Virus record (IMG/VR): IMGVR_UViG_3300035703_000022
Span: 32,001 to 96,000 of that record
Origin: a virus
Direction: 5' to 3' (one strand)
DNA length: 64,000 nucleotides
Shown here: one piece after another, positions 1-64,000 of the stretch
Position numbering within the stretch: the first letter of the stretch is position 1
Layout of the letters: every line of letters begins with the position of its first letter
The notes under the pieces: generated by a model
What the model saw: only the letters and a program-made list of their open reading frames with translations
What the model was told of the DNA's origin: nothing
Database searches by the model: none
Position numbers and translations under genes: made by a program

Positions 1-36
1 TAAAAACTACATATAATGAAAAAATAATGAAGATAT

Positions 37-65
37 AAAAAAAGGAGGGTTTTATCCCTCCTTTT
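37..65. terminator. Rho-independent terminator downstream of gp32 (possibly bidirectional)
   Basis: GGAGGG-TTTTAT-CCCTCC hairpin flanked by A and T runs. Confidence 0.75.
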
Positions 66-71
66 AGTTTA

Positions 72-995
72 TCAGGACTCGGCCAGTTTCTGGAAGTAAC
101 TCAGAGCATCATCTGCATCTTCATCATCTTCTTCCTGAACTGCAGGACGAGCAATCTCAAAGGAAGGAGTAGAACGTTTCGGAGCGGATTCACCGCGACG
201 TTCTGCTTCCCATTGTTCATCCTCTTCAATGGTCTCAGGATCCTGTCGTGCGGGAGTTTTTGCACCCAGGACATAATCCAGACGTTTTTTCAAGTCCTCA
301 TAGGTTTTGAAGTTACTAGCAGCACTGAACTCATTGAGATCATTCAGATTCTTGTAGATACGTTCAAGTTTGTCATCATCATCTAGAAGAACGGAAGGTT
401 TTTCAAACTCAGACTTGTCATAGTTCCAGTAACCTTCAACCTTACGAATCTTCAGTTTGAAGTTAGCACCAGTCCAGAAATCAAAAGGATTGACGGCTTC
501 TTCATCTGCAAACTGTGGTTGCATCGCTTCTGTAATCTTATCATAGATCTTCTTACCGAACTTGTAGAGGAAGACACGACCCTCGTTCTCTGGGTGTGCA
601 GGATCACTCACCACATAAATGTTGGCGTAGTAAGAGAGTTTGCGTTTCTGTTTCCGAGCAATCTCCTTATCACGATCAGATCCAGAGTTCCACAGAACAC
701 GATTGTGTTCAGACACAGGATCTTTCTGTCCCAGAGTCGTCAGAGAGTTTTCGATGTACCAACCACCAGGGCCTTGGAATGCATGACTCCAAACTTGGGC
801 CCAAGGAAGTTCACATCCTTCGGGTGCAGGGAGGAATCGGATGACTGCATAACCATTTCCGGCTTTGTCTACTTCGGGTTTCCAGAAGCGGTCATCAGCA
901 CCACCTTCTCCACTATTCAGTTTTTCGACTTGTTTGATCAGTTTTTCAGTCAGTGAACCAGCACGGGACTGTTTCTTGAGATCAGCAAAAGACAT
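72..995 (-). CDS. gp32: T4-like single-stranded DNA-binding protein gp32
   Basis: MSFADLKK start, DDRFWKP, GYAVIRFLP, NPFDFWTGANFKLK, acidic C-tail. Confidence 0.97.
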   Translation of the reverse strand: MSFADLKKQSRAGSLTEKLIKQVEKLNSGEGGADDRFWKPEVDKAGNGYAVIRFLPAPEGCELPWAQVWSHAFQGPGGWYIENSLTTLGQKDPVSEHNRVLWNSGSDRDKEIARKQKRKLSYYANIYVVSDPAHPENEGRVFLYKFGKKIYDKITEAMQPQFADEEAVNPFDFWTGANFKLKIRKVEGYWNYDKSEFEKPSVLLDDDDKLERIYKNLNDLNEFSAASNFKTYEDLKKRLDYVLGAKTPARQDPETIEEDEQWEAERRGESAPKRSTPSFEIARPAVQEEDDEDADDALSYFQKLAES

Positions 996-1039
996 TTGTA
1001 TTCTCCGTATTGAGTGTATTTGGCCTTTGGGACGACTTT

Positions 1040-1068
1040 ATCTTACACGGGGTAGGAATGGTTGTCAA
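1040..1068 (-). promoter_or_regulatory. sigma70-type promoter for gp32
   Basis: TTGACA-17nt-TAAGAT on minus strand. Confidence 0.65.
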
Positions 1069-1076
1069 GCCACAGG

Positions 1077-1505
1077 TTATTTAGATTTGTTTCGGTGTTG
1101 GGCCAATGCAGCCAATCTACACCTTTCTATTACTTCTGGCGAGTGTTTTTTCCCTTTTGGCCAACCTCCTTTGTGGGGTTGGTTTTTCTTTGTTTCACTT
1201 ATTTTTCTTTTAGTTTCTTCCGATCTTTTCTCACAAAAATAAAACTTTTTGGAAGTTTGTTTTGATTTATTTGCAAAATGTGGATTTACATCTACTTTAT
1301 AAAATTCATGAAGATAACATTCTGCATTTATAGAATCTTCTATATTATCAAAAACTTCCAAAATAATTTTTTGAGTAGGTTTGAAAGTTTTGTCATGAAA
1401 ACTTCCAAAATAATTTACATCTTTTTCGGGTAAACATTTGCATTGGCGTTGACCAATATATCCTCTACCATACTCTTCATAAGAGTAATAGACATAAAAG
1501 TGCAT
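1077..1505 (-). CDS. GIY-YIG (Seg-like) homing endonuclease with NUMOD3-like repeats
   Basis: YVY...GYIG, YFGS, SEETKRKISE and HSPEVIER motifs. Confidence 0.8.
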   Translation of the reverse strand: MHFYVYYSYEEYGRGYIGQRQCKCLPEKDVNYFGSFHDKTFKPTQKIILEVFDNIEDSINAECYLHEFYKVDVNPHFANKSKQTSKKFYFCEKRSEETKRKISETKKNQPHKGGWPKGKKHSPEVIERCRLAALAQHRNKSK

Positions 1506-1532
1506 GACTGCTCTTTAGTTAACTCGCATTAT

Positions 1533-1540
1533 TATTTATA
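1533..1540 (-). promoter_or_regulatory. T4 late promoter upstream of the homing endonuclease
   Basis: TATAAATA on minus strand 28 nt before ATG. Confidence 0.7.
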
Positions 1541-1607
1541 TTTAAAAGGGGAGATTTTACTCTCCCCCACCTTACAGATTGCGAGTCAACTAAGGCAAAA
1601 TTATTTA

Positions 1608-1892
1608 TTAGTCTTTTGGCATTTCTTCTGGATTCTCTATTTGAAGTTCAAATAACAATGGGTGACACATTTCATCAATTAAGTAATTTGACCAACGATA
1701 CATGTCTTCAGATGTATATTCGTAATTATTTTCCGCTTCTATCTGTATATATGGATCTTGTTGCATAATCAACGGAATGTCATCAAAAGTAAAAGGAATT
1801 CCGTTGATGAAATACATGTCTACAATCTCACCATTGTGGAAACAATATGCGGAGGTGATTTTGTAGTGGTAGGACATCTTACATATCTGCAA
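1608..1892 (-). CDS. hypothetical cyanophage protein
   Basis: ORF packed with neighbours. Confidence 0.7.
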   Translation of the reverse strand: MQICKMSYHYKITSAYCFHNGEIVDMYFINGIPFTFDDIPLIMQQDPYIQIEAENNYEYTSEDMYRWSNYLIDEMCHPLLFELQIENPEEMPKD

Positions 1893-2208
1893 TTTTATCT
1901 AGACGGGACAGAGTGTTTTCCATCTCTGCAAATAATTCGTTAACATTATTTCCATCAAACCCCAGGAATTTGGCAGCATCTTGAATTCTTTCTTTCATTT
2001 CAAGTGCTTCTGGGTCATCAGATAACGAGAGACGGAAGTATAGATTCTTCTGTTTCTCTAGAAAAGTTCTCATGAGTTCGACATGTTCCTTCTTTTCCTC
2101 CTTACTCATAATAGGAGCTCTGAAGGTGTCTTGAATAATTTTTTGTTGAAGTTCTTCCATCTCTTTGATGGATTCTCTTACAATTTCGGATTGAAAAAAT
2201 CCACTCAC
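1879..2208 (-). CDS. DUF1825-like cyanophage protein
   Basis: FFQSEIV...LEKQKNLYFRLSLSDDPEA motif. Confidence 0.8.
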   Translation of the reverse strand: MSGFFQSEIVRESIKEMEELQQKIIQDTFRAPIMSKEEKKEHVELMRTFLEKQKNLYFRLSLSDDPEALEMKERIQDAAKFLGFDGNNVNELFAEMENTLSRLDKIADM

Positions 2209-2609
2209 TGTGCGATCTCCCTTTGTTTTAATTTTTTTAGAGTATTTTCCAATTCTAATAAAAATATGTCATTGGAATTATTTGAAGTAAATCCAAATAT
2301 TTTACCAGCATCTTCAAGTCTATTTTTCATATTAATCATTTCTGGATCTTCTGAAAAATTCACAATATTATATAATTTTCTTGTCTTTTTTAGAAAAGAG
2401 CTCATTAAAAGTATTTGTTCTTTTCTTTTTTTGTTATCTATGTAAGGATCATTTAAGGTTTCTTCAATAACTTGAAGGAGATTCTTGTCGCCTAATAGTA
2501 TATAATAATGAGTTGTTTCAACGTTACTATTATTATCCACAACAAAATTTTGAACTGTTTCGAGAATTTCTTTAAGTTTTTTTCCTTCTTTTAGAAGAAA
2601 TTTTTTCAC
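2205..2609 (-). CDS. divergent DUF1825-like paralogue
   Basis: FSEDPEMINMKNRLEDAGKIFGF aligns with LSDDPEALEMKERIQDAAKFLGF of the neighbour. Confidence 0.65.
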   Translation of the reverse strand: MKKFLLKEGKKLKEILETVQNFVVDNNSNVETTHYYILLGDKNLLQVIEETLNDPYIDNKKRKEQILLMSSFLKKTRKLYNIVNFSEDPEMINMKNRLEDAGKIFGFTSNNSNDIFLLELENTLKKLKQREIAQ

Positions 2610-3199
2610 AACACAATCTCCTTTAAGATCTTTATATATTTTTCCTTATCAATATTTAGGAAAGACCTGTATTTTTTTATACGCAAACTGACGGATTCCC
2701 ACACTGGATCGAATAGTTTTTTGTCAAACTTTTTAGAAAAATTTAAGATCATATCCATAATAACAAAAGTTTCTATAGATATGGCATTTTGCAAATATTT
2801 TTTAAGAATCTCTGGATGGGATGAACCTTTAAGTTCAAACAAAGAATCAAAGGTTTTTTTGTTGAAAAATATTTCGGATTCAGTTTTAAAGAGATATAAA
2901 AGACTTTGAGATCTTTTTAACCAATTTGAATAATTTTTTTCTCCTGACTCAATAATTTCACCTATCCATAGTTTTGAAGGATCATCACATTCTACAAAAT
3001 TAGCCAGGAAATATTGACGGATCTCATCATCAGACTTCTGACGAGACATACGTTCAAAAAAGTAACGATCTTTTCTTTTGTTGAACGACTCTTTTGAAGC
3101 TCGTGACTTCCCGCAATATTGAAAGTAATCGTAGTTCGGTTTAGTGAAATGATTCTTGAATGCCAGATATGTTTTGTATACCTCTATTGGCGTCATCAA
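2606..3199 (-). CDS. gp59: helicase loader gp59
   Basis: YKTYLAFKNHFT...YDYF, FNKRKDRYFF; T4 synteny 33-59-32. Confidence 0.9.
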   Translation of the reverse strand: MMTPIEVYKTYLAFKNHFTKPNYDYFQYCGKSRASKESFNKRKDRYFFERMSRQKSDDEIRQYFLANFVECDDPSKLWIGEIIESGEKNYSNWLKRSQSLLYLFKTESEIFFNKKTFDSLFELKGSSHPEILKKYLQNAISIETFVIMDMILNFSKKFDKKLFDPVWESVSLRIKKYRSFLNIDKEKYIKILKEIVL

Positions 3200-3459
3200 A
3201 AAACTAATTTAGCACGACTTGTTTTTTTAAGAAAGTTAAGTTGAGTTGCTTCATACTTAAGTTTTTCTTTTAATGGTTTTGAGATCAGTTTAGATACTGA
3301 TTCAAACTCGATACTGTTTTCTTCACAGTATGTGACAATTGCTTCAATATAATTAATTTTTGAAGTAGTCACTAGATATTCAATATCTTGTGCAAACTTG
3401 GACTGACACAAAAATTTTTCTTTTATTAGTAAATTTACGTCTTCAGTGTTATTTTGCAT
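3196..3459 (-). CDS. gp33: late transcription co-activator gp33 (start probably ATG 3459)
   Basis: NYIEAIVTYCEEN...KLISKPLKEKLKYEA. Confidence 0.9.
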   Translation of the reverse strand: MQNNTEDVNLLIKEKFLCQSKFAQDIEYLVTTSKINYIEAIVTYCEENSIEFESVSKLISKPLKEKLKYEATQLNFLKKTSRAKLVF

Positions 3460-3463
3460 GGGA

Positions 3464-4129
3464 TTAGGTTTTGTATGTGACAAATTCTCTAATGTATTTG
3501 GTAAGAAGTTTAATATAGTAATCTTTGTTTCTTTTTTCATAGACGAAGCATTCTCCATTGTCAGCGACCATAATAGTGATCAATTTTTTAACTGGAATAC
3601 CAGTCATTTCATAATACATGCAAGCATATGCTGTTTCCTGGACAAAATAATTTTCAATCCATTCTTCAGGTTTTATTTTTTTTGAAGTCTTGAAGTCAAT
3701 AACTGCGAGCTCTCCCTCGTACTCAGCGATGCAATCTACTCTGCCCGCAAGTCCCAAGTAGTCACTATAAAGTGACTTTTCTAAAGCATGTATATTATTT
3801 ATACGATCAAGATAAGGCTTTGCTGCAAGAAAGAGAAACTTTGTTACAGGAAGTGGATTATACTTGTCAATATCTTCATTCAACAAATACTTCTCAACAA
3901 TATCATGAAACTTGGTTCCACGATCTGTTGCAACCTTAGTGATCTTATTGGCTTCTTCTTCACCAACTTTCTTACGCCAGTCAATAAATTTTTGTCTACC
4001 ATAAAAACTGGTCACAGAAGTGATAGAAGGATATAACCTACCAGAAGGGACTCGATAAAACCGAGTCCCTTCAATCATTTCTGCTTGTAAGTCAACCTCT
4101 TCTTTCAAATAATCTAAATGAACAAACAT
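3464..4129 (-). CDS. PD-(D/E)XK exonuclease (ExoA-like)
   Basis: PSITSV, RGTKFH, AGRVDC, IDFKTS, YFVQETAY. Confidence 0.9.
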   Translation of the reverse strand: MFVHLDYLKEEVDLQAEMIEGTRFYRVPSGRLYPSITSVTSFYGRQKFIDWRKKVGEEEANKITKVATDRGTKFHDIVEKYLLNEDIDKYNPLPVTKFLFLAAKPYLDRINNIHALEKSLYSDYLGLAGRVDCIAEYEGELAVIDFKTSKKIKPEEWIENYFVQETAYACMYYEMTGIPVKKLITIMVADNGECFVYEKRNKDYYIKLLTKYIREFVTYKT

Positions 4130-4887
4130 TACATACCTAAAGCCAATTTAGCAACAATATAGTTTTTGACAAGTCCAGAACGAACAATATCATCAACTCC
4201 AAATTCTACCATGGAAAAATCATATTCCATTGCACGAATAATTTTCATAAAATCAAGAATCCCATTTTTTTCATGGGTTTTAACAAGATCAGATTGAGTA
4301 GCATCACCACAAAATACAATCTTACTATTTTCACCAATACGAGTAATTATACTATCTAATTCATGAAAATTCAAGTTTTGCATTTCATCGACTAATACAA
4401 TTGCGTTATCGAGAGTAGTACCACGAATAAAACTAGTTGACCAGAATGAAATAGTCTCTTGGGCTTTAAGATTTCCATAGAGCATTTCAAAGTCAGCATC
4501 AGAAGGCAACTCAAACATATACTTACACATGTTCTTGTAAGGAATCTGATAGAGAGAGGATTTATCCTCATGATCTCCTGGCAGGAAACCAATTTCTCTA
4601 GTAGAAACAAGAGATCTTACAATATAAACTTTTTCATATGGAGTTCTTTCGTCAAGAACATCTTTAAGTGCAAGATAAAGACCCACAAATGTTTTACCTG
4701 TACCTGCAGCACCGTAGGCAAAGATATTTTTACCTTTTTTGTATTCATCAAAAAAGATTTTTTGATTATCCGTTAACGGAGAAATATCCGTCATTAACTC
4801 AGAGTTAATTGGTTTTTTACGGCGCATTTGTTTTGCGCTCATACCAATACCGATGTTGCCATTAGAAGATTTTCTTGATCTGGGCAT
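4129..4887 (-). CDS. phoH: PhoH-family ATPase
   Basis: GAAGTGKT Walker A, IGFLPGD, RGTT, DEMQN, GDATQSD. Confidence 0.96.
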   Translation of the reverse strand: MPRSRKSSNGNIGIGMSAKQMRRKKPINSELMTDISPLTDNQKIFFDEYKKGKNIFAYGAAGTGKTFVGLYLALKDVLDERTPYEKVYIVRSLVSTREIGFLPGDHEDKSSLYQIPYKNMCKYMFELPSDADFEMLYGNLKAQETISFWSTSFIRGTTLDNAIVLVDEMQNLNFHELDSIITRIGENSKIVFCGDATQSDLVKTHEKNGILDFMKIIRAMEYDFSMVEFGVDDIVRSGLVKNYIVAKLALGM

Positions 4888-4888
4888 A

Positions 4889-5137
4889 CTAGATTTTCTT
4901 TACTTTGGAACCAGGTGCTTTAGAGGCTTTGTGAAGAACATCATTCCAGCCTGGATTTCTGGAAATGAGTTTGTCTTTCCACTCGCCTACTTCACCAGCA
5001 CTAGGACAGGTAGATGGATCACTCCAATCTCTGTCCCAATCTGGATTATCTTTTTTCCACTGGTCCCAGGCGTGGATACTCATTTCCACTTCTTTCTGTT
5101 CTCCAGTGGTTTTATTAATAACAGGATAAGTCGCCAT
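4889..5137 (-). CDS. conserved cyanophage hypothetical protein
   Basis: MATYPVINKTTGEQKEV..., usual phoH neighbour. Confidence 0.8.
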   Translation of the reverse strand: MATYPVINKTTGEQKEVEMSIHAWDQWKKDNPDWDRDWSDPSTCPSAGEVGEWKDKLISRNPGWNDVLHKASKAPGSKVKKI

Positions 5138-5162
5138 TTAAGTAATGAATTTCAATTATGAT

Positions 5163-6017
5163 TTATTTATTGGGTATTTTTTTGGCGATATAGTGTTGTT
5201 GAGAAACTTGTTCTATATGCCATTTTACCACAGGTTCTACGTAATAACCAGCATCACTTTTTAGCTTGTATTTTTTATAATTTTTTCTGTTGTGTTTTTC
5301 TAAAATTAGTTTATGCACTACATTGTCATCATCGACATTATTATATTTTTTAAGATGTTCTCTAATTGTTAATTCTAGATATTTGTTTTCTTTATAAGCT
5401 TGAAACTCTTCCACTCGTTTTTTTGTTAAATGTGGCAATGAAAATAATGTTTTTGCGTAAAAATCAATATTCACATGTTTCAGTCCCAAGAGTAATATTC
5501 TTTCATAAATTTCAGTGTCTTCCCAGGCAGCAAATTTACTCATATTTTCATTATATCCACCCACTTTAAAGTAATTTTCTCTCGATATGTATAATGTACC
5601 CCAAAGTGGTTTTAAGTACTTATAATTTTGATAAACATGATCAGGATCAAGTTTTGAATTAGTAAAATGCCACCCTTCATCAGTACCAGTTAAAAAGGTT
5701 TTATTATCAATTTTATGATGATCAAAAAAATTAAAATATGGATTCATAACTGTATCTGAATCCAACTTTAGAATATAATCACTCTTAACTAGAGATGCAG
5801 CTAAATTTAATGGTTGGGGTTGATTAAAATAGGGTTCTTTTGGGACAGTAATGATTTTAATTCTACTATCTAATCGACTTAAATGTTGAATTGGAACATC
5901 AGAATTCCAATCTGTTACGATGATTTCATCTACTTCACTGAATTGAATCCAAGAACTTATGGACACAGTTAAAGCCTCACCCCTATTTTTACATGCAGAT
6001 ATTATGGAAATACTCAT
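5163..6017 (-). CDS. GT2/GT7-like glycosyltransferase
   Basis: ACKNR, LKLDSD (DxD), VGGYNENM...WEDTE. Confidence 0.8.
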   Translation of the reverse strand: MSISIISACKNRGEALTVSISSWIQFSEVDEIIVTDWNSDVPIQHLSRLDSRIKIITVPKEPYFNQPQPLNLAASLVKSDYILKLDSDTVMNPYFNFFDHHKIDNKTFLTGTDEGWHFTNSKLDPDHVYQNYKYLKPLWGTLYISRENYFKVGGYNENMSKFAAWEDTEIYERILLLGLKHVNIDFYAKTLFSLPHLTKKRVEEFQAYKENKYLELTIREHLKKYNNVDDDNVVHKLILEKHNRKNYKKYKLKSDAGYYVEPVVKWHIEQVSQQHYIAKKIPNK

Positions 6018-6694
6018 ATTTTAACTGCTTCATATATTTGATCATTTATTTGGGTTATTTCCCATTTGTATAGTGGTTTTGAATACCATTCTATAGAATT
6101 TATTGTTTCTTTTTGTTTTTCTTTATCAAATTTTTCATCGGATTCTATAAAATTAAGTATTTCCATCATTCTTGCAGATGTTGGATATACGTTATGATTT
6201 TTTTCTTTACATAGTTTAACCATATAGTTATAGAGTTCCTCTCCAACAAAGTCTTTTCCAAATTCACTTAAAATTTGACTTATACTTTCAAATGATTCAA
6301 AGTTCTTTACTCTATCTTTATTTGTATGTGGAATATGTAAAGCTGAAAGTTTCTGTGCATCTATTAGAATTGGAGTAAGTCCATATGATATCAATCTTAC
6401 TGCCAATTCATCATCTTCTACTGCATAATACTTTCCCATGTTTTCATTATATCCACCGACTTTTCTAAAGGTTTCGGTACTTACATAGAGCAGTCCCCAT
6501 AAAGGATGTAAAAAATCAAAATCCATTCCTTTTAACAAACTATTCGATCCAGTTATAAAAGAATTTTCTTGAATTTGGTGAAAATCAAAAAAATTAAAAT
6601 ATGGATTAAATAAATGATCACAATCCAACTTTAGAATATAATCACTCTTAACTAGAGATGCAGCTAAATTTAATGGTTGGGGTTGATTAAAATA
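5759..6694. repeat. 73-bp exact direct repeat (5759-5831 = 6622-6694) shared by the two GT paralogues
   Basis: aatccaactttagaatataatcactc...ggttgattaaaata identical in both genes. Confidence 0.9.
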
Positions 6695-6898
6695 AGTTTC
6701 ATCTTTTACATTAATTATTTTTACTTTTTTATCCCATACCGTCAAGTGATCTATTGGATCATCGGAATTCCAATTTGTTATGATGATTTCATCAACCTCA
6801 TCAAATTGCATCCACGAAGAAACAGATATAGCCAAAGCTTTAGATCTGTTTTTACATGCAGTTATTATAGAAATTGACATTTTATTGACTAATATCAA
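6014..6898 (-). CDS. GT2/GT7-like glycosyltransferase, tandem paralogue
   Basis: LKLDCD, VGGYNENM...EDDE; similar to 5163..6017. Confidence 0.8.
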   Translation of the reverse strand: MILVNKMSISIITACKNRSKALAISVSSWMQFDEVDEIIITNWNSDDPIDHLTVWDKKVKIINVKDETYFNQPQPLNLAASLVKSDYILKLDCDHLFNPYFNFFDFHQIQENSFITGSNSLLKGMDFDFLHPLWGLLYVSTETFRKVGGYNENMGKYYAVEDDELAVRLISYGLTPILIDAQKLSALHIPHTNKDRVKNFESFESISQILSEFGKDFVGEELYNYMVKLCKEKNHNVYPTSARMMEILNFIESDEKFDKEKQKETINSIEWYSKPLYKWEITQINDQIYEAVKI

Positions 6899-6910
6899 GA
6901 TCAGAGTAAT

Positions 6911-7096
6911 CTAATTTTTGGAGTTCTTCTGGATCAATTTCTTTAGTCTTGAATTCTCCATTTTCCGTATATTCGACAATATATTTTTCAGGTGTTGCTT
7001 CAAGTATCGTACATGAAGTCCAAACTTTGTCTTTAGATAAGGCTTGAGTTTGATAGTACATATTATTTTTCTATTATCCTTGGTATATATCACCAC
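6911..7096 (-). CDS. small basic hypothetical protein
   Basis: ORF overlapping thyX stop. Confidence 0.5.
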   Translation of the reverse strand: MVIYTKDNRKIICTIKLKPYLKTKFGLHVRYLKQHLKNILSNIRKMENSRLKKLIQKNSKN

Positions 7097-7722
7097 TCCA
7101 GAGCTTCTGCAACTGAAGGGAATTGTTGTTTGAATACCTCTTTACAAGCAAGTGCGATATCCATGTGTTCTTTCTGAGTTCCATTGGATGAACGCAGATT
7201 GATATAATGAATCCAACTACGACAAGAGCCTGTCATGTAGATACGAGTTGGAGTTGCGAGAGGAAGTACAAAACGAGCACACTCCTTAGCAACACCTTGA
7301 CTCAGAAGATAGTTATAGACCTCCTGAGCGTCCCTGAAGAGGTCTTGAATCATTTTGTTCATCACGAAGACCCTTTCTTCATCCATGTCATCAATCGAGT
7401 TCTGGCGGTTCTTGGTGTCCTGCCTACGCAGTTCTGGCACGGGAATGTCAGTACTCAGCAGATTTGTATCTGCATATCTTTGAGAAAACTCCTGGAATGT
7501 GAAGCTACGATGACGAAGAATCTGGGCTGCAATACCACGATTTGTTTCAATCTCAAGAGTCATAGAAGACTGCTCAAACACAGACCAATGATTATGCTTA
7601 ATACAATAAGCGAGCAACTTGGCATAGTTTTCGTTGTCTTGATTCGCAGGATTAGAAACTCGAGCAATATACGCCATTGTTTTTTCTGCATCGGGAGTGA
7701 TCGAAATAAGTTTTACAGTCAT
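7090..7722 (-). CDS. thyX: FAD-dependent thymidylate synthase
   Basis: HWSVFE, QILRHRSFTFQEFSQRY ThyX motif. Confidence 0.97.
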   Translation of the reverse strand: MTVKLISITPDAEKTMAYIARVSNPANQDNENYAKLLAYCIKHNHWSVFEQSSMTLEIETNRGIAAQILRHRSFTFQEFSQRYADTNLLSTDIPVPELRRQDTKNRQNSIDDMDEERVFVMNKMIQDLFRDAQEVYNYLLSQGVAKECARFVLPLATPTRIYMTGSCRSWIHYINLRSSNGTQKEHMDIALACKEVFKQQFPSVAEALEW

Positions 7723-7730
7723 TTAATTTC

Positions 7731-7898
7731 TCAGTCAGGGTATCCATCGTCATCGAAGACCTCATCATAATCGGAGATGTGGCCTTCTGGTTTGGGGGTT
7801 AGTCTATAAGAATCTGGATCAGAATAAATTTCTGATTTAAGACATTCTACAAGTGACTCCAGATTTCTTACAATCAATTTAAGTTTTTCTCTATCCAT
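7731..7898 (-). CDS. small acidic hypothetical protein (55 aa; not in ORF track)
   Basis: MDREKLKLIVRNLESLVECLKSEIYSD...DDDGYPD. Confidence 0.75.
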   Translation of the reverse strand: MDREKLKLIVRNLESLVECLKSEIYSDPDSYRLTPKPEGHISDYDEVFDDDGYPD

Positions 7899-7927
7899 GA
7901 TTATACATAATCTCTACTAATTATAGA

Positions 7928-7958
7928 CAAAAAAAGAGGGGGAGTCAAGTCCCCCTCT
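7928..7958 (-). terminator. terminator ending the riboswitch-controlled small-ORF operon
   Basis: AGAGGGGGACTTGACTCCCCTCT followed by T run. Confidence 0.8.
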
Positions 7959-7962
7959 AATA

Positions 7963-8064
7963 TTAAGCAACTTGAGGTTGCTTTGCCATATTCAGTTGTG
8001 CATTATGAAGGAGTTGTTCCTTCTTTGCCTTTTTCTTAAGATAACGAACGAAGTAAGTGTTCAT
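7963..8064 (-). CDS. 33-aa basic peptide coupled to the DUF4278 gene
   Basis: MNTYFVRYLKKKAKKEQLLHNAQLNMAKQPQVA; ATGA overlap; GGAGG SD. Confidence 0.7.
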   Translation of the reverse strand: MNTYFVRYLKKKAKKEQLLHNAQLNMAKQPQVA

Positions 8065-8198
8065 TTATGCCCCTCCTTTACAAACTTAATACCACGATAG
8101 GTTTCGTTGTATTGTTGGGGTTGTTGCATCATTTGCTGTTGATATGCGATACGCTTTTCAGTATCATATTCAACGCCACGATATACGACTTTAGACAT
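8061..8198 (-). CDS. DUF4278-family small protein (45 aa)
   Basis: MSKVVYRGVEYD...TYRGIKF double YRG motif; AGGAG SD. Confidence 0.85.
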   Translation of the reverse strand: MSKVVYRGVEYDTEKRIAYQQQMMQQPQQYNETYRGIKFVKEGHK

Positions 8199-8230
8199 TA
8201 GGGTTCTCCTTAGTTTTTTAAGTTAAAGAG

Positions 8231-8402
8231 CGTTCCTTCAGTCGGCTTTTGCGTCTTGGAAACAACCTTTCTTGGTTACCTGTTTAATCTCCCATACAAT
8301 ATCATTCTTCTGTTGAAGACTTAATTCTGGGTGAGTTATCACTCTACCAATAATAAACTGTGCCTGTAGACAAGTTAAGAAGAGTGCTTCCATAGATGAA
8401 CG
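8231..8402 (-). ncRNA. glnA-type glutamine riboswitch aptamer 2 with ~150-nt P2 insertion
   Basis: 5' CGTTCATC ... 3' GACGCAAAAGCCGACTGAAGGAACG matches the glnA RNA consensus as recalled. Confidence 0.8.
8238..8393 (-). CDS. 51-aa ORF nested within riboswitch aptamer 2
   Basis: MEALFLTCLQAQFIIGRVITHPELSLQQKNDIVWEIKQVTKKGCFQDAKAD*; 156 nt, no internal stop. Confidence 0.7.
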   Translation of the reverse strand: MEALFLTCLQAQFIIGRVITHPELSLQQKNDIVWEIKQVTKKGCFQDAKAD

Positions 8403-8405
8403 ATC

Positions 8406-8445
8406 CGTTCCGAGTCGGCTTACTTCCGTCCCATAGGGATGAACG
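8406..8445 (-). ncRNA. glnA-type glutamine riboswitch aptamer 1
   Basis: CGTTCATCCCTATGGGACGGAAGTAAGCCGACTCGGAACG: P1 CGTTC/GAACG, P2 hairpin, GGAAGTAAG. Confidence 0.8.
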
Positions 8446-8452
8446 TAAGGTC

Positions 8453-8481
8453 ATTATAGACCTATTGACTTATATATGCAA
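8453..8481 (-). promoter_or_regulatory. sigma70 promoter for the riboswitch/DUF4278 transcript
   Basis: TTGCAT-17nt-TATAAT ending 7 nt before aptamer 1. Confidence 0.8.
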
Positions 8482-8488
8482 GTACTTT

Positions 8489-8504
8489 TGTAAAATAAGA
8501 TACA
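8489..8504. promoter_or_regulatory. putative NtcA box
   Basis: TGTA-AAATAAGA-TACA = TGTA-N8-TACA just upstream of the -35. Confidence 0.55.
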
Positions 8505-8508
8505 ATTT

Positions 8509-8826
8509 TTAATCTCTCTGTCTCCAATCATCTGGTTTATCACCAGAAAAGAAATCAACTATATCGTCTACACTATTAAATCCTGTTCTATGGTTCGATG
8601 GATCAGGATCTCCCAAGTCCAATGCATTCATAAAGTCATCTAAACTACCTTCTTGCATATCAGGATTAGCAGCACGGCGTCTTGCTTGCCTGAGAATAGT
8701 TGCGGCAGAACGATTAGACTTTGCTAATTTTTCTGCCCAAATCATATCACTTAGCTCTACAGATTCACCTTTCCCAATTCTTTCACAGATTGATTCGAGG
8801 CGTAAACGATATTGAGTAGAGAGCAT
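8509..8826 (-). CDS. conserved cyanophage hypothetical protein
   Basis: MLSTQYRLRLE...DWRQRD. Confidence 0.8.
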   Translation of the reverse strand: MLSTQYRLRLESICERIGKGESVELSDMIWAEKLAKSNRSAATILRQARRRAANPDMQEGSLDDFMNALDLGDPDPSNHRTGFNSVDDIVDFFSGDKPDDWRQRD

Positions 8827-8853
8827 ATACTTCTCCAGATATAGTGTATTTAG

Positions 8854-9180
8854 TTACCGCTCAATGTAACTTAGTGTGTGATTTTGAGCATATAGTTGTT
8901 GAATGATCATATCGCACCCGATCTTTGGATTGCAATTACCACAAGTGTAAACATCTACTGCCGCTTTACCATCTTCAGGCCATGTATGAATACTTATATG
9001 ACTTTCAGATAACAAACATAAAACGGTAACTCCTTGTGGATCAAACTTTTTGAAAATAGTTTGACATACAGTTGCACCACTTGCAGTCGCCGCTTGTTCT
9101 AATAGTCCCATAAGATAATGCTCATCGTTTAACAAAACGAATGAGCATCCAAAGAGATTTAGAAGATAGTGTTTTCCCAT
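8854..9180 (-). CDS. speD: S-adenosylmethionine decarboxylase proenzyme
   Basis: MGKH, LSESHISIHTWPE, DVYTCG. Confidence 0.95.
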   Translation of the reverse strand: MGKHYLLNLFGCSFVLLNDEHYLMGLLEQAATASGATVCQTIFKKFDPQGVTVLCLLSESHISIHTWPEDGKAAVDVYTCGNCNPKIGCDMIIQQLYAQNHTLSYIER

Positions 9181-9423
9181 TTATGTAGGATTATCCTCCT
9201 GGTCCTTAAGTAAACGACTTACGATTTTTTCCTTTCCGTCCATCATAGCCACTGTGTAAATAGAAGATCTCATGTATTTTTTGATTTTCTTATATTGTTT
9301 TTTAACTTCTTTAATTGCGTCGAGATTCATCTCAACATTCATATCGCCAGAAATTACTTTCTTTTCTTTTTCTCCGATGGTTGATAGTTCCACATCTTCG
9401 GATTGATAGTTCCGTCTGTCCAT
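9181..9423 (-). CDS. hypothetical protein
   Basis: ORF in operon. Confidence 0.6.
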   Translation of the reverse strand: MDRRNYQSEDVELSTIGEKEKKVISGDMNVEMNLDAIKEVKKQYKKIKKYMRSSIYTVAMMDGKEKIVSRLLKDQEDNPT

Positions 9424-9659
9424 TTAATACCTCTCACATCTCTATATTTGTCCCAGTAATAATTAAAAATATCAATTTGTGATCCAGCTTGAACCACATC
9501 ATACTGAATAGAATCATCTACACCATAAGTTACCAAGTAAGAATTTCTCGGTAATTCACGATTTTTAGCAGCGGATGGATCACAATCTACATGAATAATG
9601 TTCACCGACATATCAAGAACGATTCCCCCATTGGATATCAGGATAAGCCTCGGAAACAA
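9354..9659 (-). CDS. conserved cyanophage hypothetical protein
   Basis: IIHVDCDP...LPRNSYLV...NPKMW. Confidence 0.7.
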   Translation of the reverse strand: MFPRLILISNGGIVLDMSVNIIHVDCDPSAAKNRELPRNSYLVTYGVDDSIQYDVVQAGSQIDIFNYYWDKYRDVRGIKWTDGTINPKMWNYQPSEKKKRK

Positions 9660-10173
9660 GTTCTTTGGTGATATTATATTTAGTCTGCAACCTTTTATCC
9701 TTTACAAGACACAATACTTCGGCCTCACCAGGATGAAAAGACTCCAACATATTAATAAACATCGTTTCTTTACGAAGTTTATTCATTGCATCATTACCAC
9801 CCTTCACAAAGTTATAAAACTTAGACCATTCTTTACGAATACTTGAAGATGGATTTTTTTCAGCATCTTCTTTAACTTGGATTGGAACGTCTCCCTCAGG
9901 AAGAACGGACTGAATACTCGGATCAAAGTTCCAAATCAAAAGAGATTTCAGAAAATTCTCATTATATTGTTGGAGAATGTTAATCTTTTTGTCTTTAGTC
10001 CGTTCTGCAACAACAGCAGCAAAGATTTCATGGACATAAGAATTTGATGTCAATTCAATTTTTTCTGTAGTTTTTGTTACTGGTTTTCTACTAGGAGTAG
10101 TCTTTTTTGCGGCGGTAGAAGGTTTTCTACTACTGGTCGTCGTCTTCTTCGTAGTCGTCATAGCTATTTTCAA
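9613..10173 (-). CDS. conserved T4-like hypothetical protein
   Basis: LIWNFDP...LPEGDVP, FYNFVKGGN, RKETMFINMLE. Confidence 0.8.
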   Translation of the reverse strand: MKIAMTTTKKTTTSSRKPSTAAKKTTPSRKPVTKTTEKIELTSNSYVHEIFAAVVAERTKDKKINILQQYNENFLKSLLIWNFDPSIQSVLPEGDVPIQVKEDAEKNPSSSIRKEWSKFYNFVKGGNDAMNKLRKETMFINMLESFHPGEAEVLCLVKDKRLQTKYNITKELVSEAYPDIQWGNRS

Positions 10174-10357
10174 ATCTTACTGCAATTACTTCATCTGGAA
10201 TTAGATTTCCATGATCGTCAAACATTTCTGGATGAGCGAATACTTGTTGCGGAGTGGAGAAAACCACATGTTCTTTCCATAACCAACCAACTACACCACC
10301 AACTATCAAGAACATAAATGATATTAAACAAAAGATGGCAACTAAAGGTGTTGTCAT
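10130..10357 (-). CDS. small membrane hypothetical protein
   Basis: N-terminal TM helix, HPEMFD motif. Confidence 0.75.
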   Translation of the reverse strand: MTTPLVAIFCLISFMFLIVGGVVGWLWKEHVVFSTPQQVFAHPEMFDDHGNLIPDEVIAVRFENSYDDYEEDDDQ

Positions 10358-10375
10358 GGTCTTGCCTCCGAGAGA

Positions 10376-10552
10376 TTACTTTTTCTTTATATCTAATGAA
10401 AAGTTTAGATAAATGCGAATCTCTCTTTTGAAGAGAGAAACCATCTTACCAAAACTAAATTGAAATGTTTTTGGTGCTTCAGGTTTTTCCCTCCTTTTTC
10501 TTAACAATAACTCCACACCTTTATTTATGTGAAGCTCTTTGACTTCACTCAT
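10376..10552 (-). CDS. 58-aa hypothetical protein (not in ORF track)
   Basis: MSEVKELHINKGVELLLRKRR...SLDIKKK. Confidence 0.65.
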   Translation of the reverse strand: MSEVKELHINKGVELLLRKRREKPEAPKTFQFSFGKMVSLFKREIRIYLNFSLDIKKK

Positions 10553-10555
10553 AAT

Positions 10556-10792
10556 TTAAATCAACGAACGCAATTTGAGATACTCAATAGTATCTTTACA
10601 ACCACCAATGTGTTTGTCATCCATTACAACTTGTGGAAATGTTGACCCATTACCAAATTCAGAATAAAATTCTTTTTTAGTGAAATGTTCGTCAAGATTA
10701 TATACAACAAAGTCCTTTCCACAAAGTTCAAGAACTTTTTTTACTTTATAACAATAAGGGCAATCTTGTTTTGAATAAACAGTAAACTTCAT
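10556..10792 (-). CDS. nrdC: glutaredoxin
   Basis: CPYC, TFPQV, IGG motifs. Confidence 0.92.
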   Translation of the reverse strand: MKFTVYSKQDCPYCYKVKKVLELCGKDFVVYNLDEHFTKKEFYSEFGNGSTFPQVVMDDKHIGGCKDTIEYLKLRSLI

Positions 10793-10870
10793 TTCATTTG
10801 TGATATTTTGTAATATTTAGAATTGGTAATTTATAGATAATACACTAAAATTGTGCCTGTGTCAATAGAA

Positions 10871-11080
10871 TCACTCGCTCATTGGATGGCCAGTACGCCA
10901 AATTTTTGTATCAGGGGGATCACACTTTGCGTCCCAAGATCGTACAAGCAACTCAGTGAACAGCTCCATCTTTTCTGGATGTACAGAAGCAGGATTTTGA
11001 TTGATAGCCTGTTTCAGGGCAACAAGTTCTTTCCATTCTTCATCTGTAAGAGGATTAACACTGGATTGCGAATAGGTCAT
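10871..11080 (-). CDS. hypothetical protein
   Basis: GGAG SD; ORF. Confidence 0.7.
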   Translation of the reverse strand: MTYSQSSVNPLTDEEWKELVALKQAINQNPASVHPEKMELFTELLVRSWDAKCDPPDTKIWRTGHPMSE

Positions 11081-11179
11081 TAGTTCTCCCGTTGATTGTG
11101 TTTAAATTCTAACACAAAATATACTACTATCTAGGGGACTTAATAATTTCTTCGGGATTGCGTTACGTATCCTTAACAA

Positions 11180-11542
11180 TTATTTTTTGTCTAAGAATTT
11201 ATCAAGTGCGTCAAGATCGTCTTGCAGCTCTTTTTCTTGATTTTTATCGTGATAATAAGACCAGAGAGCATTATGAACATCCATAAGTCCATCAATCCAG
11301 AAACCAGTAGGATAAATGCCTAATTTATCCATCAACCCACGATGACTGGTTCCTTCTTTTTCTGCATTGCACATAATAATGCAGATTGCTTGAACCATAT
11401 CAAGTTTATCTTCTTCGGAAAGCATAAAATACTTTCCTACTGCTCGTTGCTTTGATTCTTCATTTTTTTTCTGCATTTCTTTGCAAGCATCAGAATCCCA
11501 CCATTCTTGAAGTGCTTTACCAAATTCGTTAGGTTTAGTCAT
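11180..11542 (-). CDS. hypothetical protein
   Basis: ORF coupled to HNH gene. Confidence 0.7.
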   Translation of the reverse strand: MTKPNEFGKALQEWWDSDACKEMQKKNEESKQRAVGKYFMLSEEDKLDMVQAICIIMCNAEKEGTSHRGLMDKLGIYPTGFWIDGLMDVHNALWSYYHDKNQEKELQDDLDALDKFLDKK

Positions 11543-12032
11543 AGTGATATTGTTTCCACTCCTCTACATTAGTTTTTTCAAGATCAAAAATCATTTTATT
11601 TACAGGAGCTTTTGGTTTTCTTGCAAGTTTCATTCCAGTATGTTCCAAAAGCATACTACCTTTTTTAGTATTGCATGAACTACACGCAACGACTAAGTTT
11701 TCCCAAGTATCTTCTCCACCCCTTGAACGAGGAAGAACATGATCTATGGTTAGCTTAGACCTAGCACCGCAATACTGGCAAGTATGATTGTCCCTCTTGT
11801 AAATCATTGAACGAGAAGGATTAATATTCATAATTTTTGACAATGGTAACTTTACATAATCTAGTAGGCGAATAACTCTACTTGAAAGAACTTGAGCTTT
11901 CTCTTTTAGAAGAAGAACAATTGCTCTCTTCCAATTTGTAAAATTAATTGGTTCGTAACTAGAATTTAAGACCAATATTGTTTTGTATGGTTCTATTGGT
12001 AACTCATGCATGACTTTTTTATGAGCTATCAC
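11535..12032 (-). CDS. HNH endonuclease (McrA-like)
   Basis: LVLNSSYEP, RDNHTCQYCG, TIDHVLPRSRGG, NLVVACSSCN. Confidence 0.92.
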   Translation of the reverse strand: MIAHKKVMHELPIEPYKTILVLNSSYEPINFTNWKRAIVLLLKEKAQVLSSRVIRLLDYVKLPLSKIMNINPSRSMIYKRDNHTCQYCGARSKLTIDHVLPRSRGGEDTWENLVVACSSCNTKKGSMLLEHTGMKLARKPKAPVNKMIFDLEKTNVEEWKQYHYD

Positions 12033-12039
12033 TATCTAG

Positions 12040-12273
12040 TCAAGATCCAAAAGGACCCCAACGACCTCTTTTGTTATCTTCATCACCATTCATTCTGGAT
12101 TCAAGTTTATCAATAAGTTGATCTGCTGCAATCAAATTATCAATTTCCATAATCATATCTGCAATGTGTTTTCCAACAAAAGGTTTTTCTTGTCGTGCTG
12201 CATAAGAAAGTGCATTACGCAAAGATTGTTCCGCGTCTCTTAGACTAGTTTCTACTGATTCTGATAGTGCCAT
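12040..12273 (-). CDS. hypothetical protein
   Basis: MALSESVETSLRDA...ARQEKP. Confidence 0.75.
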   Translation of the reverse strand: MALSESVETSLRDAEQSLRNALSYAARQEKPFVGKHIADMIMEIDNLIAADQLIDKLESRMNGDEDNKRGRWGPFGS

Positions 12274-12275
12274 GA

Positions 12276-12437
12276 TTAAAAATTAACAGTTGATCGTTTT
12301 TGTTGAAATTCTTCTACAATTTCTAAAATTTTTTTGGATGTTTTCTTTGCAGATTCTTCATCCCAACTTTCACTAGAAACATTCAAAAGATAAATTTCAT
12401 TTGAAATTGAATCAATAAGTTTATCGTAGTTTGTCAT
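12276..12437 (-). CDS. 53-aa hypothetical protein (not in ORF track)
   Basis: MTNYDKLIDSISNEIY... fills the gap exactly. Confidence 0.6.
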   Translation of the reverse strand: MTNYDKLIDSISNEIYLLNVSSESWDEESAKKTSKKILEIVEEFQQKRSTVNF

Positions 12438-12681
12438 TTTCAGATTTAAGTAAATTGTGATATTTCAAAACCTCAGGATTTTCCAAGTCTTTACATCTTG
12501 GATAAAAAATACCATCTCGATAACAAGAATTTTCAGGACTCTGAGGATCATATTTTACTACACGACTAGGATACTCTCTTGCATTACAAAGATCTCCTTG
12601 TCTTCGAACAAAGTTATCAAGGCATACTGCTCCAATAAATGGAGCAAGACCTTTTAACATGTATAAAGTATACATCAACAC
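12421..12681 (-). CDS. hypothetical protein
   Basis: ORF in operon. Confidence 0.6.
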   Translation of the reverse strand: MLMYTLYMLKGLAPFIGAVCLDNFVRRQGDLCNAREYPSRVVKYDPQSPENSCYRDGIFYPRCKDLENPEVLKYHNLLKSENDKLR

Positions 12682-13454
12682 TCATCCATTCCAAGAGGTT
12701 GAGTTACTTTTTTAATAAGATAAGAACCATCTCCCTGATCTACCCACTCAACGAAATCACCTTCTTTCAGATCTGTTGCTTCTAACAAATCATCGGGAAA
12801 TGTTACACAGTAAATATCTTCATCAGTATCTTCATCTCTTATTTCTTCAACAGGAAGAACCCACTTCTTTACTTTATCTTTAAGGGGAACAGTGCGATTA
12901 GGATCATTGCGAGTGTAGTCATAGTAATATTTGGAATGATTCAAATCAAGTTCAGTACGTTTGTTGTAATACTCTGCCTCACGCAGATTATACTCACGAC
13001 ACTTATTTTTTTCTTCATCAGATGCTGCCTTATCGCACATGGCATTCAGTTCTTCATCACTATATTTGAGTGCCTCCATATCACTATGACCCCAAGGTGG
13101 CATCACACTACTCACAGTTGAACCTTTATATTCTTCTGGATAGTAGTTTTCTTCCCAGAAAGAAGTCCAAGAATTTTTACATTCTGGTGATTGATCTTCC
13201 TTATCACACACAAGATTTTCTTTTTTCTCAACATATTCATCATATGTTGGAATATGCCCTTTGCCATTGCCATTCAAAAGTGCAAGAAGTTCATAGCAAC
13301 GGGAAGCGTTGTTTTTATAACAATAGTAATTGTCCTCAACTACTTTGCGAACACAGTCATAAATTTCTTGTGGAGATGCTTCAGCAGAATTTAGAGCATC
13401 TTCTACCCAATTCTCAAGGTTTTCAAGAGAATACTTTTTGTAGTCAAAGTCCAT
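12675..13454 (-). CDS. hypothetical protein with C-terminal AbrB/MazE-like domain
   Basis: VTFPDDLLEATDLKEGDFVEWVDQGDGSYLIKK. Confidence 0.7.
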   Translation of the reverse strand: MDFDYKKYSLENLENWVEDALNSAEASPQEIYDCVRKVVEDNYYCYKNNASRCYELLALLNGNGKGHIPTYDEYVEKKENLVCDKEDQSPECKNSWTSFWEENYYPEEYKGSTVSSVMPPWGHSDMEALKYSDEELNAMCDKAASDEEKNKCREYNLREAEYYNKRTELDLNHSKYYYDYTRNDPNRTVPLKDKVKKWVLPVEEIRDEDTDEDIYCVTFPDDLLEATDLKEGDFVEWVDQGDGSYLIKKVTQPLGMDEC

Positions 13455-13602
13455 TAATGTGATCCTTGATTGCTTGTTCTATAATAACTTGGATTTCCTT
13501 GCTTGTCAACCCATTTAACCACTTCCAATTTGGGTCTTGTGGATCCCAGTCCATCGTGAACGACCCATCTTCATTTTCTGTTATTTTAAGTGAATCTTCC
13601 AT
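13444..13602 (-). CDS. 52-aa hypothetical protein (not in ORF track)
   Basis: MEDSLKITENEDGSFTMDWDPQDP... Confidence 0.65.
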   Translation of the reverse strand: MEDSLKITENEDGSFTMDWDPQDPNWKWLNGLTSKEIQVIIEQAIKDHINGL

Positions 13603-15183
13603 CTATTTTTCAACTAATTGTTGTGTTTCTTCAAACCAAAGATAATCTAAAGAAGAATTATTTAGAGTTTTAACTGCATCTGTTGGAGTTTCTACTAATG
13701 GTTCCCCAGATAAATTAAAACTAGTATTCAAAAGTATTCCATGTCCAGATAATTTTTTAAATTCTTGCAAAAGTTCATATAAGTAACTATTATTTTTAGA
13801 AATAGTTTGAATTCTACATGTGTTATCTATGTGAGTTATACCAGACAACATTTTAACATATTCTGATCTTACTGGAAAACATATAGTCATAAATGGACTT
13901 GATTTTATTTTTCCTAGGTTGAAATAAACATCAGCATCTTCTTCCAGTACAACACATGCAAAAGGACGATACCATTCTCTTTTTTTGATTTTATTTACGA
14001 TATTTTTTGCTTCAAAATTTAAGGGATTAAAAAATATAGAACGATTCCCAAGTGCTCTTTGGCCAGCTTCTGCGATACCCCTATATACAGCAATAGATTT
14101 ATTCTGATTTAATAAATTACTAATATCTTTTATTGACGTTGTTTTACCTTTATATAAAGAAACATCATAATAAGATCCGTGGAAAAAAGTTGTCTGGATT
14201 TGATTTGGAATTTTATTTGTTAATTCTATGTGCGAATTCATTGCAGCTCCAATACTAACTCCATTATCATTACATACTGGTTCAAAATAAAATTCTACAT
14301 CAGGAAATCTCTGCAAGTAATAATAATTTGCAACAATATTCATACCATAACCACCAGAGATACAGACTTTCTTAATCCCTGTTTTTATTATTGAATCTTC
14401 TATTAGATCTCCAACTACTTTTTGGGTTTGTTGTTGAACCTCATAACAAAAATCCGCATGTAATTTGTAGTTTTTACTGTCTACTATTTTAATTGGATTC
14501 TTCAAAAATTGTTTGATTTCTTCAGAAGAGTTTTTATAAAAATCATTATTAAAAATATTTTTTTCTAAGAATAACTTTTTAAATGATTTATTATCAGATC
14601 CATATGAGGAAAGTCCCATTGCTTTTCCACAATCATCTGGAGTATTTCCCATCAAAATTGCAGCAATGTCATATAACTTACCGACTCCAAAAGTACCGTC
14701 TTCCCAAAAAAGATCAAATGGATTTGAATCTTCTATAATATTTTTATAAATTAAACTATTTTTATGTTTATCAAAAACAAAAACACTTTCTACTTCTACT
14801 AAGTTATCTCTAATTGTTGATCCGGCTCCATCAACTACAACAACGATACTTTCATCAAAACCACTATTGTAAAAGGCAAGAGAAGCATGATTTAAATGAT
14901 GATCCTGTTGCATCATTAATTTCACATTGGAGTTATATTTTTTACATTCTTCAAAAATTTTTGATATTATATCGTCTCTTGTATTAAAGTTAGATATGGT
15001 AACAACATCTAATTTTTGATCTAATTTATTACAAATATCATCTATCAATGTCAATATTATTGATTGATCATCATCGTGTTTTTTTCTTGTATATCTTTCC
15101 ACTAAGAAATATTGTTCTAAATTTCCATCATTTAGAACACATATCGAAGAGTCATGTCCCAAATGAATACTAAGTATTAACAT
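13603..15183 (-). CDS. carbamoyltransferase (NodU/CmcH/TobZ family)
   Basis: GHDSS, HHLNHA, VVDGAG, GKAMGLSSYG, SGGYGMN, RALGNRS, REWYRPFA, LNTSFN. Confidence 0.93.
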   Translation of the reverse strand: MLILSIHLGHDSSICVLNDGNLEQYFLVERYTRKKHDDDQSIILTLIDDICNKLDQKLDVVTISNFNTRDDIISKIFEECKKYNSNVKLMMQQDHHLNHASLAFYNSGFDESIVVVVDGAGSTIRDNLVEVESVFVFDKHKNSLIYKNIIEDSNPFDLFWEDGTFGVGKLYDIAAILMGNTPDDCGKAMGLSSYGSDNKSFKKLFLEKNIFNNDFYKNSSEEIKQFLKNPIKIVDSKNYKLHADFCYEVQQQTQKVVGDLIEDSIIKTGIKKVCISGGYGMNIVANYYYLQRFPDVEFYFEPVCNDNGVSIGAAMNSHIELTNKIPNQIQTTFFHGSYYDVSLYKGKTTSIKDISNLLNQNKSIAVYRGIAEAGQRALGNRSIFFNPLNFEAKNIVNKIKKREWYRPFACVVLEEDADVYFNLGKIKSSPFMTICFPVRSEYVKMLSGITHIDNTCRIQTISKNNSYLYELLQEFKKLSGHGILLNTSFNLSGEPLVETPTDAVKTLNNSSLDYLWFEETQQLVEK

Positions 15184-16034
15184 TTCTCTAAAAATTTTGT
15201 TATGTCTTCCATTTTTACTTTCATGGTCATTTTTAGATCATTTGGTTTACCATAAGTAAAAAAGTCTTCCAATGGAAATTTATGGTGATGATTTTTCCAC
15301 CAATCTTCTATTAATCGACTACAAATTATATCTATAGGGAACATTTTATTATCATTCTGTTCACTATCTCCGTTTATATTGATATTAAGATTGAAAAGAG
15401 GAATTGAATATGTAATTCCAATATCAAATAAATTGGCATCTCCAGTTATATGAGTTTTACTGTATCTTTTATGAAAAGAATTATCTACAAATGTTAATCT
15501 ATATTTTCCATCACGGTACATCAAATCTTTAACTTTTTTTGCATATGATCGATTTATTAGGTATGCAGCTGCAGATCCAGAATCAGATCTTTTGTGTAAA
15601 AACATTGGTACAAATAGACCATTTGAATGATATGTACTGCAAAAGTAGAGTTGAATACATTCCCAATTTTCTGGTAGATTACTTTGAAAATATGTCCAAT
15701 CGAAATTCCAATATTTTATATTCTGTATTGATAAGTCATCTTCCATTATAATGCAAGTTTCAGAAAGATTACCATCATACCAATTAATGATGGTTTCTAT
15801 ATGATTTAATGCAGTTGACATTGCAGATAGACATTCCAAAATTCCATTCTCTACGATTATATCTTTCCATTCATCATATTTGGAAATGTCATACTTAGAA
15901 GCATTAATCCTTTGATAGTTTGTTATTCCCCAATTATTGAATTGAGATTCCATCCATTTTTTTCTATCAGTCCTATGAAAAAGATTGATATAGTAAATTG
16001 GGGGAAACTCTTTGAGTTTATTTTCTAAGTCCAC
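15177..16034 (-). CDS. GT25-like glycosyltransferase
   Basis: IYYINL..R.DR, IIMEDD, LPENWECIQL. Confidence 0.8.
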   Translation of the reverse strand: MDLENKLKEFPPIYYINLFHRTDRKKWMESQFNNWGITNYQRINASKYDISKYDEWKDIIVENGILECLSAMSTALNHIETIINWYDGNLSETCIIMEDDLSIQNIKYWNFDWTYFQSNLPENWECIQLYFCSTYHSNGLFVPMFLHKRSDSGSAAAYLINRSYAKKVKDLMYRDGKYRLTFVDNSFHKRYSKTHITGDANLFDIGITYSIPLFNLNININGDSEQNDNKMFPIDIICSRLIEDWWKNHHHKFPLEDFFTYGKPNDLKMTMKVKMEDITKFLEKC

Positions 16035-16996
16035 TATTCTCTTTCAAGATCTAATGTAACGCAATGAAAACATCCACTCAATGTTCTTGAGTGTCTCATA
16101 GGGAGCATTGCACATTCTATACCGTGTTTTTCCAGTTCTTTTCGGGTAGGTTCTTGATGTTCTTCCAGAGCCACCAAATTAGGATTTACGCTGAAAAGAT
16201 TCATATTGATCCATTCAGAAGAATGGTTATATCCTGGATAATATCCAATATCTACTGGTTCTGGACACCAAACAACATCCCAGTTTCTAAAAGGTTCTGG
16301 GAGAATGTCCACAGACTTGATTCTTTCGGGATTTAATAACATCAAACCTTCACGAAGAAACGCAATCGTAGTATCTATGTGCATGTAACTATAAACACCC
16401 TGAAGAAGGTGAACTTTTGCACGATCTCTAAGCATTTCTTGAAGTAAATTAGCTCCCACAATATTTCCACTATTAGATACAAGATACAAAATATCATCAT
16501 TTGCACGAATAATATTTGCTGCATCAAATGCAGGAGTTACTTCCGTGAGTGCAAGAGTATCTTTATCTCCTACACAATCTTCATTGTAGAGTTCTTTTTG
16601 ATGTTTACATGGGACAATGATTGTTGTATCTAACCTATCAATTACGGATTTCCATGCATCTTTTCTACACTCCAACGGCATAGGAGTTGCAACGGTCAGA
16701 TCTTTATGGGTAAAGATTACATCTCTTGGACAAAAATTGTAATATTCTGTAGCAGTTCTTTTTGGTCTTACTACTTCTACGCCTTCTCCCAACAAAAACT
16801 TAACAAAGGTCTCCAAATCTTCATTTGCTTCATCTATGACTTGTTGTGGATATGGTCCAACTGGAACGTCTGAGACATCTTTTCTATCTGCATAGTTAAT
16901 TGTACGGACACTTAAATCTACTTCGGGAACTGTTGCATGGTCTGCAACTCCCACAACTACCTTTTTTAGTTTACTCCACTCATTTTGACTTTTCAT
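16034..16996 (-). CDS. amidinotransferase (glycine / inosamine-phosphate StrB1 family)
   Basis: NEWSKLKKVVVG, CPRD, FDAAN, HIDTT, GCFHCVT (Asp-His-Cys triad). Confidence 0.9.
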   Translation of the reverse strand: MKSQNEWSKLKKVVVGVADHATVPEVDLSVRTINYADRKDVSDVPVGPYPQQVIDEANEDLETFVKFLLGEGVEVVRPKRTATEYYNFCPRDVIFTHKDLTVATPMPLECRKDAWKSVIDRLDTTIIVPCKHQKELYNEDCVGDKDTLALTEVTPAFDAANIIRANDDILYLVSNSGNIVGANLLQEMLRDRAKVHLLQGVYSYMHIDTTIAFLREGLMLLNPERIKSVDILPEPFRNWDVVWCPEPVDIGYYPGYNHSSEWINMNLFSVNPNLVALEEHQEPTRKELEKHGIECAMLPMRHSRTLSGCFHCVTLDLERE

Positions 16997-17493
16997 TTCT
17001 TGACCCCAGTGATTTGAATCGCATATCTATCTTTCATACTAAAATTATAAAATGCATGTATTTCATCATAATCCCAATAAAAACAATGCCCAGCTTTCCA
17101 TCTACAATATGCAGTATCTTTAACCTGCAAAATTTGACCTGGAGAACTATCTTCCAACATTACCATACATCGGATTACATTTTCAGAATCAACATTATTT
17201 AATTCTACATACTTTCCATAAAGATCTGTATGGAGAGGTAAATATTGTCCAGGTTTAAAATAATTAACTGCAGCAGCTACTTTATCTAAAAAACTAAACT
17301 TAGGAATAATATAATCATTCACGCATTTTGGCATAGGATTTGGTAAATGATATTTGTACATAGACAACTTATCTTTACTGTGTCCAGAATTCAAATATTG
17401 ATTTACTAACTCCTCATCTTTATGAGTACATAAAATATAATCAAGATTATAGAAGTCTTTAATATCCCAATTAGGCGTTATATGATTAATCAT
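16993..17493 (-). CDS. 2OG-Fe(II)/cupin-fold hydroxylase-like protein
   Basis: PGQYLPLHTD (HxD)...IHAFYN...RYAIQITG. Confidence 0.7.
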   Translation of the reverse strand: MINHITPNWDIKDFYNLDYILCTHKDEELVNQYLNSGHSKDKLSMYKYHLPNPMPKCVNDYIIPKFSFLDKVAAAVNYFKPGQYLPLHTDLYGKYVELNNVDSENVIRCMVMLEDSSPGQILQVKDTAYCRWKAGHCFYWDYDEIHAFYNFSMKDRYAIQITGVKK

Positions 17494-18089
17494 GCAAATA
17501 CTGACATTCTCGTTAAATCAGGGTAATCCCTGTGGCTCCATTTTTTACCGGGAATTTTTTTCCGCTCATTTAGTAATTTAATTCCGATTTTGGCCACCTC
17601 AGGGGTCATATAGTAATGATACCCGATAGTATCTATGTCTTGTTCAACCCATGGACGACTGAGATCACGACCATCATAAGACATTTTTTTCAGTGTATCA
17701 TAATCTTCTTTGTTTTGCAATAAGATCGCACCACCTCTTCCAAGGTTTAAGTGTTTTTTAAACTGAAAACTTAAACACATAAACGTACCAGGAATATAAG
17801 TATTCTCTCCCCAAAGAACAGCAGCATCAATGATATTTGTAGGTGCTAAGTAATAATAATCAGACCATTCTTCTTCCCTCCAGTTCCAGTCTAATCTAAG
17901 TTTCATACAGGTCATTGGAACTGAAATATAAGTTCTCGTAGGGATGGTAATATAATCTTCCTGAGTATGTCTTAAACAAAGTTCCAATGCATGAGTACAC
18001 GAATCAGTAGCTACTGCATAAGGGGATCCGAAAAACTCTGCAATTTGATTCTCAAATTCAGTAACGTACTCAAACATTTTCAAATTCAC
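17490..18089 (-). CDS. short DegT/DnrJ/EryC1/StrS PLP-dependent aminotransferase
   Basis: FENQIAEF, AVATDSCTHAL, IDAA, SFQFKKHLNLGRGG (PLP Lys), GYHYYM. Confidence 0.85.
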   Translation of the reverse strand: MNLKMFEYVTEFENQIAEFFGSPYAVATDSCTHALELCLRHTQEDYITIPTRTYISVPMTCMKLRLDWNWREEEWSDYYYLAPTNIIDAAVLWGENTYIPGTFMCLSFQFKKHLNLGRGGAILLQNKEDYDTLKKMSYDGRDLSRPWVEQDIDTIGYHYYMTPEVAKIGIKLLNERKKIPGKKWSHRDYPDLTRMSVFA

Positions 18090-18921
18090 TGGGTAAAATT
18101 ATTCTATCATTTGGTTTGCCATAAGTAAAGAAGTCTTCCAAAGTATATTCATCTCGAAGTTCTGTCCACCATTTTTTACATGATTTGTACGAAAATTCTA
18201 AATCACCTCTTTCCTCTTTTCTACAAATATTTTCAGCATAACTACCAAAACGTTGATTTATAGAAAACAAAGGCATGGAGTAAGTTTTGCCATTATGACA
18301 TAAAAAATAGTCTACCGTAAAATTTGGATTGTTAGTTTCTTTTTCAGTCCATTTATAATTACAGATTTTTTTGGATAAATCAAACTTACCATCTTTATAA
18401 TGAAGACTTATAATTTTTTCTGCATATCTTCTATTAATCATACAACCCCCAACTCCATGGCCAGGTAAAATTGGATGTAAAAAACAAGGAATTAGATCCG
18501 GATTTTCAAAACTCATTTGTATACAGTCCCAATCATAGGGGATATTGTTCATTAAATATTGCCAATCAAAGTGCCAGTATTCAATAAAAAATAAATCATA
18601 GTCATCCTCCATTAAAATTAAATATTTTTCATTGGTAGTTTCCAACCAATTCTTAATTATTAATAGATATGAAAGGGCTATACTTGTATCGGTAATATGT
18701 CGTTTATTTTTCTCGATGTCCTTTGGAAATGGGTTCAAAATAACCATATTTTTCCAATCTTCATATGTAGAAAATTGGTATTTTGATCCAGATACTTTCG
18801 TATAATTTGATATCCCCCAATAATCATATTGTATCTCAGCATATTTTTGTCTGTCCTCCCTTTCATCCAAAGTCAATAACATAATATGAGGAAGATCTTT
18901 TAATTTATTAGCTAAATTCAT
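18070..18921 (-). CDS. GT25-like glycosyltransferase
   Basis: LMEDDYD, IPYDWDCIQ; paralogue. Confidence 0.8.
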   Translation of the reverse strand: MNLANKLKDLPHIMLLTLDEREDRQKYAEIQYDYWGISNYTKVSGSKYQFSTYEDWKNMVILNPFPKDIEKNKRHITDTSIALSYLLIIKNWLETTNEKYLILMEDDYDLFFIEYWHFDWQYLMNNIPYDWDCIQMSFENPDLIPCFLHPILPGHGVGGCMINRRYAEKIISLHYKDGKFDLSKKICNYKWTEKETNNPNFTVDYFLCHNGKTYSMPLFSINQRFGSYAENICRKEERGDLEFSYKSCKKWWTELRDEYTLEDFFTYGKPNDRIILPSEFENV

Positions 18922-19301
18922 ATATCTATCTCTCTCGGTGTAATTATTCTATCATTTGGTTTGCCATAAGTAAAGAACTCATCCAAAGTATACTCATCTC
19001 TAAGTTCTGTCCACCACTTTTTATAAGCTTTATAAGAAAACTCTAAATCAGTTCTCTCTGGTTTTCTGCAAATATTTTGAGCCCAACTACCAAGATTTTG
19101 ATTTACGGAAAATAGAGGAATGCAGTAAGTTTTTCCATTGTGACCTAGAAAATAATCTGTGGTAAAATTTGGCATACCTAGTCCTTCATAGGTAGAGATG
19201 CCCTTGGGTGACCACTTATAGTTAGAAATTTTTTGTGAGAGATCAAACTTACCATCTTTATAATGAAGACTTATAATTTTTTCTGCATATCTTCTATTAA
19301 T
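18379..19301. repeat. 60-bp exact direct repeat (18379-18438 = 19242-19301) between GT25 paralogues
   Basis: atcaaacttaccatctttataatg...cttctattaat identical. Confidence 0.9.
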
Positions 19302-19787
19302 TAATGAACCTCCACTATCATGTTTAGCTAGAATTGGATGCAAAAAACAGGGAATTTCTTCTTCATTTTCAAAACTCATCTGAATACAATCCCAATCATA
19401 CGGAAGACTATTCATCAGATATTCCCAATCAAAGTGCCAATGTTCTATAAAACTTAGATCATAGTCATCTTCCATGATAATAACATATTGATCATTACTA
19501 GTCTCCAACCAATTTTTAATGTTTACTAAATGGGAAAGAGTAATAGAAATTTCTGCAATATGATGATTCTTTCTCAGATAATCTTCAGGAAAAGGATTCA
19601 AAATAACTAAATCTTTCCAATAATTTTCATATGTTGAAAGTTGATACTTTGATCCAGATACTTTTGTATAATTTTTTATTCCCCAATAATCATATTGAGT
19701 TTCGGTATATTCCAACCTATCCTTTCTTTCATCTATTGTTGCCAGAATAATAGGAGGAAAATTTCGTAACTTATCTTTTAAATTCAT
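18918..19787 (-). CDS. GT25-like glycosyltransferase
   Basis: IMEDDYD, LPYDWDCIQ; paralogue. Confidence 0.8.
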   Translation of the reverse strand: MNLKDKLRNFPPIILATIDERKDRLEYTETQYDYWGIKNYTKVSGSKYQLSTYENYWKDLVILNPFPEDYLRKNHHIAEISITLSHLVNIKNWLETSNDQYVIIMEDDYDLSFIEHWHFDWEYLMNSLPYDWDCIQMSFENEEEIPCFLHPILAKHDSGGSLINRRYAEKIISLHYKDGKFDLSQKISNYKWSPKGISTYEGLGMPNFTTDYFLGHNGKTYCIPLFSVNQNLGSWAQNICRKPERTDLEFSYKAYKKWWTELRDEYTLDEFFTYGKPNDRIITPREIDI

Positions 19788-20586
19788 GACTCACTTCTAT
19801 GCACAATTCTTTCATTCTAGATGAATTTAAATAAAAAATATCATCCAAAGTATAATTTAAAGACTTACGTTTCCACCAATCTAAAACTATAACATCACAA
19901 TTTTTAGCCATATAATTTATATCTCCATTCCTAAGTCCATCACTTACAAAATTATAATTAGTAGTGAAAATTGGAATAGAATAAGTAACCCCTATTTGAT
20001 ACAAAACAAAATCTACAGACTGGTAATGATATTGTGGCCAATTTAAATTATATCCGTAATTAGAATACAATTTAAATTTTTCATCCACATAATGAAGATT
20101 GATGAGTTTTTGTGCATATGATCTATTAATAAGTATGCATCCAGTAGAGTGATTATTCCTAGTCCATTTGGATAAATTCATCTTAACAAATCTCTCACCA
20201 ATAATATGAAGTTGAACACATTCCCAATTGCAAGGTAAATTATTTTCAAAAGTTTTCCAATCAAAATTCCAGTATTCAACTGGTTCTAGGCATAAATCAT
20301 CCTCAATAATTAAACAAGTTTCCGAAACATTTGATTCATACCAATCAATTATGCCATGCATTCTATCAATTAAAGTAGCAAGAAACCATACTTGCGTTCT
20401 AAGTTTATCAGTTATTACTTTAGGTTTCCATTCTTTGTAATTATCTACCGAATATCTAGAAGAATTAACTCTATGGTAGTCTTTTATCCCATATTTTGAG
20501 AACTGGGTTTCCAAGTACTCTCTGCGATCTGCTCTATGATCTAAGTTAAAATAATATATGGGAGGAATCGTATCCAACTTTGTCAT
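19771..20586 (-). CDS. GT25-like glycosyltransferase
   Basis: IYYFNLDHRADR, IIEDD, LPCNWECVQL. Confidence 0.8.
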   Translation of the reverse strand: MTKLDTIPPIYYFNLDHRADRREYLETQFSKYGIKDYHRVNSSRYSVDNYKEWKPKVITDKLRTQVWFLATLIDRMHGIIDWYESNVSETCLIIEDDLCLEPVEYWNFDWKTFENNLPCNWECVQLHIIGERFVKMNLSKWTRNNHSTGCILINRSYAQKLINLHYVDEKFKLYSNYGYNLNWPQYHYQSVDFVLYQIGVTYSIPIFTTNYNFVSDGLRNGDINYMAKNCDVIVLDWWKRKSLNYTLDDIFYLNSSRMKELCIEVSHEFKR

Positions 20587-21380
20587 TATAAATTTACTTT
20601 TACAGTCATTTCAGAATCATTATCTTTACCATAAGAAAAAAATTCATCTAAAGAATAATTATCTCTCAGATTGTTCCACCAATTATAGTAAATATCTCTG
20701 CAGATAAAATGATGTTTTTTGGGTATTTTATCTAACTCTGGATTTTGAGTTATTAGAGGTAATTGATATGTTTTTCCTAGAAAAGAAAAGAAACCATCCA
20801 ATGAAACGACTCGATAACCTTTATTAAATGGATGAATTCCATATTTACGAATTAATAGATATTTTTCTTTGAAATAGTGTAAGTTGATTAATTTTTGAGC
20901 AAAATGTCTATTAATTAAGAGTGGACCAAAAGCACTAGTCTGATCCTTTGGATGTAGAAAAAACTTAATATGATACGATGATTCATATCCCAATTGTATA
21001 CAATCCCAATCATATGGAATGTTATTCATTAGATATTGCCAATCAAAGTGCCAGTGTTTGATTAAACTTAAATCATAATCGTCTTCCATAATAATAAGAT
21101 ATTTTTCATTGGTAGTTTCCAACCAATATCTAATCATTTCAAAAGTCGAGAGACTAATTGAAGCAGTTAATATATGATCGTCTTTTGTAATCATTTCAGA
21201 AAAATGTAATACATCTTTCCAATCATTATAATTTTTAGATAAGTAATTTGATCCAGAAAATCTCACCACATTAGTGAGATTCCAGTTTTCAAATTGTGTT
21301 TCCATATATTTTCTTCTATCCAATTCAGAATCCAAATTTAGATAGTAGATACTAGGAATTCCTTTAAGTTTATCAGACAT
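20586..21380 (-). CDS. GT25-like glycosyltransferase
   Basis: IYYLNLD..DR, IMEDD, IPYDWDCIQL. Confidence 0.8.
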   Translation of the reverse strand: MSDKLKGIPSIYYLNLDSELDRRKYMETQFENWNLTNVVRFSGSNYLSKNYNDWKDVLHFSEMITKDDHILTASISLSTFEMIRYWLETTNEKYLIIMEDDYDLSLIKHWHFDWQYLMNNIPYDWDCIQLGYESSYHIKFFLHPKDQTSAFGPLLINRHFAQKLINLHYFKEKYLLIRKYGIHPFNKGYRVVSLDGFFSFLGKTYQLPLITQNPELDKIPKKHHFICRDIYYNWWNNLRDNYSLDEFFSYGKDNDSEMTVKVNL

Positions 21381-22542
21381 ACCAAGTAATAATAGAATAT
21401 CTAGTTCCAGAAATTACCGGCATTATTTCATGTGGATACATAAAATTTGAAGGAAACATGATAATAGATCCTTTAGAACCTCTTATTATGATTTCTCTAT
21501 CAAAAAATGCAAACTCACCTCCTTCATAATCATCATTCAAAAGAAAAGAACAACTTACTGATCTTTGTTGATTTTTGAATGAATCGGTATGTTGAATATA
21601 AAACTGTCCTTTTTTATATCTCAGTAAATCATAACCAGTGTCAATCTCTGAAGCAACTTCTGGAAATATTTTTCTATATTCATTTATAGCATTTGAAGCG
21701 CAGACATAAAAATCCTCATCTAATTTTTTTCTAACATCAAAATTCTTTTGGTGTGCAATATCACTAGATATACTTAAAATATCGCAATTCCTAACCTTAT
21801 CATCAACATTTCCAACACCTACACTACTCTGTTGCCAAAGACTACATCCTTGATATTCTTCCAAAATTCTATCACACAATTCTTTCGGAACAACATTATC
21901 TAATGTAAAAATATAGTCTTCTAATGATTTTTTACTCTTAATGTGAATTGGTTTTGTTTCTGATTTTTTCTTAGGAACAATATCTTCAACTATTGGTTTA
22001 GTCGTTTCATTAAGTTTATCGAAGTATGTATATGAACAATCTCCACGACTTCTAACATAATGTAAAAATACTTGGGTATAGTATTCACCATGATAAGAAT
22101 TTCTCCAATGTGGAGCAATTTTACCAAGATAAATCATGGCATCTCCCGGATTTAAATCCACGGAATGTTGTTCTCCTGTTGGGGTTTCAATCCATATTGG
22201 CCAATCAGAATCACCATGCAAATGCAAAGTCAATGATATTTCACAAGCATCTCTATCGATATGACGTAGTAATTCACTACCATTTTTATAAATTCTAGCG
22301 TAAGTATACGTAGGTAAGACAGTTTCTCCAATCGCATTAGAAATTTCTGAAGTTTTTTCACAAAGTAATTCTAAAAATGGAATGTAATTATACTTGGAAT
22401 AAGAATTTGGAGCTTGTTCATCTCCATTTAAATTATTTTCTTTGCAATACTCCAAAAATTCAAAAGAAAGAGAATCCGACCTTTCCTTTGAAATAAAATT
22501 TGGTAGTACAATATAATTATTATTAATTAATTTATCATTCAT
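21373..22542 (-). CDS. tandem-domain 2OG-Fe(II) oxygenase (C-terminal prolyl-4-hydroxylase-like)
   Basis: HIDRDACEIS...HWR in the first domain; HTD...YEGGEF...YPHE...RYS in the second. Confidence 0.88.
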   Translation of the reverse strand: MNDKLINNNYIVLPNFISKERSDSLSFEFLEYCKENNLNGDEQAPNSYSKYNYIPFLELLCEKTSEISNAIGETVLPTYTYARIYKNGSELLRHIDRDACEISLTLHLHGDSDWPIWIETPTGEQHSVDLNPGDAMIYLGKIAPHWRNSYHGEYYTQVFLHYVRSRGDCSYTYFDKLNETTKPIVEDIVPKKKSETKPIHIKSKKSLEDYIFTLDNVVPKELCDRILEEYQGCSLWQQSSVGVGNVDDKVRNCDILSISSDIAHQKNFDVRKKLDEDFYVCASNAINEYRKIFPEVASEIDTGYDLLRYKKGQFYIQHTDSFKNQQRSVSCSFLLNDDYEGGEFAFFDREIIIRGSKGSIIMFPSNFMYPHEIMPVISGTRYSIITWYV

Positions 22543-22565
22543 AATTTAATATAATCAATGAAAGT

Positions 22566-23078
22566 TTAAATTTCTTTTAGTAACTCCTCAATATCATAAA
22601 ATAGATCTTCATCTTCATCATCTTCTTCAACTTTTTGATTAGGAAGCAAAGGTTCTACTGGAGGTATGTGGTTTGGTGTTGGTGGAATATATGTTTCTGC
22701 TACTACTTCATCAACAAAGTCATCAAAGTTCTCAATAGATATGCCATCTTCATCATCAAAAGAAATGAATTGTGATCTCACACGTTCTTCATGTTCTTTT
22801 TTAAGTCTCTCTTCTTCCTCTAAACGTTTTTGTAGAAGTGCATCCTCTTCTTCTTTTCGTTCGTTCCATAAATTAACTGCGGTTTGGAATATACCCAGCT
22901 CAGTAATTTCCAAATTTTGATCTGGTCCAACAAATTCAACTTCACCTTTAGTATCATACCACTGAACTGCATGAACTTTCTTTCCATCAATATCAGGAAC
23001 CCAACTCATATCCAAATCGGAATATCCAATTCCATTTAAATAAACAGAACGATCTATAGGAATAATAGATAGTCTCAT
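22566..23078 (-). CDS. hypothetical protein, possible tail-fibre assembly/chaperone
   Basis: VHAVQWY motif; follows tail-fibre-like genes. Confidence 0.55.
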   Translation of the reverse strand: MRLSIIPIDRSVYLNGIGYSDLDMSWVPDIDGKKVHAVQWYDTKGEVEFVGPDQNLEITELGIFQTAVNLWNERKEEEDALLQKRLEEEERLKKEHEERVRSQFISFDDEDGISIENFDDFVDEVVAETYIPPTPNHIPPVEPLLPNQKVEEDDEDEDLFYDIEELLKEI

Positions 23079-23081
23079 AAT

Positions 23082-23426
23082 TTATTCTCCTAAATTTTCT
23101 GGTAACGTGTGAGTACTTGTCAAAGAAGTTATATTTACTGGCAAAATACCATTTTGTTGAATCATATCAATATATAGTTGTCTATTTTCATCATTAGACT
23201 TTACTACTTCGTTTCTAAATGACTCTACTGCTGCTCCAGTTTGTCTCTGTTGTTGAGAATTTTCAATAGTTAACATAGGCATCCAAGTAACAGCACATGA
23301 CCAATGATCTACATCTTCTCCCGTATTTGGATTCATTCCCCTTACATGCATATACCAAGAACACTTATGTTCTACACAGTCCTTTTTAATCAAGGGACAA
23401 AAATTTCCAGATTGATTTTTTTTCAT
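23082..23426 (-). CDS. Cys-rich hypothetical phage protein
   Basis: CPLIKKDC...C.W; GAAVESFRNE. Confidence 0.7.
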   Translation of the reverse strand: MKKNQSGNFCPLIKKDCVEHKCSWYMHVRGMNPNTGEDVDHWSCAVTWMPMLTIENSQQQRQTGAAVESFRNEVVKSNDENRQLYIDMIQQNGILPVNITSLTSTHTLPENLGE

Positions 23427-23461
23427 ATTGAAATAACAATTATACTATATTCTACTACAAC

Positions 23462-23980
23462 TTAATTAAAACTACAAACAATAACATCAATATACTGAAC
23501 CCTAAGATCTAAATCGATTGTAAAATTAGCTGTACCAGACCATGGGTGGGAATGAGATTCTCCTCCACCAGTAGATCCTGTTGATGGTGTAGTTCTAGTC
23601 CAACCAGAACCACTTCCAACATCACCACCACCAGGAGACAATCCAATAGCGCCTGAGTTTGGGTGTGTATGACTTGGCAATTGGGCAGTTGTTAATGTAT
23701 GATTACCAACAGATCCAGTCATTGGTATACTTGGGGATGTTACAGTTCTAAGGGAGGTAGGAAATACTGTACTAAAAGATGAAGTTCCACCAGAACCTCC
23801 TCCATCACCATTAACAACTCTAAGAGTCTTATCATTATGGGTTGTACTCTTTGTCCACCCAGAGGGTGCGGATTGTTGAAAAAATATAGATACTGAACTT
23901 TGAGGGACAATACCATATTTGGAATTCAAAATTGTATTATCACCAAAAACTACTCCAGAAGATGTTAATTTAGCTGCCAT
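23462..23980 (-). CDS. short tail-fibre/collar-like structural protein
   Basis: APSGWTK, LRVV.G.GGGSGG, HTLTTAQLPSHTH, SHSH. Confidence 0.75.
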   Translation of the reverse strand: MAAKLTSSGVVFGDNTILNSKYGIVPQSSVSIFFQQSAPSGWTKSTTHNDKTLRVVNGDGGGSGGTSSFSTVFPTSLRTVTSPSIPMTGSVGNHTLTTAQLPSHTHPNSGAIGLSPGGGDVGSGSGWTRTTPSTGSTGGGESHSHPWSGTANFTIDLDLRVQYIDVIVCSFN

Positions 23981-24018
23981 TTTATATAATGTAAACTACA
24001 GATTGTTATTAACAGTAT

Positions 24019-24567
24019 TTATCCATCAAAAGTACAGATAATAATATCTACATATTGAACAGATATACTAACTGATTGTGGGCTTACGGGTCCACTTACA
24101 CTAACAGGATGACTATGACCGTCGCCTCCAGTAAATTCACCTATTGCAGGAGTTGTTCTAGTCCAACCAGCAGATCTAATTACATCGCCTCCATTCCATC
24201 CAATAAAAGATCCATCTGGGTTAAATAATTGTGGAACTGCATCCAATCCAGTTGGTTGAGGGTGGGTATGAGACGCAATTTGACTAGTTAATAATTGATG
24301 TGGTCCAGAAGGATTAGTAGAATATATTGTACCTCCAATATTAAAACTACTCATAGTAGATGTAAATGAATTTGTTCCCCCAGAACCTCCACCATTACCA
24401 CTAACAACTCTAAGTGCCTTATTGTTGTGAGTTGTAACCTTAGTCCATCCGGAGGGTGCTGATTGTTGATAAAAAATCCAAGAAGTACCTGTACTAAAAA
24501 TACCTCTTTTGGAATTTAGTTGGCTTGTGTCACTAAATGTAATACCATTTGCAGTCAATTTGGCCAT
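24019..24567 (-). CDS. short tail-fibre/collar-like structural protein, paralogue
   Basis: APSGWTK, HQLLTSQIASHTH, GHSH, VQYVDIIIC. Confidence 0.75.
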   Translation of the reverse strand: MAKLTANGITFSDTSQLNSKRGIFSTGTSWIFYQQSAPSGWTKVTTHNNKALRVVSGNGGGSGGTNSFTSTMSSFNIGGTIYSTNPSGPHQLLTSQIASHTHPQPTGLDAVPQLFNPDGSFIGWNGGDVIRSAGWTRTTPAIGEFTGGDGHSHPVSVSGPVSPQSVSISVQYVDIIICTFDG

Positions 24568-24598
24568 TTTTTATTCCAACATATTACCTATCTTAGAA

Positions 24599-24606
24599 TA
24601 TTTATA
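24599..24606 (-). promoter_or_regulatory. T4 late promoter heading the 13.6-24.6 kb cassette
   Basis: TATAAATA on minus strand ~32 nt upstream of ATG 24567. Confidence 0.75.
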
Positions 24607-24608
24607 AT

Positions 24609-24809
24609 TTAATTTTTGGGCTTTATCTTATTACATTCGTTACAATAATAACTAAATCCATCTCTAAAATATTTTACTTTTTGAAAGTTTTCTTCATTCA
24701 GTGATTTAGTCTCACCACATTTACTACATGTCCTTTCCGTATTGTTTTTTTGCTCGCTTGAGATCTTTGAGTTCTGCTTTAATTTCTTTATAAGCGGCGT
24801 TAGCATCAA
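24609..24809 (-). CDS. small Zn-finger-like hypothetical protein
   Basis: CSKC...CNEC. Confidence 0.55.
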   Translation of the reverse strand: MMLTPLIKKLKQNSKISSEQKNNTERTCSKCGETKSLNEENFQKVKYFRDGFSYYCNECNKIKPKN

Positions 24810-24924
24810 TTTTTCCCCCCATTTCTAATGCACAAATAATATCCACTCTAGTGCCAAAATGTGCAAGTGCTTTTTCAAAATCGTCTAATTCATACATCGT
24901 AATCAATCCTACAATGTTCTGCAA
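24724..24924 (-). CDS. hypothetical protein
   Basis: FGTRVDIICALEMGGKI. Confidence 0.65.
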   Translation of the reverse strand: MQNIVGLITMYELDDFEKALAHFGTRVDIICALEMGGKIDANAAYKEIKAELKDLKRAKKQYGKDM

Positions 24925-25105
24925 TAATATCTATACGAGCATCTAAAGAATTTTCCATCTCATACAAAGCATTAGTCAAACCTACATTTTCTTCTTCCAA
25001 TACTTTAATACGATCTTCAAGTTCTTGCAACTTTTGAAAGACTACATCACCAGGAGTAGGATCTGGGAACCCCCACTTCTTAAAAAACCAATAAGGATCA
25101 CTCAT
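24890..25105 (-). CDS. coiled-coil hypothetical protein
   Basis: LEEENVGLTNALYEMENSLDARID. Confidence 0.7.
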   Translation of the reverse strand: MSDPYWFFKKWGFPDPTPGDVVFQKLQELEDRIKVLEEENVGLTNALYEMENSLDARIDIIAEHCRIDYDV

Positions 25106-25232
25106 AGTCCAACAGACCTCAGATAATTTTCATATCTCATAAATCTTTGAAGTGATGGAGTTACTCCAAGACTTTCACAACACCTACAATATGAAATAAA
25201 TTCATACCAAGGCGTTGTCGGATCCGTATCAC

Positions 25233-25445
25233 TCACAATTTGCCTCCTACTGTACCTTCGTGAATTTTTTCGGGTTCAGGGAAACCTTCCTGCCGTCCTT
25301 TAAGATAAAAACGGGTTGCTGCAACACATTGTTCTTCAGTGAGAGACGTGACCAATCCTTTTCCATCAGAATCGGTTGATTCCCAGAGTCCATACTTTCT
25401 TTGAGTAATGTAAAAACAATCATCAATTAATTTCTTTTCGGTCAT
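25233..25445 (-). CDS. hypothetical protein
   Basis: IDDCFY...VGGKL. Confidence 0.7.
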   Translation of the reverse strand: MTEKKLIDDCFYITQRKYGLWESTDSDGKGLVTSLTEEQCVAATRFYLKGRQEGFPEPEKIHEGTVGGKL

Positions 25446-25546
25446 TTACTTGTTTTACAATTTCATGAAGTTGTTTCAGTGCCTCAATGGTTTCAGGAGT
25501 TTCTTCCCAAAACCAAGAATTGCCGTTTTTGTCTACAAATGTGCGT

Positions 25547-25759
25547 TCAGTCATACTTATAACTCAATGTAATGTCTTTCTTTTTAAGATTGTATCGATC
25601 AATATGTTTTTTACGGTGTTCTTCACTCTGAAAATAACACTTACGAGTTTCTTTTCCGTCTGCGTGAATCAATTTATAAGGAAATTGATCGAAAGGGAAT
25701 TCTTCTTCCCTATTTTGAGAAACCGTTAGTTCACTTTTCTTTGGTCGTCCCATAATCAT
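25547..25759 (-). CDS. hypothetical protein
   Basis: FPYKL...KCYFQSEEH. Confidence 0.65.
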   Translation of the reverse strand: MIMGRPKKSELTVSQNREEEFPFDQFPYKLIHADGKETRKCYFQSEEHRKKHIDRYNLKKKDITLSYKYD

Positions 25760-25921
25760 TAAGTCGGCTGCTCTACTCGTTGAGTATACACGGTATCAAA
25801 CAGTTCGTCAAGTATGGTGGCGCACTCCCAGTATTCTTTACTGTCGTGAGTGCATTTTTCAATCTGATAACGACGAACTGCATTATGAATAAGTTTCCAC
25901 TGATCTTGTCTGAATTCCATA

Positions 25922-26395
25922 TTACTCTCCTAGTGTATGAATAACTGGTTTTTCGTGTGCTAGTATATGGTAAAGGTCTGGGTTCTTTGCTGCTGATATC
26001 GGAACAAATTCCGTCTCAGAATCAAACTCTTCGTCACGAATTGCCTGGTTGATAACAATAGAACCATCTATACCAGAGTATGAACGATGAAAAGTCATTT
26101 TAGGAATGACCAAAGCACCAGAAGAACGATTAAGATGAACAATATGGTAAGGATATCTCCATTCTGGATTGACCAACTCAAAAGTTCTCATTCCAGATAA
26201 CACACGATTATGATCTATTTGATGATAATGAATATAAAATTGTTTTGCTCCTACAATGTCATCTGGTGGACTGATAGCCGGACCAGTATGACATACTAAG
26301 TCTTGTGCATTTGATCCATCTACTGATATATCATAAAATACAACCGATTCTGTTTCACGGAATACTCTATGTTTTTTAAAAGTTACTTCGCTCAT
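25922..26395 (-). CDS. cupin-like cyanophage protein
   Basis: FRET..V.FYDI, QFYIHYHQIDHN, FHRS. Confidence 0.7.
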   Translation of the reverse strand: MSEVTFKKHRVFRETESVVFYDISVDGSNAQDLVCHTGPAISPPDDIVGAKQFYIHYHQIDHNRVLSGMRTFELVNPEWRYPYHIVHLNRSSGALVIPKMTFHRSYSGIDGSIVINQAIRDEEFDSETEFVPISAAKNPDLYHILAHEKPVIHTLGE

Positions 26396-27411
26396 TTTAA
26401 CAGGTTTAAATAAGATCCACTATAGACTCCACCTTCTATATATTCATCATAATTTGGTGCCCATTTATTAACATTAATATCACTAGAACAGTGACACAAT
26501 GTTGTATTGCAGATGATTGGACTAGTTGGCCACTTAATGTTTTCATAGTCTTCTATTTCTCCAATAAAGTCCCCAACCATACAATTTCCGGGTTTTATTT
26601 TCCCATCATAATGCACAAATAAACTTTTTAATCCTATTTCACATGTATATCCTTCAAAATTAGTCATTCCAGAATTAACGAATTGGACCGGATTAATTTC
26701 CATACCTGATACAATAGATCCATCGTCAAATTCGAAAGAAGAACCCATATCTACTGGTTGATGTTTTGGTAATAAGTGATTCATGATTTTACGATGACCC
26801 TTATTATTTTCTTGATCATCAAACCAATCTAATTGATCTTTCGTGTAAACATGTGCATCTCTATTTTCACCACCGAAGTCTAAAATTCTAACAGGTTCCA
26901 CACAAGATGTAGGAATATCTGATATGGAATTGAATACTTCTACGCAATGATCCCACATAGATGGTAACATCATAACTCTTACAGTTAGATAAGTATTTAA
27001 ACTAGATGCAATTATTTTTTCCTTAAAGTCTTTAACTGGAAACTCGGGATGATATGAAAAACAAATATAATACAAATATTTTGAAATATCTTCCCAATAC
27101 TCTATTGATTTGATAGCATTACTAGTCACACCTATAGTGTTACCAGAAGAATTAAATTTTTTTACCAGATCTGGAAAGAATGGGCTAAGAGTTGGTTCAC
27201 CTCCACTTACTGAACAATGAACATTTGAATAATTTTCAAATAATTTATCTAAAAATTTTTCTGCATTTTCCCAACTATAGTGATGTCCAATGCCTGAATT
27301 TAAAGCGGGTATACAATATGAACATCTATTATTACACATATTGTTAATTACCCAAGTTAAATTCATAAAAGATTGATCATTTTGAATTACTCTAATAATT
27401 TTTTTGTTCAT
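26392..27411 (-). CDS. radical SAM protein with C-terminal Cys cluster
   Basis: CNNRCSYC (CxxxCxxC), SGGEPT, SYHPE, C-terminal Cys residues. Confidence 0.9.
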   Translation of the reverse strand: MNKKIIRVIQNDQSFMNLTWVINNMCNNRCSYCIPALNSGIGHHYSWENAEKFLDKLFENYSNVHCSVSGGEPTLSPFFPDLVKKFNSSGNTIGVTSNAIKSIEYWEDISKYLYYICFSYHPEFPVKDFKEKIIASSLNTYLTVRVMMLPSMWDHCVEVFNSISDIPTSCVEPVRILDFGGENRDAHVYTKDQLDWFDDQENNKGHRKIMNHLLPKHQPVDMGSSFEFDDGSIVSGMEINPVQFVNSGMTNFEGYTCEIGLKSLFVHYDGKIKPGNCMVGDFIGEIEDYENIKWPTSPIICNTTLCHCSSDINVNKWAPNYDEYIEGGVYSGSYLNLLK

Positions 27412-27415
27412 TATA

Positions 27416-27610
27416 CTAATCGTACAAATTTTGTTCTCTTTGTACTCTATCTAGGTAATGATATAAAGTTTGTTTAGAATATTTAAATTCTTTGAATCTA
27501 CATGGATTATTTTTTTCCATTTTATGTAACATATTAATCCAGTCATAATGTTTGTCTACAATCCATCCATAACGACGTTCATCATAAAATATATCAAAAA
27601 TGGAAACCAT
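27416..27610 (-). CDS. hypothetical protein
   Basis: ORF in operon. Confidence 0.6.
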   Translation of the reverse strand: MVSIFDIFYDERRYGWIVDKHYDWINMLHKMEKNNPCRFKEFKYSKQTLYHYLDRVQREQNLYD

Positions 27611-27822
27611 TATTCAAACTCTCTCGAAACATTCATTTTTTTTGTAGGCGGTTCGTATGGGGGAATAACCTCACAAGTTATACGAATATCTGTACTTTTA
27701 GTCGCTTCTGCCATCTGACGATATCCCGAACCAACATAAATCTGACCTCCAACTACAGCTATAGCCATGATTCCCCAAAAAATGTAATACCACTTGGATT
27801 TTACTTGGTGTTGTTTATTCAT
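27610..27822 (-). CDS. small membrane protein
   Basis: WYYIFWGIMAIAVVGGQIYVG. Confidence 0.7.
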   Translation of the reverse strand: MNKQHQVKSKWYYIFWGIMAIAVVGGQIYVGSGYRQMAEATKSTDIRITCEVIPPYEPPTKKMNVSREFE

Positions 27823-27962
27823 TTGAATACCGCAGTAACGCCTACAACTTTAGCATTAGGATTACGAGCAAGAGCAACTTGTCGTGCATCTTGGCAATCT
27901 TTTGCCTCCACAATTTCATCAAATACTTTACCAGCAACGTAAAGTTGAACTTTACACCTCAT
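27819..27962 (-). CDS. 47-aa conserved cyanophage protein (not in ORF track)
   Basis: MRCKVQLYVAGKVFDE...ALARNPNAKVVGVTAVFK; GGAG SD. Confidence 0.75.
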   Translation of the reverse strand: MRCKVQLYVAGKVFDEIVEAKDCQDARQVALARNPNAKVVGVTAVFK

Positions 27963-27985
27963 AATAGTATCTCCCTAATAAAAAT

Positions 27986-28240
27986 TTAATTAACAAATAC
28001 AGAATGACAATGAGGACATTTCCAATATTCTATCTTACCAGTTTCAGAATTTCTTCCACCTAAAAGGTTAGAATGAAAGGCTCCTGGTTCATAAGCATAA
28101 CTAATATCTTCAAGTATCTCATCGTCAACGAGGGTTTGATGACATGAAGGACAATTTCTCCATGTGAGAGGACTATGCATATTTCTTAGAGTTAGATCCA
28201 TATTTTGGTTGTTCTGAGTCAAATTTAATCCATTTAGCAT
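27986..28240 (-). CDS. Zn-ribbon hypothetical protein
   Basis: CPSC...WKCPHC. Confidence 0.6.
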   Translation of the reverse strand: MLNGLNLTQNNQNMDLTLRNMHSPLTWRNCPSCHQTLVDDEILEDISYAYEPGAFHSNLLGGRNSETGKIEYWKCPHCHSVFVN

Positions 28241-28406
28241 CTTTCATTTTAATACACATCAATAATGTTTCATGTTCTCTCCAATAAAGATCCCAATCAT
28301 TTTTTATTTTTGCATTATATCTTCTTTGATATGCACAACACCATACGTTATAGTAAATTTTTGCCTTCTCAGAAAGAGCCATTACCCAACCTCTCAAAAC
28401 ACACAC
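28173..28406 (-). CDS. hypothetical protein
   Basis: ORF in operon. Confidence 0.6.
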   Translation of the reverse strand: MCVLRGWVMALSEKAKIYYNVWCCAYQRRYNAKIKNDWDLYWREHETLLMCIKMKDAKWIKFDSEQPKYGSNSKKYA

Positions 28407-28623
28407 TATTAAATTTACCTTCTACTCCACGAAGAATAAGTTTAGTATGCGATGACTTTACAATTATTTCTTGAACATAATAAACCCCACCATTAACAAG
28501 AAGATTTTCTGGATCTGTATTATTTCCCCAATTAATTTGTTCTCTGGTACATCCAATAAATTTTACATAATCATCTTTACGAATTTTTCCATAAGAAAAT
28601 TTGGGTATACGAAGATCTTTCAT
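28369..28623 (-). CDS. hypothetical protein
   Basis: QINWGNNTDP...GKFNSVCF. Confidence 0.65.
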   Translation of the reverse strand: MKDLRIPKFSYGKIRKDDYVKFIGCTREQINWGNNTDPENLLVNGGVYYVQEIIVKSSHTKLILRGVEGKFNSVCFERLGNGSF

Positions 28624-28633
28624 TGTTTTATGG

Positions 28634-29806
28634 TTAGGTTAGATTCAGGAACTTTTCTTTATTATAGACACTTCCATCTATAAAGTCAATCTCATTATCC
28701 ATCAATATCCAATTTCCCAAACTATTATCCGAAGTTATCATATCTGCAAGTATGACTCTCTTTTTTTTATAAAGTGAAGAAATTTTACTCCAATTAGAAG
28801 TTGATCTAACTATAGTTTTTGAATAACAACCTACCATAAGATCAAAAATATTCTCAAAAACTCTAGGGATTGAAGTAGAATACTTTTTTTCAAGGATTTC
28901 TTTTGGAATTTTATCTTTGTGAAAATTCAAAAACATTTCAAAATAAAAATCTTTGTCTATTATATTTTCTGAAAAATTATCATAGTAATGTGAATAGTAC
29001 TTTTTGGGAATATCCGAACTTATATAAATCTTTTGATTAGGATTTTCTTTAAGGATATAATTAAGAATTAAATTAAAATAATCAGAGTCTGGTACTATTT
29101 TATAAGTGTTTACCCATTTGTAATTATAACAAATTTCTTCAGTAGAAGAATATTTTTCTTCATTATAAGTATCTTTTTCAATTAAACTATCATAATACTT
29201 ATAAGTTTTTGAATGTATATTAGACCCTAATCTAGTTCTATGAAAAATTTTCCAATAGTCCAACACAATTTCTTTTGTTAAACACTGTTCCATTTCATTT
29301 AAAAATTTTATCGTAGGAAATGTCCCTCGACCTCTTCGCAAATGTATGTAACAGCAATCGGAAAATTTTTGTTCTATAAAATCGGAAACTATTGGTAATT
29401 TTAATCTAATTTTAGATACGCCATCATGTATGACATAATTATTTGTGACACTTTGGCCTTCAAAAATGTTAGACATTTCTTCCAAAGAGAAATTAAAATA
29501 ATAATAACTATCCTTAGAAGGGGTCAAAAAACTATTATGTTTAGTTATCATAATAGTTTTAACATCTTCCCAAGTAATTGGAACTTTTTTTTTACATGTT
29601 CTAATATCCTGGGATGTAGTATTCGGCAAATCAATTAACAATAATTCTGGCCAATATTTTTCTTCTACGATTATTTGAATATCTTCGATAATTAAAGAGA
29701 GTTGATATGCTAGAACCCAATATTTAATTCTATCTCCAAATCCGTTGTCATATGGTGTTATACCAATTCCCCTCCAAGGTTCAAAACATATCAAATTGAT
29801 AGACAT
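28634..29806 (-). CDS. GT11/GT23-like (fucosyltransferase-fold) protein
   Basis: GFGDRI, IHLRRG, IYISSD, STSNWS. Confidence 0.6.
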   Translation of the reverse strand: MSINLICFEPWRGIGITPYDNGFGDRIKYWVLAYQLSLIIEDIQIIVEEKYWPELLLIDLPNTTSQDIRTCKKKVPITWEDVKTIMITKHNSFLTPSKDSYYYFNFSLEEMSNIFEGQSVTNNYVIHDGVSKIRLKLPIVSDFIEQKFSDCCYIHLRRGRGTFPTIKFLNEMEQCLTKEIVLDYWKIFHRTRLGSNIHSKTYKYYDSLIEKDTYNEEKYSSTEEICYNYKWVNTYKIVPDSDYFNLILNYILKENPNQKIYISSDIPKKYYSHYYDNFSENIIDKDFYFEMFLNFHKDKIPKEILEKKYSTSIPRVFENIFDLMVGCYSKTIVRSTSNWSKISSLYKKKRVILADMITSDNSLGNWILMDNEIDFIDGSVYNKEKFLNLT

Positions 29807-30060
29807 TATTCTTTAATATTATTTTTAAATTCCTTTTCCAATTCTGTTGCGAGTTTCATCGCTCGTCTCCACATTAAGTATTTTACTATAGGATTGCGAG
29901 GATTATTTAGTAACCACCACTTAGTTTTTTCATACTGGAACTTTAGAAGTTTACTTATATAATAAACTAACTGAGATATACTATTATCTGTTACAATAAA
30001 ATATGCACATATTATGAATAAAGAAAGCCAAATATAATAACTTTCCATTATCACTGCCAA
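29806..30060 (-). CDS. membrane hypothetical protein
   Basis: TM helix; NPRNPIVKYLMWRR. Confidence 0.7.
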   Translation of the reverse strand: MAVIMESYYIWLSLFIICAYFIVTDNSISQLVYYISKLLKFQYEKTKWWLLNNPRNPIVKYLMWRRAMKLATELEKEFKNNIKE

Positions 30061-30248
30061 CGAATAGTTTTTAGATACTCTAAAACTGTATCTCTAACGT
30101 CCATAAGTTCATGAAAACACTTTTGATCATGTGCAGATTGTCTCAATTCATGATCTGGTTTATGTACACTTTCAATAAACAAATCCAATCCACGATTCCA
30201 CTTATCCTGTTTTGATTCTGCATCATAAATGAAATAAGGTTTTGTCAT
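30051..30248 (-). CDS. hypothetical protein
   Basis: WNRGLDLFIESVHKPD. Confidence 0.7.
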   Translation of the reverse strand: MTKPYFIYDAESKQDKWNRGLDLFIESVHKPDHELRQSAHDQKCFHELMDVRDTVLEYLKTIRWQ

Positions 30249-30472
30249 TTTACTTCCTCCAAATCCTCGATGGACGATACTGGTACTTCGTGTTCTGCAA
30301 TTCGGTAATAATGTTCACCTTCTCGTACACCGAGATATTCAATGTCATCACAACTATGTTCTCTCAACCAAGCTTGAAGACGCAGATGCATCAGTTCAGA
30401 AGAATTTGGAACTTTCATATTAAATCACTAAACACTTAGTAATTATAAGTTATTTAGCCTATTTGTCAATAA

Positions 30473-30543
30473 TGGAGAATAGGAGAATCGAACTCCTAAT
30501 AAGTGCTTGCAAAGCACCCGTTATACCGTTTAACTAATTCCCC
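30473..30543 (-). tRNA. tRNA-Ala(TGC)
   Basis: cloverleaf, loop TTTGCAA, G3:U70. Confidence 0.9.
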
Positions 30544-30553
30544 ATGAAAAAAA

Positions 30554-30877
30554 TCATGACTTATGAGAAATGAACTCAACTTCAGTTTTCCATTTATATC
30601 CAGGAGTATCCCAAGTTTGATTATTATTAAAAATCTTATTATTATTTTCCAGTTCTTCTTCCGTTATTTCTGATTGATGTGAGAGAACAACATCCGAAAA
30701 AGTATTTCCAAAATATAGTTTATCAATTTTAGATTTTTCTGGATAATTTTCCAATAAATTTTTTGCGGAAAATCTAATTTTTTTGGGAAGATTTGGATAC
30801 TTTACTTCATCTAAAAGTAGTTTTAAAAACTCTCTTGTAGCTAGAAGAGAGTTATGTTCTTGTTGTGGCAAGGTCAT
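30554..30877 (-). CDS. hypothetical protein
   Basis: MTLPQQEHNSL...YP. Confidence 0.65.
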   Translation of the reverse strand: MTLPQQEHNSLLATREFLKLLLDEVKYPNLPKKIRFSAKNLLENYPEKSKIDKLYFGNTFSDVVLSHQSEITEEELENNNKIFNNNQTWDTPGYKWKTEVEFISHKS

Positions 30878-31112
30878 AAGTCATCTAGAATACTGATCAA
30901 TAATGAATAATACTTCATCTAGGTACTTGTTGGCAAGTTCTTTTTCTCCAGGATACCTATGTTCAAATTGAAGTTGATGTTTCAACTTCATCACTCTAAC
31001 TTTAAATTCATCTTTTAACAACTGATTCTTTGGCATAAAAACACAACATCAGATATTATATAGGATTGATTTTTTACCGGAAAAATTTTTACCTCCAAAA
31101 TGAAGCTAAAAG

Positions 31113-31253
31113 CTAATTTTGATTTTTCTTTTTGCAAGCACCACGAGCATATGCTCTCGCCATACTATCTACATGAGAACAAGGTTTCCCTTTCTCACCA
31201 CAGTAAGGACACTTGGCATCTTGGGGATCATTAGGGTACGAAAACTTCGGCAT
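31113..31253 (-). CDS. 46-aa Cys-containing small protein (not in ORF track)
   Basis: MPKFSYPNDPQDAKCPYCGEKGKPCSH... Confidence 0.5.
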   Translation of the reverse strand: MPKFSYPNDPQDAKCPYCGEKGKPCSHVDSMARAYARGACKKKNQN

Positions 31254-31554
31254 CGCTCTGATTTAATTGTTTTTGATTTTTAACACCAAATGCCTCATCA
31301 AATTGTTCATATATTTCCTTCCAAGAACCACCTACTCCACCATCCATATTCACAACAACTTCGTTAGTTGGAAGTGCTTTTGGAATCTCAATATCAACAA
31401 CAGGGCCCATCAGAAACTTATTACGAGTGTAAGTTCTATTTTCTGGATCCATAGAAACCATATGCAAAGCGTCTTGTTCATCACCACAATCTAAAAGTTT
31501 TTTTCCAGTCTTTTTATTCAGGACTGAAAAGTATTCTTCATTGTATTTTTTCAT
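31231..31554 (-). CDS. hypothetical protein
   Basis: ORF in operon. Confidence 0.7.
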   Translation of the reverse strand: MKKYNEEYFSVLNKKTGKKLLDCGDEQDALHMVSMDPENRTYTRNKFLMGPVVDIEIPKALPTNEVVVNMDGGVGGSWKEIYEQFDEAFGVKNQKQLNQSDAEVFVP

Positions 31555-31808
31555 TAATTAAATCCTCTAGGTGTACTTTTTTCTTTTCGTTTATCCAAAA
31601 CTTCAACATGACTCAAAAACTGTTCTGGAGTTTGCCACCATTCTTTTCTAAGATCTTCGAAATTATCAAAAATTACCGACTTATTACTAAAATAAACTAA
31701 TTTATAATCATGTCGATTATAGGGTTCATTTGATGTTTGTTGAAAATTTTTTGGAAGATTCATTATTTTTTTTTTCAATAGGTCTATACAGTTGGGGCCA
31801 AGTATCAC
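31554..31808 (-). CDS. hypothetical protein
   Basis: FQQTSNEPYNRHDY. Confidence 0.65.
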   Translation of the reverse strand: MILGPNCIDLLKKKIMNLPKNFQQTSNEPYNRHDYKLVYFSNKSVIFDNFEDLRKEWWQTPEQFLSHVEVLDKRKEKSTPRGFN

Positions 31809-31964
31809 GAATGATCTCTGCGAGTTTGTATGGAGTTTCAGAAGTTATCATAAATCTTGTGTAACGGACAATATAAACATAATGACACCAAAGAGTTGAA
31901 ATAAAAAAAGAATTAAAAGAAATGACATGAAAAGGAGTTCTTGTAGAACTCCCTTATTTAGTTT

Positions 31965-33026
31965 TTAGAGTGCATTACCTCGTGGTAGAACTTCCTCTGG
32001 GAACACAAAGTTCTCATGCGGTTGATCTACGGGTGCCATCCAAGCACGGAGACCTTCATTCAACAGAATGTTCTTAGTGTAGAAGGTTTCAAACTCTGGG
32101 TCCTCTGCTGCACGAATCTCCTGACTTACAAAGTCGTAAGCACGAAGATTAAGGGCAAGACCAATGATACCAATACTGGAAGTCCACAGACCCATGACAG
32201 GAACAAATAGCATGAAGAAATGAAGCCAACGCTTGTTACTAAAAGCAATACCAAATATCTGTGACCAGAAACGGTTTGCAGTAACCATTGAATACGTTTC
32301 TTCTTCCTGTGTAGGTTCAAATGCTTTGAAAGTGTTTGCCTTATCGCCATCTTCAAATAGAGTATTTTCTACAGTTGCTCCATGAATTGCACAGAGCAGT
32401 GCTCCTCCTAGTATACCAGCAACTCCCATCATATGGAAGGGGTTGAGAGTCCAGTTGTGGAAACCCTGAAGGAATAGAAGGAAGCGAAAGATAGCAGCGA
32501 CACCGAAAGAGGGTGCAAAGAACCAACTGGATTGTCCCAGAGGATACATCAGGAACACAGAAACAAATACTGCGATAGGACCAGAGAATGCGATTGCATT
32601 ATAAGGACGGATACCCACCAGGCGAGCAATCTCAAACTGGCGAAGCATAAATCCAATCAGAGCGAAAGATCCGTGGAGCGCCACAAAAGGCCAGAGTCCC
32701 CCAAGTTGGAACCACCTGACAATATCCCCTTGAGACTCAGGACCCCAAAGTAGAAGAAGAGAATGACCCATAGCATCTGCAGGCGTTGACACAGCTGCTG
32801 TAAGGAAATTAGCGCCCTCAAGGTAACTAGACGCCAACCCGTGGGTGTACCAACTTGTAACAAACGTCGTGCCAGTAAGCCAGCCACCAAGGGCAAGATA
32901 AGCAGTGGGAAAAAGTAATAGTCCAGACCAACCCACAAATACAAAGCGATCTCGTTTAAGCCAGTCATCCAGGACATCGAACCATCCTCGTTGTGAAATA
33001 GGTTGTGAAAGTGTTGAAGAAGTCAT
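31965..33026 (-). CDS. psbD: photosystem II D2 protein
   Basis: [22 protein letters not shown]...[10 protein letters not shown]. Confidence 0.99.
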
Positions 33027-33108
33027 AACCTCCCTAGTGATTTCTCATATTTATGTTAACATAAGTTAACAAAGAGGTCAATGAGTGTTTTTACTCAATC
33101 AAAAGACT

Positions 33109-34143
33109 TTATCTAACGTGATGTCCTCCGAACATGTAACGCATTCCGTTTAAGATTTTTGCTCCGAACGATCCGAGATTGCGTGAGTTAAATCTTTCAA
33201 ATAACGCAGTAGTAATGACAGGAGCGGGAATCCCCAAGTCCACAGCGGCAGAAACAGTCCAACGACCCTCACCACTATCGGAAACTCCTCCAGAGAATTG
33301 TTTAAGGCTACCATCCCTGCGTAACACATCAGCAGTAAGATCGAGTAACCAACTACCAACCACGCTACCACGACGCCATAACTCAGCAACTTCAGCAACG
33401 TCAATATCATAGCAATAACTTTCTGGGTCTGCCATTGGAGCAACCTCAGCATCTCCTTCTCTGACATACTGAGCACCTGCATTAGCATTCTTGAGAATAT
33501 TGAATCCTTCGGCATATGCTTGCATAATGCCATACTCAATACCGTTATGCACCATCTTTACAAAGTGACCTGCACCTGAACCACCGCAATGCAACCAACC
33601 GTGTTCTGCAGAGGTTATGTCTGAGTCAAAGTTAGTTCTCGGGGCACTTGAGATGCCTGGGGCGAGTGCATTAAAAATCCTTGCACAAGTGGCGACCGCA
33701 GTATCTCCGCCACCAACCATAAGACAGTATCCACGATCCAAACCGTAAACACCACCGCTAGTGCCACAATCAATATATTGGATACCCATCTTTGCCAGAC
33801 GTTCTGCTCTCTTCCGACTGTCTTTAAAATTGCTATTGCCATGATCAATAATAATATCTCCCTCACTACAATATCGTAATAACTCATTGATTGTCTCCTC
33901 TACTGTTTCGGCAGGAACAACCATTTGAAAAATTCCCGGTTGAGTGCCACCTTTTTTATTTTGTTTAACTACTTTAACAAGATTTTCAATAGTAGTTGCA
34001 ATTCCATCCACATATCCCTTTTCATATGCTTCGTTTGCTTTCTCATAATTCCTCCGATAACCCCAAACTTCTATTCCTGCTTTCATCATACGACGGGACA
34101 TTCCTTCACCCATTCGCCCTAGTCCAATTAATCCTACTTTCAT
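33109..34143 (-). CDS. gnd: 6-phosphogluconate dehydrogenase (short type)
   Basis: GLGRMG, DHGNS, GHFVKMVHNGIEYG, DSGEGRW, FGGH. Confidence 0.96.
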   Translation of the reverse strand: MKVGLIGLGRMGEGMSRRMMKAGIEVWGYRRNYEKANEAYEKGYVDGIATTIENLVKVVKQNKKGGTQPGIFQMVVPAETVEETINELLRYCSEGDIIIDHGNSNFKDSRKRAERLAKMGIQYIDCGTSGGVYGLDRGYCLMVGGGDTAVATCARIFNALAPGISSAPRTNFDSDITSAEHGWLHCGGSGAGHFVKMVHNGIEYGIMQAYAEGFNILKNANAGAQYVREGDAEVAPMADPESYCYDIDVAEVAELWRRGSVVGSWLLDLTADVLRRDGSLKQFSGGVSDSGEGRWTVSAAVDLGIPAPVITTALFERFNSRNLGSFGAKILNGMRYMFGGHHVR

Positions 34144-34350
34144 TTAACCCTCCCAAGATTCATATTCTTCTCTAAAATACCTATCAACCTTATTTAAATC
34201 ATCAAGATGAATATCACAAGTATAGTTATGATCATCACACCACTGTAAAGCAAATGCATGAAATCTTTCTTCACTTTTTATTTTATTAACTCCATATATT
34301 CTTGATAATGATGACATTACAAAATGCCAACATTGATGCTCTTTCTTCAT
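34144..34350 (-). CDS. hypothetical protein
   Basis: ORF in operon. Confidence 0.65.
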   Translation of the reverse strand: MKKEHQCWHFVMSSLSRIYGVNKIKSEERFHAFALQWCDDHNYTCDIHLDDLNKVDRYFREEYESWEG

Positions 34351-34508
34351 GATCTAGTTGGAATATATTCAATATCTTTAAGTAGTTCCTGAAGAATTTC
34401 TCCATACTCTTTAAATCTTTTATCACCAGCAATAAAACATCTTTGTCTAGTCCAAATAGCATCTGCCATTAATTTAAGTTGATCTTCGGTGAAAGCGAAT
34501 TCTTTCAT
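34347..34508 (-). CDS. hypothetical protein (start probably MKEFAF)
   Basis: ATGA overlap with talC stop. Confidence 0.6.
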   Translation of the reverse strand: MKEFAFTEDQLKLMADAIWTRQRCFIAGDKRFKEYGEILQELLKDIEYIPTRS

Positions 34509-35179
34509 TTGGTTTCTCCAATTTCTTTTTGCTTTAGAACTTGATCCCAATCTTTTTGGAATAATTCCAATCCTTTTTCAGTCATAATATTCTTATACAT
34601 TCCCCAAAATACAACTGGAGGAATAGTAACTACATCAGCACCTGCAAGAGCAGATTGTTCTACTTGTCTTACATCACGAAGAGATGCTGCAAGGATTTGT
34701 GTAGATGTTCCTGAGTAATCAAATGCCTTACGAATATTTTTGATAAGTTCAATTCCATCAATTGAATTATCCATCCATCTTCCAACGAATGGTGAGATGA
34801 ATGTTGCACCTGCTTTGGATGCAAGAATTGCTTGTGCTACTGAGAACACTAAGGTTACATTAACTTGAATTCCTTTATCAGAAAGAAACTTACATGCCTT
34901 AAGTCCCTCTACAGTACAAGGAACTTTAATTGTAACAGAGGGTGCGATTGAATAATACTTTTGTGCTTGTGAAAGCATTTCTTCTGAAGTGTCAGCAACA
35001 ATTTCTGCGGAAATACTTTGTAAATTTGAAAAGTCTGTTGCAATCTCTTGAATTACTTGTAGTAGTTGTCTTCCGCTTTTGAGAATTAAAGATGGATTTG
35101 TAGTCACTCCATCCAATAATCCAGTATCATATGTTGATTTAATTAATGAGACATCGGCAGTATCTAGAAAAATCTTCAT
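34505..35179 (-). CDS. talC: transaldolase (TalC/MipB family)
   Basis: IFLDTAD, GVTTNPSL, TIKVP, NVTLVFS, SPFVGR. Confidence 0.96.
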   Translation of the reverse strand: MKIFLDTADVSLIKSTYDTGLLDGVTTNPSLILKSGRQLLQVIQEIATDFSNLQSISAEIVADTSEEMLSQAQKYYSIAPSVTIKVPCTVEGLKACKFLSDKGIQVNVTLVFSVAQAILASKAGATFISPFVGRWMDNSIDGIELIKNIRKAFDYSGTSTQILAASLRDVRQVEQSALAGADVVTIPPVVFWGMYKNIMTEKGLELFQKDWDQVLKQKEIGETK

Positions 35180-35255
35180 ATAAAAAGATAAAACTCATCA
35201 CTAATTATAATAAGTTCTCACTAAGATGTTAGATTTTGTTATGAATTAAAGACAT

Positions 35256-35283
35256 AAAAAAAGAGGGTTGTCACACCCTCTTA
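35256..35283 (-). terminator. psbA terminator
   Basis: AAGAGGGTGTGACAACCCTCTT followed by T run. Confidence 0.75.
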
Positions 35284-35311
35284 TTATATCAGTTATTCAG
35301 TTTTTACTTTA

Positions 35312-36394
35312 TCAACCGATGGTAGGAGCAGTGAGAGCAACAGGGGTGCTTTCAGCAGCAGCAAGATCCAACGGAAAATTGTGGGCGTTGCGCTCGTGCA
35401 TTACCTCCATTCCGAGTCCAGCACGGTTCAGGACATCAGCCCAGGTATTCAGAACACGACCCTGACTATCAACGATAGACTGGTTGAAGTTGAAACCGTT
35501 GAGGTTAAATGCCATGGTGCTAACACCAAGAGCAGTGAACCAGATACCAACTACAGGCCAGGCAGCAAGGAAGAAGTGAAGTGAACGAGAGTTGTTGAAC
35601 GAAGCGTATTGGAAGATCAGACGACCAAAGTAACCGTGTGCAGCAACAATGTTGTAGGTCTCTTCTTCTTGACCGAACTTGTAACCATAGTTCTGTGACT
35701 CGTTCTCAGTGGTTTCACGAACCAGTGAGGAAGTAACCAGAGAACCGTGCATAGCACTGAACAGAGAACCACCGAAGACACCAGCAACTCCAAGCATGTG
35801 GAAGGGGTGCATCAGGATGTTGTGTTCTGCCTGGAACACAAGCATATAGTTGAAAGTACCAGAGATACCCAAAGGCATCGCATCAGAGAAAGAACCTTGA
35901 CCGAAAGGATAGACCAAGAACACTGCAGAAGCAGCAGCAACAGGTGCGCTATAAGCAACACAGATCCAAGGACGCATACCTAGACGGTAAGAGAGTTCCC
36001 ACTCGCGGCCCATGTAGGCGTAGATGCCAATCAGGAAGTGGAAGACAACAAGTTGGAAAGGACCACCGTTGTAAAGCCACTCATCTAGGGAAGCAGCTTC
36101 CCAGATAGGATAAAAGTGCAGTCCAATTGCGTTGGACGAAGGAATAACAGCACCAGAGATGATGTTGTTTCCGTACATGAGTGAACCAGCAACGGGTTCA
36201 CGGATACCATCAATGTCCACAGGAGGAGCACCGATGAATGCGATAATGAAACAAGTTGTAGCAGCAAGTAGGCAAGGAATCATCAGAACTCCGAACCAAC
36301 CCACATAAAGGCGGTTGTCGGTTGACGTAACCCAGTTGCAGAACTGTTCCCAAATATTCGATTGTGATTGTTGACGTGAAAGTGTAGCAGTCAT
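35312..36394 (-). CDS. psbA: photosystem II D1 protein (no intron)
   Basis: NRLYVGWFG...[13 protein letters not shown]. Confidence 0.99.
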
Positions 36395-36399
36395 TTGTT

Positions 36400-36500
36400 T
36401 AAAACGTTAGTAAGACCATCAGGGAAATGGTGGAGTTACTATGTTCCCGCCACCCTCAGGCGGGATATGAGAGACGTAATTTATACACCCTAGAGGTCCC
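36400..36500 (-). ncRNA. structured psbA 5' leader, PhotoRC-II-like RNA
   Basis: TCCCGCC-TGAGGGT-GGCGGGA and ACCAT-TTCCCTG-ATGGT hairpins directly before psbA; family name from recall. Confidence 0.6.
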
Positions 36501-36632
36501 GGTTTGCGGGGTGTTTATCAATGTTAAGATTTATGAGAAATCCGTAACATTTGTTTACCTATTTATCATACTACGGTTTCCAGAAAGAGTCAAGAGCCTA
36601 GACAAAAAAAAATCCCCTTGCGGGAGAAGAGA

Positions 36633-37169
36633 TCAAACTGACAATGCAGGGGTAGAAGTTTTTACATATTCCAGAAGTTTTTCGGGAGTAGACCATACAT
36701 AAGGATCTTCAGAAGCATTATCTTGTTTACCATCTTCCATGAAGATTTGTTCGATCACACCGTCATTAATGACAGCAGCATAACGCCAAGAACGAGATGC
36801 GAAACCAAGATTAAACTTCTTTACGAGCATACCCATAGCACTAGTGAATTCACCGTTACCATCGGGAATGAGTTTTACATTCTCAATATTCTGGTCTTTA
36901 GCCCATGCGTTCATCACAAAGGCATCATTAACAGACAGACAATAGATTTCATCAATGCCTGATTCTTTAAATTCGTTGTAGTTCTCCTCATAACCAGGGA
37001 GTTGATAAGCACTACAAGTAGGAGTGAATGCTCCAGGAAGTGCAAAGAGAACTACTTTCTTTCCGTTGAAAAGTTCTTCACTAGATCGAGTTACGAACTC
37101 ACCATTTTCACGGAACATAAAGTCCACTGAAGGGACTATAGATTTTTCTTCAGGTGTTAGTTGAGGCAT
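36633..37169 (-). CDS. peroxiredoxin (Prx5/type II)
   Basis: PGAFTPTCS, SVNDAFVM, RSWRYA. Confidence 0.93.
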   Translation of the reverse strand: MPQLTPEEKSIVPSVDFMFRENGEFVTRSSEELFNGKKVVLFALPGAFTPTCSAYQLPGYEENYNEFKESGIDEIYCLSVNDAFVMNAWAKDQNIENVKLIPDGNGEFTSAMGMLVKKFNLGFASRSWRYAAVINDGVIEQIFMEDGKQDNASEDPYVWSTPEKLLEYVKTSTPALSV

Positions 37170-37356
37170 GTTTTTGTTTTAATTCAGGATTAGGGGTACA
37201 AATAAGTTTTTCTTTAACAGGTTTAATAACGATAAACTTATCATTTTTAAGAGTGCCTGCGATCTTGACTTCTAGTTTTACATCTCGATCCCAAGCACCC
37301 GATTCTATAAGTTCTTGGAGGGCAAGATTGAATTGCCCAATCATTCCCGCACTCAC
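37150..37356 (-). CDS. hypothetical protein
   Basis: ORF between petF and prx. Confidence 0.6.
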
Positions 37357-37646
37357 AGGTTTTCTTCCTGTTCAGTAAGAATTACACAATCAGATTTGGG
37401 ATAAGCAACACAAGTGAGCACCCAACCATCTGTTAGTTGATCATCATCGAGGAACGATTGCTCCTCGTTATCAACTTCACCTTCAATCAGTTTACCAGCA
37501 CAAGCAGAGCAAGCACCAGCTTTACATGACGAAGGAAGGTCTACGCCTGCTTCTTCAGCAGCTTCAAGAATGTATTGATCCTCAGCACACTGAATAGTTT
37601 GCTCAGTGCCATCGGGGGAACGAAGGGTAATGTTATAAACAGTCAT
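37353..37646 (-). CDS. petF: plant-type [2Fe-2S] ferredoxin
   Basis: [13 protein letters not shown]...LTCVAYP. Confidence 0.97.
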
Positions 37647-37713
37647 ATTTAAAAAATAAATTTCAAAAATAGTTTATCAAGAAATTATTAAAGAGTCAAC
37701 CTGTCGTTAAGAA

Positions 37714-37833
37714 TCACCAAACACCAGGAATGATCTGTCCAGTGGTGAAGTAAGTACCAACAGCAATGACGAAACCGAGCATTGCCAGACGAGCGTTGAG
37801 GATCTCTGCCTCGGGGGTAAATCCAAATTTCAT
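37714..37833 (-). CDS. hli: high-light inducible protein (39 aa; not in ORF track)
   Basis: AEILNARLAMLGF...TGQIIPG. Confidence 0.92.
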   Translation of the reverse strand: MKFGFTPEAEILNARLAMLGFVIAVGTYFTTGQIIPGVW

Positions 37834-37844
37834 TTTAGTTCTCC

Positions 37845-37931
37845 TTAGTAAGTTTCAGAAAGTTTTTCTACAGAAATTGCCAACAAAACAAAGAAGGCAA
37901 TACTAGTAATTGTAAAGATTACTTCAGTCAT
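37845..37931 (-). CDS. 28-aa single-TM peptide
   Basis: MTEVIFTITSIAFFVLLAISVEKLSETY. Confidence 0.6.
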   Translation of the reverse strand: MTEVIFTITSIAFFVLLAISVEKLSETY

Positions 37932-37939
37932 CGTCCGTC

Positions 37940-38143
37940 TCAGAAGATACCGAAGAAGAGTTTATTGGTGAATAGATAAGAAATTGCACCAGCAATAATA
38001 CCCATCATAGCCCAACGACCATTATACATTTCAGTGGTCTGCATAGGAGTCAAAAGGCCTTTACGGTTATACTCCTGATAAACCATTTGAGGTTCTACTG
38101 CCCACATGTTTTGTTGACCACGATCATTAGTTGTTACAGTCAT
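37940..38143 (-). CDS. hli: high-light inducible protein
   Basis: NMWAVEP, EMYNGRWAMMG. Confidence 0.9.
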   Translation of the reverse strand: MTVTTNDRGQQNMWAVEPQMVYQEYNRKGLLTPMQTTEMYNGRWAMMGIIAGAISYLFTNKLFFGIF

Positions 38144-38259
38144 GTTACTTTTGTAAAGATTTACAACAATATTATATAGGAAATCTAAAGAAAAAACAAG
38201 GGGGGAAACCCACCCTTGTTAGAGAATTGTGACTTTAGTAAGTATAAATGATTACTATA

Positions 38260-39753
38260 TCAGAAACGGAAAGTAGTCTGAATCACACCACCAAAGTTAG
38301 AAGAGGTATCAGCAAGTGCCTGATTGTTCGACACATAGAACACCGCAGGAGTAACGGTAATGTTATCACTCACACGATACTTGTAGAACAATTCCCACAT
38401 CGTTGCTTCCTTAGTAAGACCTTCTGCATTACCAGGTTGACCGATAGCGAAACCAGCGGAGTTACCCTTAGCAAACACATCAGACCACTGGAGACCAGCG
38501 TACCAGGTTTGAGAATCGGTAGCACCATTAGGAGTTGATTTGCCTTCTGCATTCAGACTTACGGTGTTCCAACCATAACCACCGCTCACAGAAGGAATGA
38601 TGCCAGACTTAGAAGGTTGCCAGTAAGCACTCAGAGCATAACCATTAGAGGTTTGTCCAGGAGCAAGAGCACCAGAAGAACCCAGAACGCCATTGAAGGT
38701 ACGAACACGAGTGCCTTCAGTACCATAACGATAACCAAATGCAACACCGTAGTTAGGAGCACGATAACCAATCTGGGCAAGAGTGTTCAGAGAACCCTTT
38801 TCATTGAACTCACCTTTGGTAGAATCAGAACCACCTTGGGCAACATAGTTCACACCAGCAACGAATCCTTTCTTACCCTGAACCCACTGAGCACCGAAAC
38901 CAGAACCAGTTGCCTTGTTATAGACGCCAGGGGCCCCAGCAAGTTGGAAGAAGTCCAGAACATCCGACTTATAAACAGAAGGAATCCAGGTCATTTCAGT
39001 ATTACGAACCAGAGCACCAGCAGTCAGAGTCACACCCTTAGTAAGTGCAGGGAAACTATAGTAGAGACGATCCAGTTTAACGGCATCGGCAGTGCTCTCT
39101 GCCTTATCCAGTTTAAACAAAGACGAAGAGGAACCAAAGGGTTGTGAGGAGAAGTTACCCGAACGCAGACGAGTGCGAAGCAGATCTTTACCAGTGAACG
39201 AGGTATCAAAGTTCAGGCGAAGATCATAGTTGAATGCAGTGTTGCCAACATTCGTACTAGCAGTTTTTCCAGGAGTCCAAGCATTACTCACACCACCAAG
39301 AACGAAAGATGCTTCACCCTTGAGTTTGGTGGTGGTGGAGAACTGAGTTGCTTCCAGAGCACCAACCTTTGTTTCCAGTTTAGTAACACGACCTTGAATA
39401 ACAGTAAGTTCATCACGGAACTCGTTAGCAAGACGTTGAAGTTCATCAGTAACTTCAGTCACACGGTCAAGGCAAGCATTCAGAAGTGCTGCTGCCTCAT
39501 AACGAGTCATTGCACGACCACCACCAAAAGTGCCGTTGGGATAACCAGCAACACAACCATAACGATCTACAAGGTTGCTGAGTGCTTGGTATGCCCAATC
39601 GGTGGGTTGCACATCAGAAAGTTGCGAAACACTTGTAACCTGTTCCGAGGAATATTGGTTGACTGCTGCCATATTGAGGTCTGCGGCATTCGCAGCAACA
39701 GGAGAAACCATTCCCAGAGCAACAGGTGCAAGCATCAGTTGTTTGAGTTTCAT
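38260..39753 (-). CDS. cyanobacterial SLH-domain porin (Som/OprB-type); start probably ATG 39753
   Basis: signal peptide, SDVQPTDWAYQAL, TRYEAAA, QFSTTTKL, C-terminal TTFRF. Confidence 0.93.
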   Translation of the reverse strand: MKLKQLMLAPVALGMVSPVAANAADLNMAAVNQYSSEQVTSVSQLSDVQPTDWAYQALSNLVDRYGCVAGYPNGTFGGGRAMTRYEAAALLNACLDRVTEVTDELQRLANEFRDELTVIQGRVTKLETKVGALEATQFSTTTKLKGEASFVLGGVSNAWTPGKTASTNVGNTAFNYDLRLNFDTSFTGKDLLRTRLRSGNFSSQPFGSSSSLFKLDKAESTADAVKLDRLYYSFPALTKGVTLTAGALVRNTEMTWIPSVYKSDVLDFFQLAGAPGVYNKATGSGFGAQWVQGKKGFVAGVNYVAQGGSDSTKGEFNEKGSLNTLAQIGYRAPNYGVAFGYRYGTEGTRVRTFNGVLGSSGALAPGQTSNGYALSAYWQPSKSGIIPSVSGGYGWNTVSLNAEGKSTPNGATDSQTWYAGLQWSDVFAKGNSAGFAIGQPGNAEGLTKEATMWELFYKYRVSDNITVTPAVFYVSNNQALADTSSNFGGVIQTTFRF

Positions 39754-39864
39754 AAAAATTTGTTTTGTTCTATAGGACATAGTGGTTAACCGTGCAAGTA
39801 GTTGCGGCACGGTTAAGTCTGACAATCTTAACAGTTTCTTTGGATTCTGTCAACTAAGAAAAGG

Positions 39865-40686
39865 TTAAGAAGTTTGTTGTTGAGCCTCAGAGGTTCTTCC
39901 TAGATATGGATCAAAGTCCATAAGTTTTTCAATTTCTAAGTCAGAACCGCGAGTTTCCCAAAGATTTCGGAGTCCATCGTGAGATCCTCTATGAAAAATT
40001 TCAATGTGTTCTGGATGAATTGAAGAGCCCAGTTCAATTCTATACAAGAACAAAGGAATAGCAAAAGTGTTTCCAGAATTATAAATCAAATCATCAGCAA
40101 CAGCACGAGGTTTAATTGCGTGATCTAATTTATATTTGTCGCCACGGCAGTGAAGTCGAACAACTTTCTCTGCATGATGTCGAGTAATGATATAACAAGC
40201 TGTGGAAAAATCATTAACAAACCTACGGTGTAGGTTTACATGAAGAGTTCCAGGACAAATAATTGCAAGTTGAACTACATCATAATCATAAGGAAGTCTT
40301 GCAACAAATTGATTCCAAGTAAAGTTCCAATATTTTGCAGTACTAATATCCACATCGTCTTCCATGACAATGCAATACGGAGAATCGGAAGTTTCCAGAT
40401 AATGTTTGAGAAGTTTAAGATGAGAAGTAACACAACCAACTTCACCGGAACTCATATTTGCCGGATATCTTCCGTGAATAATATCACTTAGATCATCTTC
40501 ACGACCATCATATGCAGAGATTCGTTCATAGTTTTCAATGTCCCAATAAGAAAACATCGATTCCATGTAATCTTGCCTCTCAGGTTGACCATCTAGATTA
40601 ATATAATAGATGGGTCCAATACCTTTCAATTTATATGCAGATTTGTTTTTGTCCATTACAACGGATTCCATCAGATAACTTCCCAT
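39865..40686 (-). CDS. GT25 glycosyltransferase
   Basis: YYINLD, GEVGCVTSH, VMEDD. Confidence 0.88.
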   Translation of the reverse strand: MGSYLMESVVMDKNKSAYKLKGIGPIYYINLDGQPERQDYMESMFSYWDIENYERISAYDGREDDLSDIIHGRYPANMSSGEVGCVTSHLKLLKHYLETSDSPYCIVMEDDVDISTAKYWNFTWNQFVARLPYDYDVVQLAIICPGTLHVNLHRRFVNDFSTACYIITRHHAEKVVRLHCRGDKYKLDHAIKPRAVADDLIYNSGNTFAIPLFLYRIELGSSIHPEHIEIFHRGSHDGLRNLWETRGSDLEIEKLMDFDPYLGRTSEAQQQTS

Positions 40687-41525
40687 CCCTCACAATAAAG
40701 ATCGTCGGTCTTATTATGTGCGTATGCAGGCCCAAACCAATTCTTAGGTGCTACAATTTTACCAGCACCATTTTGTAACCATGCGCCCCACCATGAGAGT
40801 GTAGAGTTTGCAATGATTCCACCTTTACAATTAGCCATAATGCAAAGATCAACATAAGGAGTATAGGATCCATCAGGATACTTTTCTTCTGGAGTGGAAA
40901 CATAAAAACGATCCGGTTTAAAAAGTTCTTGTTCCATTACCCATTCTGGAGAATCGGAAACAACTACTACTTCTTGGTCTTCTGGGAAGAGTTTAAGAGC
41001 TTTCTCATAATATTCAAGGGATTGTGGCGGATGTTGATCGGAACATTCAGTATAAGCCCATTTAAATCCTCTAGCATCTACCAGATTAGGATCTCCACGA
41101 CGGACATGAAGGAAGATAGGATCTTTCAGATCACTCAAAAATCCTTTAACAGGTTCGCTTAAATCAGTATGAAATCTAAAGTCATTGCGAATTTCATCTT
41201 TGATGTGTGCAAAATACTTTTCTGTCTGAAAAAATCCATGTATAGACACATCATTAGGACAAAGTTGAAGAAGTTCTTCATCAAAATGAAAATATTTTTC
41301 AGCAACTATCGGGGCAAATCCACGATCAAGAATATAGAGATTAGTTGATTTTACACTTTCCAATACAAAACAATTAGATAAACTATAATTATCAACCCTT
41401 TTTGTATTATAGGGTGGAATACACCAATCATATCCTTTTGCAGCTGCGATTCCTCGTAAAGCTGCATATTGGAACATCTGGTTTCCCAAACGGCCAATAT
41501 TACCCAATTCATTAAAAGCTAACAT
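40671..41525 (-). CDS. GT11 alpha-1,2-fucosyltransferase-like
   Basis: GRLGNQMFQYA, HVRRGD, IANSTLSWWGA. Confidence 0.92.
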   Translation of the reverse strand: MLAFNELGNIGRLGNQMFQYAALRGIAAAKGYDWCIPPYNTKRVDNYSLSNCFVLESVKSTNLYILDRGFAPIVAEKYFHFDEELLQLCPNDVSIHGFFQTEKYFAHIKDEIRNDFRFHTDLSEPVKGFLSDLKDPIFLHVRRGDPNLVDARGFKWAYTECSDQHPPQSLEYYEKALKLFPEDQEVVVVSDSPEWVMEQELFKPDRFYVSTPEEKYPDGSYTPYVDLCIMANCKGGIIANSTLSWWGAWLQNGAGKIVAPKNWFGPAYAHNKTDDLYCEGWEVI

Positions 41526-42333
41526 TTAATTGTTCTCCTCTTTTTTTAATATATTCTTGTTGTTGATAATAAGATTGTAATTTTGGTGCATCCCAAGTTC
41601 TAATATTTTGCCAAAGATTATGATTGTCCATGAATTTGGGATTATGATAGTGTGAATTAAAAGTTCTACCATGTTCAAAATGATAGATGTCTTCATTAAC
41701 TCTTGCTATTTTAAGTCCAAAACAATTCAATCTGTAATAAAACTCACAGTCCTCTGCTCCCCAGGAAATAAAATTTTCATTCCATAAACCAACTTTAATT
41801 TCGGATTCTTTTTTTATCATTTGCCCCCAACCTATTGAGGAAGCTACTCTAAATTTGGAGTCAGTAAGAATTGAAAAGTCAAAATTAGAATCCAAAAATT
41901 GATTAAAAGTTGATTCGGAATAATTTACAGCCCACTGATAAACTCCACATCCAAATGGATAAACTGCATCAATTCCATCATTTTTAATTGCATTATAAGC
42001 AATTACATAACTTTGTATTGGTAAAACTATATCTACATCATGATTATAAACGATTTCAGTTTCAGAAGCAACTAAAAGATCATTGAGAATACGAGTCTTG
42101 TGGAAGAATTTTTCATCACTTTCTTCGTATATATGAGTTAATTGATCAGTACTAATATACTTACGAATTACAGGAAGAGCTCTAAATTTAAAATGAGAGT
42201 GAGAATCAACTTCCTTCAAAATAACTTTTGATTCTGGAAAATTTTTAAGTAAATATGTTACTGAAGTAATAACATTTTTTAGTCTATCTTCAGACTCAAT
42301 TCTACAAGGCAATAAAAAAGTTAAATCTTTCAT
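41512..42333 (-). CDS. GT2/GT7-like glycosyltransferase
   Basis: HDVD, NENFISWGAED, HFEH. Confidence 0.8.
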   Translation of the reverse strand: MKDLTFLLPCRIESEDRLKNVITSVTYLLKNFPESKVILKEVDSHSHFKFRALPVIRKYISTDQLTHIYEESDEKFFHKTRILNDLLVASETEIVYNHDVDIVLPIQSYVIAYNAIKNDGIDAVYPFGCGVYQWAVNYSESTFNQFLDSNFDFSILTDSKFRVASSIGWGQMIKKESEIKVGLWNENFISWGAEDCEFYYRLNCFGLKIARVNEDIYHFEHGRTFNSHYHNPKFMDNHNLWQNIRTWDAPKLQSYYQQQEYIKKRGEQLNVSF

Positions 42334-43226
42334 TCTTCTGCGGCAATGGGGGAAGGATCATTATAAAGTTTAACCCATCGTTGTGGGATCATATCTTTCA
42401 TATTATAGTGGGAATAAGCAGACCCAAACCAAGGATCTGGTACAACAACTTTACCAGTATCATTTTGTAACCATGCGCCCCACCAACTTAAAGAAGAGTT
42501 AGCAATAATTGCACCACCACACAAACTCATGAGACAAAGATCGATGTAGGGGACGGCAGCACCGTCTCCGAAAGTCTCATAAGAAGAGTCTGAGAAATGG
42601 AAACGATCTCCTTGCAACCAATCTTGGCGCTTACACCAATCAATAAGATCGGAAACAACAATAATATTCTTATCTTCTGGAAACTCTTTTAGAGCTTCAA
42701 TATAATATTCCTTCTTACAGAGGGGATGATACTCCTGAACCATTTGATAAGACCACTTCTCTCCTCTGCGACCAGTTAAATTTGGTGATCCACGACGAAC
42801 ATGAAGGAAGATACAATTCTCTCTACCACCAAGAGAATCAATATATTCTTGGCAAGGTTCCATATAATAACTCTTGAAAGTAAAATCTTCTCGGATACTA
42901 TCTGAAATGGATTCAAAATATCTTTCTGTCTGGAAGTTACCAGAGAAATTAGTGTTGTCTTCACACTTATTGAAGATTTCTTCATTAAAGTGCATATCAC
43001 GATACTCTACAGTTTTGTAGAAAGGTTCCCCAGTGTTCTTCTCTATATTACAATTGGTTAGTTCAAATGCATCAAACAACCCATAGTTGTCTAAACGATC
43101 TGCATCTGGGCCAGGAACTACCCAATCAAATCCGCGATTTGCAGAAAGACCACGAATAAATGCATATTGAAACATTTGGTTTCCAAGGCGACCCTCGTTA
43201 CCAAGTCCTTTAAATGATACGGCCAT
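42330..43226 (-). CDS. GT11 fucosyltransferase-like
   Basis: GRLGNQMFQYA, HVRRG, ANSSLSWWGA. Confidence 0.9.
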   Translation of the reverse strand: MAVSFKGLGNEGRLGNQMFQYAFIRGLSANRGFDWVVPGPDADRLDNYGLFDAFELTNCNIEKNTGEPFYKTVEYRDMHFNEEIFNKCEDNTNFSGNFQTERYFESISDSIREDFTFKSYYMEPCQEYIDSLGGRENCIFLHVRRGSPNLTGRRGEKWSYQMVQEYHPLCKKEYYIEALKEFPEDKNIIVVSDLIDWCKRQDWLQGDRFHFSDSSYETFGDGAAVPYIDLCLMSLCGGAIIANSSLSWWGAWLQNDTGKVVVPDPWFGSAYSHYNMKDMIPQRWVKLYNDPSPIAAEE

Positions 43227-44086
43227 TACTTACTCCACTCTTGAATAATCCAACGATCAGGAACAATATCCGAAGTATCTAGGTTAGACATTGCAGTGCC
43301 AAACCACTTCTTGGGATCTGGAGCAACTACTTTACCACGATCATTTTGTAACCATGCACCCCACCAAGAGAATGATGAGTTTGCAATAATAGCACCAGAA
43401 CAAAGAGTCATCAGACACAGATCAACCTGTGGTAGAAGAGTATTTTGCATTTTTCCAGTACCATCAATAGTACGATAAGTATATCTACCATTACTTTCAT
43501 TAAACAAGAAACGATCCTGTTTGAAAAACTCCTGAGACTTGCACCACTCAATGTCATCAGTAAATACGAAACATGGAGTATCTTCTGGAAATTGCTTTAA
43601 CGCATCCTCAAAAAATTTAATCGGTAGGATGGGATGGTATTGTTCTCTTCCAATGTTGTCACTCTGTCGAATATGCAAGAAAATAGGGCTAGAAGGTAGA
43701 CTATCAATATACTCCTTACAAGGATTGAGATAATCTTTTCTAAACGTGAAGTCTTCACGAATTTCCTGTGCGATGTGACTAAAATATTTTTCAGTCTGGA
43801 AATATCCATCAAGACTTACATTATCAGGACATTCATCAAAAAACTCCGGAATAAAACAATGATCATTCTCTTGTATGTATTCTCCATTGACAAATCCAAT
43901 GTTTGATTCATTAACATTTGTCAACTCAAATGTCTCAAATAAACCATAATTATCTTTATGATCATATGTATCTGGAGGAATGCACCAATCATAACCTCGT
44001 TTTGCAGCAATACCTCTAAGTGCTGCATACTGAAACATTTGATTACCTAGACGACCATTACTTCCTAGTCTGTTATATCCGATCAT
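43226..44086 (-). CDS. GT11 fucosyltransferase-like
   Basis: GRLGNQMFQYA, HIRQSD, ANSSFSWWGA. Confidence 0.9.
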   Translation of the reverse strand: MIGYNRLGSNGRLGNQMFQYAALRGIAAKRGYDWCIPPDTYDHKDNYGLFETFELTNVNESNIGFVNGEYIQENDHCFIPEFFDECPDNVSLDGYFQTEKYFSHIAQEIREDFTFRKDYLNPCKEYIDSLPSSPIFLHIRQSDNIGREQYHPILPIKFFEDALKQFPEDTPCFVFTDDIEWCKSQEFFKQDRFLFNESNGRYTYRTIDGTGKMQNTLLPQVDLCLMTLCSGAIIANSSFSWWGAWLQNDRGKVVAPDPKKWFGTAMSNLDTSDIVPDRWIIQEWSK

Positions 44087-45228
44087 AATTTAATTACAAA
44101 TGTATTAATTTTTTCTGGCGGTTTCCCAAAATGTATTCTATCACCATATTGACTCGTTAACAAGACTTCCACTTGTTTAATAATATGGGGATTATCGGAA
44201 ACATAGACTTCATGACCAGCATCTAAAAGATCTAGACAAAGTTTATATTGTTGACTTTCGGTTAGAATATCAGTACCCCTCTTATATGAAATATATTCAA
44301 AATGAAAAGGGAGATTTTTAGTGTTCTTATTAATGAAATAATTTTTTAAAAAAATAGAATGTTCATTATTAAAATCATCAGTGGTTGTGCCAAGATTATA
44401 CTTCAATCCAAGTTTCTCTGCATACCTACCAAAAGATCTATTATCTCTAGGCAGACATGGGCCACCAAATCCAAATCCAAATTTTAGATACTTACTTCCA
44501 ATTCTAGAATCACTTGCAATAGAAGAAAGGACGGATTCGATTTCACTCTCAAGTCCGGAAAGAATAAGAACCTCTCCGATCATATTTGCAAAACTAATTT
44601 TAGTTGTCATGAAACAATTGACTGCGATCTTAACTATTTCTGCAGCCGTAGATGACATAATAGAAATGACTGGTTTTGTAACCTGAATTTTCTTGTAAAT
44701 TTCAGAAAGAGTTTCTAGAACTTCTGCATTATCCCCACCAAGTAAAACCATGTCAGCATGGGTTAAGTCCTTAATAATAGATCCTTGTGCAATAAATTCT
44801 GGATTATATACAACACTTACTCCATAAGACTTAAGTTGTTCCTGGAATCTTACACAATCTCCTGGATTTGTAGTGCAACCAACAACCAATGTTTTACCTT
44901 CAACATTAGGGGATTCTTGGAAGTCACGAACAACATTCCATACAGAACTTACATCATAAGAACCATCATCTAAAGATGGAGTTGCAACCAAAGTAAAGAT
45001 AATATCACATTCTGCAATCACTTTTTTATTATCAGTGGTTGCTTCAAGATACTTAGCTTGTCTTAGATGTTCTTGCACAAACGGTTCTGTACTAGAAATA
45101 ATTTTTTTATTGAGGTTCTCTACATAATCCTCACGAATATCGGAAACCAGAACATCATATCCTGCATTTTCCATGAGAAGTGCAAGACAAATACCTAGTC
45201 TTCCTGCGCCTATTAATCCAATTTTCAT
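44083..45228 (-). CDS. UDP-glucose/GDP-mannose 6-dehydrogenase family
   Basis: GAGRLG, YNPEFIAQG, KISFAN, GFGGPCLPRD. Confidence 0.92.
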   Translation of the reverse strand: MKIGLIGAGRLGICLALLMENAGYDVLVSDIREDYVENLNKKIISSTEPFVQEHLRQAKYLEATTDNKKVIAECDIIFTLVATPSLDDGSYDVSSVWNVVRDFQESPNVEGKTLVVGCTTNPGDCVRFQEQLKSYGVSVVYNPEFIAQGSIIKDLTHADMVLLGGDNAEVLETLSEIYKKIQVTKPVISIMSSTAAEIVKIAVNCFMTTKISFANMIGEVLILSGLESEIESVLSSIASDSRIGSKYLKFGFGFGGPCLPRDNRSFGRYAEKLGLKYNLGTTTDDFNNEHSIFLKNYFINKNTKNLPFHFEYISYKRGTDILTESQQYKLCLDLLDAGHEVYVSDNPHIIKQVEVLLTSQYGDRIHFGKPPEKINTFVIKL

Positions 45229-46016
45229 AGCTTAAATGTGGGAATTTCTGTCATCTTATGTTTGTTTTGCATGTGGAACTTCTGGTACACATTGATTGCA
45301 TTAGTTTGTTCTTCATTCAAGAACAATGGATCTTCAGAAAGTCCTTTTTCCATAACCCATTCTAACATTGCATAGGAAGTTCCAATCTGATCTTCATCAG
45401 TTCTACCATCATCCCAAAGTCCATCAGTAGGTGGTGCAGAAACAATTCTATCATCTACACCTAGATGTTCACCAAGCATCCATACTTCGGTCTTATAGAG
45501 GTCTGCAATAGGAGCAATATCAATACCACCATCACCATACTTGGTATAGAATCCTACACCATAATCCTCAACCTTATTACCAGTTCCAACAACAATACCA
45601 TTTACTGAAGTTGCAATCTGGTAAAGGGTTACCATGCGAAGTCTTGATCGAGTATTTGCTTGTGCCAGTTTATTCGTTGCAAAGTTCTCCCCAATATCAT
45701 TAGAAATAGTTTGAAGGAAATCATCATAGACTGAGCTCATATCAGTCTTAACAAAAGTTACATTATTAAATTTTGACTCCAACCACTTACCATGAGCATC
45801 AGAAAGAGACTCCTGATTCTCAAGTTGATTGATAGGCATTCCAACCACATAAGTTGGCATACCAGTCAAAGCACAAAGGGTAGAAACCACAGAGGAATCA
45901 ATTCCCCCAGAAATTCCTACTACAAGACTTTTAAGTTTAGGATGAGTAATGCAATAATTAGAAATCCATTTTACGATCCTATCTTCCAACTCATCATAAT
46001 CTTTAATTCGATTCAT
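45225..46016 (-). CDS. nadE: NH3-dependent NAD+ synthetase
   Basis: GISGGIDSS, RLRM, TGNKVE, FYTKYGDG, PPTDGLW, TDEDQIG. Confidence 0.92.
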   Translation of the reverse strand: MNRIKDYDELEDRIVKWISNYCITHPKLKSLVVGISGGIDSSVVSTLCALTGMPTYVVGMPINQLENQESLSDAHGKWLESKFNNVTFVKTDMSSVYDDFLQTISNDIGENFATNKLAQANTRSRLRMVTLYQIATSVNGIVVGTGNKVEDYGVGFYTKYGDGGIDIAPIADLYKTEVWMLGEHLGVDDRIVSAPPTDGLWDDGRTDEDQIGTSYAMLEWVMEKGLSEDPLFLNEEQTNAINVYQKFHMQNKHKMTEIPTFKL

Positions 46017-46792
46017 GATTCTTTTACCTTAGCTAAAATTACAGTGTTTTCGTAATCTTTGTTCGTGGTGAATTCAAAACGTTCACTCATCCTTTCAGTA
46101 AACTTATTATAGTAGAAATCATTAAAGTTGACAAGGTTATAAATGATGTAAGCATACTTAGCATCTGATACTAGATTATCATAGTATTTTGCTTGAGTAT
46201 CATAATCACATTCAGAAAGGGCGTAATTACTAATGAACAGGTCTACATCTTTAATTTCTTCTACGTTATCACAACTTACAAACTTACACTTTGCATAAAG
46301 TTCTGGGAAGTTCTTAAGATACTTTTCTTGAACCGCAACAGCCTCAGGAAGATCCACTAAAACATATTCATCAAAATCACAGACAACACTCAAGGTCTTA
46401 CATAATCCACCATACCCGCCACCAACTTCTACTACACGACTGATAGGTGCATCTCCTAAGAGAGTCGCCATCTCAAATACATTCTTAATATATCGGATTG
46501 TAGTGGGAGAGATTTTACCCGTTTCTGGATAAGAGAATTTATCGGGTTTACCGATAACATCATTCTCTTTAAACGCCTCAAGATTTTCAAGTAGAGCATC
46601 TCCAGCCATTTCCATGGCAATTTGAAGATACTCCGTACCTTGACGAGGAGTTACATGTTCAAGAATATTTTTATATCCTTGAATTGATTTAAATTTTGCA
46701 AATACTTCATCATCTGCAACTGCACTACGACAAGTTTCAAGATAATCAACTGCAATCTGTTCTTCTGCTTCCCAGCCTTTATAAGTACTCAT
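46013..46792 (-). CDS. putative sugar O-methyltransferase
   Basis: ISPTTIRY, EVGGGYG, VDLP, ISNYALSE. Confidence 0.75.
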   Translation of the reverse strand: MSTYKGWEAEEQIAVDYLETCRSAVADDEVFAKFKSIQGYKNILEHVTPRQGTEYLQIAMEMAGDALLENLEAFKENDVIGKPDKFSYPETGKISPTTIRYIKNVFEMATLLGDAPISRVVEVGGGYGGLCKTLSVVCDFDEYVLVDLPEAVAVQEKYLKNFPELYAKCKFVSCDNVEEIKDVDLFISNYALSECDYDTQAKYYDNLVSDAKYAYIIYNLVNFNDFYYNKFTERMSERFEFTTNKDYENTVILAKVKES

Positions 46793-47589
46793 TTCCAGTA
46801 AGTTTCGTAGAGGTAATCTTCTGCCACTGGCAGATTGTTAGCACGTTCAAAGTTATCCTTGATCGCATCCATTTTAGAATAATAAAGTTCTTCTGTCAAA
46901 ATAGAAACATCAAAGTCATCATCCAAGAATATAATACCATCCTCGTTGAAATACTCTGTGACTCCTTTACATCCGTAGAAGATGGGAATCGTTCCTGTGG
47001 CGAAACAATCTGTAAGTTTCTCCGTAAAGTATGTATCATAGACGGCATTCTCTACGGCCACAGAGAACATATAATCTCGGATACCTTCTTCCTTTCTAGG
47101 AAGATCACGAAACCCACGACCATAAAGATCAAGTTGATCTTTAAACTTATTCACGAATTCAAGTCTCTTGCGATGTCCAGGAACCATAGACTTGTTTGAA
47201 GAGATCATAGAAACAAGTTTAGTCTTGTCATAAATCTGGCGTTCTTCAATCCATGGAGCTGCATTGCTTAATGCATATTGAAACTTTGGATACTTCTCAC
47301 ATAGTTCTTTATCTGGAGACAAAATACCATCCACTCTAGAAGCAACAAAATCATAGTTTGCAAGAATCCAATCATAAACATTTTGAATGACTTGTTTTGA
47401 TTCAAGTAACCAGATATACTTTGGTGTAGAAGAAACATCCTGAAGTACATCTAGGGATCTTTGATTTACATAAAGACTTACTGCACCGGAACCATCATAA
47501 ACCCACTCAGTAAAACTAGAAGTATTTTTATCTGAGGTTGACGGGAGAAGAGAGTCGTTACAATAAAGATTAATTTGAAACTTGTTCAT
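46789..47589 (-). CDS. GT10-like fucosyltransferase
   Basis: YMFSVAVEN...YFTEKLTDCFATGTIPIFYG. Confidence 0.85.
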   Translation of the reverse strand: MNKFQINLYCNDSLLPSTSDKNTSSFTEWVYDGSGAVSLYVNQRSLDVLQDVSSTPKYIWLLESKQVIQNVYDWILANYDFVASRVDGILSPDKELCEKYPKFQYALSNAAPWIEERQIYDKTKLVSMISSNKSMVPGHRKRLEFVNKFKDQLDLYGRGFRDLPRKEEGIRDYMFSVAVENAVYDTYFTEKLTDCFATGTIPIFYGCKGVTEYFNEDGIIFLDDDFDVSILTEELYYSKMDAIKDNFERANNLPVAEDYLYETYWK

Positions 47590-48427
47590 TCTTCATAGCC
47601 TCAAATACCTTAGCAATACCCTGTTCAATTGTTGTTTTGGGAGTCCACCACTTCATCAAATAAGTATCTGGTCGATTTCTTTTGTCAAGTTGAACACTAT
47701 CCTTTTCAGTTGACGGTTGTACTTTAACATCGTACTTGCCCATCAAATTGAATTGGCCACAAATTATACTCGCAATATCAATGACCTTTGTAGAGTGGAA
47801 GCTGGTAATGTGAAGATTATCTTCAGAAGTAAAGTCATCGTAGTTTTCCATAATTGACTCAAGTGCTTCACAACAATCTTCAGCATATAGAAACTCACGT
47901 TCTTCCTGACCATCAGTAAGCATGTCAATCACACCAGTTTCAAAACCTTTACGAATAAAGTCTGTGATTACGTGTGCTTTATCGTGATCTTTTTCCACTC
48001 CATAAACATTCCAGAACTTAACAATAAGTCCATTCAAAGATTTAGTATAAAGTTCTCCAACATTCTTAAGAACACCATATGGAGAATAACTCATATTACT
48101 CATCTGAGATGAAGCAAATACAAATCTCTTATTGTATTTTTTAAGAAGTCCAAATGCATTTGCCATCAAACGGGCATTGTTGTCAATGAATTGGAATGTG
48201 TGTTGATATTTTTTGAGATAACGAGAACCACCTACATCAAATGCAAGGAAGAACACAAAGTCACTATCCATAATTACCCGATGGAGTTCGGGATTGGGGA
48301 TAATTGTCATGTCTTGATGTTCACCATTAACAACATCAAACTCATAAACGGTGTGGCCTTTACCACGCAGATATTCTGTTAAGTAGGCACCGATTTGCCC
48401 ACTAGATCCTAGTACTGTAATTTTCAT
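47570..48427 (-). CDS. NAD-dependent epimerase/dehydratase
   Basis: GSSGQIG, YGVLK, WNVYG, REFLYAED. Confidence 0.88.
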   Translation of the reverse strand: MKITVLGSSGQIGAYLTEYLRGKGHTVYEFDVVNGEHQDMTIIPNPELHRVIMDSDFVFFLAFDVGGSRYLKKYQHTFQFIDNNARLMANAFGLLKKYNKRFVFASSQMSNMSYSPYGVLKNVGELYTKSLNGLIVKFWNVYGVEKDHDKAHVITDFIRKGFETGVIDMLTDGQEEREFLYAEDCCEALESIMENYDDFTSEDNLHITSFHSTKVIDIASIICGQFNLMGKYDVKVQPSTEKDSVQLDKRNRPDTYLMKWWTPKTTIEQGIAKVFEAMKNEQVSN

Positions 48428-49023
48428 CAGACAATAGTAATTTCGTGTGCATTTCCAAAGTTGACAATACCAGTACCACTCATATGAGCAATCTCAGTTA
48501 CATCAAACTTCTCTTCGGGAATCTCATCCCACATTAGTTGAATATCAGGCCAACCAGGGCCAATATCATCATGAATCAAAATACCTTTCCAACCTTTGTC
48601 ACGCAACCAATCCATCATGACACGTTCTTGAGCTCCATCATGTGGATCAACATCAATCATAACGATGGGAATATTATCCCAATCAAGAGTTTCATCTTCC
48701 ATGAAATTCATGATCTTCCAAGTGATGTTTTCTTTTTGAATAGAGCTGGCGCCCTGTTCCACAAGATCATAACTAATCACTTTATTAGTCGGATTATAAG
48801 AAAGAGCGAGAGCGGATCCACCAGTGCGAGTACCAACATCCAGAATAGTGGATTTGTTAAAGAAAGTGGAGAGATATGCATAAAGCCTATACTCGCTTTG
48901 ACCTGCGGGAAGCCAGTCATTTTGATTGAGAGACATATCTCTTAGATGACTAACATCTAAATCTTTTACATGTTTTTTAATAATCTCAATTTTCATTATT
49001 CTTCTTATCAATTTGTGCAACAA
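48427..49023 (-). CDS. class I SAM-dependent methyltransferase
   Basis: LDVGTRTGGS, IDVDPH, IHDD. Confidence 0.75.
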   Translation of the reverse strand: MLHKLIRRIMKIEIIKKHVKDLDVSHLRDMSLNQNDWLPAGQSEYRLYAYLSTFFNKSTILDVGTRTGGSALALSYNPTNKVISYDLVEQGASSIQKENITWKIMNFMEDETLDWDNIPIVMIDVDPHDGAQERVMMDWLRDKGWKGILIHDDIGPGWPDIQLMWDEIPEEKFDVTEIAHMSGTGIVNFGNAHEITIV

Positions 49024-50047
49024 TCCATGCGTATGTCTTACGAATACCTTCTTCTAGAGTTTGAGAATAATCCCAACCGAGTTCTCTGCGGACTACATCA
49101 TTGTTGGAATTACGACCACGAACACCGAGAGGTGCATCTAATTTATGTTTTCTATTCACAACCTTACCAGAAACCCTAGCAGCAGTCTCTACGAGTTGAT
49201 TGATCGTAACCATTTCCTCAGATCCAATATTCACTGGACCTTGGAAATCAGACTCCATTAAACGACGGGTTGCTTCAAGACACTCATCAATGTAAAGGAA
49301 TGAACGAGTTTGTAAACCATCGCCCCAAACTTCAATAGTTCCACCTACTTCTGGAAGTTCTGCAACTTTGCGGCAGATTGCTGCGGGGGCTTTTTCTCTG
49401 CCGCCCGTCCAAGTTCCTTCTGGCCCGAATATATTGTGGTATCTAGCAACACGTACAGGAATACCATAGTTGCGATGATAAGCAAAATATAGACGTTCTG
49501 AAAACAGTTTTTCCCATCCGTATTCTGAGTCTGGATTTGCTGGATATGCGGATTCTTCACGACAATCAGGATTATCAGGATCGAGTTGGTTATGTTCTGG
49601 GTACATGCAAGCAGAACCAGAATAGAAAATCTTAGTTGTATTTTTACCAGTGCGTTCGTTCATTTGACGCTGCATCTCAAGTACATTCAGATTAATTGAT
49701 ACTGAATTATGCATAATATCTGCATCGTTCTCACCAGTAAACACAAATCCAGCTCCACCCATATCGGCAGCGAACTGATAGATTTCATCAAACGATTGGA
49801 TATAACGATAGGGAACTGACTGATAAAAGTTACCGCGATCACCCTTATATTCAAGTACACGACGAACAAAATCTACATCACGAAGATCCCCAAGAACAAA
49901 TTCGTTTGCTTCGTGTTTGGAGAACTCTGGATACTTAAGGTCTACACCACGAACCCAGTATCCTTCAGATCGCAATCTACGAACCATATGACTTCCAATA
50001 AAGCCACCGGCACCAAGCACAAGTGCCTTCTTAATGTATTGACTCAT
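48986..50047 (-). CDS. GDP-mannose 3,5-epimerase-like SDR
   Basis: GAGGFIG, AADMGGAG, SACMYP, YGWEKL, GGREKAPAAICRK, GVRGRNS. Confidence 0.88.
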   Translation of the reverse strand: MSQYIKKALVLGAGGFIGSHMVRRLRSEGYWVRGVDLKYPEFSKHEANEFVLGDLRDVDFVRRVLEYKGDRGNFYQSVPYRYIQSFDEIYQFAADMGGAGFVFTGENDADIMHNSVSINLNVLEMQRQMNERTGKNTTKIFYSGSACMYPEHNQLDPDNPDCREESAYPANPDSEYGWEKLFSERLYFAYHRNYGIPVRVARYHNIFGPEGTWTGGREKAPAAICRKVAELPEVGGTIEVWGDGLQTRSFLYIDECLEATRRLMESDFQGPVNIGSEEMVTINQLVETAARVSGKVVNRKHKLDAPLGVRGRNSNNDVVRRELGWDYSQTLEEGIRKTYAWIVAQIDKKNNEN

Positions 50048-50080
50048 TTTTTGATCAAAAATAATAATCTCATACTATAT

Positions 50081-50109
50081 ATTATACCAATTAGAGTAGA
50101 TATTTGCAA
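50081..50109 (-). promoter_or_regulatory. sigma70 promoter of the sugar operon
   Basis: TTGCAA-17nt-TATAAT. Confidence 0.7.
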
Positions 50110-50718
50110 GGAACTTTGAACAAACTATTTTATTTTGATGAAAAATATTTTTATAAATCTTATAATACTATTTCAAAAGAAGATAGAATAAATCTCATAA
50201 AAGAATCTGAACAGTACTTGAAAACTCACAGAAAGTTTGAAGAGTTACATCCTCCAATAATGGCAGAAAATTTCTTTGATAAACAAATTCTAGAGAAAAA
50301 GTGTTGGAAAAATCTTACAGATAAAGTAACTGATGAAGTAAACAATTATAGTAAGACTTATTTAAATACTAATGTAACATTTGAATCTTGTTGGATAAAC
50401 AAAGTAGATTACTACGAAGATAAAGATATAGAAAACACGTTATACTTTGATGAGGACGTACAATCCTACACAGATAATCACTATCATGCTCACCATGAAG
50501 GTCAACTCATAGGTTGTATTTTTTACTTGCAGAATCCAAATAAAAAATATGGCACTCTTGTCAGAACTAACAACGGATCCATAGTTCTCGATGGGACAGA
50601 AAATTCGTTAACTATTTTTGATCCAAGATTATATCACACTGCACTCGTACCAAATCCAGAAGTGTGTTCGATATATCCAAGATATGTAATTTTAATGTCC
50701 TTCATAAGTTCCAACTAA
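50104..50718 (+). CDS. putative 2OG-Fe(II) oxygenase-like protein
   Basis: WIN...HAH...IFYL...FDPRLYH...RYV; lone plus-strand ORF. Confidence 0.65.
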   Translation: MQGTLNKLFYFDEKYFYKSYNTISKEDRINLIKESEQYLKTHRKFEELHPPIMAENFFDKQILEKKCWKNLTDKVTDEVNNYSKTYLNTNVTFESCWINKVDYYEDKDIENTLYFDEDVQSYTDNHYHAHHEGQLIGCIFYLQNPNKKYGTLVRTNNGSIVLDGTENSLTIFDPRLYHTALVPNPEVCSIYPRYVILMSFISSN

Positions 50719-50740
50719 AAAAGGTGGGATTTCTCCCACC
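50717..50740 (-). terminator. terminator after the manA-like RNA
   Basis: GGTGGGA-GAAA-TCCCACC + TTTTTT. Confidence 0.8.
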
Positions 50741-50746
50741 TCTAAA

Positions 50747-50848
50747 GCTCAGGCTCGCCACTTGTTTTGAGTACGAGAAAACAAGAAACTCGGCGGGGTT
50801 AACCCCATCCGCACCAGGGCACGATTAACGTCTGTCCGAGACGGGCAT
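50747..50848 (-). ncRNA. manA/wcaG-like cyanophage structured RNA (intact module)
   Basis: CGTCT/AGACG hairpin, CTGGTGCGGA, GGGG/CCCC, CTTGTTTT/AAAACAAG, TGGCG. Confidence 0.6.
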
Positions 50849-50855
50849 ATTGGGG

Positions 50856-51146
50856 ATGACTCCACCACTTAGTTTTGAGAAACTAAGAAAAGTTGGATGA
50901 GTTTAGGTATCTCAATAGCAGCATAGAAAGCACACAAGAAGAGAATATCCCAAAACTTATATTTGATTGCAAAGGGAACAACAAAGATGTTCCCAATACA
51001 TTTTACAAATAATCCAAGTTTCATATCTCCCCAAAGCAGAAAAAAGTATCCTGATAAGAGAAGTGCATTACCAATGTATCTGAATACATTAGATTTTATC
51101 ATAAGGGGTTTGCTCCCGACCAGTTCTGTTATAGACCATCCGTGTC
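50856..51146 (-). ncRNA. manA/wcaG-like RNA module interrupted by ORF 50869..51102
   Basis: GAC-ACGGATG-GTC...CTGGTCGGGAG before the ORF; CTTAGTTT/AAACTAAG-TGGTG at its end. Confidence 0.45.
50869..51102 (-). CDS. 77-aa multi-TM membrane protein
   Basis: three hydrophobic segments. Confidence 0.65.
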   Translation of the reverse strand: MIKSNVFRYIGNALLLSGYFFLLWGDMKLGLFVKCIGNIFVVPFAIKYKFWDILFLCAFYAAIEIPKLIQLFLVSQN

Positions 51147-51392
51147 TTCATCATCTTCCCGTATATAACAGGGAACACGATCCGGATCTAACCATTTCGC
51201 ATATTCAATGTCTTCCATTGCAGTAGTGCATTGTAGACCATTATCAAAAAGATAAATGTCATTCCAACGTTTAGTGTAGTGATCTTTCTTTTGCATTCTA
51301 TAGTCAGGCATACCATTTAATTCAATGATACCCTTTTGAACAAACCTATATCCCTCTCGTTCGAAAAGGACTTTAGGAAGTGTTTCAATCAC
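51129..51392 (-). CDS. conserved cyanophage hypothetical protein
   Basis: YRFVQKGIIELNGMPDYR...AKWLD. Confidence 0.75.
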   Translation of the reverse strand: MIETLPKVLFEREGYRFVQKGIIELNGMPDYRMQKKDHYTKRWNDIYLFDNGLQCTTAMEDIEYAKWLDPDRVPCYIREDDEDTDGL

Positions 51393-51610
51393 GATACAAG
51401 AGCTCCTTCAGCTTCAAGATCAGCATAGATATAATCAATCAACATCTCATAGTCATCCAGAGGATCTCCGGAGAAAATTACACCATTAGATTCATAAAAC
51501 TTACGAACTTTTTTAAAGAGTTTTGGATTTTTTACATCCAGATAAGATTCTCCGTTCGCAGCAGACTTCAGAGTTTGAATGTCTTTTTTGAATTTATCAG
51601 TGAGTGACAT
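51389..51610 (-). CDS. conserved cyanophage hypothetical protein
   Basis: LDVKNPKLFKKV...FSGDPLDDY. Confidence 0.75.
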   Translation of the reverse strand: MSLTDKFKKDIQTLKSAANGESYLDVKNPKLFKKVRKFYESNGVIFSGDPLDDYEMLIDYIYADLEAEGALVS

Positions 51611-51688
51611 TTGTTTGAATTTGTTTACCTTGTTATTATAGGGGATTGACTTGGAGAAGTCAAGACGGACAGTTCGGTTTCTGTCCTA

Positions 51689-51761
51689 TGCTCCTTGCGT
51701 GGATCGAACACGCCTCAGGCGAATTATGAGTTCGCTGCATTCACCAGATTGCTAAAGGAGC
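51689..51761 (-). tRNA. tRNA-Met/Ile2(CAT)
   Basis: GCGAA-CTCATAA-TTCGC. Confidence 0.88.
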
Positions 51762-51765
51762 AAAG

Positions 51766-51837
51766 TAGGACTGGAGGGAATTGAACCCTCTTCACACCGT
51801 TATAAGCAGTGGGCCTTAACCAATAGGCGACAGTCCC
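51766..51837 (-). tRNA. tRNA-Ile(TAT)
   Basis: CACTG-CTTATAA-CGGTG. Confidence 0.88.
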
Positions 51838-51877
51838 GCAAAATACAAGTCAATTATAGAGGACTTGGAACTCTTTG

Positions 51878-52051
51878 TCAAGAGGCTTCGTTATTTAACT
51901 CTGTGTATATGCGTATAAGTTCGTCATCTGCAGGGATCATAACTGCCGTTTGTCCTTTTTCGTTAATTATACCTATACTCTCTCCATTTTCAACTCTATC
52001 AATCATTTCTTCCCAGCGTTTTTGGAACTCTTGCACTGTGTAGATTTTCAT
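51878..52051 (-). CDS. Phd/YefM antitoxin-like small protein
   Basis: MKIYTVQEFQKRWEEMIDRVENGESIGI...AVMIP; TATAAATA at 52060-52067. Confidence 0.6.
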   Translation of the reverse strand: MKIYTVQEFQKRWEEMIDRVENGESIGIINEKGQTAVMIPADDELIRIYTELNNEAS

Positions 52052-52069
52052 AGTTTTTATATTTATAAA

Positions 52070-52143
52070 TCGGGCATGAGGGATTTGAACCCCCGACATC
52101 CTGCTCCCAAAGCAGGCGCGCTACCAAACTGCGCTAATGCCCG
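52070..52143 (-). tRNA. tRNA-Pro(TGG)
   Basis: CCTGC-TTTGGGA-GCAGG. Confidence 0.92.
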
Positions 52144-52163
52144 ATTACTAGTATATAGTAACA

Positions 52164-52313
52164 CTAATGATCCTTTTTGTCAAATGGCTGCCAATGTTGC
52201 CAGTTATACTTGTGAATTGCCCAGATACCCATGATAGGCAAAACAACTAAGAGATATCCAATAATACCTAATGTATAAGGATTTTCAAGTACCCATCGTG
52301 CAAAATGTGTCAT
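52164..52313 (-). CDS. small membrane protein (one of several tiny ORFs in 52164-53124)
   Basis: MTHFARWVLENPYTLGIIGYLLVVLPIMGIWAIH. Confidence 0.6.
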   Translation of the reverse strand: MTHFARWVLENPYTLGIIGYLLVVLPIMGIWAIHKYNWQHWQPFDKKDH

Positions 52314-52772
52314 CAGTTTCATTGTGGATATGCGTTATGAAGACCCCAGTAAATAAAGGTCGCAATAGAACTAAAAAGTAAAAGTGAAGATATAAGTGTG
52401 TGCATTACATTCCTCCGTTTCTAAATCCGACTATGTAACCGATAATGAGCCCACACATAAAGGAAACAAACATATACAAAATGTGAGAAACAAATTCAAT
52501 AAAAATTAACCAATCAGTCGTCGTCATCGTCTTCATAAGTAGATGGTTCTTCAAAGAGTTCTTCCATTTTTTGATGCAAAACTCTTTCTTGCAGTTCTTT
52601 TAAATCGTCCTCTGTGATCATTTGTCCTTTAAAAGTTCTTCGATTCTTTTACGCATATTTGTACTATCTTGTTTCATATAGTCACGAATAGAATAACCAC
52701 GTTGATTTCTCAGAATGCATGTTCCTTGATAAAACATTGTGGCAGCAAATACTAACAACAACACAATACCAA

Positions 52773-52976
52773 TTATTTCAGGGTAATGTTGAGCCATGGT
52801 AGTACAGGTGGAATAACGCCTATAAGTCTCAACAATCCTTCAGCAAATAAAGCAAGGACAACCCAACCAACGCACATACTAATAATGGAAGCATTCCGAT
52901 TGTGCCTTCGTATAGCAGCATCAATCATCTCCTGAACTTCAGAACGTGTAATAAATTCTTCCTGTTCGTGCATCAT
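52773..52976 (-). CDS. small membrane protein
   Basis: EVQEMIDAAIRRHNRNASIISM + TM. Confidence 0.7.
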   Translation of the reverse strand: MMHEQEEFITRSEVQEMIDAAIRRHNRNASIISMCVGWVVLALFAEGLLRLIGVIPPVLPWLNITLK

Positions 52977-53236
52977 TTCTCATCTCCAAGAAATTTTGCT
53001 AAAGGATCTCTCCTTGTTTTTACAATTTCAACTGCTCTTTTATAGAACATATTATCAGTGTTACCAGAGGTTTCAAAAGTTGCCTTGATCTTCACCCAAT
53101 TATCATAGGTACGATCGTCCATACTGCCATTGAATTGTACATAATTATATACTAATCACGGAAGCTCTAAAGGCAACCTTATGTGTTCAACTCGTAACAC
53201 TCATTAAGTAATAATTAAATTTGTAGTAATTTTAAA

Positions 53237-53321
53237 CGGAAAGGAGAGGATTCGAACCTCCGGATGCTTTCACATCGACTGTTTTCAAGACAGTTGCCTT
53301 AAACCACTCGGCCACCTTTCC
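53237..53321 (-). tRNA. tRNA-Ser(TGA)
   Basis: ACTGT-CTTGAAA-ACAGT, long variable arm. Confidence 0.92.
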
Positions 53322-53324
53322 ATA

Positions 53325-53413
53325 CGGAGAATGTTGGATTCGAACCAACGGAGAAGTGTAAACTCCTCAAGAACTTAGCAGGTTCCCGCCTTAAACCACT
53401 CGGCCAATTCTCC
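53325..53413 (-). tRNA. tRNA-Ser(GCT)
   Basis: GGAAC-CTGCTAA-GTTCT, long variable arm. Confidence 0.9.
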
Positions 53414-53664
53414 TATCGGATTTCAAAATCCAGTTTACGAACTTTACGGGCTCGTCTGGACTCTTGGAAAGCAAGTTCAGATGGACTGAATAGACTATCT
53501 TTCTTATTTTCCTTTATTGAGTTTAACATAACAACTTGATTTAGGTCAACAGCAGTGATAGTGTCTCCCTTTACAAGTGTCATATTATCACATCCACAAC
53601 ATACTGATTTTGTTGGATGCGACTCCAACTCGGTGTTACACACCTTACATCTTACTTTTAACAT
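53413..53664 (-). CDS. Cys-rich hypothetical protein
   Basis: CKVC...CCGCDN; RRARKVRKLDFEIR. Confidence 0.75.
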   Translation of the reverse strand: MLKVRCKVCNTELESHPTKSVCCGCDNMTLVKGDTITAVDLNQVVMLNSIKENKKDSLFSPSELAFQESRRARKVRKLDFEIR

Positions 53665-53680
53665 TGTTCAATACCGTAAA

Positions 53681-54202
53681 TTAATCTTCAGTTGTTTCTT
53701 CTATTTGAATTTCAGGTTCTTCTTGTTCTAGAGTTTCTTCAACTTCTTCTTTTGCGAGTCCTGGAGAGGATTCAAGATAAGATCTTAACATCCAAACAAA
53801 TTTTCCGTGAGACTCATTTAGATCATCTGCAAGATTTGAAGTTGCTCTGGACTTCTGAGCATCTGCTTCCTCAGCAACTTCAGTAAATAAATTACACAGA
53901 TCTTGATTTGATTTTAACAGATCTCTAGCCATTTTATGACAATCTGTTGTACTTTGTCCAGTTTTTACTTTGGAAACTTCTACAATTCTCTCTAAACTAT
54001 TAAGTGGTTTTACATTTAAAAATCTCATGTGTTCGGAGATACGATCAATCTCTTCAAACATGGTTTCATACTGATCACCAAAGAGAGTATGAAGTTGTGG
54101 AAAATCTTCCCCTACTACATTCCAATGATAAGCCCAAGTCTTATGAAATAAGACAAAGAGAGACGCTTGTGCATCACTTAGTAGTTTAAAAAGTTTTTCC
54201 AT
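53681..54202 (-). CDS. dps: Dps/ferritin-like DNA protection protein
   Basis: HWNVVGEDFPQLHTLFGDQY...DRISE, KFVWML. Confidence 0.9.
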   Translation of the reverse strand: MEKLFKLLSDAQASLFVLFHKTWAYHWNVVGEDFPQLHTLFGDQYETMFEEIDRISEHMRFLNVKPLNSLERIVEVSKVKTGQSTTDCHKMARDLLKSNQDLCNLFTEVAEEADAQKSRATSNLADDLNESHGKFVWMLRSYLESSPGLAKEEVEETLEQEEPEIQIEETTED

Positions 54203-54233
54203 TATACCAAAATACTTTAGAAGTATTTATTAA

Positions 54234-54305
54234 TGGGAAATATCGGATTCGAACCAATGACTTACTGCTTGTAAGGCAGTCACTCTACCGCTGAGTTAAT
54301 CTCCC
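54234..54305 (-). tRNA. tRNA-Val(TAC)
   Basis: ACTGC-CTTACAA-GCAGT. Confidence 0.92.
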
Positions 54306-54308
54306 GAG

Positions 54309-54379
54309 AGCGGGTAACCGGATTTGAACCGGTGAGAACAACTTGGAAGGATGTCATGTTACCGCTACATCATACCCGC
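54309..54379 (-). tRNA. tRNA-Gly(TCC)
   Basis: loop CTTCCAA, GCG acceptor, U73. Confidence 0.88.
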
Positions 54380-54419
54380 TTATATACCAATCATAAACTA
54401 TTTAAGTTTGATTGGCAAG

Positions 54420-54502
54420 TGCTCCAGAGAAGATTTGAACTTCCACGCTTTTTAAGGCGGCGGATTCTAAGTCCGCTGTGTCTACCGTTCCACCACTGAA
54501 GC
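54420..54502 (-). tRNA. tRNA-Leu(TAG)
   Basis: GCGGA-CTTAGAA-TCCGC, long variable arm. Confidence 0.92.
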
Positions 54503-54504
54503 TA

Positions 54505-54653
54505 ATGAGTAGTGAGTGCCCACCACTCGCGGAAGACACTCTCCGCAACTAACGGGGGTGATCAAATCCCCGACCTAAGAAAACTTAGGATTTAGTGAGT
54601 CGGATATGATGATCCCGACTCGTATGAAAGACCCGAACATTTCCAGACCTTTC
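54505..54653 (-). ncRNA. candidate structured RNA (six consecutive hairpins)
   Basis: six hairpins read by eye between tRNA-Asn and tRNA-Leu. Confidence 0.5.
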
Positions 54654-54655
54654 AA

Positions 54656-54728
54656 CTCCCCCACCTGGACTCGAACCAGGAACCCCAGAGTTAACAGCTC
54701 CGTGCTCTGCCAATTGAGCTATAAGGGA
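54656..54728 (-). tRNA. tRNA-Asn(GTT)
   Basis: CGGAG-CTGTTAA-CTCTG. Confidence 0.92.
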
Positions 54729-54731
54729 ATG

Positions 54732-54806
54732 TGGTGGCGGGGGGAGGAATTGAACCTCCTTCCTGAAGCTTATGAGACTTCTGTGCAACCGTTACACTTC
54801 CCCACG
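54732..54806 (-). tRNA. tRNA-Met(CAT), C1:C72 mismatch, encoded CCA
   Basis: GAAGT-CTCATAA-GCTTC. Confidence 0.8.
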
Positions 54807-54900
54807 ATGATGGATTAAGTGTGATACACCTCATAAGGATGTAACAGGGACTTAACCTCTATCAATGTATATAGTAACAAACTTTTGTAAGTTTGTCAAG

Positions 54901-54974
54901 CGTCCTCTGCAAGATTCGAACTTGCGACTTCTTGGTTCGTAGCCAAGCACTCTGGTCCACTGAGTTAAGAGGAC
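54901..54974 (-). tRNA. tRNA-Arg(ACG)
   Basis: CTTGG-CTACGAA-CCAAG. Confidence 0.92.
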
Positions 54975-54978
54975 AAGG

Positions 54979-55049
54979 CGAAGGATGAGGGACTTGAACC
55001 CCCACTAACGGTTTTGGAGACCGTCGTGCTACCATTACACCAATCCAAC
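54979..55049 (-). tRNA. tRNA-Trp(CCA), two U:U mismatches in acceptor stem
   Basis: ACGGT-CTCCAAA-ACCGT. Confidence 0.82.
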
Positions 55050-55053
55050 AAGG

Positions 55054-55126
55054 TGTCCGTGAGAGGATTCGAACCTCTAACACCTACCCCCTCAAGATAG
55101 TGCCTCTTCCATTGGGCTACACGGAC
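55054..55126 (-). tRNA. tRNA with Leu(GAG) anticodon and short variable loop
   Basis: CTATC-TTGAGGG-GGTAG. Confidence 0.8.
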
Positions 55127-55200
55127 TGGCTGAGAAACTAGGACTCGAACCTAGATAAACTCCTTCAAAGGGAGGTGTCCTACCATTAGACGATTTCTCA
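55127..55200 (-). tRNA. tRNA-Gln(TTG)
   Basis: loop CTTTGAA, U1-A72, G73, CCA. Confidence 0.9.
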
Positions 55201-55205
55201 ATAGG

Positions 55206-55281
55206 AGTTCAGGGTGGGATTCGAACCCACGGTGATAGAAGTTTTGCAGACTTCTGCATTCGACCACTCTGCCACCTGAAC
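55206..55281 (-). tRNA. tRNA-Cys(GCA)
   Basis: GAAGT-CTGCAAA-ACTTC, U73. Confidence 0.9.
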
Positions 55282-55285
55282 TAAG

Positions 55286-55357
55286 AGCCCTCAGTCGGAT
55301 TTGAACCAACGACCTACTCATTACTAGTGAGTTGCTCTACCTCTGAGCTATAAGGGC
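55286..55357 (-). tRNA. tRNA-Thr(AGT)
   Basis: ACTCA-CTAGTAA-TGAGT. Confidence 0.88.
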
Positions 55358-55359
55358 GG

Positions 55360-55430
55360 GGTGTCGTGAGGGAATCGAACCCTCATATAGAGAACCACAA
55401 TCTCCTGTCTTACCATTAGACTAACGACAC
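55360..55430 (-). tRNA. tRNA-His(GTG)
   Basis: GGAGA-TTGTGGT-TCTCT, C73. Confidence 0.88.
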
Positions 55431-55431
55431 A

Positions 55432-55503
55432 AGGCAGTGGGTAGAATTGAACTACCGACATAGAGGGTATGAATCTCTTGTTCTACCACTGAACTACACT
55501 GCC
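55432..55503 (-). tRNA. tRNA-Met(CAT)
   Basis: loop TTCATAC. Confidence 0.82.
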
Positions 55504-55507
55504 AAAG

Positions 55508-55579
55508 TGGAACCGACAAGATTTGAACTTGTGACCGCTCGGTTATCAGCCGAGTGCTCTACCGCTGAGCTACGATTCC
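55508..55579 (-). tRNA. tRNA-Ile(GAT)
   Basis: CTCGG-CTGATAA-CCGAG. Confidence 0.92.
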
Positions 55580-55583
55580 AGAG

Positions 55584-55657
55584 AGGGAACAATCGGATTT
55601 GAACCGATAACACCATGATCTTCAATCATGTGCTCTACCAATTGGAGCTATGTTCCC
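55584..55657 (-). tRNA. tRNA-Phe(GAA)
   Basis: CATGA-TTGAAGA-TCATG. Confidence 0.9.
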
Positions 55658-55660
55658 AAG

Positions 55661-55734
55661 TCCAGATGAAAGGATTTGAACCTCCGACAACTCCGCCCCA
55701 AACGGAGGGCTCTACCAAACTGAGCTACATCTGG
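55661..55734 (-). tRNA. tRNA-Pro(TGG), second copy
   Basis: CTCCG-TTTGGGG-CGGAG. Confidence 0.9.
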
Positions 55735-55735
55735 T

Positions 55736-55810
55736 TGGTATTCCTAACGGGATTCGAACCCGTGCTGCCACCTTGAAAGGGTGGTGACCTAACCGCTAGT
55801 CGATAGGAAC
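55736..55810 (-). tRNA. tRNA-Glu(TTC)
   Basis: CCACC-CTTTCAA-GGTGG, CCA. Confidence 0.92.
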
Positions 55811-56007
55811 TTGATGGGAGGGGTATCCCACACGAAGTCACTTATGGATTACGCTTCGTAGCCTTATGAATCCTGCCATCATCCGATGGTGGTTAGAAAT
55901 CCCTCCCCAATTCCAGTTCTTGCTACGTCATTCCTTACCTAACTGGCAACATTCAGGATGACGTGCTACAACCGCCAAGGAGGGACACTCCATCAGCAGC
56001 GTAGCAA
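55811..56007 (-). ncRNA. candidate ~195-nt multi-helix structured RNA
   Basis: several long-range complementary segments; bounded exactly by two tRNAs. Confidence 0.55.
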
Positions 56008-56081
56008 CGACCCATACGGGATTCGAACCCGTGATCTCCACCGTGACAGGGTGGCGTGATAATCCTCTACACTAATGGGTC
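56008..56081 (-). tRNA. tRNA-Asp(GTC)
   Basis: CCACC-CTGTCAC-GGTGG. Confidence 0.92.
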
Positions 56082-56085
56082 AAGG

Positions 56086-56167
56086 TGGGAGGAACAGGAT
56101 TTGAACCTGTGAAGGCAGAGCCGTCTGATTTACAGTCAGATTCCTTTAACCACTCGGAAATCCTCCC
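56086..56167 (-). tRNA. tRNA-Tyr(GTA)
   Basis: TCTGA-CTGTAAA-TCAGA, long variable arm. Confidence 0.92.
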
Positions 56168-56171
56168 ACGA

Positions 56172-56243
56172 TGGGACATCTCGGATTCGAACCGAGGACT
56201 AACCGGTTAAAAGCCGGATACTCTACCGCTGAGTTAATGTCCC
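56172..56243 (-). tRNA. tRNA-Lys(TTT)
   Basis: CCGG-CTTTTAA-CCGG. Confidence 0.92.
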
Positions 56244-56421
56244 AAAGAATTAAATTTTCAAGGTTCGGAGTGTGGTCTCTCTCGACCACTTGGCTAGAAT
56301 ACCACCGTTTGATCTCTGGAGGGAGGTTGGTGGACACTTAGAAAACTGTCACAGACAACAAAAAAGGGGAGGAAACTTTTTGGTTTCTCTCCCCTTCTTT
56401 TGCTTTTATGAATTAAACATC

Positions 56422-56520
56422 TTACATATGTCTATCCATATCCGCAAACAGGGGAGTACCCTCAATATGCCAATAGCGGCAATCGAGAATAGTAAACTGT
56501 TTGGGCATTGGATAAGACAT
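56422..56520 (-). CDS. 32-aa peptide with its own late promoter and terminator
   Basis: MSYPMPKQFTILDCRYWHIEGTPLFADMDRHM; TATAAATA 56542-56549; hairpin + T run 56360-56396. Confidence 0.5.
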   Translation of the reverse strand: MSYPMPKQFTILDCRYWHIEGTPLFADMDRHM

Positions 56521-56572
56521 TGTTTTCGACCTAAGTGTTTTTATTTATAAGACTTTTTTGTTTAAAAGTCAA

Positions 56573-56645
56573 CAGGCACGGCTGGACTCGAACCAGCAAT
56601 CGGCAGCTTAGAAGGCTGATGCATTATCCATTATGCTACGTGCCC
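56573..56645 (-). tRNA. tRNA-Arg(TCT)
   Basis: CAGC-CTTCTAA-GCTG. Confidence 0.9.
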
Positions 56646-56682
56646 ACAAGACAATCATACCATTAAAAGGTCGGATTGTCAA

Positions 56683-56769
56683 CGGAGAAAGAGGGATTCG
56701 AACCCTCGGTGAAGTTACCCCCACACAGACTTTCCAGGTCTGCTCCTTAAACCACTCGGACACCTCTCC
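56683..56769 (-). tRNA. tRNA-Ser(GGA)
   Basis: CAGAC-CTGGAAA-GTCTG, long variable arm. Confidence 0.92.
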
Positions 56770-56829
56770 ATATTTAGACTATAGAATGGGGGAGGAATAT
56801 TGTCAACCCCTCCCTCCTATTCTATTGTA

Positions 56830-57495
56830 TCAAACTTCTACCGTGATCAGTCGGTTAGCATATTCATGAGCATATGATGTACGGGCACCATGAATGCCCC
56901 AACCAATCCAACTATACGCATAGTTCATGTAACGGTCGATAGACTTACCAGGAGTTTTCATCCTATCTTCGATACGTTTCCATTGAACTTCAGTTGTTAG
57001 ATAACGAAGTTGCGTTGGAAGTGTTGATGGAGAACCACCAAACTTCTTAGCAAATTCACCCAATCCATAATAACGATCGGCAGATGTCCATTGGATCAGA
57101 CCATAACCACGTCCGCAGTGATGGTACTGAGTCCTACTACCACCTTCACAAATATTAGGCACGAACATAGATTCCTGCTTAATATTGCCCAGGATAGTAG
57201 CAAGGGCGTTTCTGTCTTTAATACCACGATCCTGGAAATAATCCAAGGTAGCATTCTCATATTCATTACACCCTTTACAAATAAGCCTTTTCTCTTTTGG
57301 CTTTGGTAGTGCAACCTCGCGGATTGCTGTCTTCTGATCATTAACAAGATCAAATTCCTTAATAACGGAAAAGGGCGCTTGTCCTGAAACAGGAGGTGGC
57401 GGCCCTTGCATCTTGTAATTCTGGAATGGCAGTGATGCCGTATTGGTTGTAACCATCGCTACAAGAGGAACGGCTACAGTAAAGAAGTTTAGCAT
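56830..57495 (-). CDS. phage tail-type lysozyme / cell-wall hydrolase with N-terminal signal (start probably ATG 57495)
   Basis: ILGNIKQES, GYGLIQWT, TQLRYL. Confidence 0.8.
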   Translation of the reverse strand: MLNFFTVAVPLVAMVTTNTASLPFQNYKMQGPPPPVSGQAPFSVIKEFDLVNDQKTAIREVALPKPKEKRLICKGCNEYENATLDYFQDRGIKDRNALATILGNIKQESMFVPNICEGGSRTQYHHCGRGYGLIQWTSADRYYGLGEFAKKFGGSPSTLPTQLRYLTTEVQWKRIEDRMKTPGKSIDRYMNYAYSWIGWGIHGARTSYAHEYANRLITVEV

Positions 57496-57652
57496 TAAAT
57501 TTAATTGAACTCTACATCCGTATAGAAAGGGGGTACACCCTTTTCTCAAAGGGCACTTTCCACGGCTCTAAATGTCACCTCAAAATCTCATTATAAGAAA
57601 ACCCACATAAGTGGGCTTTTTTCATTATAAGTTTTTATTTAGGTTTTGTCAA

Positions 57653-57793
57653 TTATTCGGTCAACATGGCTTCACGAAACTCCTCATAAACCGCACAGGC
57701 ATTAAGATAATCACCCATCTCTGCGAGATAATGAAGGCGATCAATAATACTATCTTTGAGGTTTTCAGCTTGATCAATCATTTGATGTTCCAT
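57653..57793 (-). CDS. 46-aa hypothetical protein
   Basis: MEHQMIDQAENLKDSIIDRLHYL...; GGAAGG SD. Confidence 0.55.
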   Translation of the reverse strand: MEHQMIDQAENLKDSIIDRLHYLAEMGDYLNACAVYEEFREAMLTE

Positions 57794-57922
57794 GAAAGTA
57801 ATCCTTCCTGTAGTGACGACCGAGTACTTTTTTATTCTAGTATCTGGGTTTCAAAATGTCAAGTGTTACATTTTAAAACCAACATTCATAAATAACTGTG
57901 GTCATTAAATACCAAAAGAACA

Positions 57923-58384
57923 ATGAAAAGATTACTTCTAATCTCTTCGTTATTCTTTATCACTCCTGTAAGTGCTGCTGAAATTACATCAAGAATTACT
58001 GATTCTGTTCAATTGGGTGTACAGGGCGCAGCGGTCCAATCAACAAGAATTGGGGCATCATATTCTGCCTCAGGAACAAATATTCAAGCAACATCATTTG
58101 GCGGTGTAAATGGTGCTGGAACTTATGATATCAATACAGCAGGTCAAGCATTTACTTTCTCAGAAAGTTTCAATGCTGCTGATACACCAGTCACCACTCA
58201 GTCGGTCAGTGGTGGAGTTATTGCTTCTCCCAACCTTTATGGGGATAGTGTTACTCAGTTAGCAGGAGACAAAGGTTCTCTCGCTGGTACATTATCACCT
58301 ACTGGTGTTCCTACCGTAACTGCTGGTGGTCCTGGTACTACAGCAACTGCACAACGTAGCATTGAGTTGAGCGTATTCAAATGA
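57923..58384 (+). CDS. secreted/virion-associated Gly-Ser-Thr-rich protein
   Basis: signal peptide; CATAAATA late-like promoter at 57887; TAGGPGTTATAQ. Confidence 0.75.
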   Translation: MKRLLLISSLFFITPVSAAEITSRITDSVQLGVQGAAVQSTRIGASYSASGTNIQATSFGGVNGAGTYDINTAGQAFTFSESFNAADTPVTTQSVSGGVIASPNLYGDSVTQLAGDKGSLAGTLSPTGVPTVTAGGPGTTATAQRSIELSVFK

Positions 58385-58740
58385 GACATATCCTAGCAGG
58401 GTTATTCCTGCTAGGGTTTTCTTGTCCTGCCCTAGCAGAAAGTGTTGTACCCAATTTTACAAGGGGTACAATCAATGCGACTACAGAATCTGTCACAAAA
58501 GTGATAGAAACAATTCGCCAAGTTGAATACACAACTGGCACATCTTATACTGTATCTGGAACTAATATCAACATTCCTGGAAGACCAACTCAGGATTCAA
58601 ATTATAGTATCATGACTCAGGGTGCTCCATTCCAGTTCAGTGAAACCTATCTTGGCCCTGGAGTGGCAAAAGAAACATGGATAGATCGCACTACAGAAAC
58701 TCAATCAACCACTACATCAATCTCTGTCTTTACGCAGTGA
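58381..58740 (+). CDS. secreted/virion-associated protein
   Basis: signal peptide, VVPNFT.G, PFQFSETY.GPG. Confidence 0.75.
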   Translation: MRHILAGLFLLGFSCPALAESVVPNFTRGTINATTESVTKVIETIRQVEYTTGTSYTVSGTNINIPGRPTQDSNYSIMTQGAPFQFSETYLGPGVAKETWIDRTTETQSTTTSISVFTQ

Positions 58741-59267
58741 TTAGTTGTGGAACATTACCAGTTCTCGCGCAAAGTACTCCCGCTCCTTCTAATACTAACA
58801 TTGCTGGTCCTAGCGCCTCTGCCACTGGCAATGTTACTAATCAAGCAGTACAAGTACTACAAGGACCATATGCAGTCAACACATATGGTGGAGGAGTTAG
58901 TTGTCAAGGAGCAACATTCAGTGTCTCCCCATTTTTAATGAACAGTGGAAATAACAGTGATGACCCAGAAACATTCGCTTCACGAAATGGCAGTTGGGGC
59001 ATCTCTGCTGGTTTGAATATTCCGTTAGATGGAAGTTTAATGAACTTGTGTAGAAAAAGAGCAGAAACTGAAATTGCTAGACAGCAAGCAGAAACTGATA
59101 AGGCAAGATTAGATTTTGAACTCGTAAGATTATTAAAATGTGGTGAAGCATATAAGAATGGAGTAATGTTCCATCCAGAAAGTCCTTACTATAAGATCTG
59201 TGCAGATATTGTTGTGAAATACCCAAAGGTTGAGGACGTGGTAAATGGAACCAATAAAACCAATTGA
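58677..59267 (+). CDS. conserved cyanophage protein
   Basis: GNVTNQAVQVLQG, YGGGVSCQG, DFELVRLLKCGE. Confidence 0.75.
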   Translation: MDRSHYRNSINHYINLCLYAVISCGTLPVLAQSTPAPSNTNIAGPSASATGNVTNQAVQVLQGPYAVNTYGGGVSCQGATFSVSPFLMNSGNNSDDPETFASRNGSWGISAGLNIPLDGSLMNLCRKRAETEIARQQAETDKARLDFELVRLLKCGEAYKNGVMFHPESPYYKICADIVVKYPKVEDVVNGTNKTN

Positions 59268-60111
59268 TACTTCTAGTTTAAGACCTATAATCGGAAATAA
59301 TCCGATTAACGTTCCAAATTCAAACATCAATAAAATTGCTGGTCCTTCTGTAATTTCCACCATAGAGAAACCAGCAATTCGTGATGTTGATGCACCAGTA
59401 GTTCGTGGATTAGAAGTTCCTATTGTCGATGTACCAAATACAGGAATACCATATCCAGTCATTAATGTTCCAACTCAAGCAGAGTTTGATGCTGCAGTAA
59501 AAGCAGAAAGAGAAAAGCAAGCAGCAGAACAGCAAGAAAAAACAAGAGGATTACCAGATACTACCCCTCCACCTCAACTGCCTCAGGTTGCTCAAACCCC
59601 TCCCATTCCTGAGGTAAAAACAGAGATCCCTGCAGACAAACCCAGCATAACGATAGCAGGATTAAATATAGATCTACCAGATCCATCTCTGGTAGCGACA
59701 GCAGGTTCTGTGGCAGTTGTTACTACTGCTGCGACAATGGTGGCTACAACGGCATTCAATACTCTCAAGAACGCTGCCGAACCACTCATCAAAGAAGCAA
59801 CCAAAAAGAAATTTAAACTCAAGATCAAACAAGTCAAACCCGTGTTACACTATGTACTAGCGGAAGGAGGGCATATCGATGTATTTGAATACTCAGCTGA
59901 AGGCACAAGACTAGTAGAACAAGTCGATAACGTAGAACAATATATTCGAGATCAAGTTGAAATAAACTCTCTCTATGAGATTGATAATAAAATAATTATT
60001 GATGATGTTATTGCGGACAAATTTACAAAAGAGGGGCAAAAGAGATTCAAACCTCTATTTGCCCCTGCTAAAAAGATTGCGAAGAAATTATCTGCTAAGT
60101 TCTCAATCTGA
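59245..60111 (+). CDS. Pro-rich membrane-anchored hypothetical protein
   Basis: Pro-rich linker plus Ala/Thr hydrophobic segment. Confidence 0.7.
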   Translation: MEPIKPIDTSSLRPIIGNNPINVPNSNINKIAGPSVISTIEKPAIRDVDAPVVRGLEVPIVDVPNTGIPYPVINVPTQAEFDAAVKAEREKQAAEQQEKTRGLPDTTPPPQLPQVAQTPPIPEVKTEIPADKPSITIAGLNIDLPDPSLVATAGSVAVVTTAATMVATTAFNTLKNAAEPLIKEATKKKFKLKIKQVKPVLHYVLAEGGHIDVFEYSAEGTRLVEQVDNVEQYIRDQVEINSLYEIDNKIIIDDVIADKFTKEGQKRFKPLFAPAKKIAKKLSAKFSI

Positions 60112-60334
60112 AAATTTATCTACAATCCAAGAGATTACCAAAACTGGAATATAAACCACAATATTATAGAGAATGTCTACAAAGATGTTATCTTTCTCTT
60201 CTTTACGTTTGTCCTTTGATGGTACTGTTGTCATTTTGTAACACCTTAAACAAATTTTTACTATTTAACAAAATAAAATAATATTGTAAATATTTTTTAA
60301 GTTTTTGTATCGATCTCCTGATATAATCAATCCA

Positions 60335-61081
60335 TCAATACTTACCTTCGGTGCAGTACTGAAGTTTCTTATTTGGATAATAAGGGTACAAACCATCTTG
60401 TGGTTTCATCCATCCACAACCAATCAACCACTCTTTAGTCATTGGCGTTGGTATAACTTGTTCCCACAATGGACCTTGTGCTGCCATTTCAAGATACCTA
60501 GCAGTCTGGTTAAGTTGCTCTTCTGCCCAGTTGGCATCTGCTTCCCAAGGAATAGCACGACTCTGCATCATTGACTCATAGGTTAATCTTGTATTTTTCA
60601 TTAACCAATCTGGAATTTCACTGTCCTGATGAACTTGTGCCATAAATGCAGTATTTAATCCACCACCCATAGCATCTTGAACAACATGCCAACCTTCGTG
60701 TCTTAGAGTGCCAAGAAACTCTCTTTCATCTTTTAATAGAGTTTCATTGATAAAGAAACGATTATAATTTGGTTTATAAAGTCCTACTGTTCTTGGAGTA
60801 AAATATCTTTCTGGAGCAACATAAACAGGGACTTCAAGTTTATTAAGAACAGTTATAATTCTAACTATTTCTTCTCGGAAAGGATCAAAGTCTGGATCTT
60901 TTAAGAATTCTGTTTCTGCTGATAATTTTTCTACACCTTCAGTACATTCTAAAAGTATCATGCAACCCATTGCCTCTGCACTATAAGGTCTTACTGTAGG
61001 TTGTTTTGGTTCAAGTGAATTTGCTAATACCGGAAATGTTAAAGTTAAAGATAATCCGATTGTTGCAATGAATTTTTTCAT
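60335..61081 (-). CDS. secreted protein with HExxH zincin-like motif
   Basis: signal peptide, LRHEGWHVVQD, WEADA. Confidence 0.7.
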   Translation of the reverse strand: MKKFIATIGLSLTLTFPVLANSLEPKQPTVRPYSAEAMGCMILLECTEGVEKLSAETEFLKDPDFDPFREEIVRIITVLNKLEVPVYVAPERYFTPRTVGLYKPNYNRFFINETLLKDEREFLGTLRHEGWHVVQDAMGGGLNTAFMAQVHQDSEIPDWLMKNTRLTYESMMQSRAIPWEADANWAEEQLNQTARYLEMAAQGPLWEQVIPTPMTKEWLIGCGWMKPQDGLYPYYPNKKLQYCTEGKY

Positions 61082-61278
61082 TCATCCCACCATCCTTCTT
61101 GTTTATGAATCCAGACTTTCAAATCTTTTACATATTTTCTCAAGATCTGGGCCTGTTCTTCATGCCAAAAATCACCCGTCTCCATAAAAAGACGGGTGTG
61201 ATTGTCTATTGCTTGTAGTATTTTATGGATCGGTCCATTCCAACACTCCCTCTTTGGAGTGTTCCATTCTCTTGGCAT
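61078..61278 (-). CDS. hypothetical protein
   Basis: MPREWNTPKRECWN. Confidence 0.7.
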   Translation of the reverse strand: MPREWNTPKRECWNGPIHKILQAIDNHTRLFMETGDFWHEEQAQILRKYVKDLKVWIHKQEGWWDE

Positions 61279-61485
61279 TTGTATTCAACTGTATAAAGTT
61301 GTCCGTTGTGGATATAATCAACTTGACATAAATTAGGTCCAATCATAACATTACCAGCTATTAAAATTTCTAGTAACATTATTTCTTTTTACCTCCATTC
61401 TTTGCCTTTTTGGCAGTAGCGTTACCTTGATTTTGTTTTTTATTTCCAGAAGAACCTTTTTTACCTTTGTTAGCAGACTTTGACA

Positions 61486-61908
61486 TCAGAGGTCTCCTCT
61501 TTGGAATGGTTTTTCTTCATCAACTTTCGCTTCAAGAGCTTCCACTCTTTCCTCAAGTGAGGTATCACCATATCCAGTATCAACTAAAGGCAATTCTTCA
61601 GTTGCTTCCTGAGCTGGTTCTTCCCAAAGTGGCATTCTTTCTGTAGTTGGAGGTTCTGGAGGTGATTCTACAAACTCTTCTCTCTTTGGTTCTGATTTTT
61701 TATCATCATCATCATCACCTTTCTTCATGGTATTAATACCAAAAGTGGCAGCAGACGCGGTAAAAACCGTCGCAATGAATGTTGGGTCCATCTTAGATAA
61801 CATACCAGCATAACTTGCAGTAAGTAGTGCAGCAGCCCAACCAAGAATAGCAACACGGATCACAGTGTTCATACATGCCTCTCTTTTTTTAGTCTTGTTG
61901 TTGTCCAT
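61486..61908 (-). CDS. two-TM membrane protein, holin candidate
   Basis: two TM helices, DPTFIA motif, directly downstream of lysozyme. Confidence 0.55.
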   Translation of the reverse strand: MDNNKTKKREACMNTVIRVAILGWAAALLTASYAGMLSKMDPTFIATVFTASAATFGINTMKKGDDDDDKKSEPKREEFVESPPEPPTTERMPLWEEPAQEATEELPLVDTGYGDTSLEERVEALEAKVDEEKPFQRGDL

Positions 61909-61929
61909 TGTAGGTTTTAGTGAGTAAGG

Positions 61930-62475
61930 TTAACCTTTTTTCCAAGCTTCACCTTCTGCTTTTCTCCTACGTGCAAGTCCTGCTTCTACATTTGAACCAG
62001 GATTTCTATAGAGATAAAGCGCATCGGGAACTAGATCCCACTCTTTATTCTTCAGGCGTTTAGTAATAGTATTAAAGTTATCGCCACCGTAAAAACCGGC
62101 ACCAAGATTATAAGCAAAGCTGAGCAAAGCGCCTCTTTTTCCATCTGACATTTCATTCCAGTGTGGGATCTTACGAAGTGCAGGAAGGAATTGATTCTTG
62201 CACTGACTGATTAACAGTTCATCCGCTTCTTGCTGGGTGATATTATCACCCATTTGAAATGGTTGGCCATTCTTATTTCTAGTAGAACCCCAACCAATTG
62301 TGATTGGCAGACCACCAGTTAAAGGATCAGGATATGCCGATAAATGACATCCTTCAAATTCCTTGATTAACTTAATGCCCATCATTGGGACATCATCACT
62401 ACCACTTGCGACAGCAGGAGCAGAAGCACCACTGCCGCTATTTACTTTCCCAAAGATTTGCCACAGTGAGGGCAT
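61930..62475 (-). CDS. GH24 lysozyme (endolysin); probably C-terminal part of a frameshift fusion
   Basis: LIKEFEG...YPD...TIGWG, ALLSFAYNLG, GLARRRKAE. Confidence 0.92.
   Translation of the reverse strand: MPSLWQIFGKVNSGSGASAPAVASGSDDVPMMGIKLIKEFEGCHLSAYPDPLTGGLPITIGWGSTRNKNGQPFQMGDNITQQEADELLISQCKNQFLPALRKIPHWNEMSDGKRGALLSFAYNLGAGFYGGDNFNTITKRLKNKEWDLVPDALYLYRNPGSNVEAGLARRRKAEGEAWKKG
62407..62451 (-). other. putative programmed -1 ribosomal frameshift signal
   Basis: G GGA AAG before TAA; 6-nt spacer; GCGGCAGTGG/CTGCTGTCGC stem. Confidence 0.75.
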
Positions 62476-62672
62476 ACATCACCGGAAGGTGCCGCAGAAG
62501 GACTAGATGAACCAGAAGAAGACTTCTTACCTCTGTAAATTTCAGCCCATTCAGCACTATCATTAAGTACATCATTTGGAAAATTATCTTCCATCCATTG
62601 TACTGCTTTCACATGATTTGGATTTCTATCGTCGTAGAACTTAAAAAAGTTGTGTAGATCTACTCTTGCCAT
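62442..62672 (-). CDS. 76-aa protein = shared lysin N-terminal domain + linker + CxxC
   Basis: MARVDLHNFFKFYD...AVQWMED; AGGAG SD. Confidence 0.8.
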   Translation of the reverse strand: MARVDLHNFFKFYDDRNPNHVKAVQWMEDNFPNDVLNDSAEWAEIYRGKKSSSGSSSPSAAPSGDVCPHCGKSLGK

Positions 62673-62686
62673 TTGTTGTTCTCCTA

Positions 62687-63358
62687 TCAATCGAAAATAC
62701 GACCCCAACCATCGTTACCGCCTGGGTTCCAACGATGCTTAAGAACTGCTTTGGTGTAAATGGTCTTCTTACCATTCGTAACTGGACCACTATAGTTATC
62801 GTTTAGAGAACCATATGGGTCATTAACATAGTATCCTTTGCCATCTGGTGTCTTACCAATCACTACACACATGTGACCACCAGTAGGATTAGATAAAGAG
62901 CCGCGATGTAGGATGCCGATAACGACAGGTTTCCCAGCATCAAGACTCTTATCAATGTCAGCAAAAGAAAGATTGTAACTAAAGTGTGACTTAACACCAT
63001 AACCTGCCAGAACTTTCGTCTGTACGGCATGATCAGTTGTATCACCGATTGCAAATACTTTCTTAACATACTCATCATCGCCTTTAATGCTTCCTGGTTT
63101 AAGGAATGCAAGACACATAGCACATGAAGAACTGTTACAAGTTCTATGTGCATCTCTGTAATTATCTACTTGATTGAAGTATGGAACATCTAAAACTGCT
63201 GGTACAGGAGGAGCAGTTCTAAAAATACTTACCCAATCAGATTGAGAATCATCTAAAAATTTTTCTGGAAGATTATCTTCTAGCCACTGTACTGCCGCTA
63301 CATGATTGGCATTTTTATCATCATAATACTTAAAAAAGTTATGAAGATCTAGTGTCAT
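62687..63358 (-). CDS. C39-like cysteine peptidase with shared N-terminal domain (lysin candidate)
   Basis: LDVPYFNQ, CNSSSCAM, GHMCVVIG, VNDPYG. Confidence 0.85.
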   Translation of the reverse strand: MTLDLHNFFKYYDDKNANHVAAVQWLEDNLPEKFLDDSQSDWVSIFRTAPPVPAVLDVPYFNQVDNYRDAHRTCNSSSCAMCLAFLKPGSIKGDDEYVKKVFAIGDTTDHAVQTKVLAGYGVKSHFSYNLSFADIDKSLDAGKPVVIGILHRGSLSNPTGGHMCVVIGKTPDGKGYYVNDPYGSLNDNYSGPVTNGKKTIYTKAVLKHRWNPGGNDGWGRIFD

Positions 63359-63407
63359 CTTCTTCTCCTATAAAGTTTGAAAAAATATAATATTTTCAAT
63401 CACTATT

Positions 63408-63836
63408 TTAATTAAAATTGCCATAATCTGCTCTCATATATCGTCCTAAAATATTACTATTGTAGTATAATGGGATTCCATCTCCAAGAGATTCTTTCAA
63501 TACATTATTTAGAAAAAGTTGTCTAGTTTCTTCATAATTACAGCTCATTTTTGTATCATGAAGACTCAAAATAACTCTATTAAAAATTTCTTTTCCAAAT
63601 TTCTTTACATCATCTTTCAATTCAAAACAGGAACCGTAATATTTTTTCCAATCAGATTCTTGCTTTACTTTTCTTTTCTTACCCGGTGGTTTTCTATAAG
63701 ACCAAAAATACTTTCTACCAATATACTTTCTACCGTTGGACTGATTGGTAATAAGATAAACAAACCCAAAGTTGTTTTCTATATTATCAGAATCAAAAAT
63801 TTGGCCATTAAATGTCCAAGGGTTCTCATAACTCAT
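63408..63836 (-). CDS. GIY-YIG endonuclease (T4 endonuclease II-like)
   Basis: GFVYLITN...KYIGRKYF, SDWKKYYGS, YYNSNI. Confidence 0.85.
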   Translation of the reverse strand: MSYENPWTFNGQIFDSDNIENNFGFVYLITNQSNGRKYIGRKYFWSYRKPPGKKRKVKQESDWKKYYGSCFELKDDVKKFGKEIFNRVILSLHDTKMSCNYEETRQLFLNNVLKESLGDGIPLYYNSNILGRYMRADYGNFN

Positions 63837-64000
63837 AAAGCCTTTAGAATCACTAAGCCTTATTTATCCTTTGAACCCGGACAGAGTTATTTTATTATAA
63901 GTCAAGAGGCTATGTCAAGTATTTTTTGTTCATCTATAAAATTAATTAAAGTTTCTGCCCAAAATTTATGAAAAGGTTCTGGTAGATGCTTTGACCATCT

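Follow-up and report, generated by a model that had tools for sequence, protein, structure and literature searches.

A small early operon of a cyanophage appears to be headed by a riboswitch that encloses a gene. In the reading that we regard as the probable one, a two-unit riboswitch of the glutamine-I type precedes a gene for a DUF4278 (IF17-like) protein, and in its second unit a long-range helix takes the place of the P2 hairpin and closes around a real 51-codon gene, with a proposed reciprocal, glutamine-dependent output of the two proteins. The stretch analysed, here called the window, comprises 64,000 nt (positions 32,001-96,000 of the cyanophage record IMGVR_UViG_3300035703_000022, a genome record of 138.5 kb); its relevant features are collected in Table 1. 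Judged by comparison with related phages, the nested-gene layout is common among them and is a variant of a known riboswitch. The architecture is apparently undescribed in the published literature: the earlier note on this DNA knew of no account, and full-text literature searches likewise found no published description of a gene nested in a glutamine riboswitch.

Table 1. Elements of the leader and the small operon, in positions of the window
Feature	Position	Strand	Evidence or detail
Candidate early promoter	8453..8481	minus	TTGCAT 8481-8476, 17-nt spacer, TATAAT 8458-8453; read from the letters
Unit A, compact glnA-type (glutamine-I) aptamer	8402..8447	minus	RF01739, 34.0 bits
Unit B, split glnA-type aptamer	8231..8402	minus	P2 covariation, insert-less relatives, MFE and centroid folds
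Putative nested 51-codon gene (MEALFLTC...DAKAD), PHROG 504	8238..8393	minus	ORF call, frame statistics, alignment, AlphaFold2
Predicted anti-SD/SD expression platform	8206..8230	minus	MFE and centroid folds
DUF4278-like gene, 45 aa	8061..8198	minus	Pfam, PHROG 5049
33-codon ORF, last of the small operon	7963..8064	minus	ORF list
Predicted intrinsic terminator	7935..7958	minus	terminator scan

Unit A is the conventional half of the leader. Its P1 helix joins CGUUC (8445-8441) to GAACG (8410-8406), its P2 hairpin reads UCCC-UAU-GGGA and its core is CGGAAGUAAGCCGACUCG. In cmscan it aligns with RF01739 over the full length of the model (positions 1-53; E 1.1e-5), in line with the compact aptamer previously placed at 8406-8445; its score lies 1 bit under the gathering score of 35, and the unit is hence absent from a scan at the gathering threshold. 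It is the sole RF01739 match in the genome record, the homologous units of relatives score 28.9-35.6 bits, and the glutamine-II model (RF01704) gives it only 16.8 bits. Unit A keeps the consensus element CGGAAGUA and is without the consensus GAAG before P1, where the alignment sets CG against GAAG with a 2-nt deletion.

After a 3-nt GAT linker, unit B opens with CGTTCA (8402-8397). Its 3′ core, GACGCAAAAGCCGACTGAAGGAACG, lies at 8255-8231 and reads as RNA ACGCAAAAGCCGACUGAAG, followed by the P1 strand GAACG that ends at 8231. The P2 arms TCTATGGAAGCA (8396-8385) and TGTTTCCAAGA (8264-8254) form, with one bulged A, a duplex of -12.4 kcal/mol that is present in both the MFE and the centroid folds. 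The second aptamer whose halves had been described as standing about 150 nt apart around an intact ORF was thus recovered on the minus strand with its halves, its ORF and its P2 pairing. Because of the 150-nt insert, cmscan with RF01739 does not report unit B even at E≤10, nor did it report the split unit Bs of relatives L001-L004 and L006 at E≤1. Natural insert-less units with unit B's core (L005 is also insert-less) score 32.7-38.1 bits against the same model, 3/7 of them at 35 bits or more. In P-HM1 and P-HM2 both units are split, and the Rfam scan finds nothing in either.

Unit B carries CGCAAAAG where the consensus has CGGAAGUA (GGAAGUA) and keeps GAAG; B-type cores align CGCAA--A to CGGAAGUA, and many marine B cores have UAAAG in place of UGAAG. 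Each unit therefore holds just one of the two consensus junction strands (loop E region). The published ligand contacts of the glutamine-I aptamer are C1:G59, C58 and G22 (5DDP numbering; Huang et al. 2019, PMC6698751). All four of these positions are kept in units A and B alike, as the first C of CGUUC, the last C and the G of GAACG and the G of the CG after P2. The idea of two tandem glnA-type aptamers agrees with the P1 strands of both units, the contacts and the matching insert-less relatives of unit B, and unit A scores close to the threshold; the incomplete junctions and a linker of 3-5 nt qualify it, since the two may form one obligate composite.

The evidence supports the view that the insert is a real protein-coding gene. 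Its ATG (8393-8391) lies within the 5′ arm of P2 and its stop codon TGA occupies 8240-8238; the last five codons and the stop are the conserved aptamer core, which gives the protein its DAKAD tail. Every position that the earlier note had assigned to this ORF, its start in P2 and its tail and stop in the core was confirmed. The start region is made wholly of aptamer elements, namely the 3′ part of unit A, the 3-nt linker, the P1 5′ strand of unit B and the 5′ arm of P2, and no SD precedes the ATG. Two scans of viral contigs with fixed core patterns yielded at least 120 loci each, counts that are not to be read as prevalence estimates, and the numbers of split and compact units given here rest on the matches listed in these scans. 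Among them, the ORF is intact in 71/71 split B-type and 43/43 split A-type units (114/114). All 68 unique B inserts are open in the nested frame, compared with 1 and 0 in the other two frames and with 2.0% of shuffles. The alignment of homologous loci proposed earlier as a check on frame conservation, dN/dS and P2 covariation gave open inserts, covarying P2 arms (see below) and a dN/dS of 0.19 over 171 pairs and of 0.24 over the 38 pairs of the window's class, with dS saturated at about 1.3. Variability by codon position falls in the order 3 > 1 > 2, and C8 and C44 are invariant in 63 aligned sequences of 20-80% identity. The DAKAD tail is fixed by the RNA, and the core is invariant across very divergent nested proteins.

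The nested protein belongs to PHROG 504 (E 1.9e-5, 25.3 bits; relatives down to E 9e-16), a family without known function, and each of its 86 homologue clusters is unnamed or 'hypothetical'. AlphaFold2 models it as a two-helix hairpin with a mean pLDDT of 86.6. A fold search of the PDB with this model gave generic two-helix mini-domains (best E 0.75), that of BFVD solely uncharacterised cyanophage proteins, and the ESM Atlas unnamed clusters only; none of the 63 family members matches a Pfam family. Weak partial matches of 18-25 bits occur in 8/401 cyanobacterial genomes, mostly inside long unrelated frames, and the best of them, an antitoxin-like 71-aa protein beside a RelE/YoeB-like gene, was judged coincidental. 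A regulatory leader peptide of the mgtL type was considered for the nested ORF and set aside in view of the dN/dS of 0.19-0.24, the two invariant cysteines and the confident two-helix model; an added regulatory role for the act of translation is possible.

Covariation in P2 was assessed by anchored pairing of the two arms within each sequence, in 111 unique split units among the matches listed; column-wise pair counting on the alignment was dropped because MAFFT right-aligns the ATG and the P2 register differs between subfamilies. Cognate arms form 6.26 consecutive anchored pairs and reach -10.06 kcal/mol, compared with 3.66 pairs and -5.82 kcal/mol for non-cognate arms. At anchored position 3, CG (68), UA (40) and UG (3) account for all 111 units, with 0 mismatches; position 4 holds AU in 41, UA in 29, CG in 16, UG in 11 and GC in 1, with 13 mismatches; and position 5 holds AU in 58, UA in 42, UG in 6 and CG in 2, with 3 mismatches. 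These exchanges support the view that the P2 helix around the nested gene covaries and belongs to a glnA-type unit, and they show selection for closing that helix over the start codon. The whole leader folds no more stably than its shuffles (z = -1.03). The nested AUG has an unpaired probability of 0.93-0.95 in transcripts without the 3′ arm and of 0.35 in the full leader; enforcing the aptamer helices moves the accessibility of the start codon from 0.35 to 0.34 and that of the downstream SD only from 0.01 to 0.15. As these shifts are small, the thermodynamic model itself does not demonstrate a switch.

Directly after the P1 helix of unit B, the anti-SD CUCUUUA (8230-8224) pairs with the SD UAAGGAG (8212-8206) in a 7-bp hairpin found in the MFE and centroid folds, and the SD has an unpaired probability of 0.01 in the free ensemble; the arrangement CTCTTTAAC...TAAGGAG recurs in relatives. 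The protein encoded behind this strong SD carries two YRG motifs and is, by its sequence, DUF4278-like and akin to the domain found in IF17, a factor that inactivates glutamine synthetase in cyanobacteria. The earlier naming of a downstream DUF4278 gene holds at the level of the family, 67/70 members of which match DUF4278 (PF14105) at E≤0.01 (best 1.2e-7), whereas the single protein stays under the curated cut-off (E 0.001; 19.8 bits, cut-off 25.3); its match to PHROG 5049 has an E of 5e-12. Among the matches listed, a DUF4278-like gene with a YRG motif follows 62/66 split and 47/48 compact units, and in at least 110 split/compact pairs the downstream proteins are at least 90% identical. An association of glnA aptamers with DUF4278/IF17-like genes has been described, and the gifB leader is reported to be an ON switch in which, it is proposed, glutamine melts a helix that adjoins P1 and blocks the RBS (Klahn et al. 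2018, PMC6212724).

This anatomy favours mutual exclusion between folding of unit B and translation of the nested gene. Because the start region and the last codons overlap strands of the aptamer, a folded unit B and a ribosome that initiates on or finishes the nested ORF should be unable to coexist. The exclusion claimed in the earlier note finds its backing here, in an initiation region and a stop built of aptamer strands, while its direction and its dependence on glutamine are what we infer. In an early transcript, with the 3′ arm still unmade, the nested start codon would be open and ribosomes could load. Once the 3′ arm and the core have been transcribed, unit B could fold, and glutamine would stabilise the fold and keep further ribosomes from starting on the nested gene. 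If the leader behaves as that of gifB does, glutamine would also open the anti-SD/SD hairpin, and the DUF4278-like gene would be switched on. Ribosomes that read through the 3′ arm and stop in the core would, in turn, unfold the sensor. The outcome would be one leader that yields two small proteins reciprocally, in dependence on glutamine.

In many cyanomyoviruses, the P2 loops of both units act as interchangeable sites for such small genes. There is also a wider picture, which we offer tentatively and would not yet bet on: a metabolite sensor encloses a gene, with low glutamine yielding the nested two-cysteine hairpin protein and high glutamine the IF17-like DUF4278 protein; ribosome traffic through the core resets the switch; small proteins of a two-cysteine superfamily are exchanged across cyanomyoviruses as cassettes, with the P2 loops of both units as their sites; and phage riboswitches may be far commoner than surveys report, their inserts hiding them from covariance-model scans.

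The competitor to be taken most seriously, possible if somewhat doubtful in our view, is that the two units interlock into one sensor: an outer P1 would join the 5′ strand of unit A to the 3′ strand of unit B, an inner local hairpin GAACG-GAU-CGUUC would form between them, and P2 of unit B would still enclose the gene. All four P1 strands are identical, so both pairings can form, and the inner hairpin is drawn in the MFE fold, although such a drawing of a 5-bp hairpin is weak evidence. The linker measures 3-5 nt, the size of a hairpin loop, in 83/83 phage tandems listed, compared with 6-24 nt in 20 cellular tandems, and 115/117 of the A-type units among the matches listed have another unit within 8 nt downstream. 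The departures from the consensus are complementary, too, A keeping CGGAAGUA without GAAG and B keeping GAAG without GGAAGUA; with part of the consensus junction missing from each, either unit alone may not be a competent sensor. Against this, each unit alone comes near the Rfam cut-off as an ordinary aptamer, and the UAAAG that replaces UGAAG in many marine B cores weakens the need for a canonical GAA strand from unit B. P1 is invariant in the sample, partly because the search patterns fixed it, and gives no covariation for either pairing. Were the units interlocked, the conclusion on the nested gene would stand, with one fold instead of two tandem switches.

Three further explanations concern what unit B and its insert do. 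Both proteins might be made together, unit A being the working riboswitch for the nested gene and ribosomes that finish the nested ORF opening the anti-SD/SD hairpin. Several distances suit such coupling: from the nested stop it is 7 nt to the anti-SD and 39 nt to the next ATG, and the nested AUG follows the P1 3′ strand of unit A by 12 nt (8405-8394), a usual place for a riboswitch-controlled start. The near-complete sequestration of the SD in the free ensemble fits as well, as does S-SRM01, in which the stop is lost and the frame continues into the anti-SD. Given the usual footprint of a ribosome, however, one terminating at the nested stop would extend no further than 1-2 nt into the 7-bp anti-SD helix; the downstream gene has a strong SD of its own, and insert-less relatives express it behind the same platform; and the selected closure over the start codon that P2 covariation implies is unneeded for pure coupling. 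We therefore hold coupling to be unlikely. Even less probable is that unit B has ceased to bind glutamine and that its halves persist as a protein tail, as part of the platform and as a start-masking helix for autoregulation or mRNA stability. Its departure from the consensus at CGGAAGUA, its absence from the cmscan results and the RNA-fixed DAKAD tail could be read in this way, but this variant core is also found in compact units that are non-coding and score up to 38.1 bits against RF01739, and it stays invariant across very divergent nested proteins; moreover, the four published contact positions are kept, and Huang et al. (2019, PMC6698751) print glutamine-II sequences with a similar ACGCA. 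That the nested frame is untranslated, open by chance or as a by-product of constraint on the RNA, would agree with the missing SD and with the fact that the annotators of DSL-LC03 did not call the ORF. It is nevertheless highly improbable in the face of 114 intact frames out of 114 matches listed, the closure of the other two frames in 67/68 and 68/68 unique inserts, a dN/dS of about 0.2 (with saturated dS), two cysteines invariant across 20-80% identity and a confident predicted fold.

Among known systems, the glutamine-II riboswitch (Downstream-peptide motif, RF01704) shares the ligand, a virtually identical pocket, an ACGCA-type segment like that of unit B and a position before small DUF4278-like ORFs in marine picocyanobacteria, but it is described as a pseudoknot with its ORF downstream and unenclosed (PMC6698751). 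The closest relative is the glutamine-I riboswitch (RF01739) of the Synechocystis gifB/IF17 leader, which has the same CGUUC/GAACG P1, the same position of P2, a small P3 and the same ligand contacts, precedes a DUF4278 gene and can mask its RBS by a short helix beside P1 (PMC6212724). The phage version differs in that P2 of one unit is a long-range helix enclosing a 51-codon gene and that the core is read as codons and a stop; its units A and B form an obligate pair, joined by 3-5 nt, their departures from the consensus complement each other, and the split unit is missed by standard covariance-model scans.

Two aptamers for one ligand in a single leader are familiar from tandem glycine aptamers. 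Weinberg et al. (2010, PMC2864571) noted the same for glnA RNAs. In the sample of 20 cellular glnA tandems, both cores are of the consensus type, as the search pattern demanded, the linkers measure 6-24 nt and no ORF is nested, whereas the phage units are non-equivalent and either can hold a gene. Among 141 consensus-type cores in cellular genomes, found with a pattern different from the phage patterns, there were 0 with a nested ORF; three cyanobacterial units have a P2 of 86-109 nt that contains no ATG. A structured RNA that tolerates an ORF in a peripheral loop is known from the group I introns of phage T4 with their homing-endonuclease ORFs, where cassette-like variation and interference between translation and folding provide further parallels. 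In the phages considered here, by contrast, the host RNA is a metabolite sensor, the ORF overlaps conserved core nucleotides and no nuclease or mobility function is evident. The leader ORF mgtL of the Salmonella mgtA leader is likewise translated within a ligand-sensing leader and remodels the RNA fold through its translation (review, PMC12360218). However, mgtL encodes a short sensor peptide, lies in the expression platform and matters through the act of being translated, whereas the phage ORF represents a conserved family under purifying selection, lies in an aptamer hairpin and overlaps the ligand-binding core.

A riboswitch aptamer is generally regarded as a compact, non-coding domain that lies upstream of the gene under its control. 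In this leader, one set of nucleotides would serve as ligand-binding core, helix arm, start codon and last codons of a conserved protein, an extreme overlap of RNA and protein constraints and a naturally occurring design that sets ligand sensing in competition with translation. A 2017 survey counted no more than two glutamine aptamers in the genomes of cyanophages, and its conclusion was that riboswitch use by phages is rare (PMC5473149); at least 120 viral loci per scan change this picture. The locus further draws attention to small phage proteins of an unstudied family that may be tied to the nitrogen status of the host, next to a relative of the glutamine-synthetase inactivating factor.

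Some observations on transcription and on the ends of the operon complete the description. In relatives, contigs from RNA libraries (metatranscriptomes) run from unit A across into the nested ORF (X15 8277-8415, X16 8294-8430, X18 8258-8406); they carry no strand or end information, stem from relatives only, may derive from DNA and are no proof of transcription. The main text of the P-HM2 infection transcriptome paper is silent on genes PHM2_179-181 (PMC5082946). A PreQ1 match at 8204-8242 (18.2 bits, E 0.31) was judged a chance hit in the A-rich SD region. The TTGCAT-17-TATAAT promoter named in the earlier note is present in the sequence, would start transcription at about 8446, directly before unit A, and has a counterpart at the homologous place in DSL-LC03 (TTGACT-17-TATAAT); because its -35 element agrees with TTGACA at 3/6 positions only, the promoter scan did not list it. 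At the other end, the 33-codon ORF, which matched no Pfam or PHROG family, overlaps the stop codon of the DUF4278-like gene (ATGA) and is annotated in S-SRM01 as well. In the predicted terminator behind it, a T run comes after a 9-bp stem that includes 6 G-C pairs.

Group I intron loops can hold ORFs, and the DNA analysed here places one inside a different RNA, a glnA-type unit, in a genuine, conserved architecture that many cyanomyoviruses share. The window comes from such a virus, a T4-like cyanomyovirus. Inspection of its minus strand bears out the earlier note's description of a 51-codon ORF whose ATG sits within the P2 helix, and whose last codons and TGA fall within the conserved 3′ half (core), of the second of two tandem glnA-type units (unit B, split by the ORF; unit A, preceding it, is compact). 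The TTGCAT-17-TATAAT promoter proposed for the locus fared less clearly: both boxes are there, yet the site is missing from the promoter-scan output, its −35 box matching at only 3/6 positions. By locus, the nearest named phages are DSL-LC02, S-SRM01 and DSL-LC03, which infect freshwater/estuarine Synechococcus, and the Prochlorococcus phages P-HM1 and P-HM2. At the Rfam gathering threshold, the window yields PhotoRC-II, a wcaG RNA and 27 tRNA matches, all on the same strand, and no glnA match.

Features of the locus and of related loci (window coordinates unless a locus is named)
Feature	Position	Strand	Remarks
Candidate promoter	TTGCAT 8481-8476, 17 nt, TATAAT 8458-8453	−	read from sequence
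Unit A	CGTTC 8445-8441, GAACG 8410-8406	−	short P2 hairpin, CGGAAGTAAGCCGACTCG between; sequence
Linker, unit A to unit B	3 nt	−	sequence
Unit B 5′ half	CGTTCA 8402-8397	−	sequence
Nested ORF, 51 aa	ATG at 8393 to TGA 8240-8238	−	ORF call
Unit B 3′ core	ends 8231	−	GACGCAAAAGCCGACTGAAGGAACG; sequence
33-codon ORF	7963-8064	−	
Terminator	7958-7935	−	confirmed by scan
Promoter-like site TTGACT-17-TATAAT	7920-7948	−	11/12, strong
Next small ORF	7898-7731		
PhotoRC-II RNA	36431-36526	−	81.5 bits
wcaG RNA	50747-50845	−	58.1 bits
27 tRNA matches	nearly all in 51.7-56.8 kb	−	
Contigs bridging unit A into nested ORF	X15 8277-8415; X16 8294-8430; X18 8258-8406		metatranscriptome
P-HM1 split units	L004 412-615; 645-821		
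P-HM2 split units	L006 218-421; 451-627		
S-SRM01 altered core and anti-SD segment	L002 797-829		CTCTTTAA
71-aa cyanobacterial protein	L369 1435-1650	−	
Signal-peptide-like unit A ORFs	L145, L146, L151, L153, L154, L176, L177, L180, L183, L195, L204, L208, L218, L229, L230, L234, L240, L243		sequence
Proteobacterial glnA tandem/triple loci	L256, L261, L265, L267, L288, L293, L314, L318, L326, L329-L331, L336		

A viral contig collection was scanned with each of two core variants, B-type and A-type, giving at least 120 loci each. The 127 B-type cores listed, named phages and window included, comprise 71 split units with 143-200 nt between CGTTCA and core, 51 compact units and 5 without upstream DNA. 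In 70 of the 71, an ATG 9-11 nt past CGTTCA starts a frame that continues into the core (three of these frames also open farther upstream), and the last, L072, holds an intact ORF with a TAA stop just 5′ of the core. Among the 125 A-type cores listed, 80 are compact, 43 split and 2 lack upstream DNA; 22 of the split ones enclose a 64-77 aa ORF ending in GRK and the TAA of the conserved AAGTAAG (the P-HM1 ‘GC 429’ type, PHROG 6471), and the other 21 an intact ORF of 61-69 aa whose end lies 1-13 nt 5′ of the core, 18 of them with a signal-peptide-like N-terminus. All 114 split units listed (71 B-type, 43 A-type) hence contain an intact ORF, with no ORF-breaking stop or frameshift in any of these inserts.

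Statistics within the inserts also point to coding. The nested frame is open in 68/68 unique B inserts, the other two frames in 1 and 0, and 2.0% of mononucleotide shuffles stay open. Central codons vary by position as 0.18/0.11/0.34 (23 sequences) or, in the window's length class, 0.26/0.14/0.34 (11 sequences), and the dN/dS check proposed earlier returned purifying values of 0.19 (171 pairs) and 0.24 (38 pairs) at a dS of about 1.3. Across an alignment of 63 nested proteins, which share 20-80% identity with that of the window, C8 and C44 never vary; that the DAKAD tail is constant too was imposed by the search pattern and is fixed by the RNA. The insert encodes a protein and is under purifying selection.

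The signal-peptide-like ORFs form a third nested class of 66-69 aa (MTKALLLLAWVPLLS...C...C, two Cys), with a stop 1-13 nt before rather than within the core and no PHROG match. In S-SRM01, the in-core TGA is GGA, and the nested frame, five codons longer, terminates at a TAA within the anti-SD segment. The B-type cores of L132, L133, L139, L142, L147, L148, L152, L155 and L168 read GAC-TAA-AGG, not GAC-TGA-AGG, a frequent form in marine B-type cores in which the G-to-A change retains the in-core stop; this alone is not evidence of selection for the stop, because compact ORF-less units have it too.

Is the host RNA a glutamine aptamer? In a permissive Rfam scan, unit A matches the glutamine-I family RF01739 at 34.0 bits (E 1.1e-5; cut-off 35), the only such match in the whole genome record, and unit B goes unmatched in the window even at this permissive setting because the insert itself defeats the covariance score. 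The test without the insert used natural insert-less homologues. At the corresponding place, S-CREM1 has two compact units, which its authors annotate as a glnA riboswitch (PMC9964418); the second, with the variant core of unit B, scores 33.5 bits, and seven further insert-less units with a core identical to unit B score 32.7-38.1 bits, 3/7 reaching the cut-off. Sequence comparison finds all four published glutamine-I ligand-contact positions in unit B (the C1:G59 pair, C58 and G22; Huang et al. 2019, PMC6698751), and its ACGCA variant also appears in the glutamine-II sequences shown there. By every testable sequence criterion except the covariance score, the insert's host is a glnA-type unit.

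MAFFT handles both ends well, but its P2 register slips from one subfamily to another; P2 was therefore tested sequence by sequence, with the conserved flanks as anchors, in 111 unique split units (A- and B-type). Cognate arms form 6.26 consecutive pairs versus 3.66 for non-cognate combinations (duplex energies −10.06 versus −5.82 kcal/mol). Pairs at position 3 are CG 68, UA 40 and UG 3; at position 4, AU 41, UA 29, CG 16, UG 11, GC 1 and mismatch 13; and at position 5, AU 58, UA 42, UG 6, CG 2 and mismatch 3, all counts of sequences inflated by kinship rather than of independent events. Kinship does not affect how many different arm types show compensation, and at least six distinct complementary pairs occur (e.g. 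TCTAT/ATAGA, TCCTT/AAGGA, TCCTC/GAGGA and TCCCA/TGGGA), so that the P2 covariation check came out positive. The window's arms form a duplex of −12.4 kcal/mol with one bulged A, present in both MFE and centroid folds; the folding energy of the whole leader is unexceptional (z = −1.03). Cellular glnA-type P2 helices, judged from cyanobacterial units, tolerate long non-coding insertions: in L250, L253 and L312 an unusually long P2 of 86-109 nt separates CGTTC from the core, forms 3-10 anchored pairs and lacks an ATG at its start.

Units A and B might, although we consider this somewhat improbable, be two interlocked cores instead of side-by-side aptamers. Their four P1 strands (CGUUC/GAACG) are identical, but P1 never varies in the sample, so covariation speaks neither for nor against such pairing. 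The linker measures 3-5 nt in 83/83 phage tandems listed versus 6-24 nt in 20 cellular tandems, another unit lies within 8 nt of the A-type unit in 115/117 listed, and the MFE fold draws a GAACG-GAU-CGUUC hairpin; each unit alone, however, scores near the Rfam cut-off. The consensus departures of the two units are complementary, yet many marine B cores carry UAAAG in place of UGAAG. Either way, the ORF lies within the P2 of unit B, which leaves the nested-gene conclusion unaffected. SAR116, SAR86 and other marine proteobacterial genomes have tandem, even triple, consensus-type glnA aptamers, whose 6-24 nt linkers differ from the 3-5 nt of phage tandems.

Where enough downstream DNA was available, a DUF4278-like gene with an N-terminal YRG motif follows 62/66 split and 47/48 compact units listed, with a clear SD as well in 60 and 44, respectively. 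The earlier assignment to DUF4278 holds for the homologues, 67/70 of which match at E ≤ 0.01, but the window's copy, at 19.8 bits, falls under the Pfam cut-off of 25.3. In the predicted fold, CUCUUUA (8230-8224), directly 3′ of unit B P1, pairs with the SD UAAGGAG (8212-8206), whose unpaired probability is 0.01 in the free ensemble. This hairpin resembles the platform proposed for the gifB leader, where glutamine is an ON signal and is proposed to open a helix next to P1 that blocks the RBS (PMC6212724).

Initiation at the nested AUG would place a 30S subunit over the 3′ portion of unit A, the linker and, in unit B, the 5′ strands of both P1 and P2; on completing the ORF, a ribosome would sit on the P2 3′ arm and core. 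Because strands are shared at both start and end, folded units and nested-gene translation should be mutually exclusive; the competition the earlier note had posited follows from the anatomy. In a simple thermodynamic model, the AUG is unpaired at 0.93-0.95 in nascent transcripts without the 3′ arm and at 0.35 in the full leader, suggesting a co-transcriptional window for ribosome loading. If the leader works like that of gifB, glutamine should promote folding, which would silence the nested gene and activate the DUF4278-like gene. By itself, the model shows no switching, since enforcing the aptamer helices takes AUG accessibility from 0.35 to 0.34, while SD accessibility goes from 0.01 to 0.15. 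Possibly, ribosomes terminating on the nested ORF help open the downstream SD.

In four metatranscriptome libraries there are contigs covering both cores and the DUF4278-like gene; being 85-99% like the window, they are by sequence from relatives of its phage. Some (X15, X16 and X18) run from unit A into the nested ORF and others join 8254/8255 to 8395/8396, the insert-less form; the contigs carry neither strand nor ends, and the libraries may include DNA.

The nested protein matches PHROG 504, a family of unknown function; none of its 86 homologue clusters has an informative name, 0/63 members match a Pfam family, and 401 cyanobacterial genomes hold chance-level partial matches only. AlphaFold2 with an alignment gives a mean pLDDT of 86.6, with helices at 8-19 and 26-38. 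Fold searches with the model returned nothing significant from the PDB and only uncharacterised cyanophage proteins from BFVD; an ESM Atlas search gave unnamed clusters. The best cyanobacterial match to the profile, a 71-aa helical protein in L369, is antitoxin-like because it overlaps a RelE/YoeB-like toxin gene; it has one Cys only and was judged a coincidental match.

As the earlier note had supposed, full-text literature searches brought up no account of a riboswitch aptamer, for glutamine or any other ligand, with an ORF inside it. The accessible text of Weinberg et al. (2010) mentions tandem glnA RNAs and nothing beyond tandems (PMC2864571), and that of McCown et al. (2017) puts the glutamine aptamers in cyanophage genomes at two only (PMC5473149). 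Among documented precedents, the nearest to emerge is mgtL, a uORF within the mgtA leader of Salmonella (PMC12360218).

Across phages, the nested genes behave like cassettes. Unique loci listed with both units parsable show every arrangement: both compact (21), only B split (32), only A split (16) and both split (14). In at least 110 split/compact pairs, the downstream proteins share 90% identity or more, with 100% in at least six. The window's own downstream protein is 44/45 identical to its counterparts in L061 and L104, two loci with a compact unit B and, in unit A, a signal-peptide-class ORF instead. In P-HM1 and P-HM2, where an Rfam scan of the loci finds no glutamine aptamer, both units are split, unit A by a 67-aa ORF (GC 429, PHROG 6471) stopping at the TAA of AAGTAAG and unit B by a 58-aa ORF (GC 541, PHROG 504).

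At the end of the operon, a 33-codon ORF without a family match overlaps the stop of the DUF4278-like gene with its start (ATGA) and is kept in close relatives and in S-SRM01, whose annotation includes it. A strong promoter-like site overlaps the stem and T-run of the operon's terminator and precedes the next small ORF.
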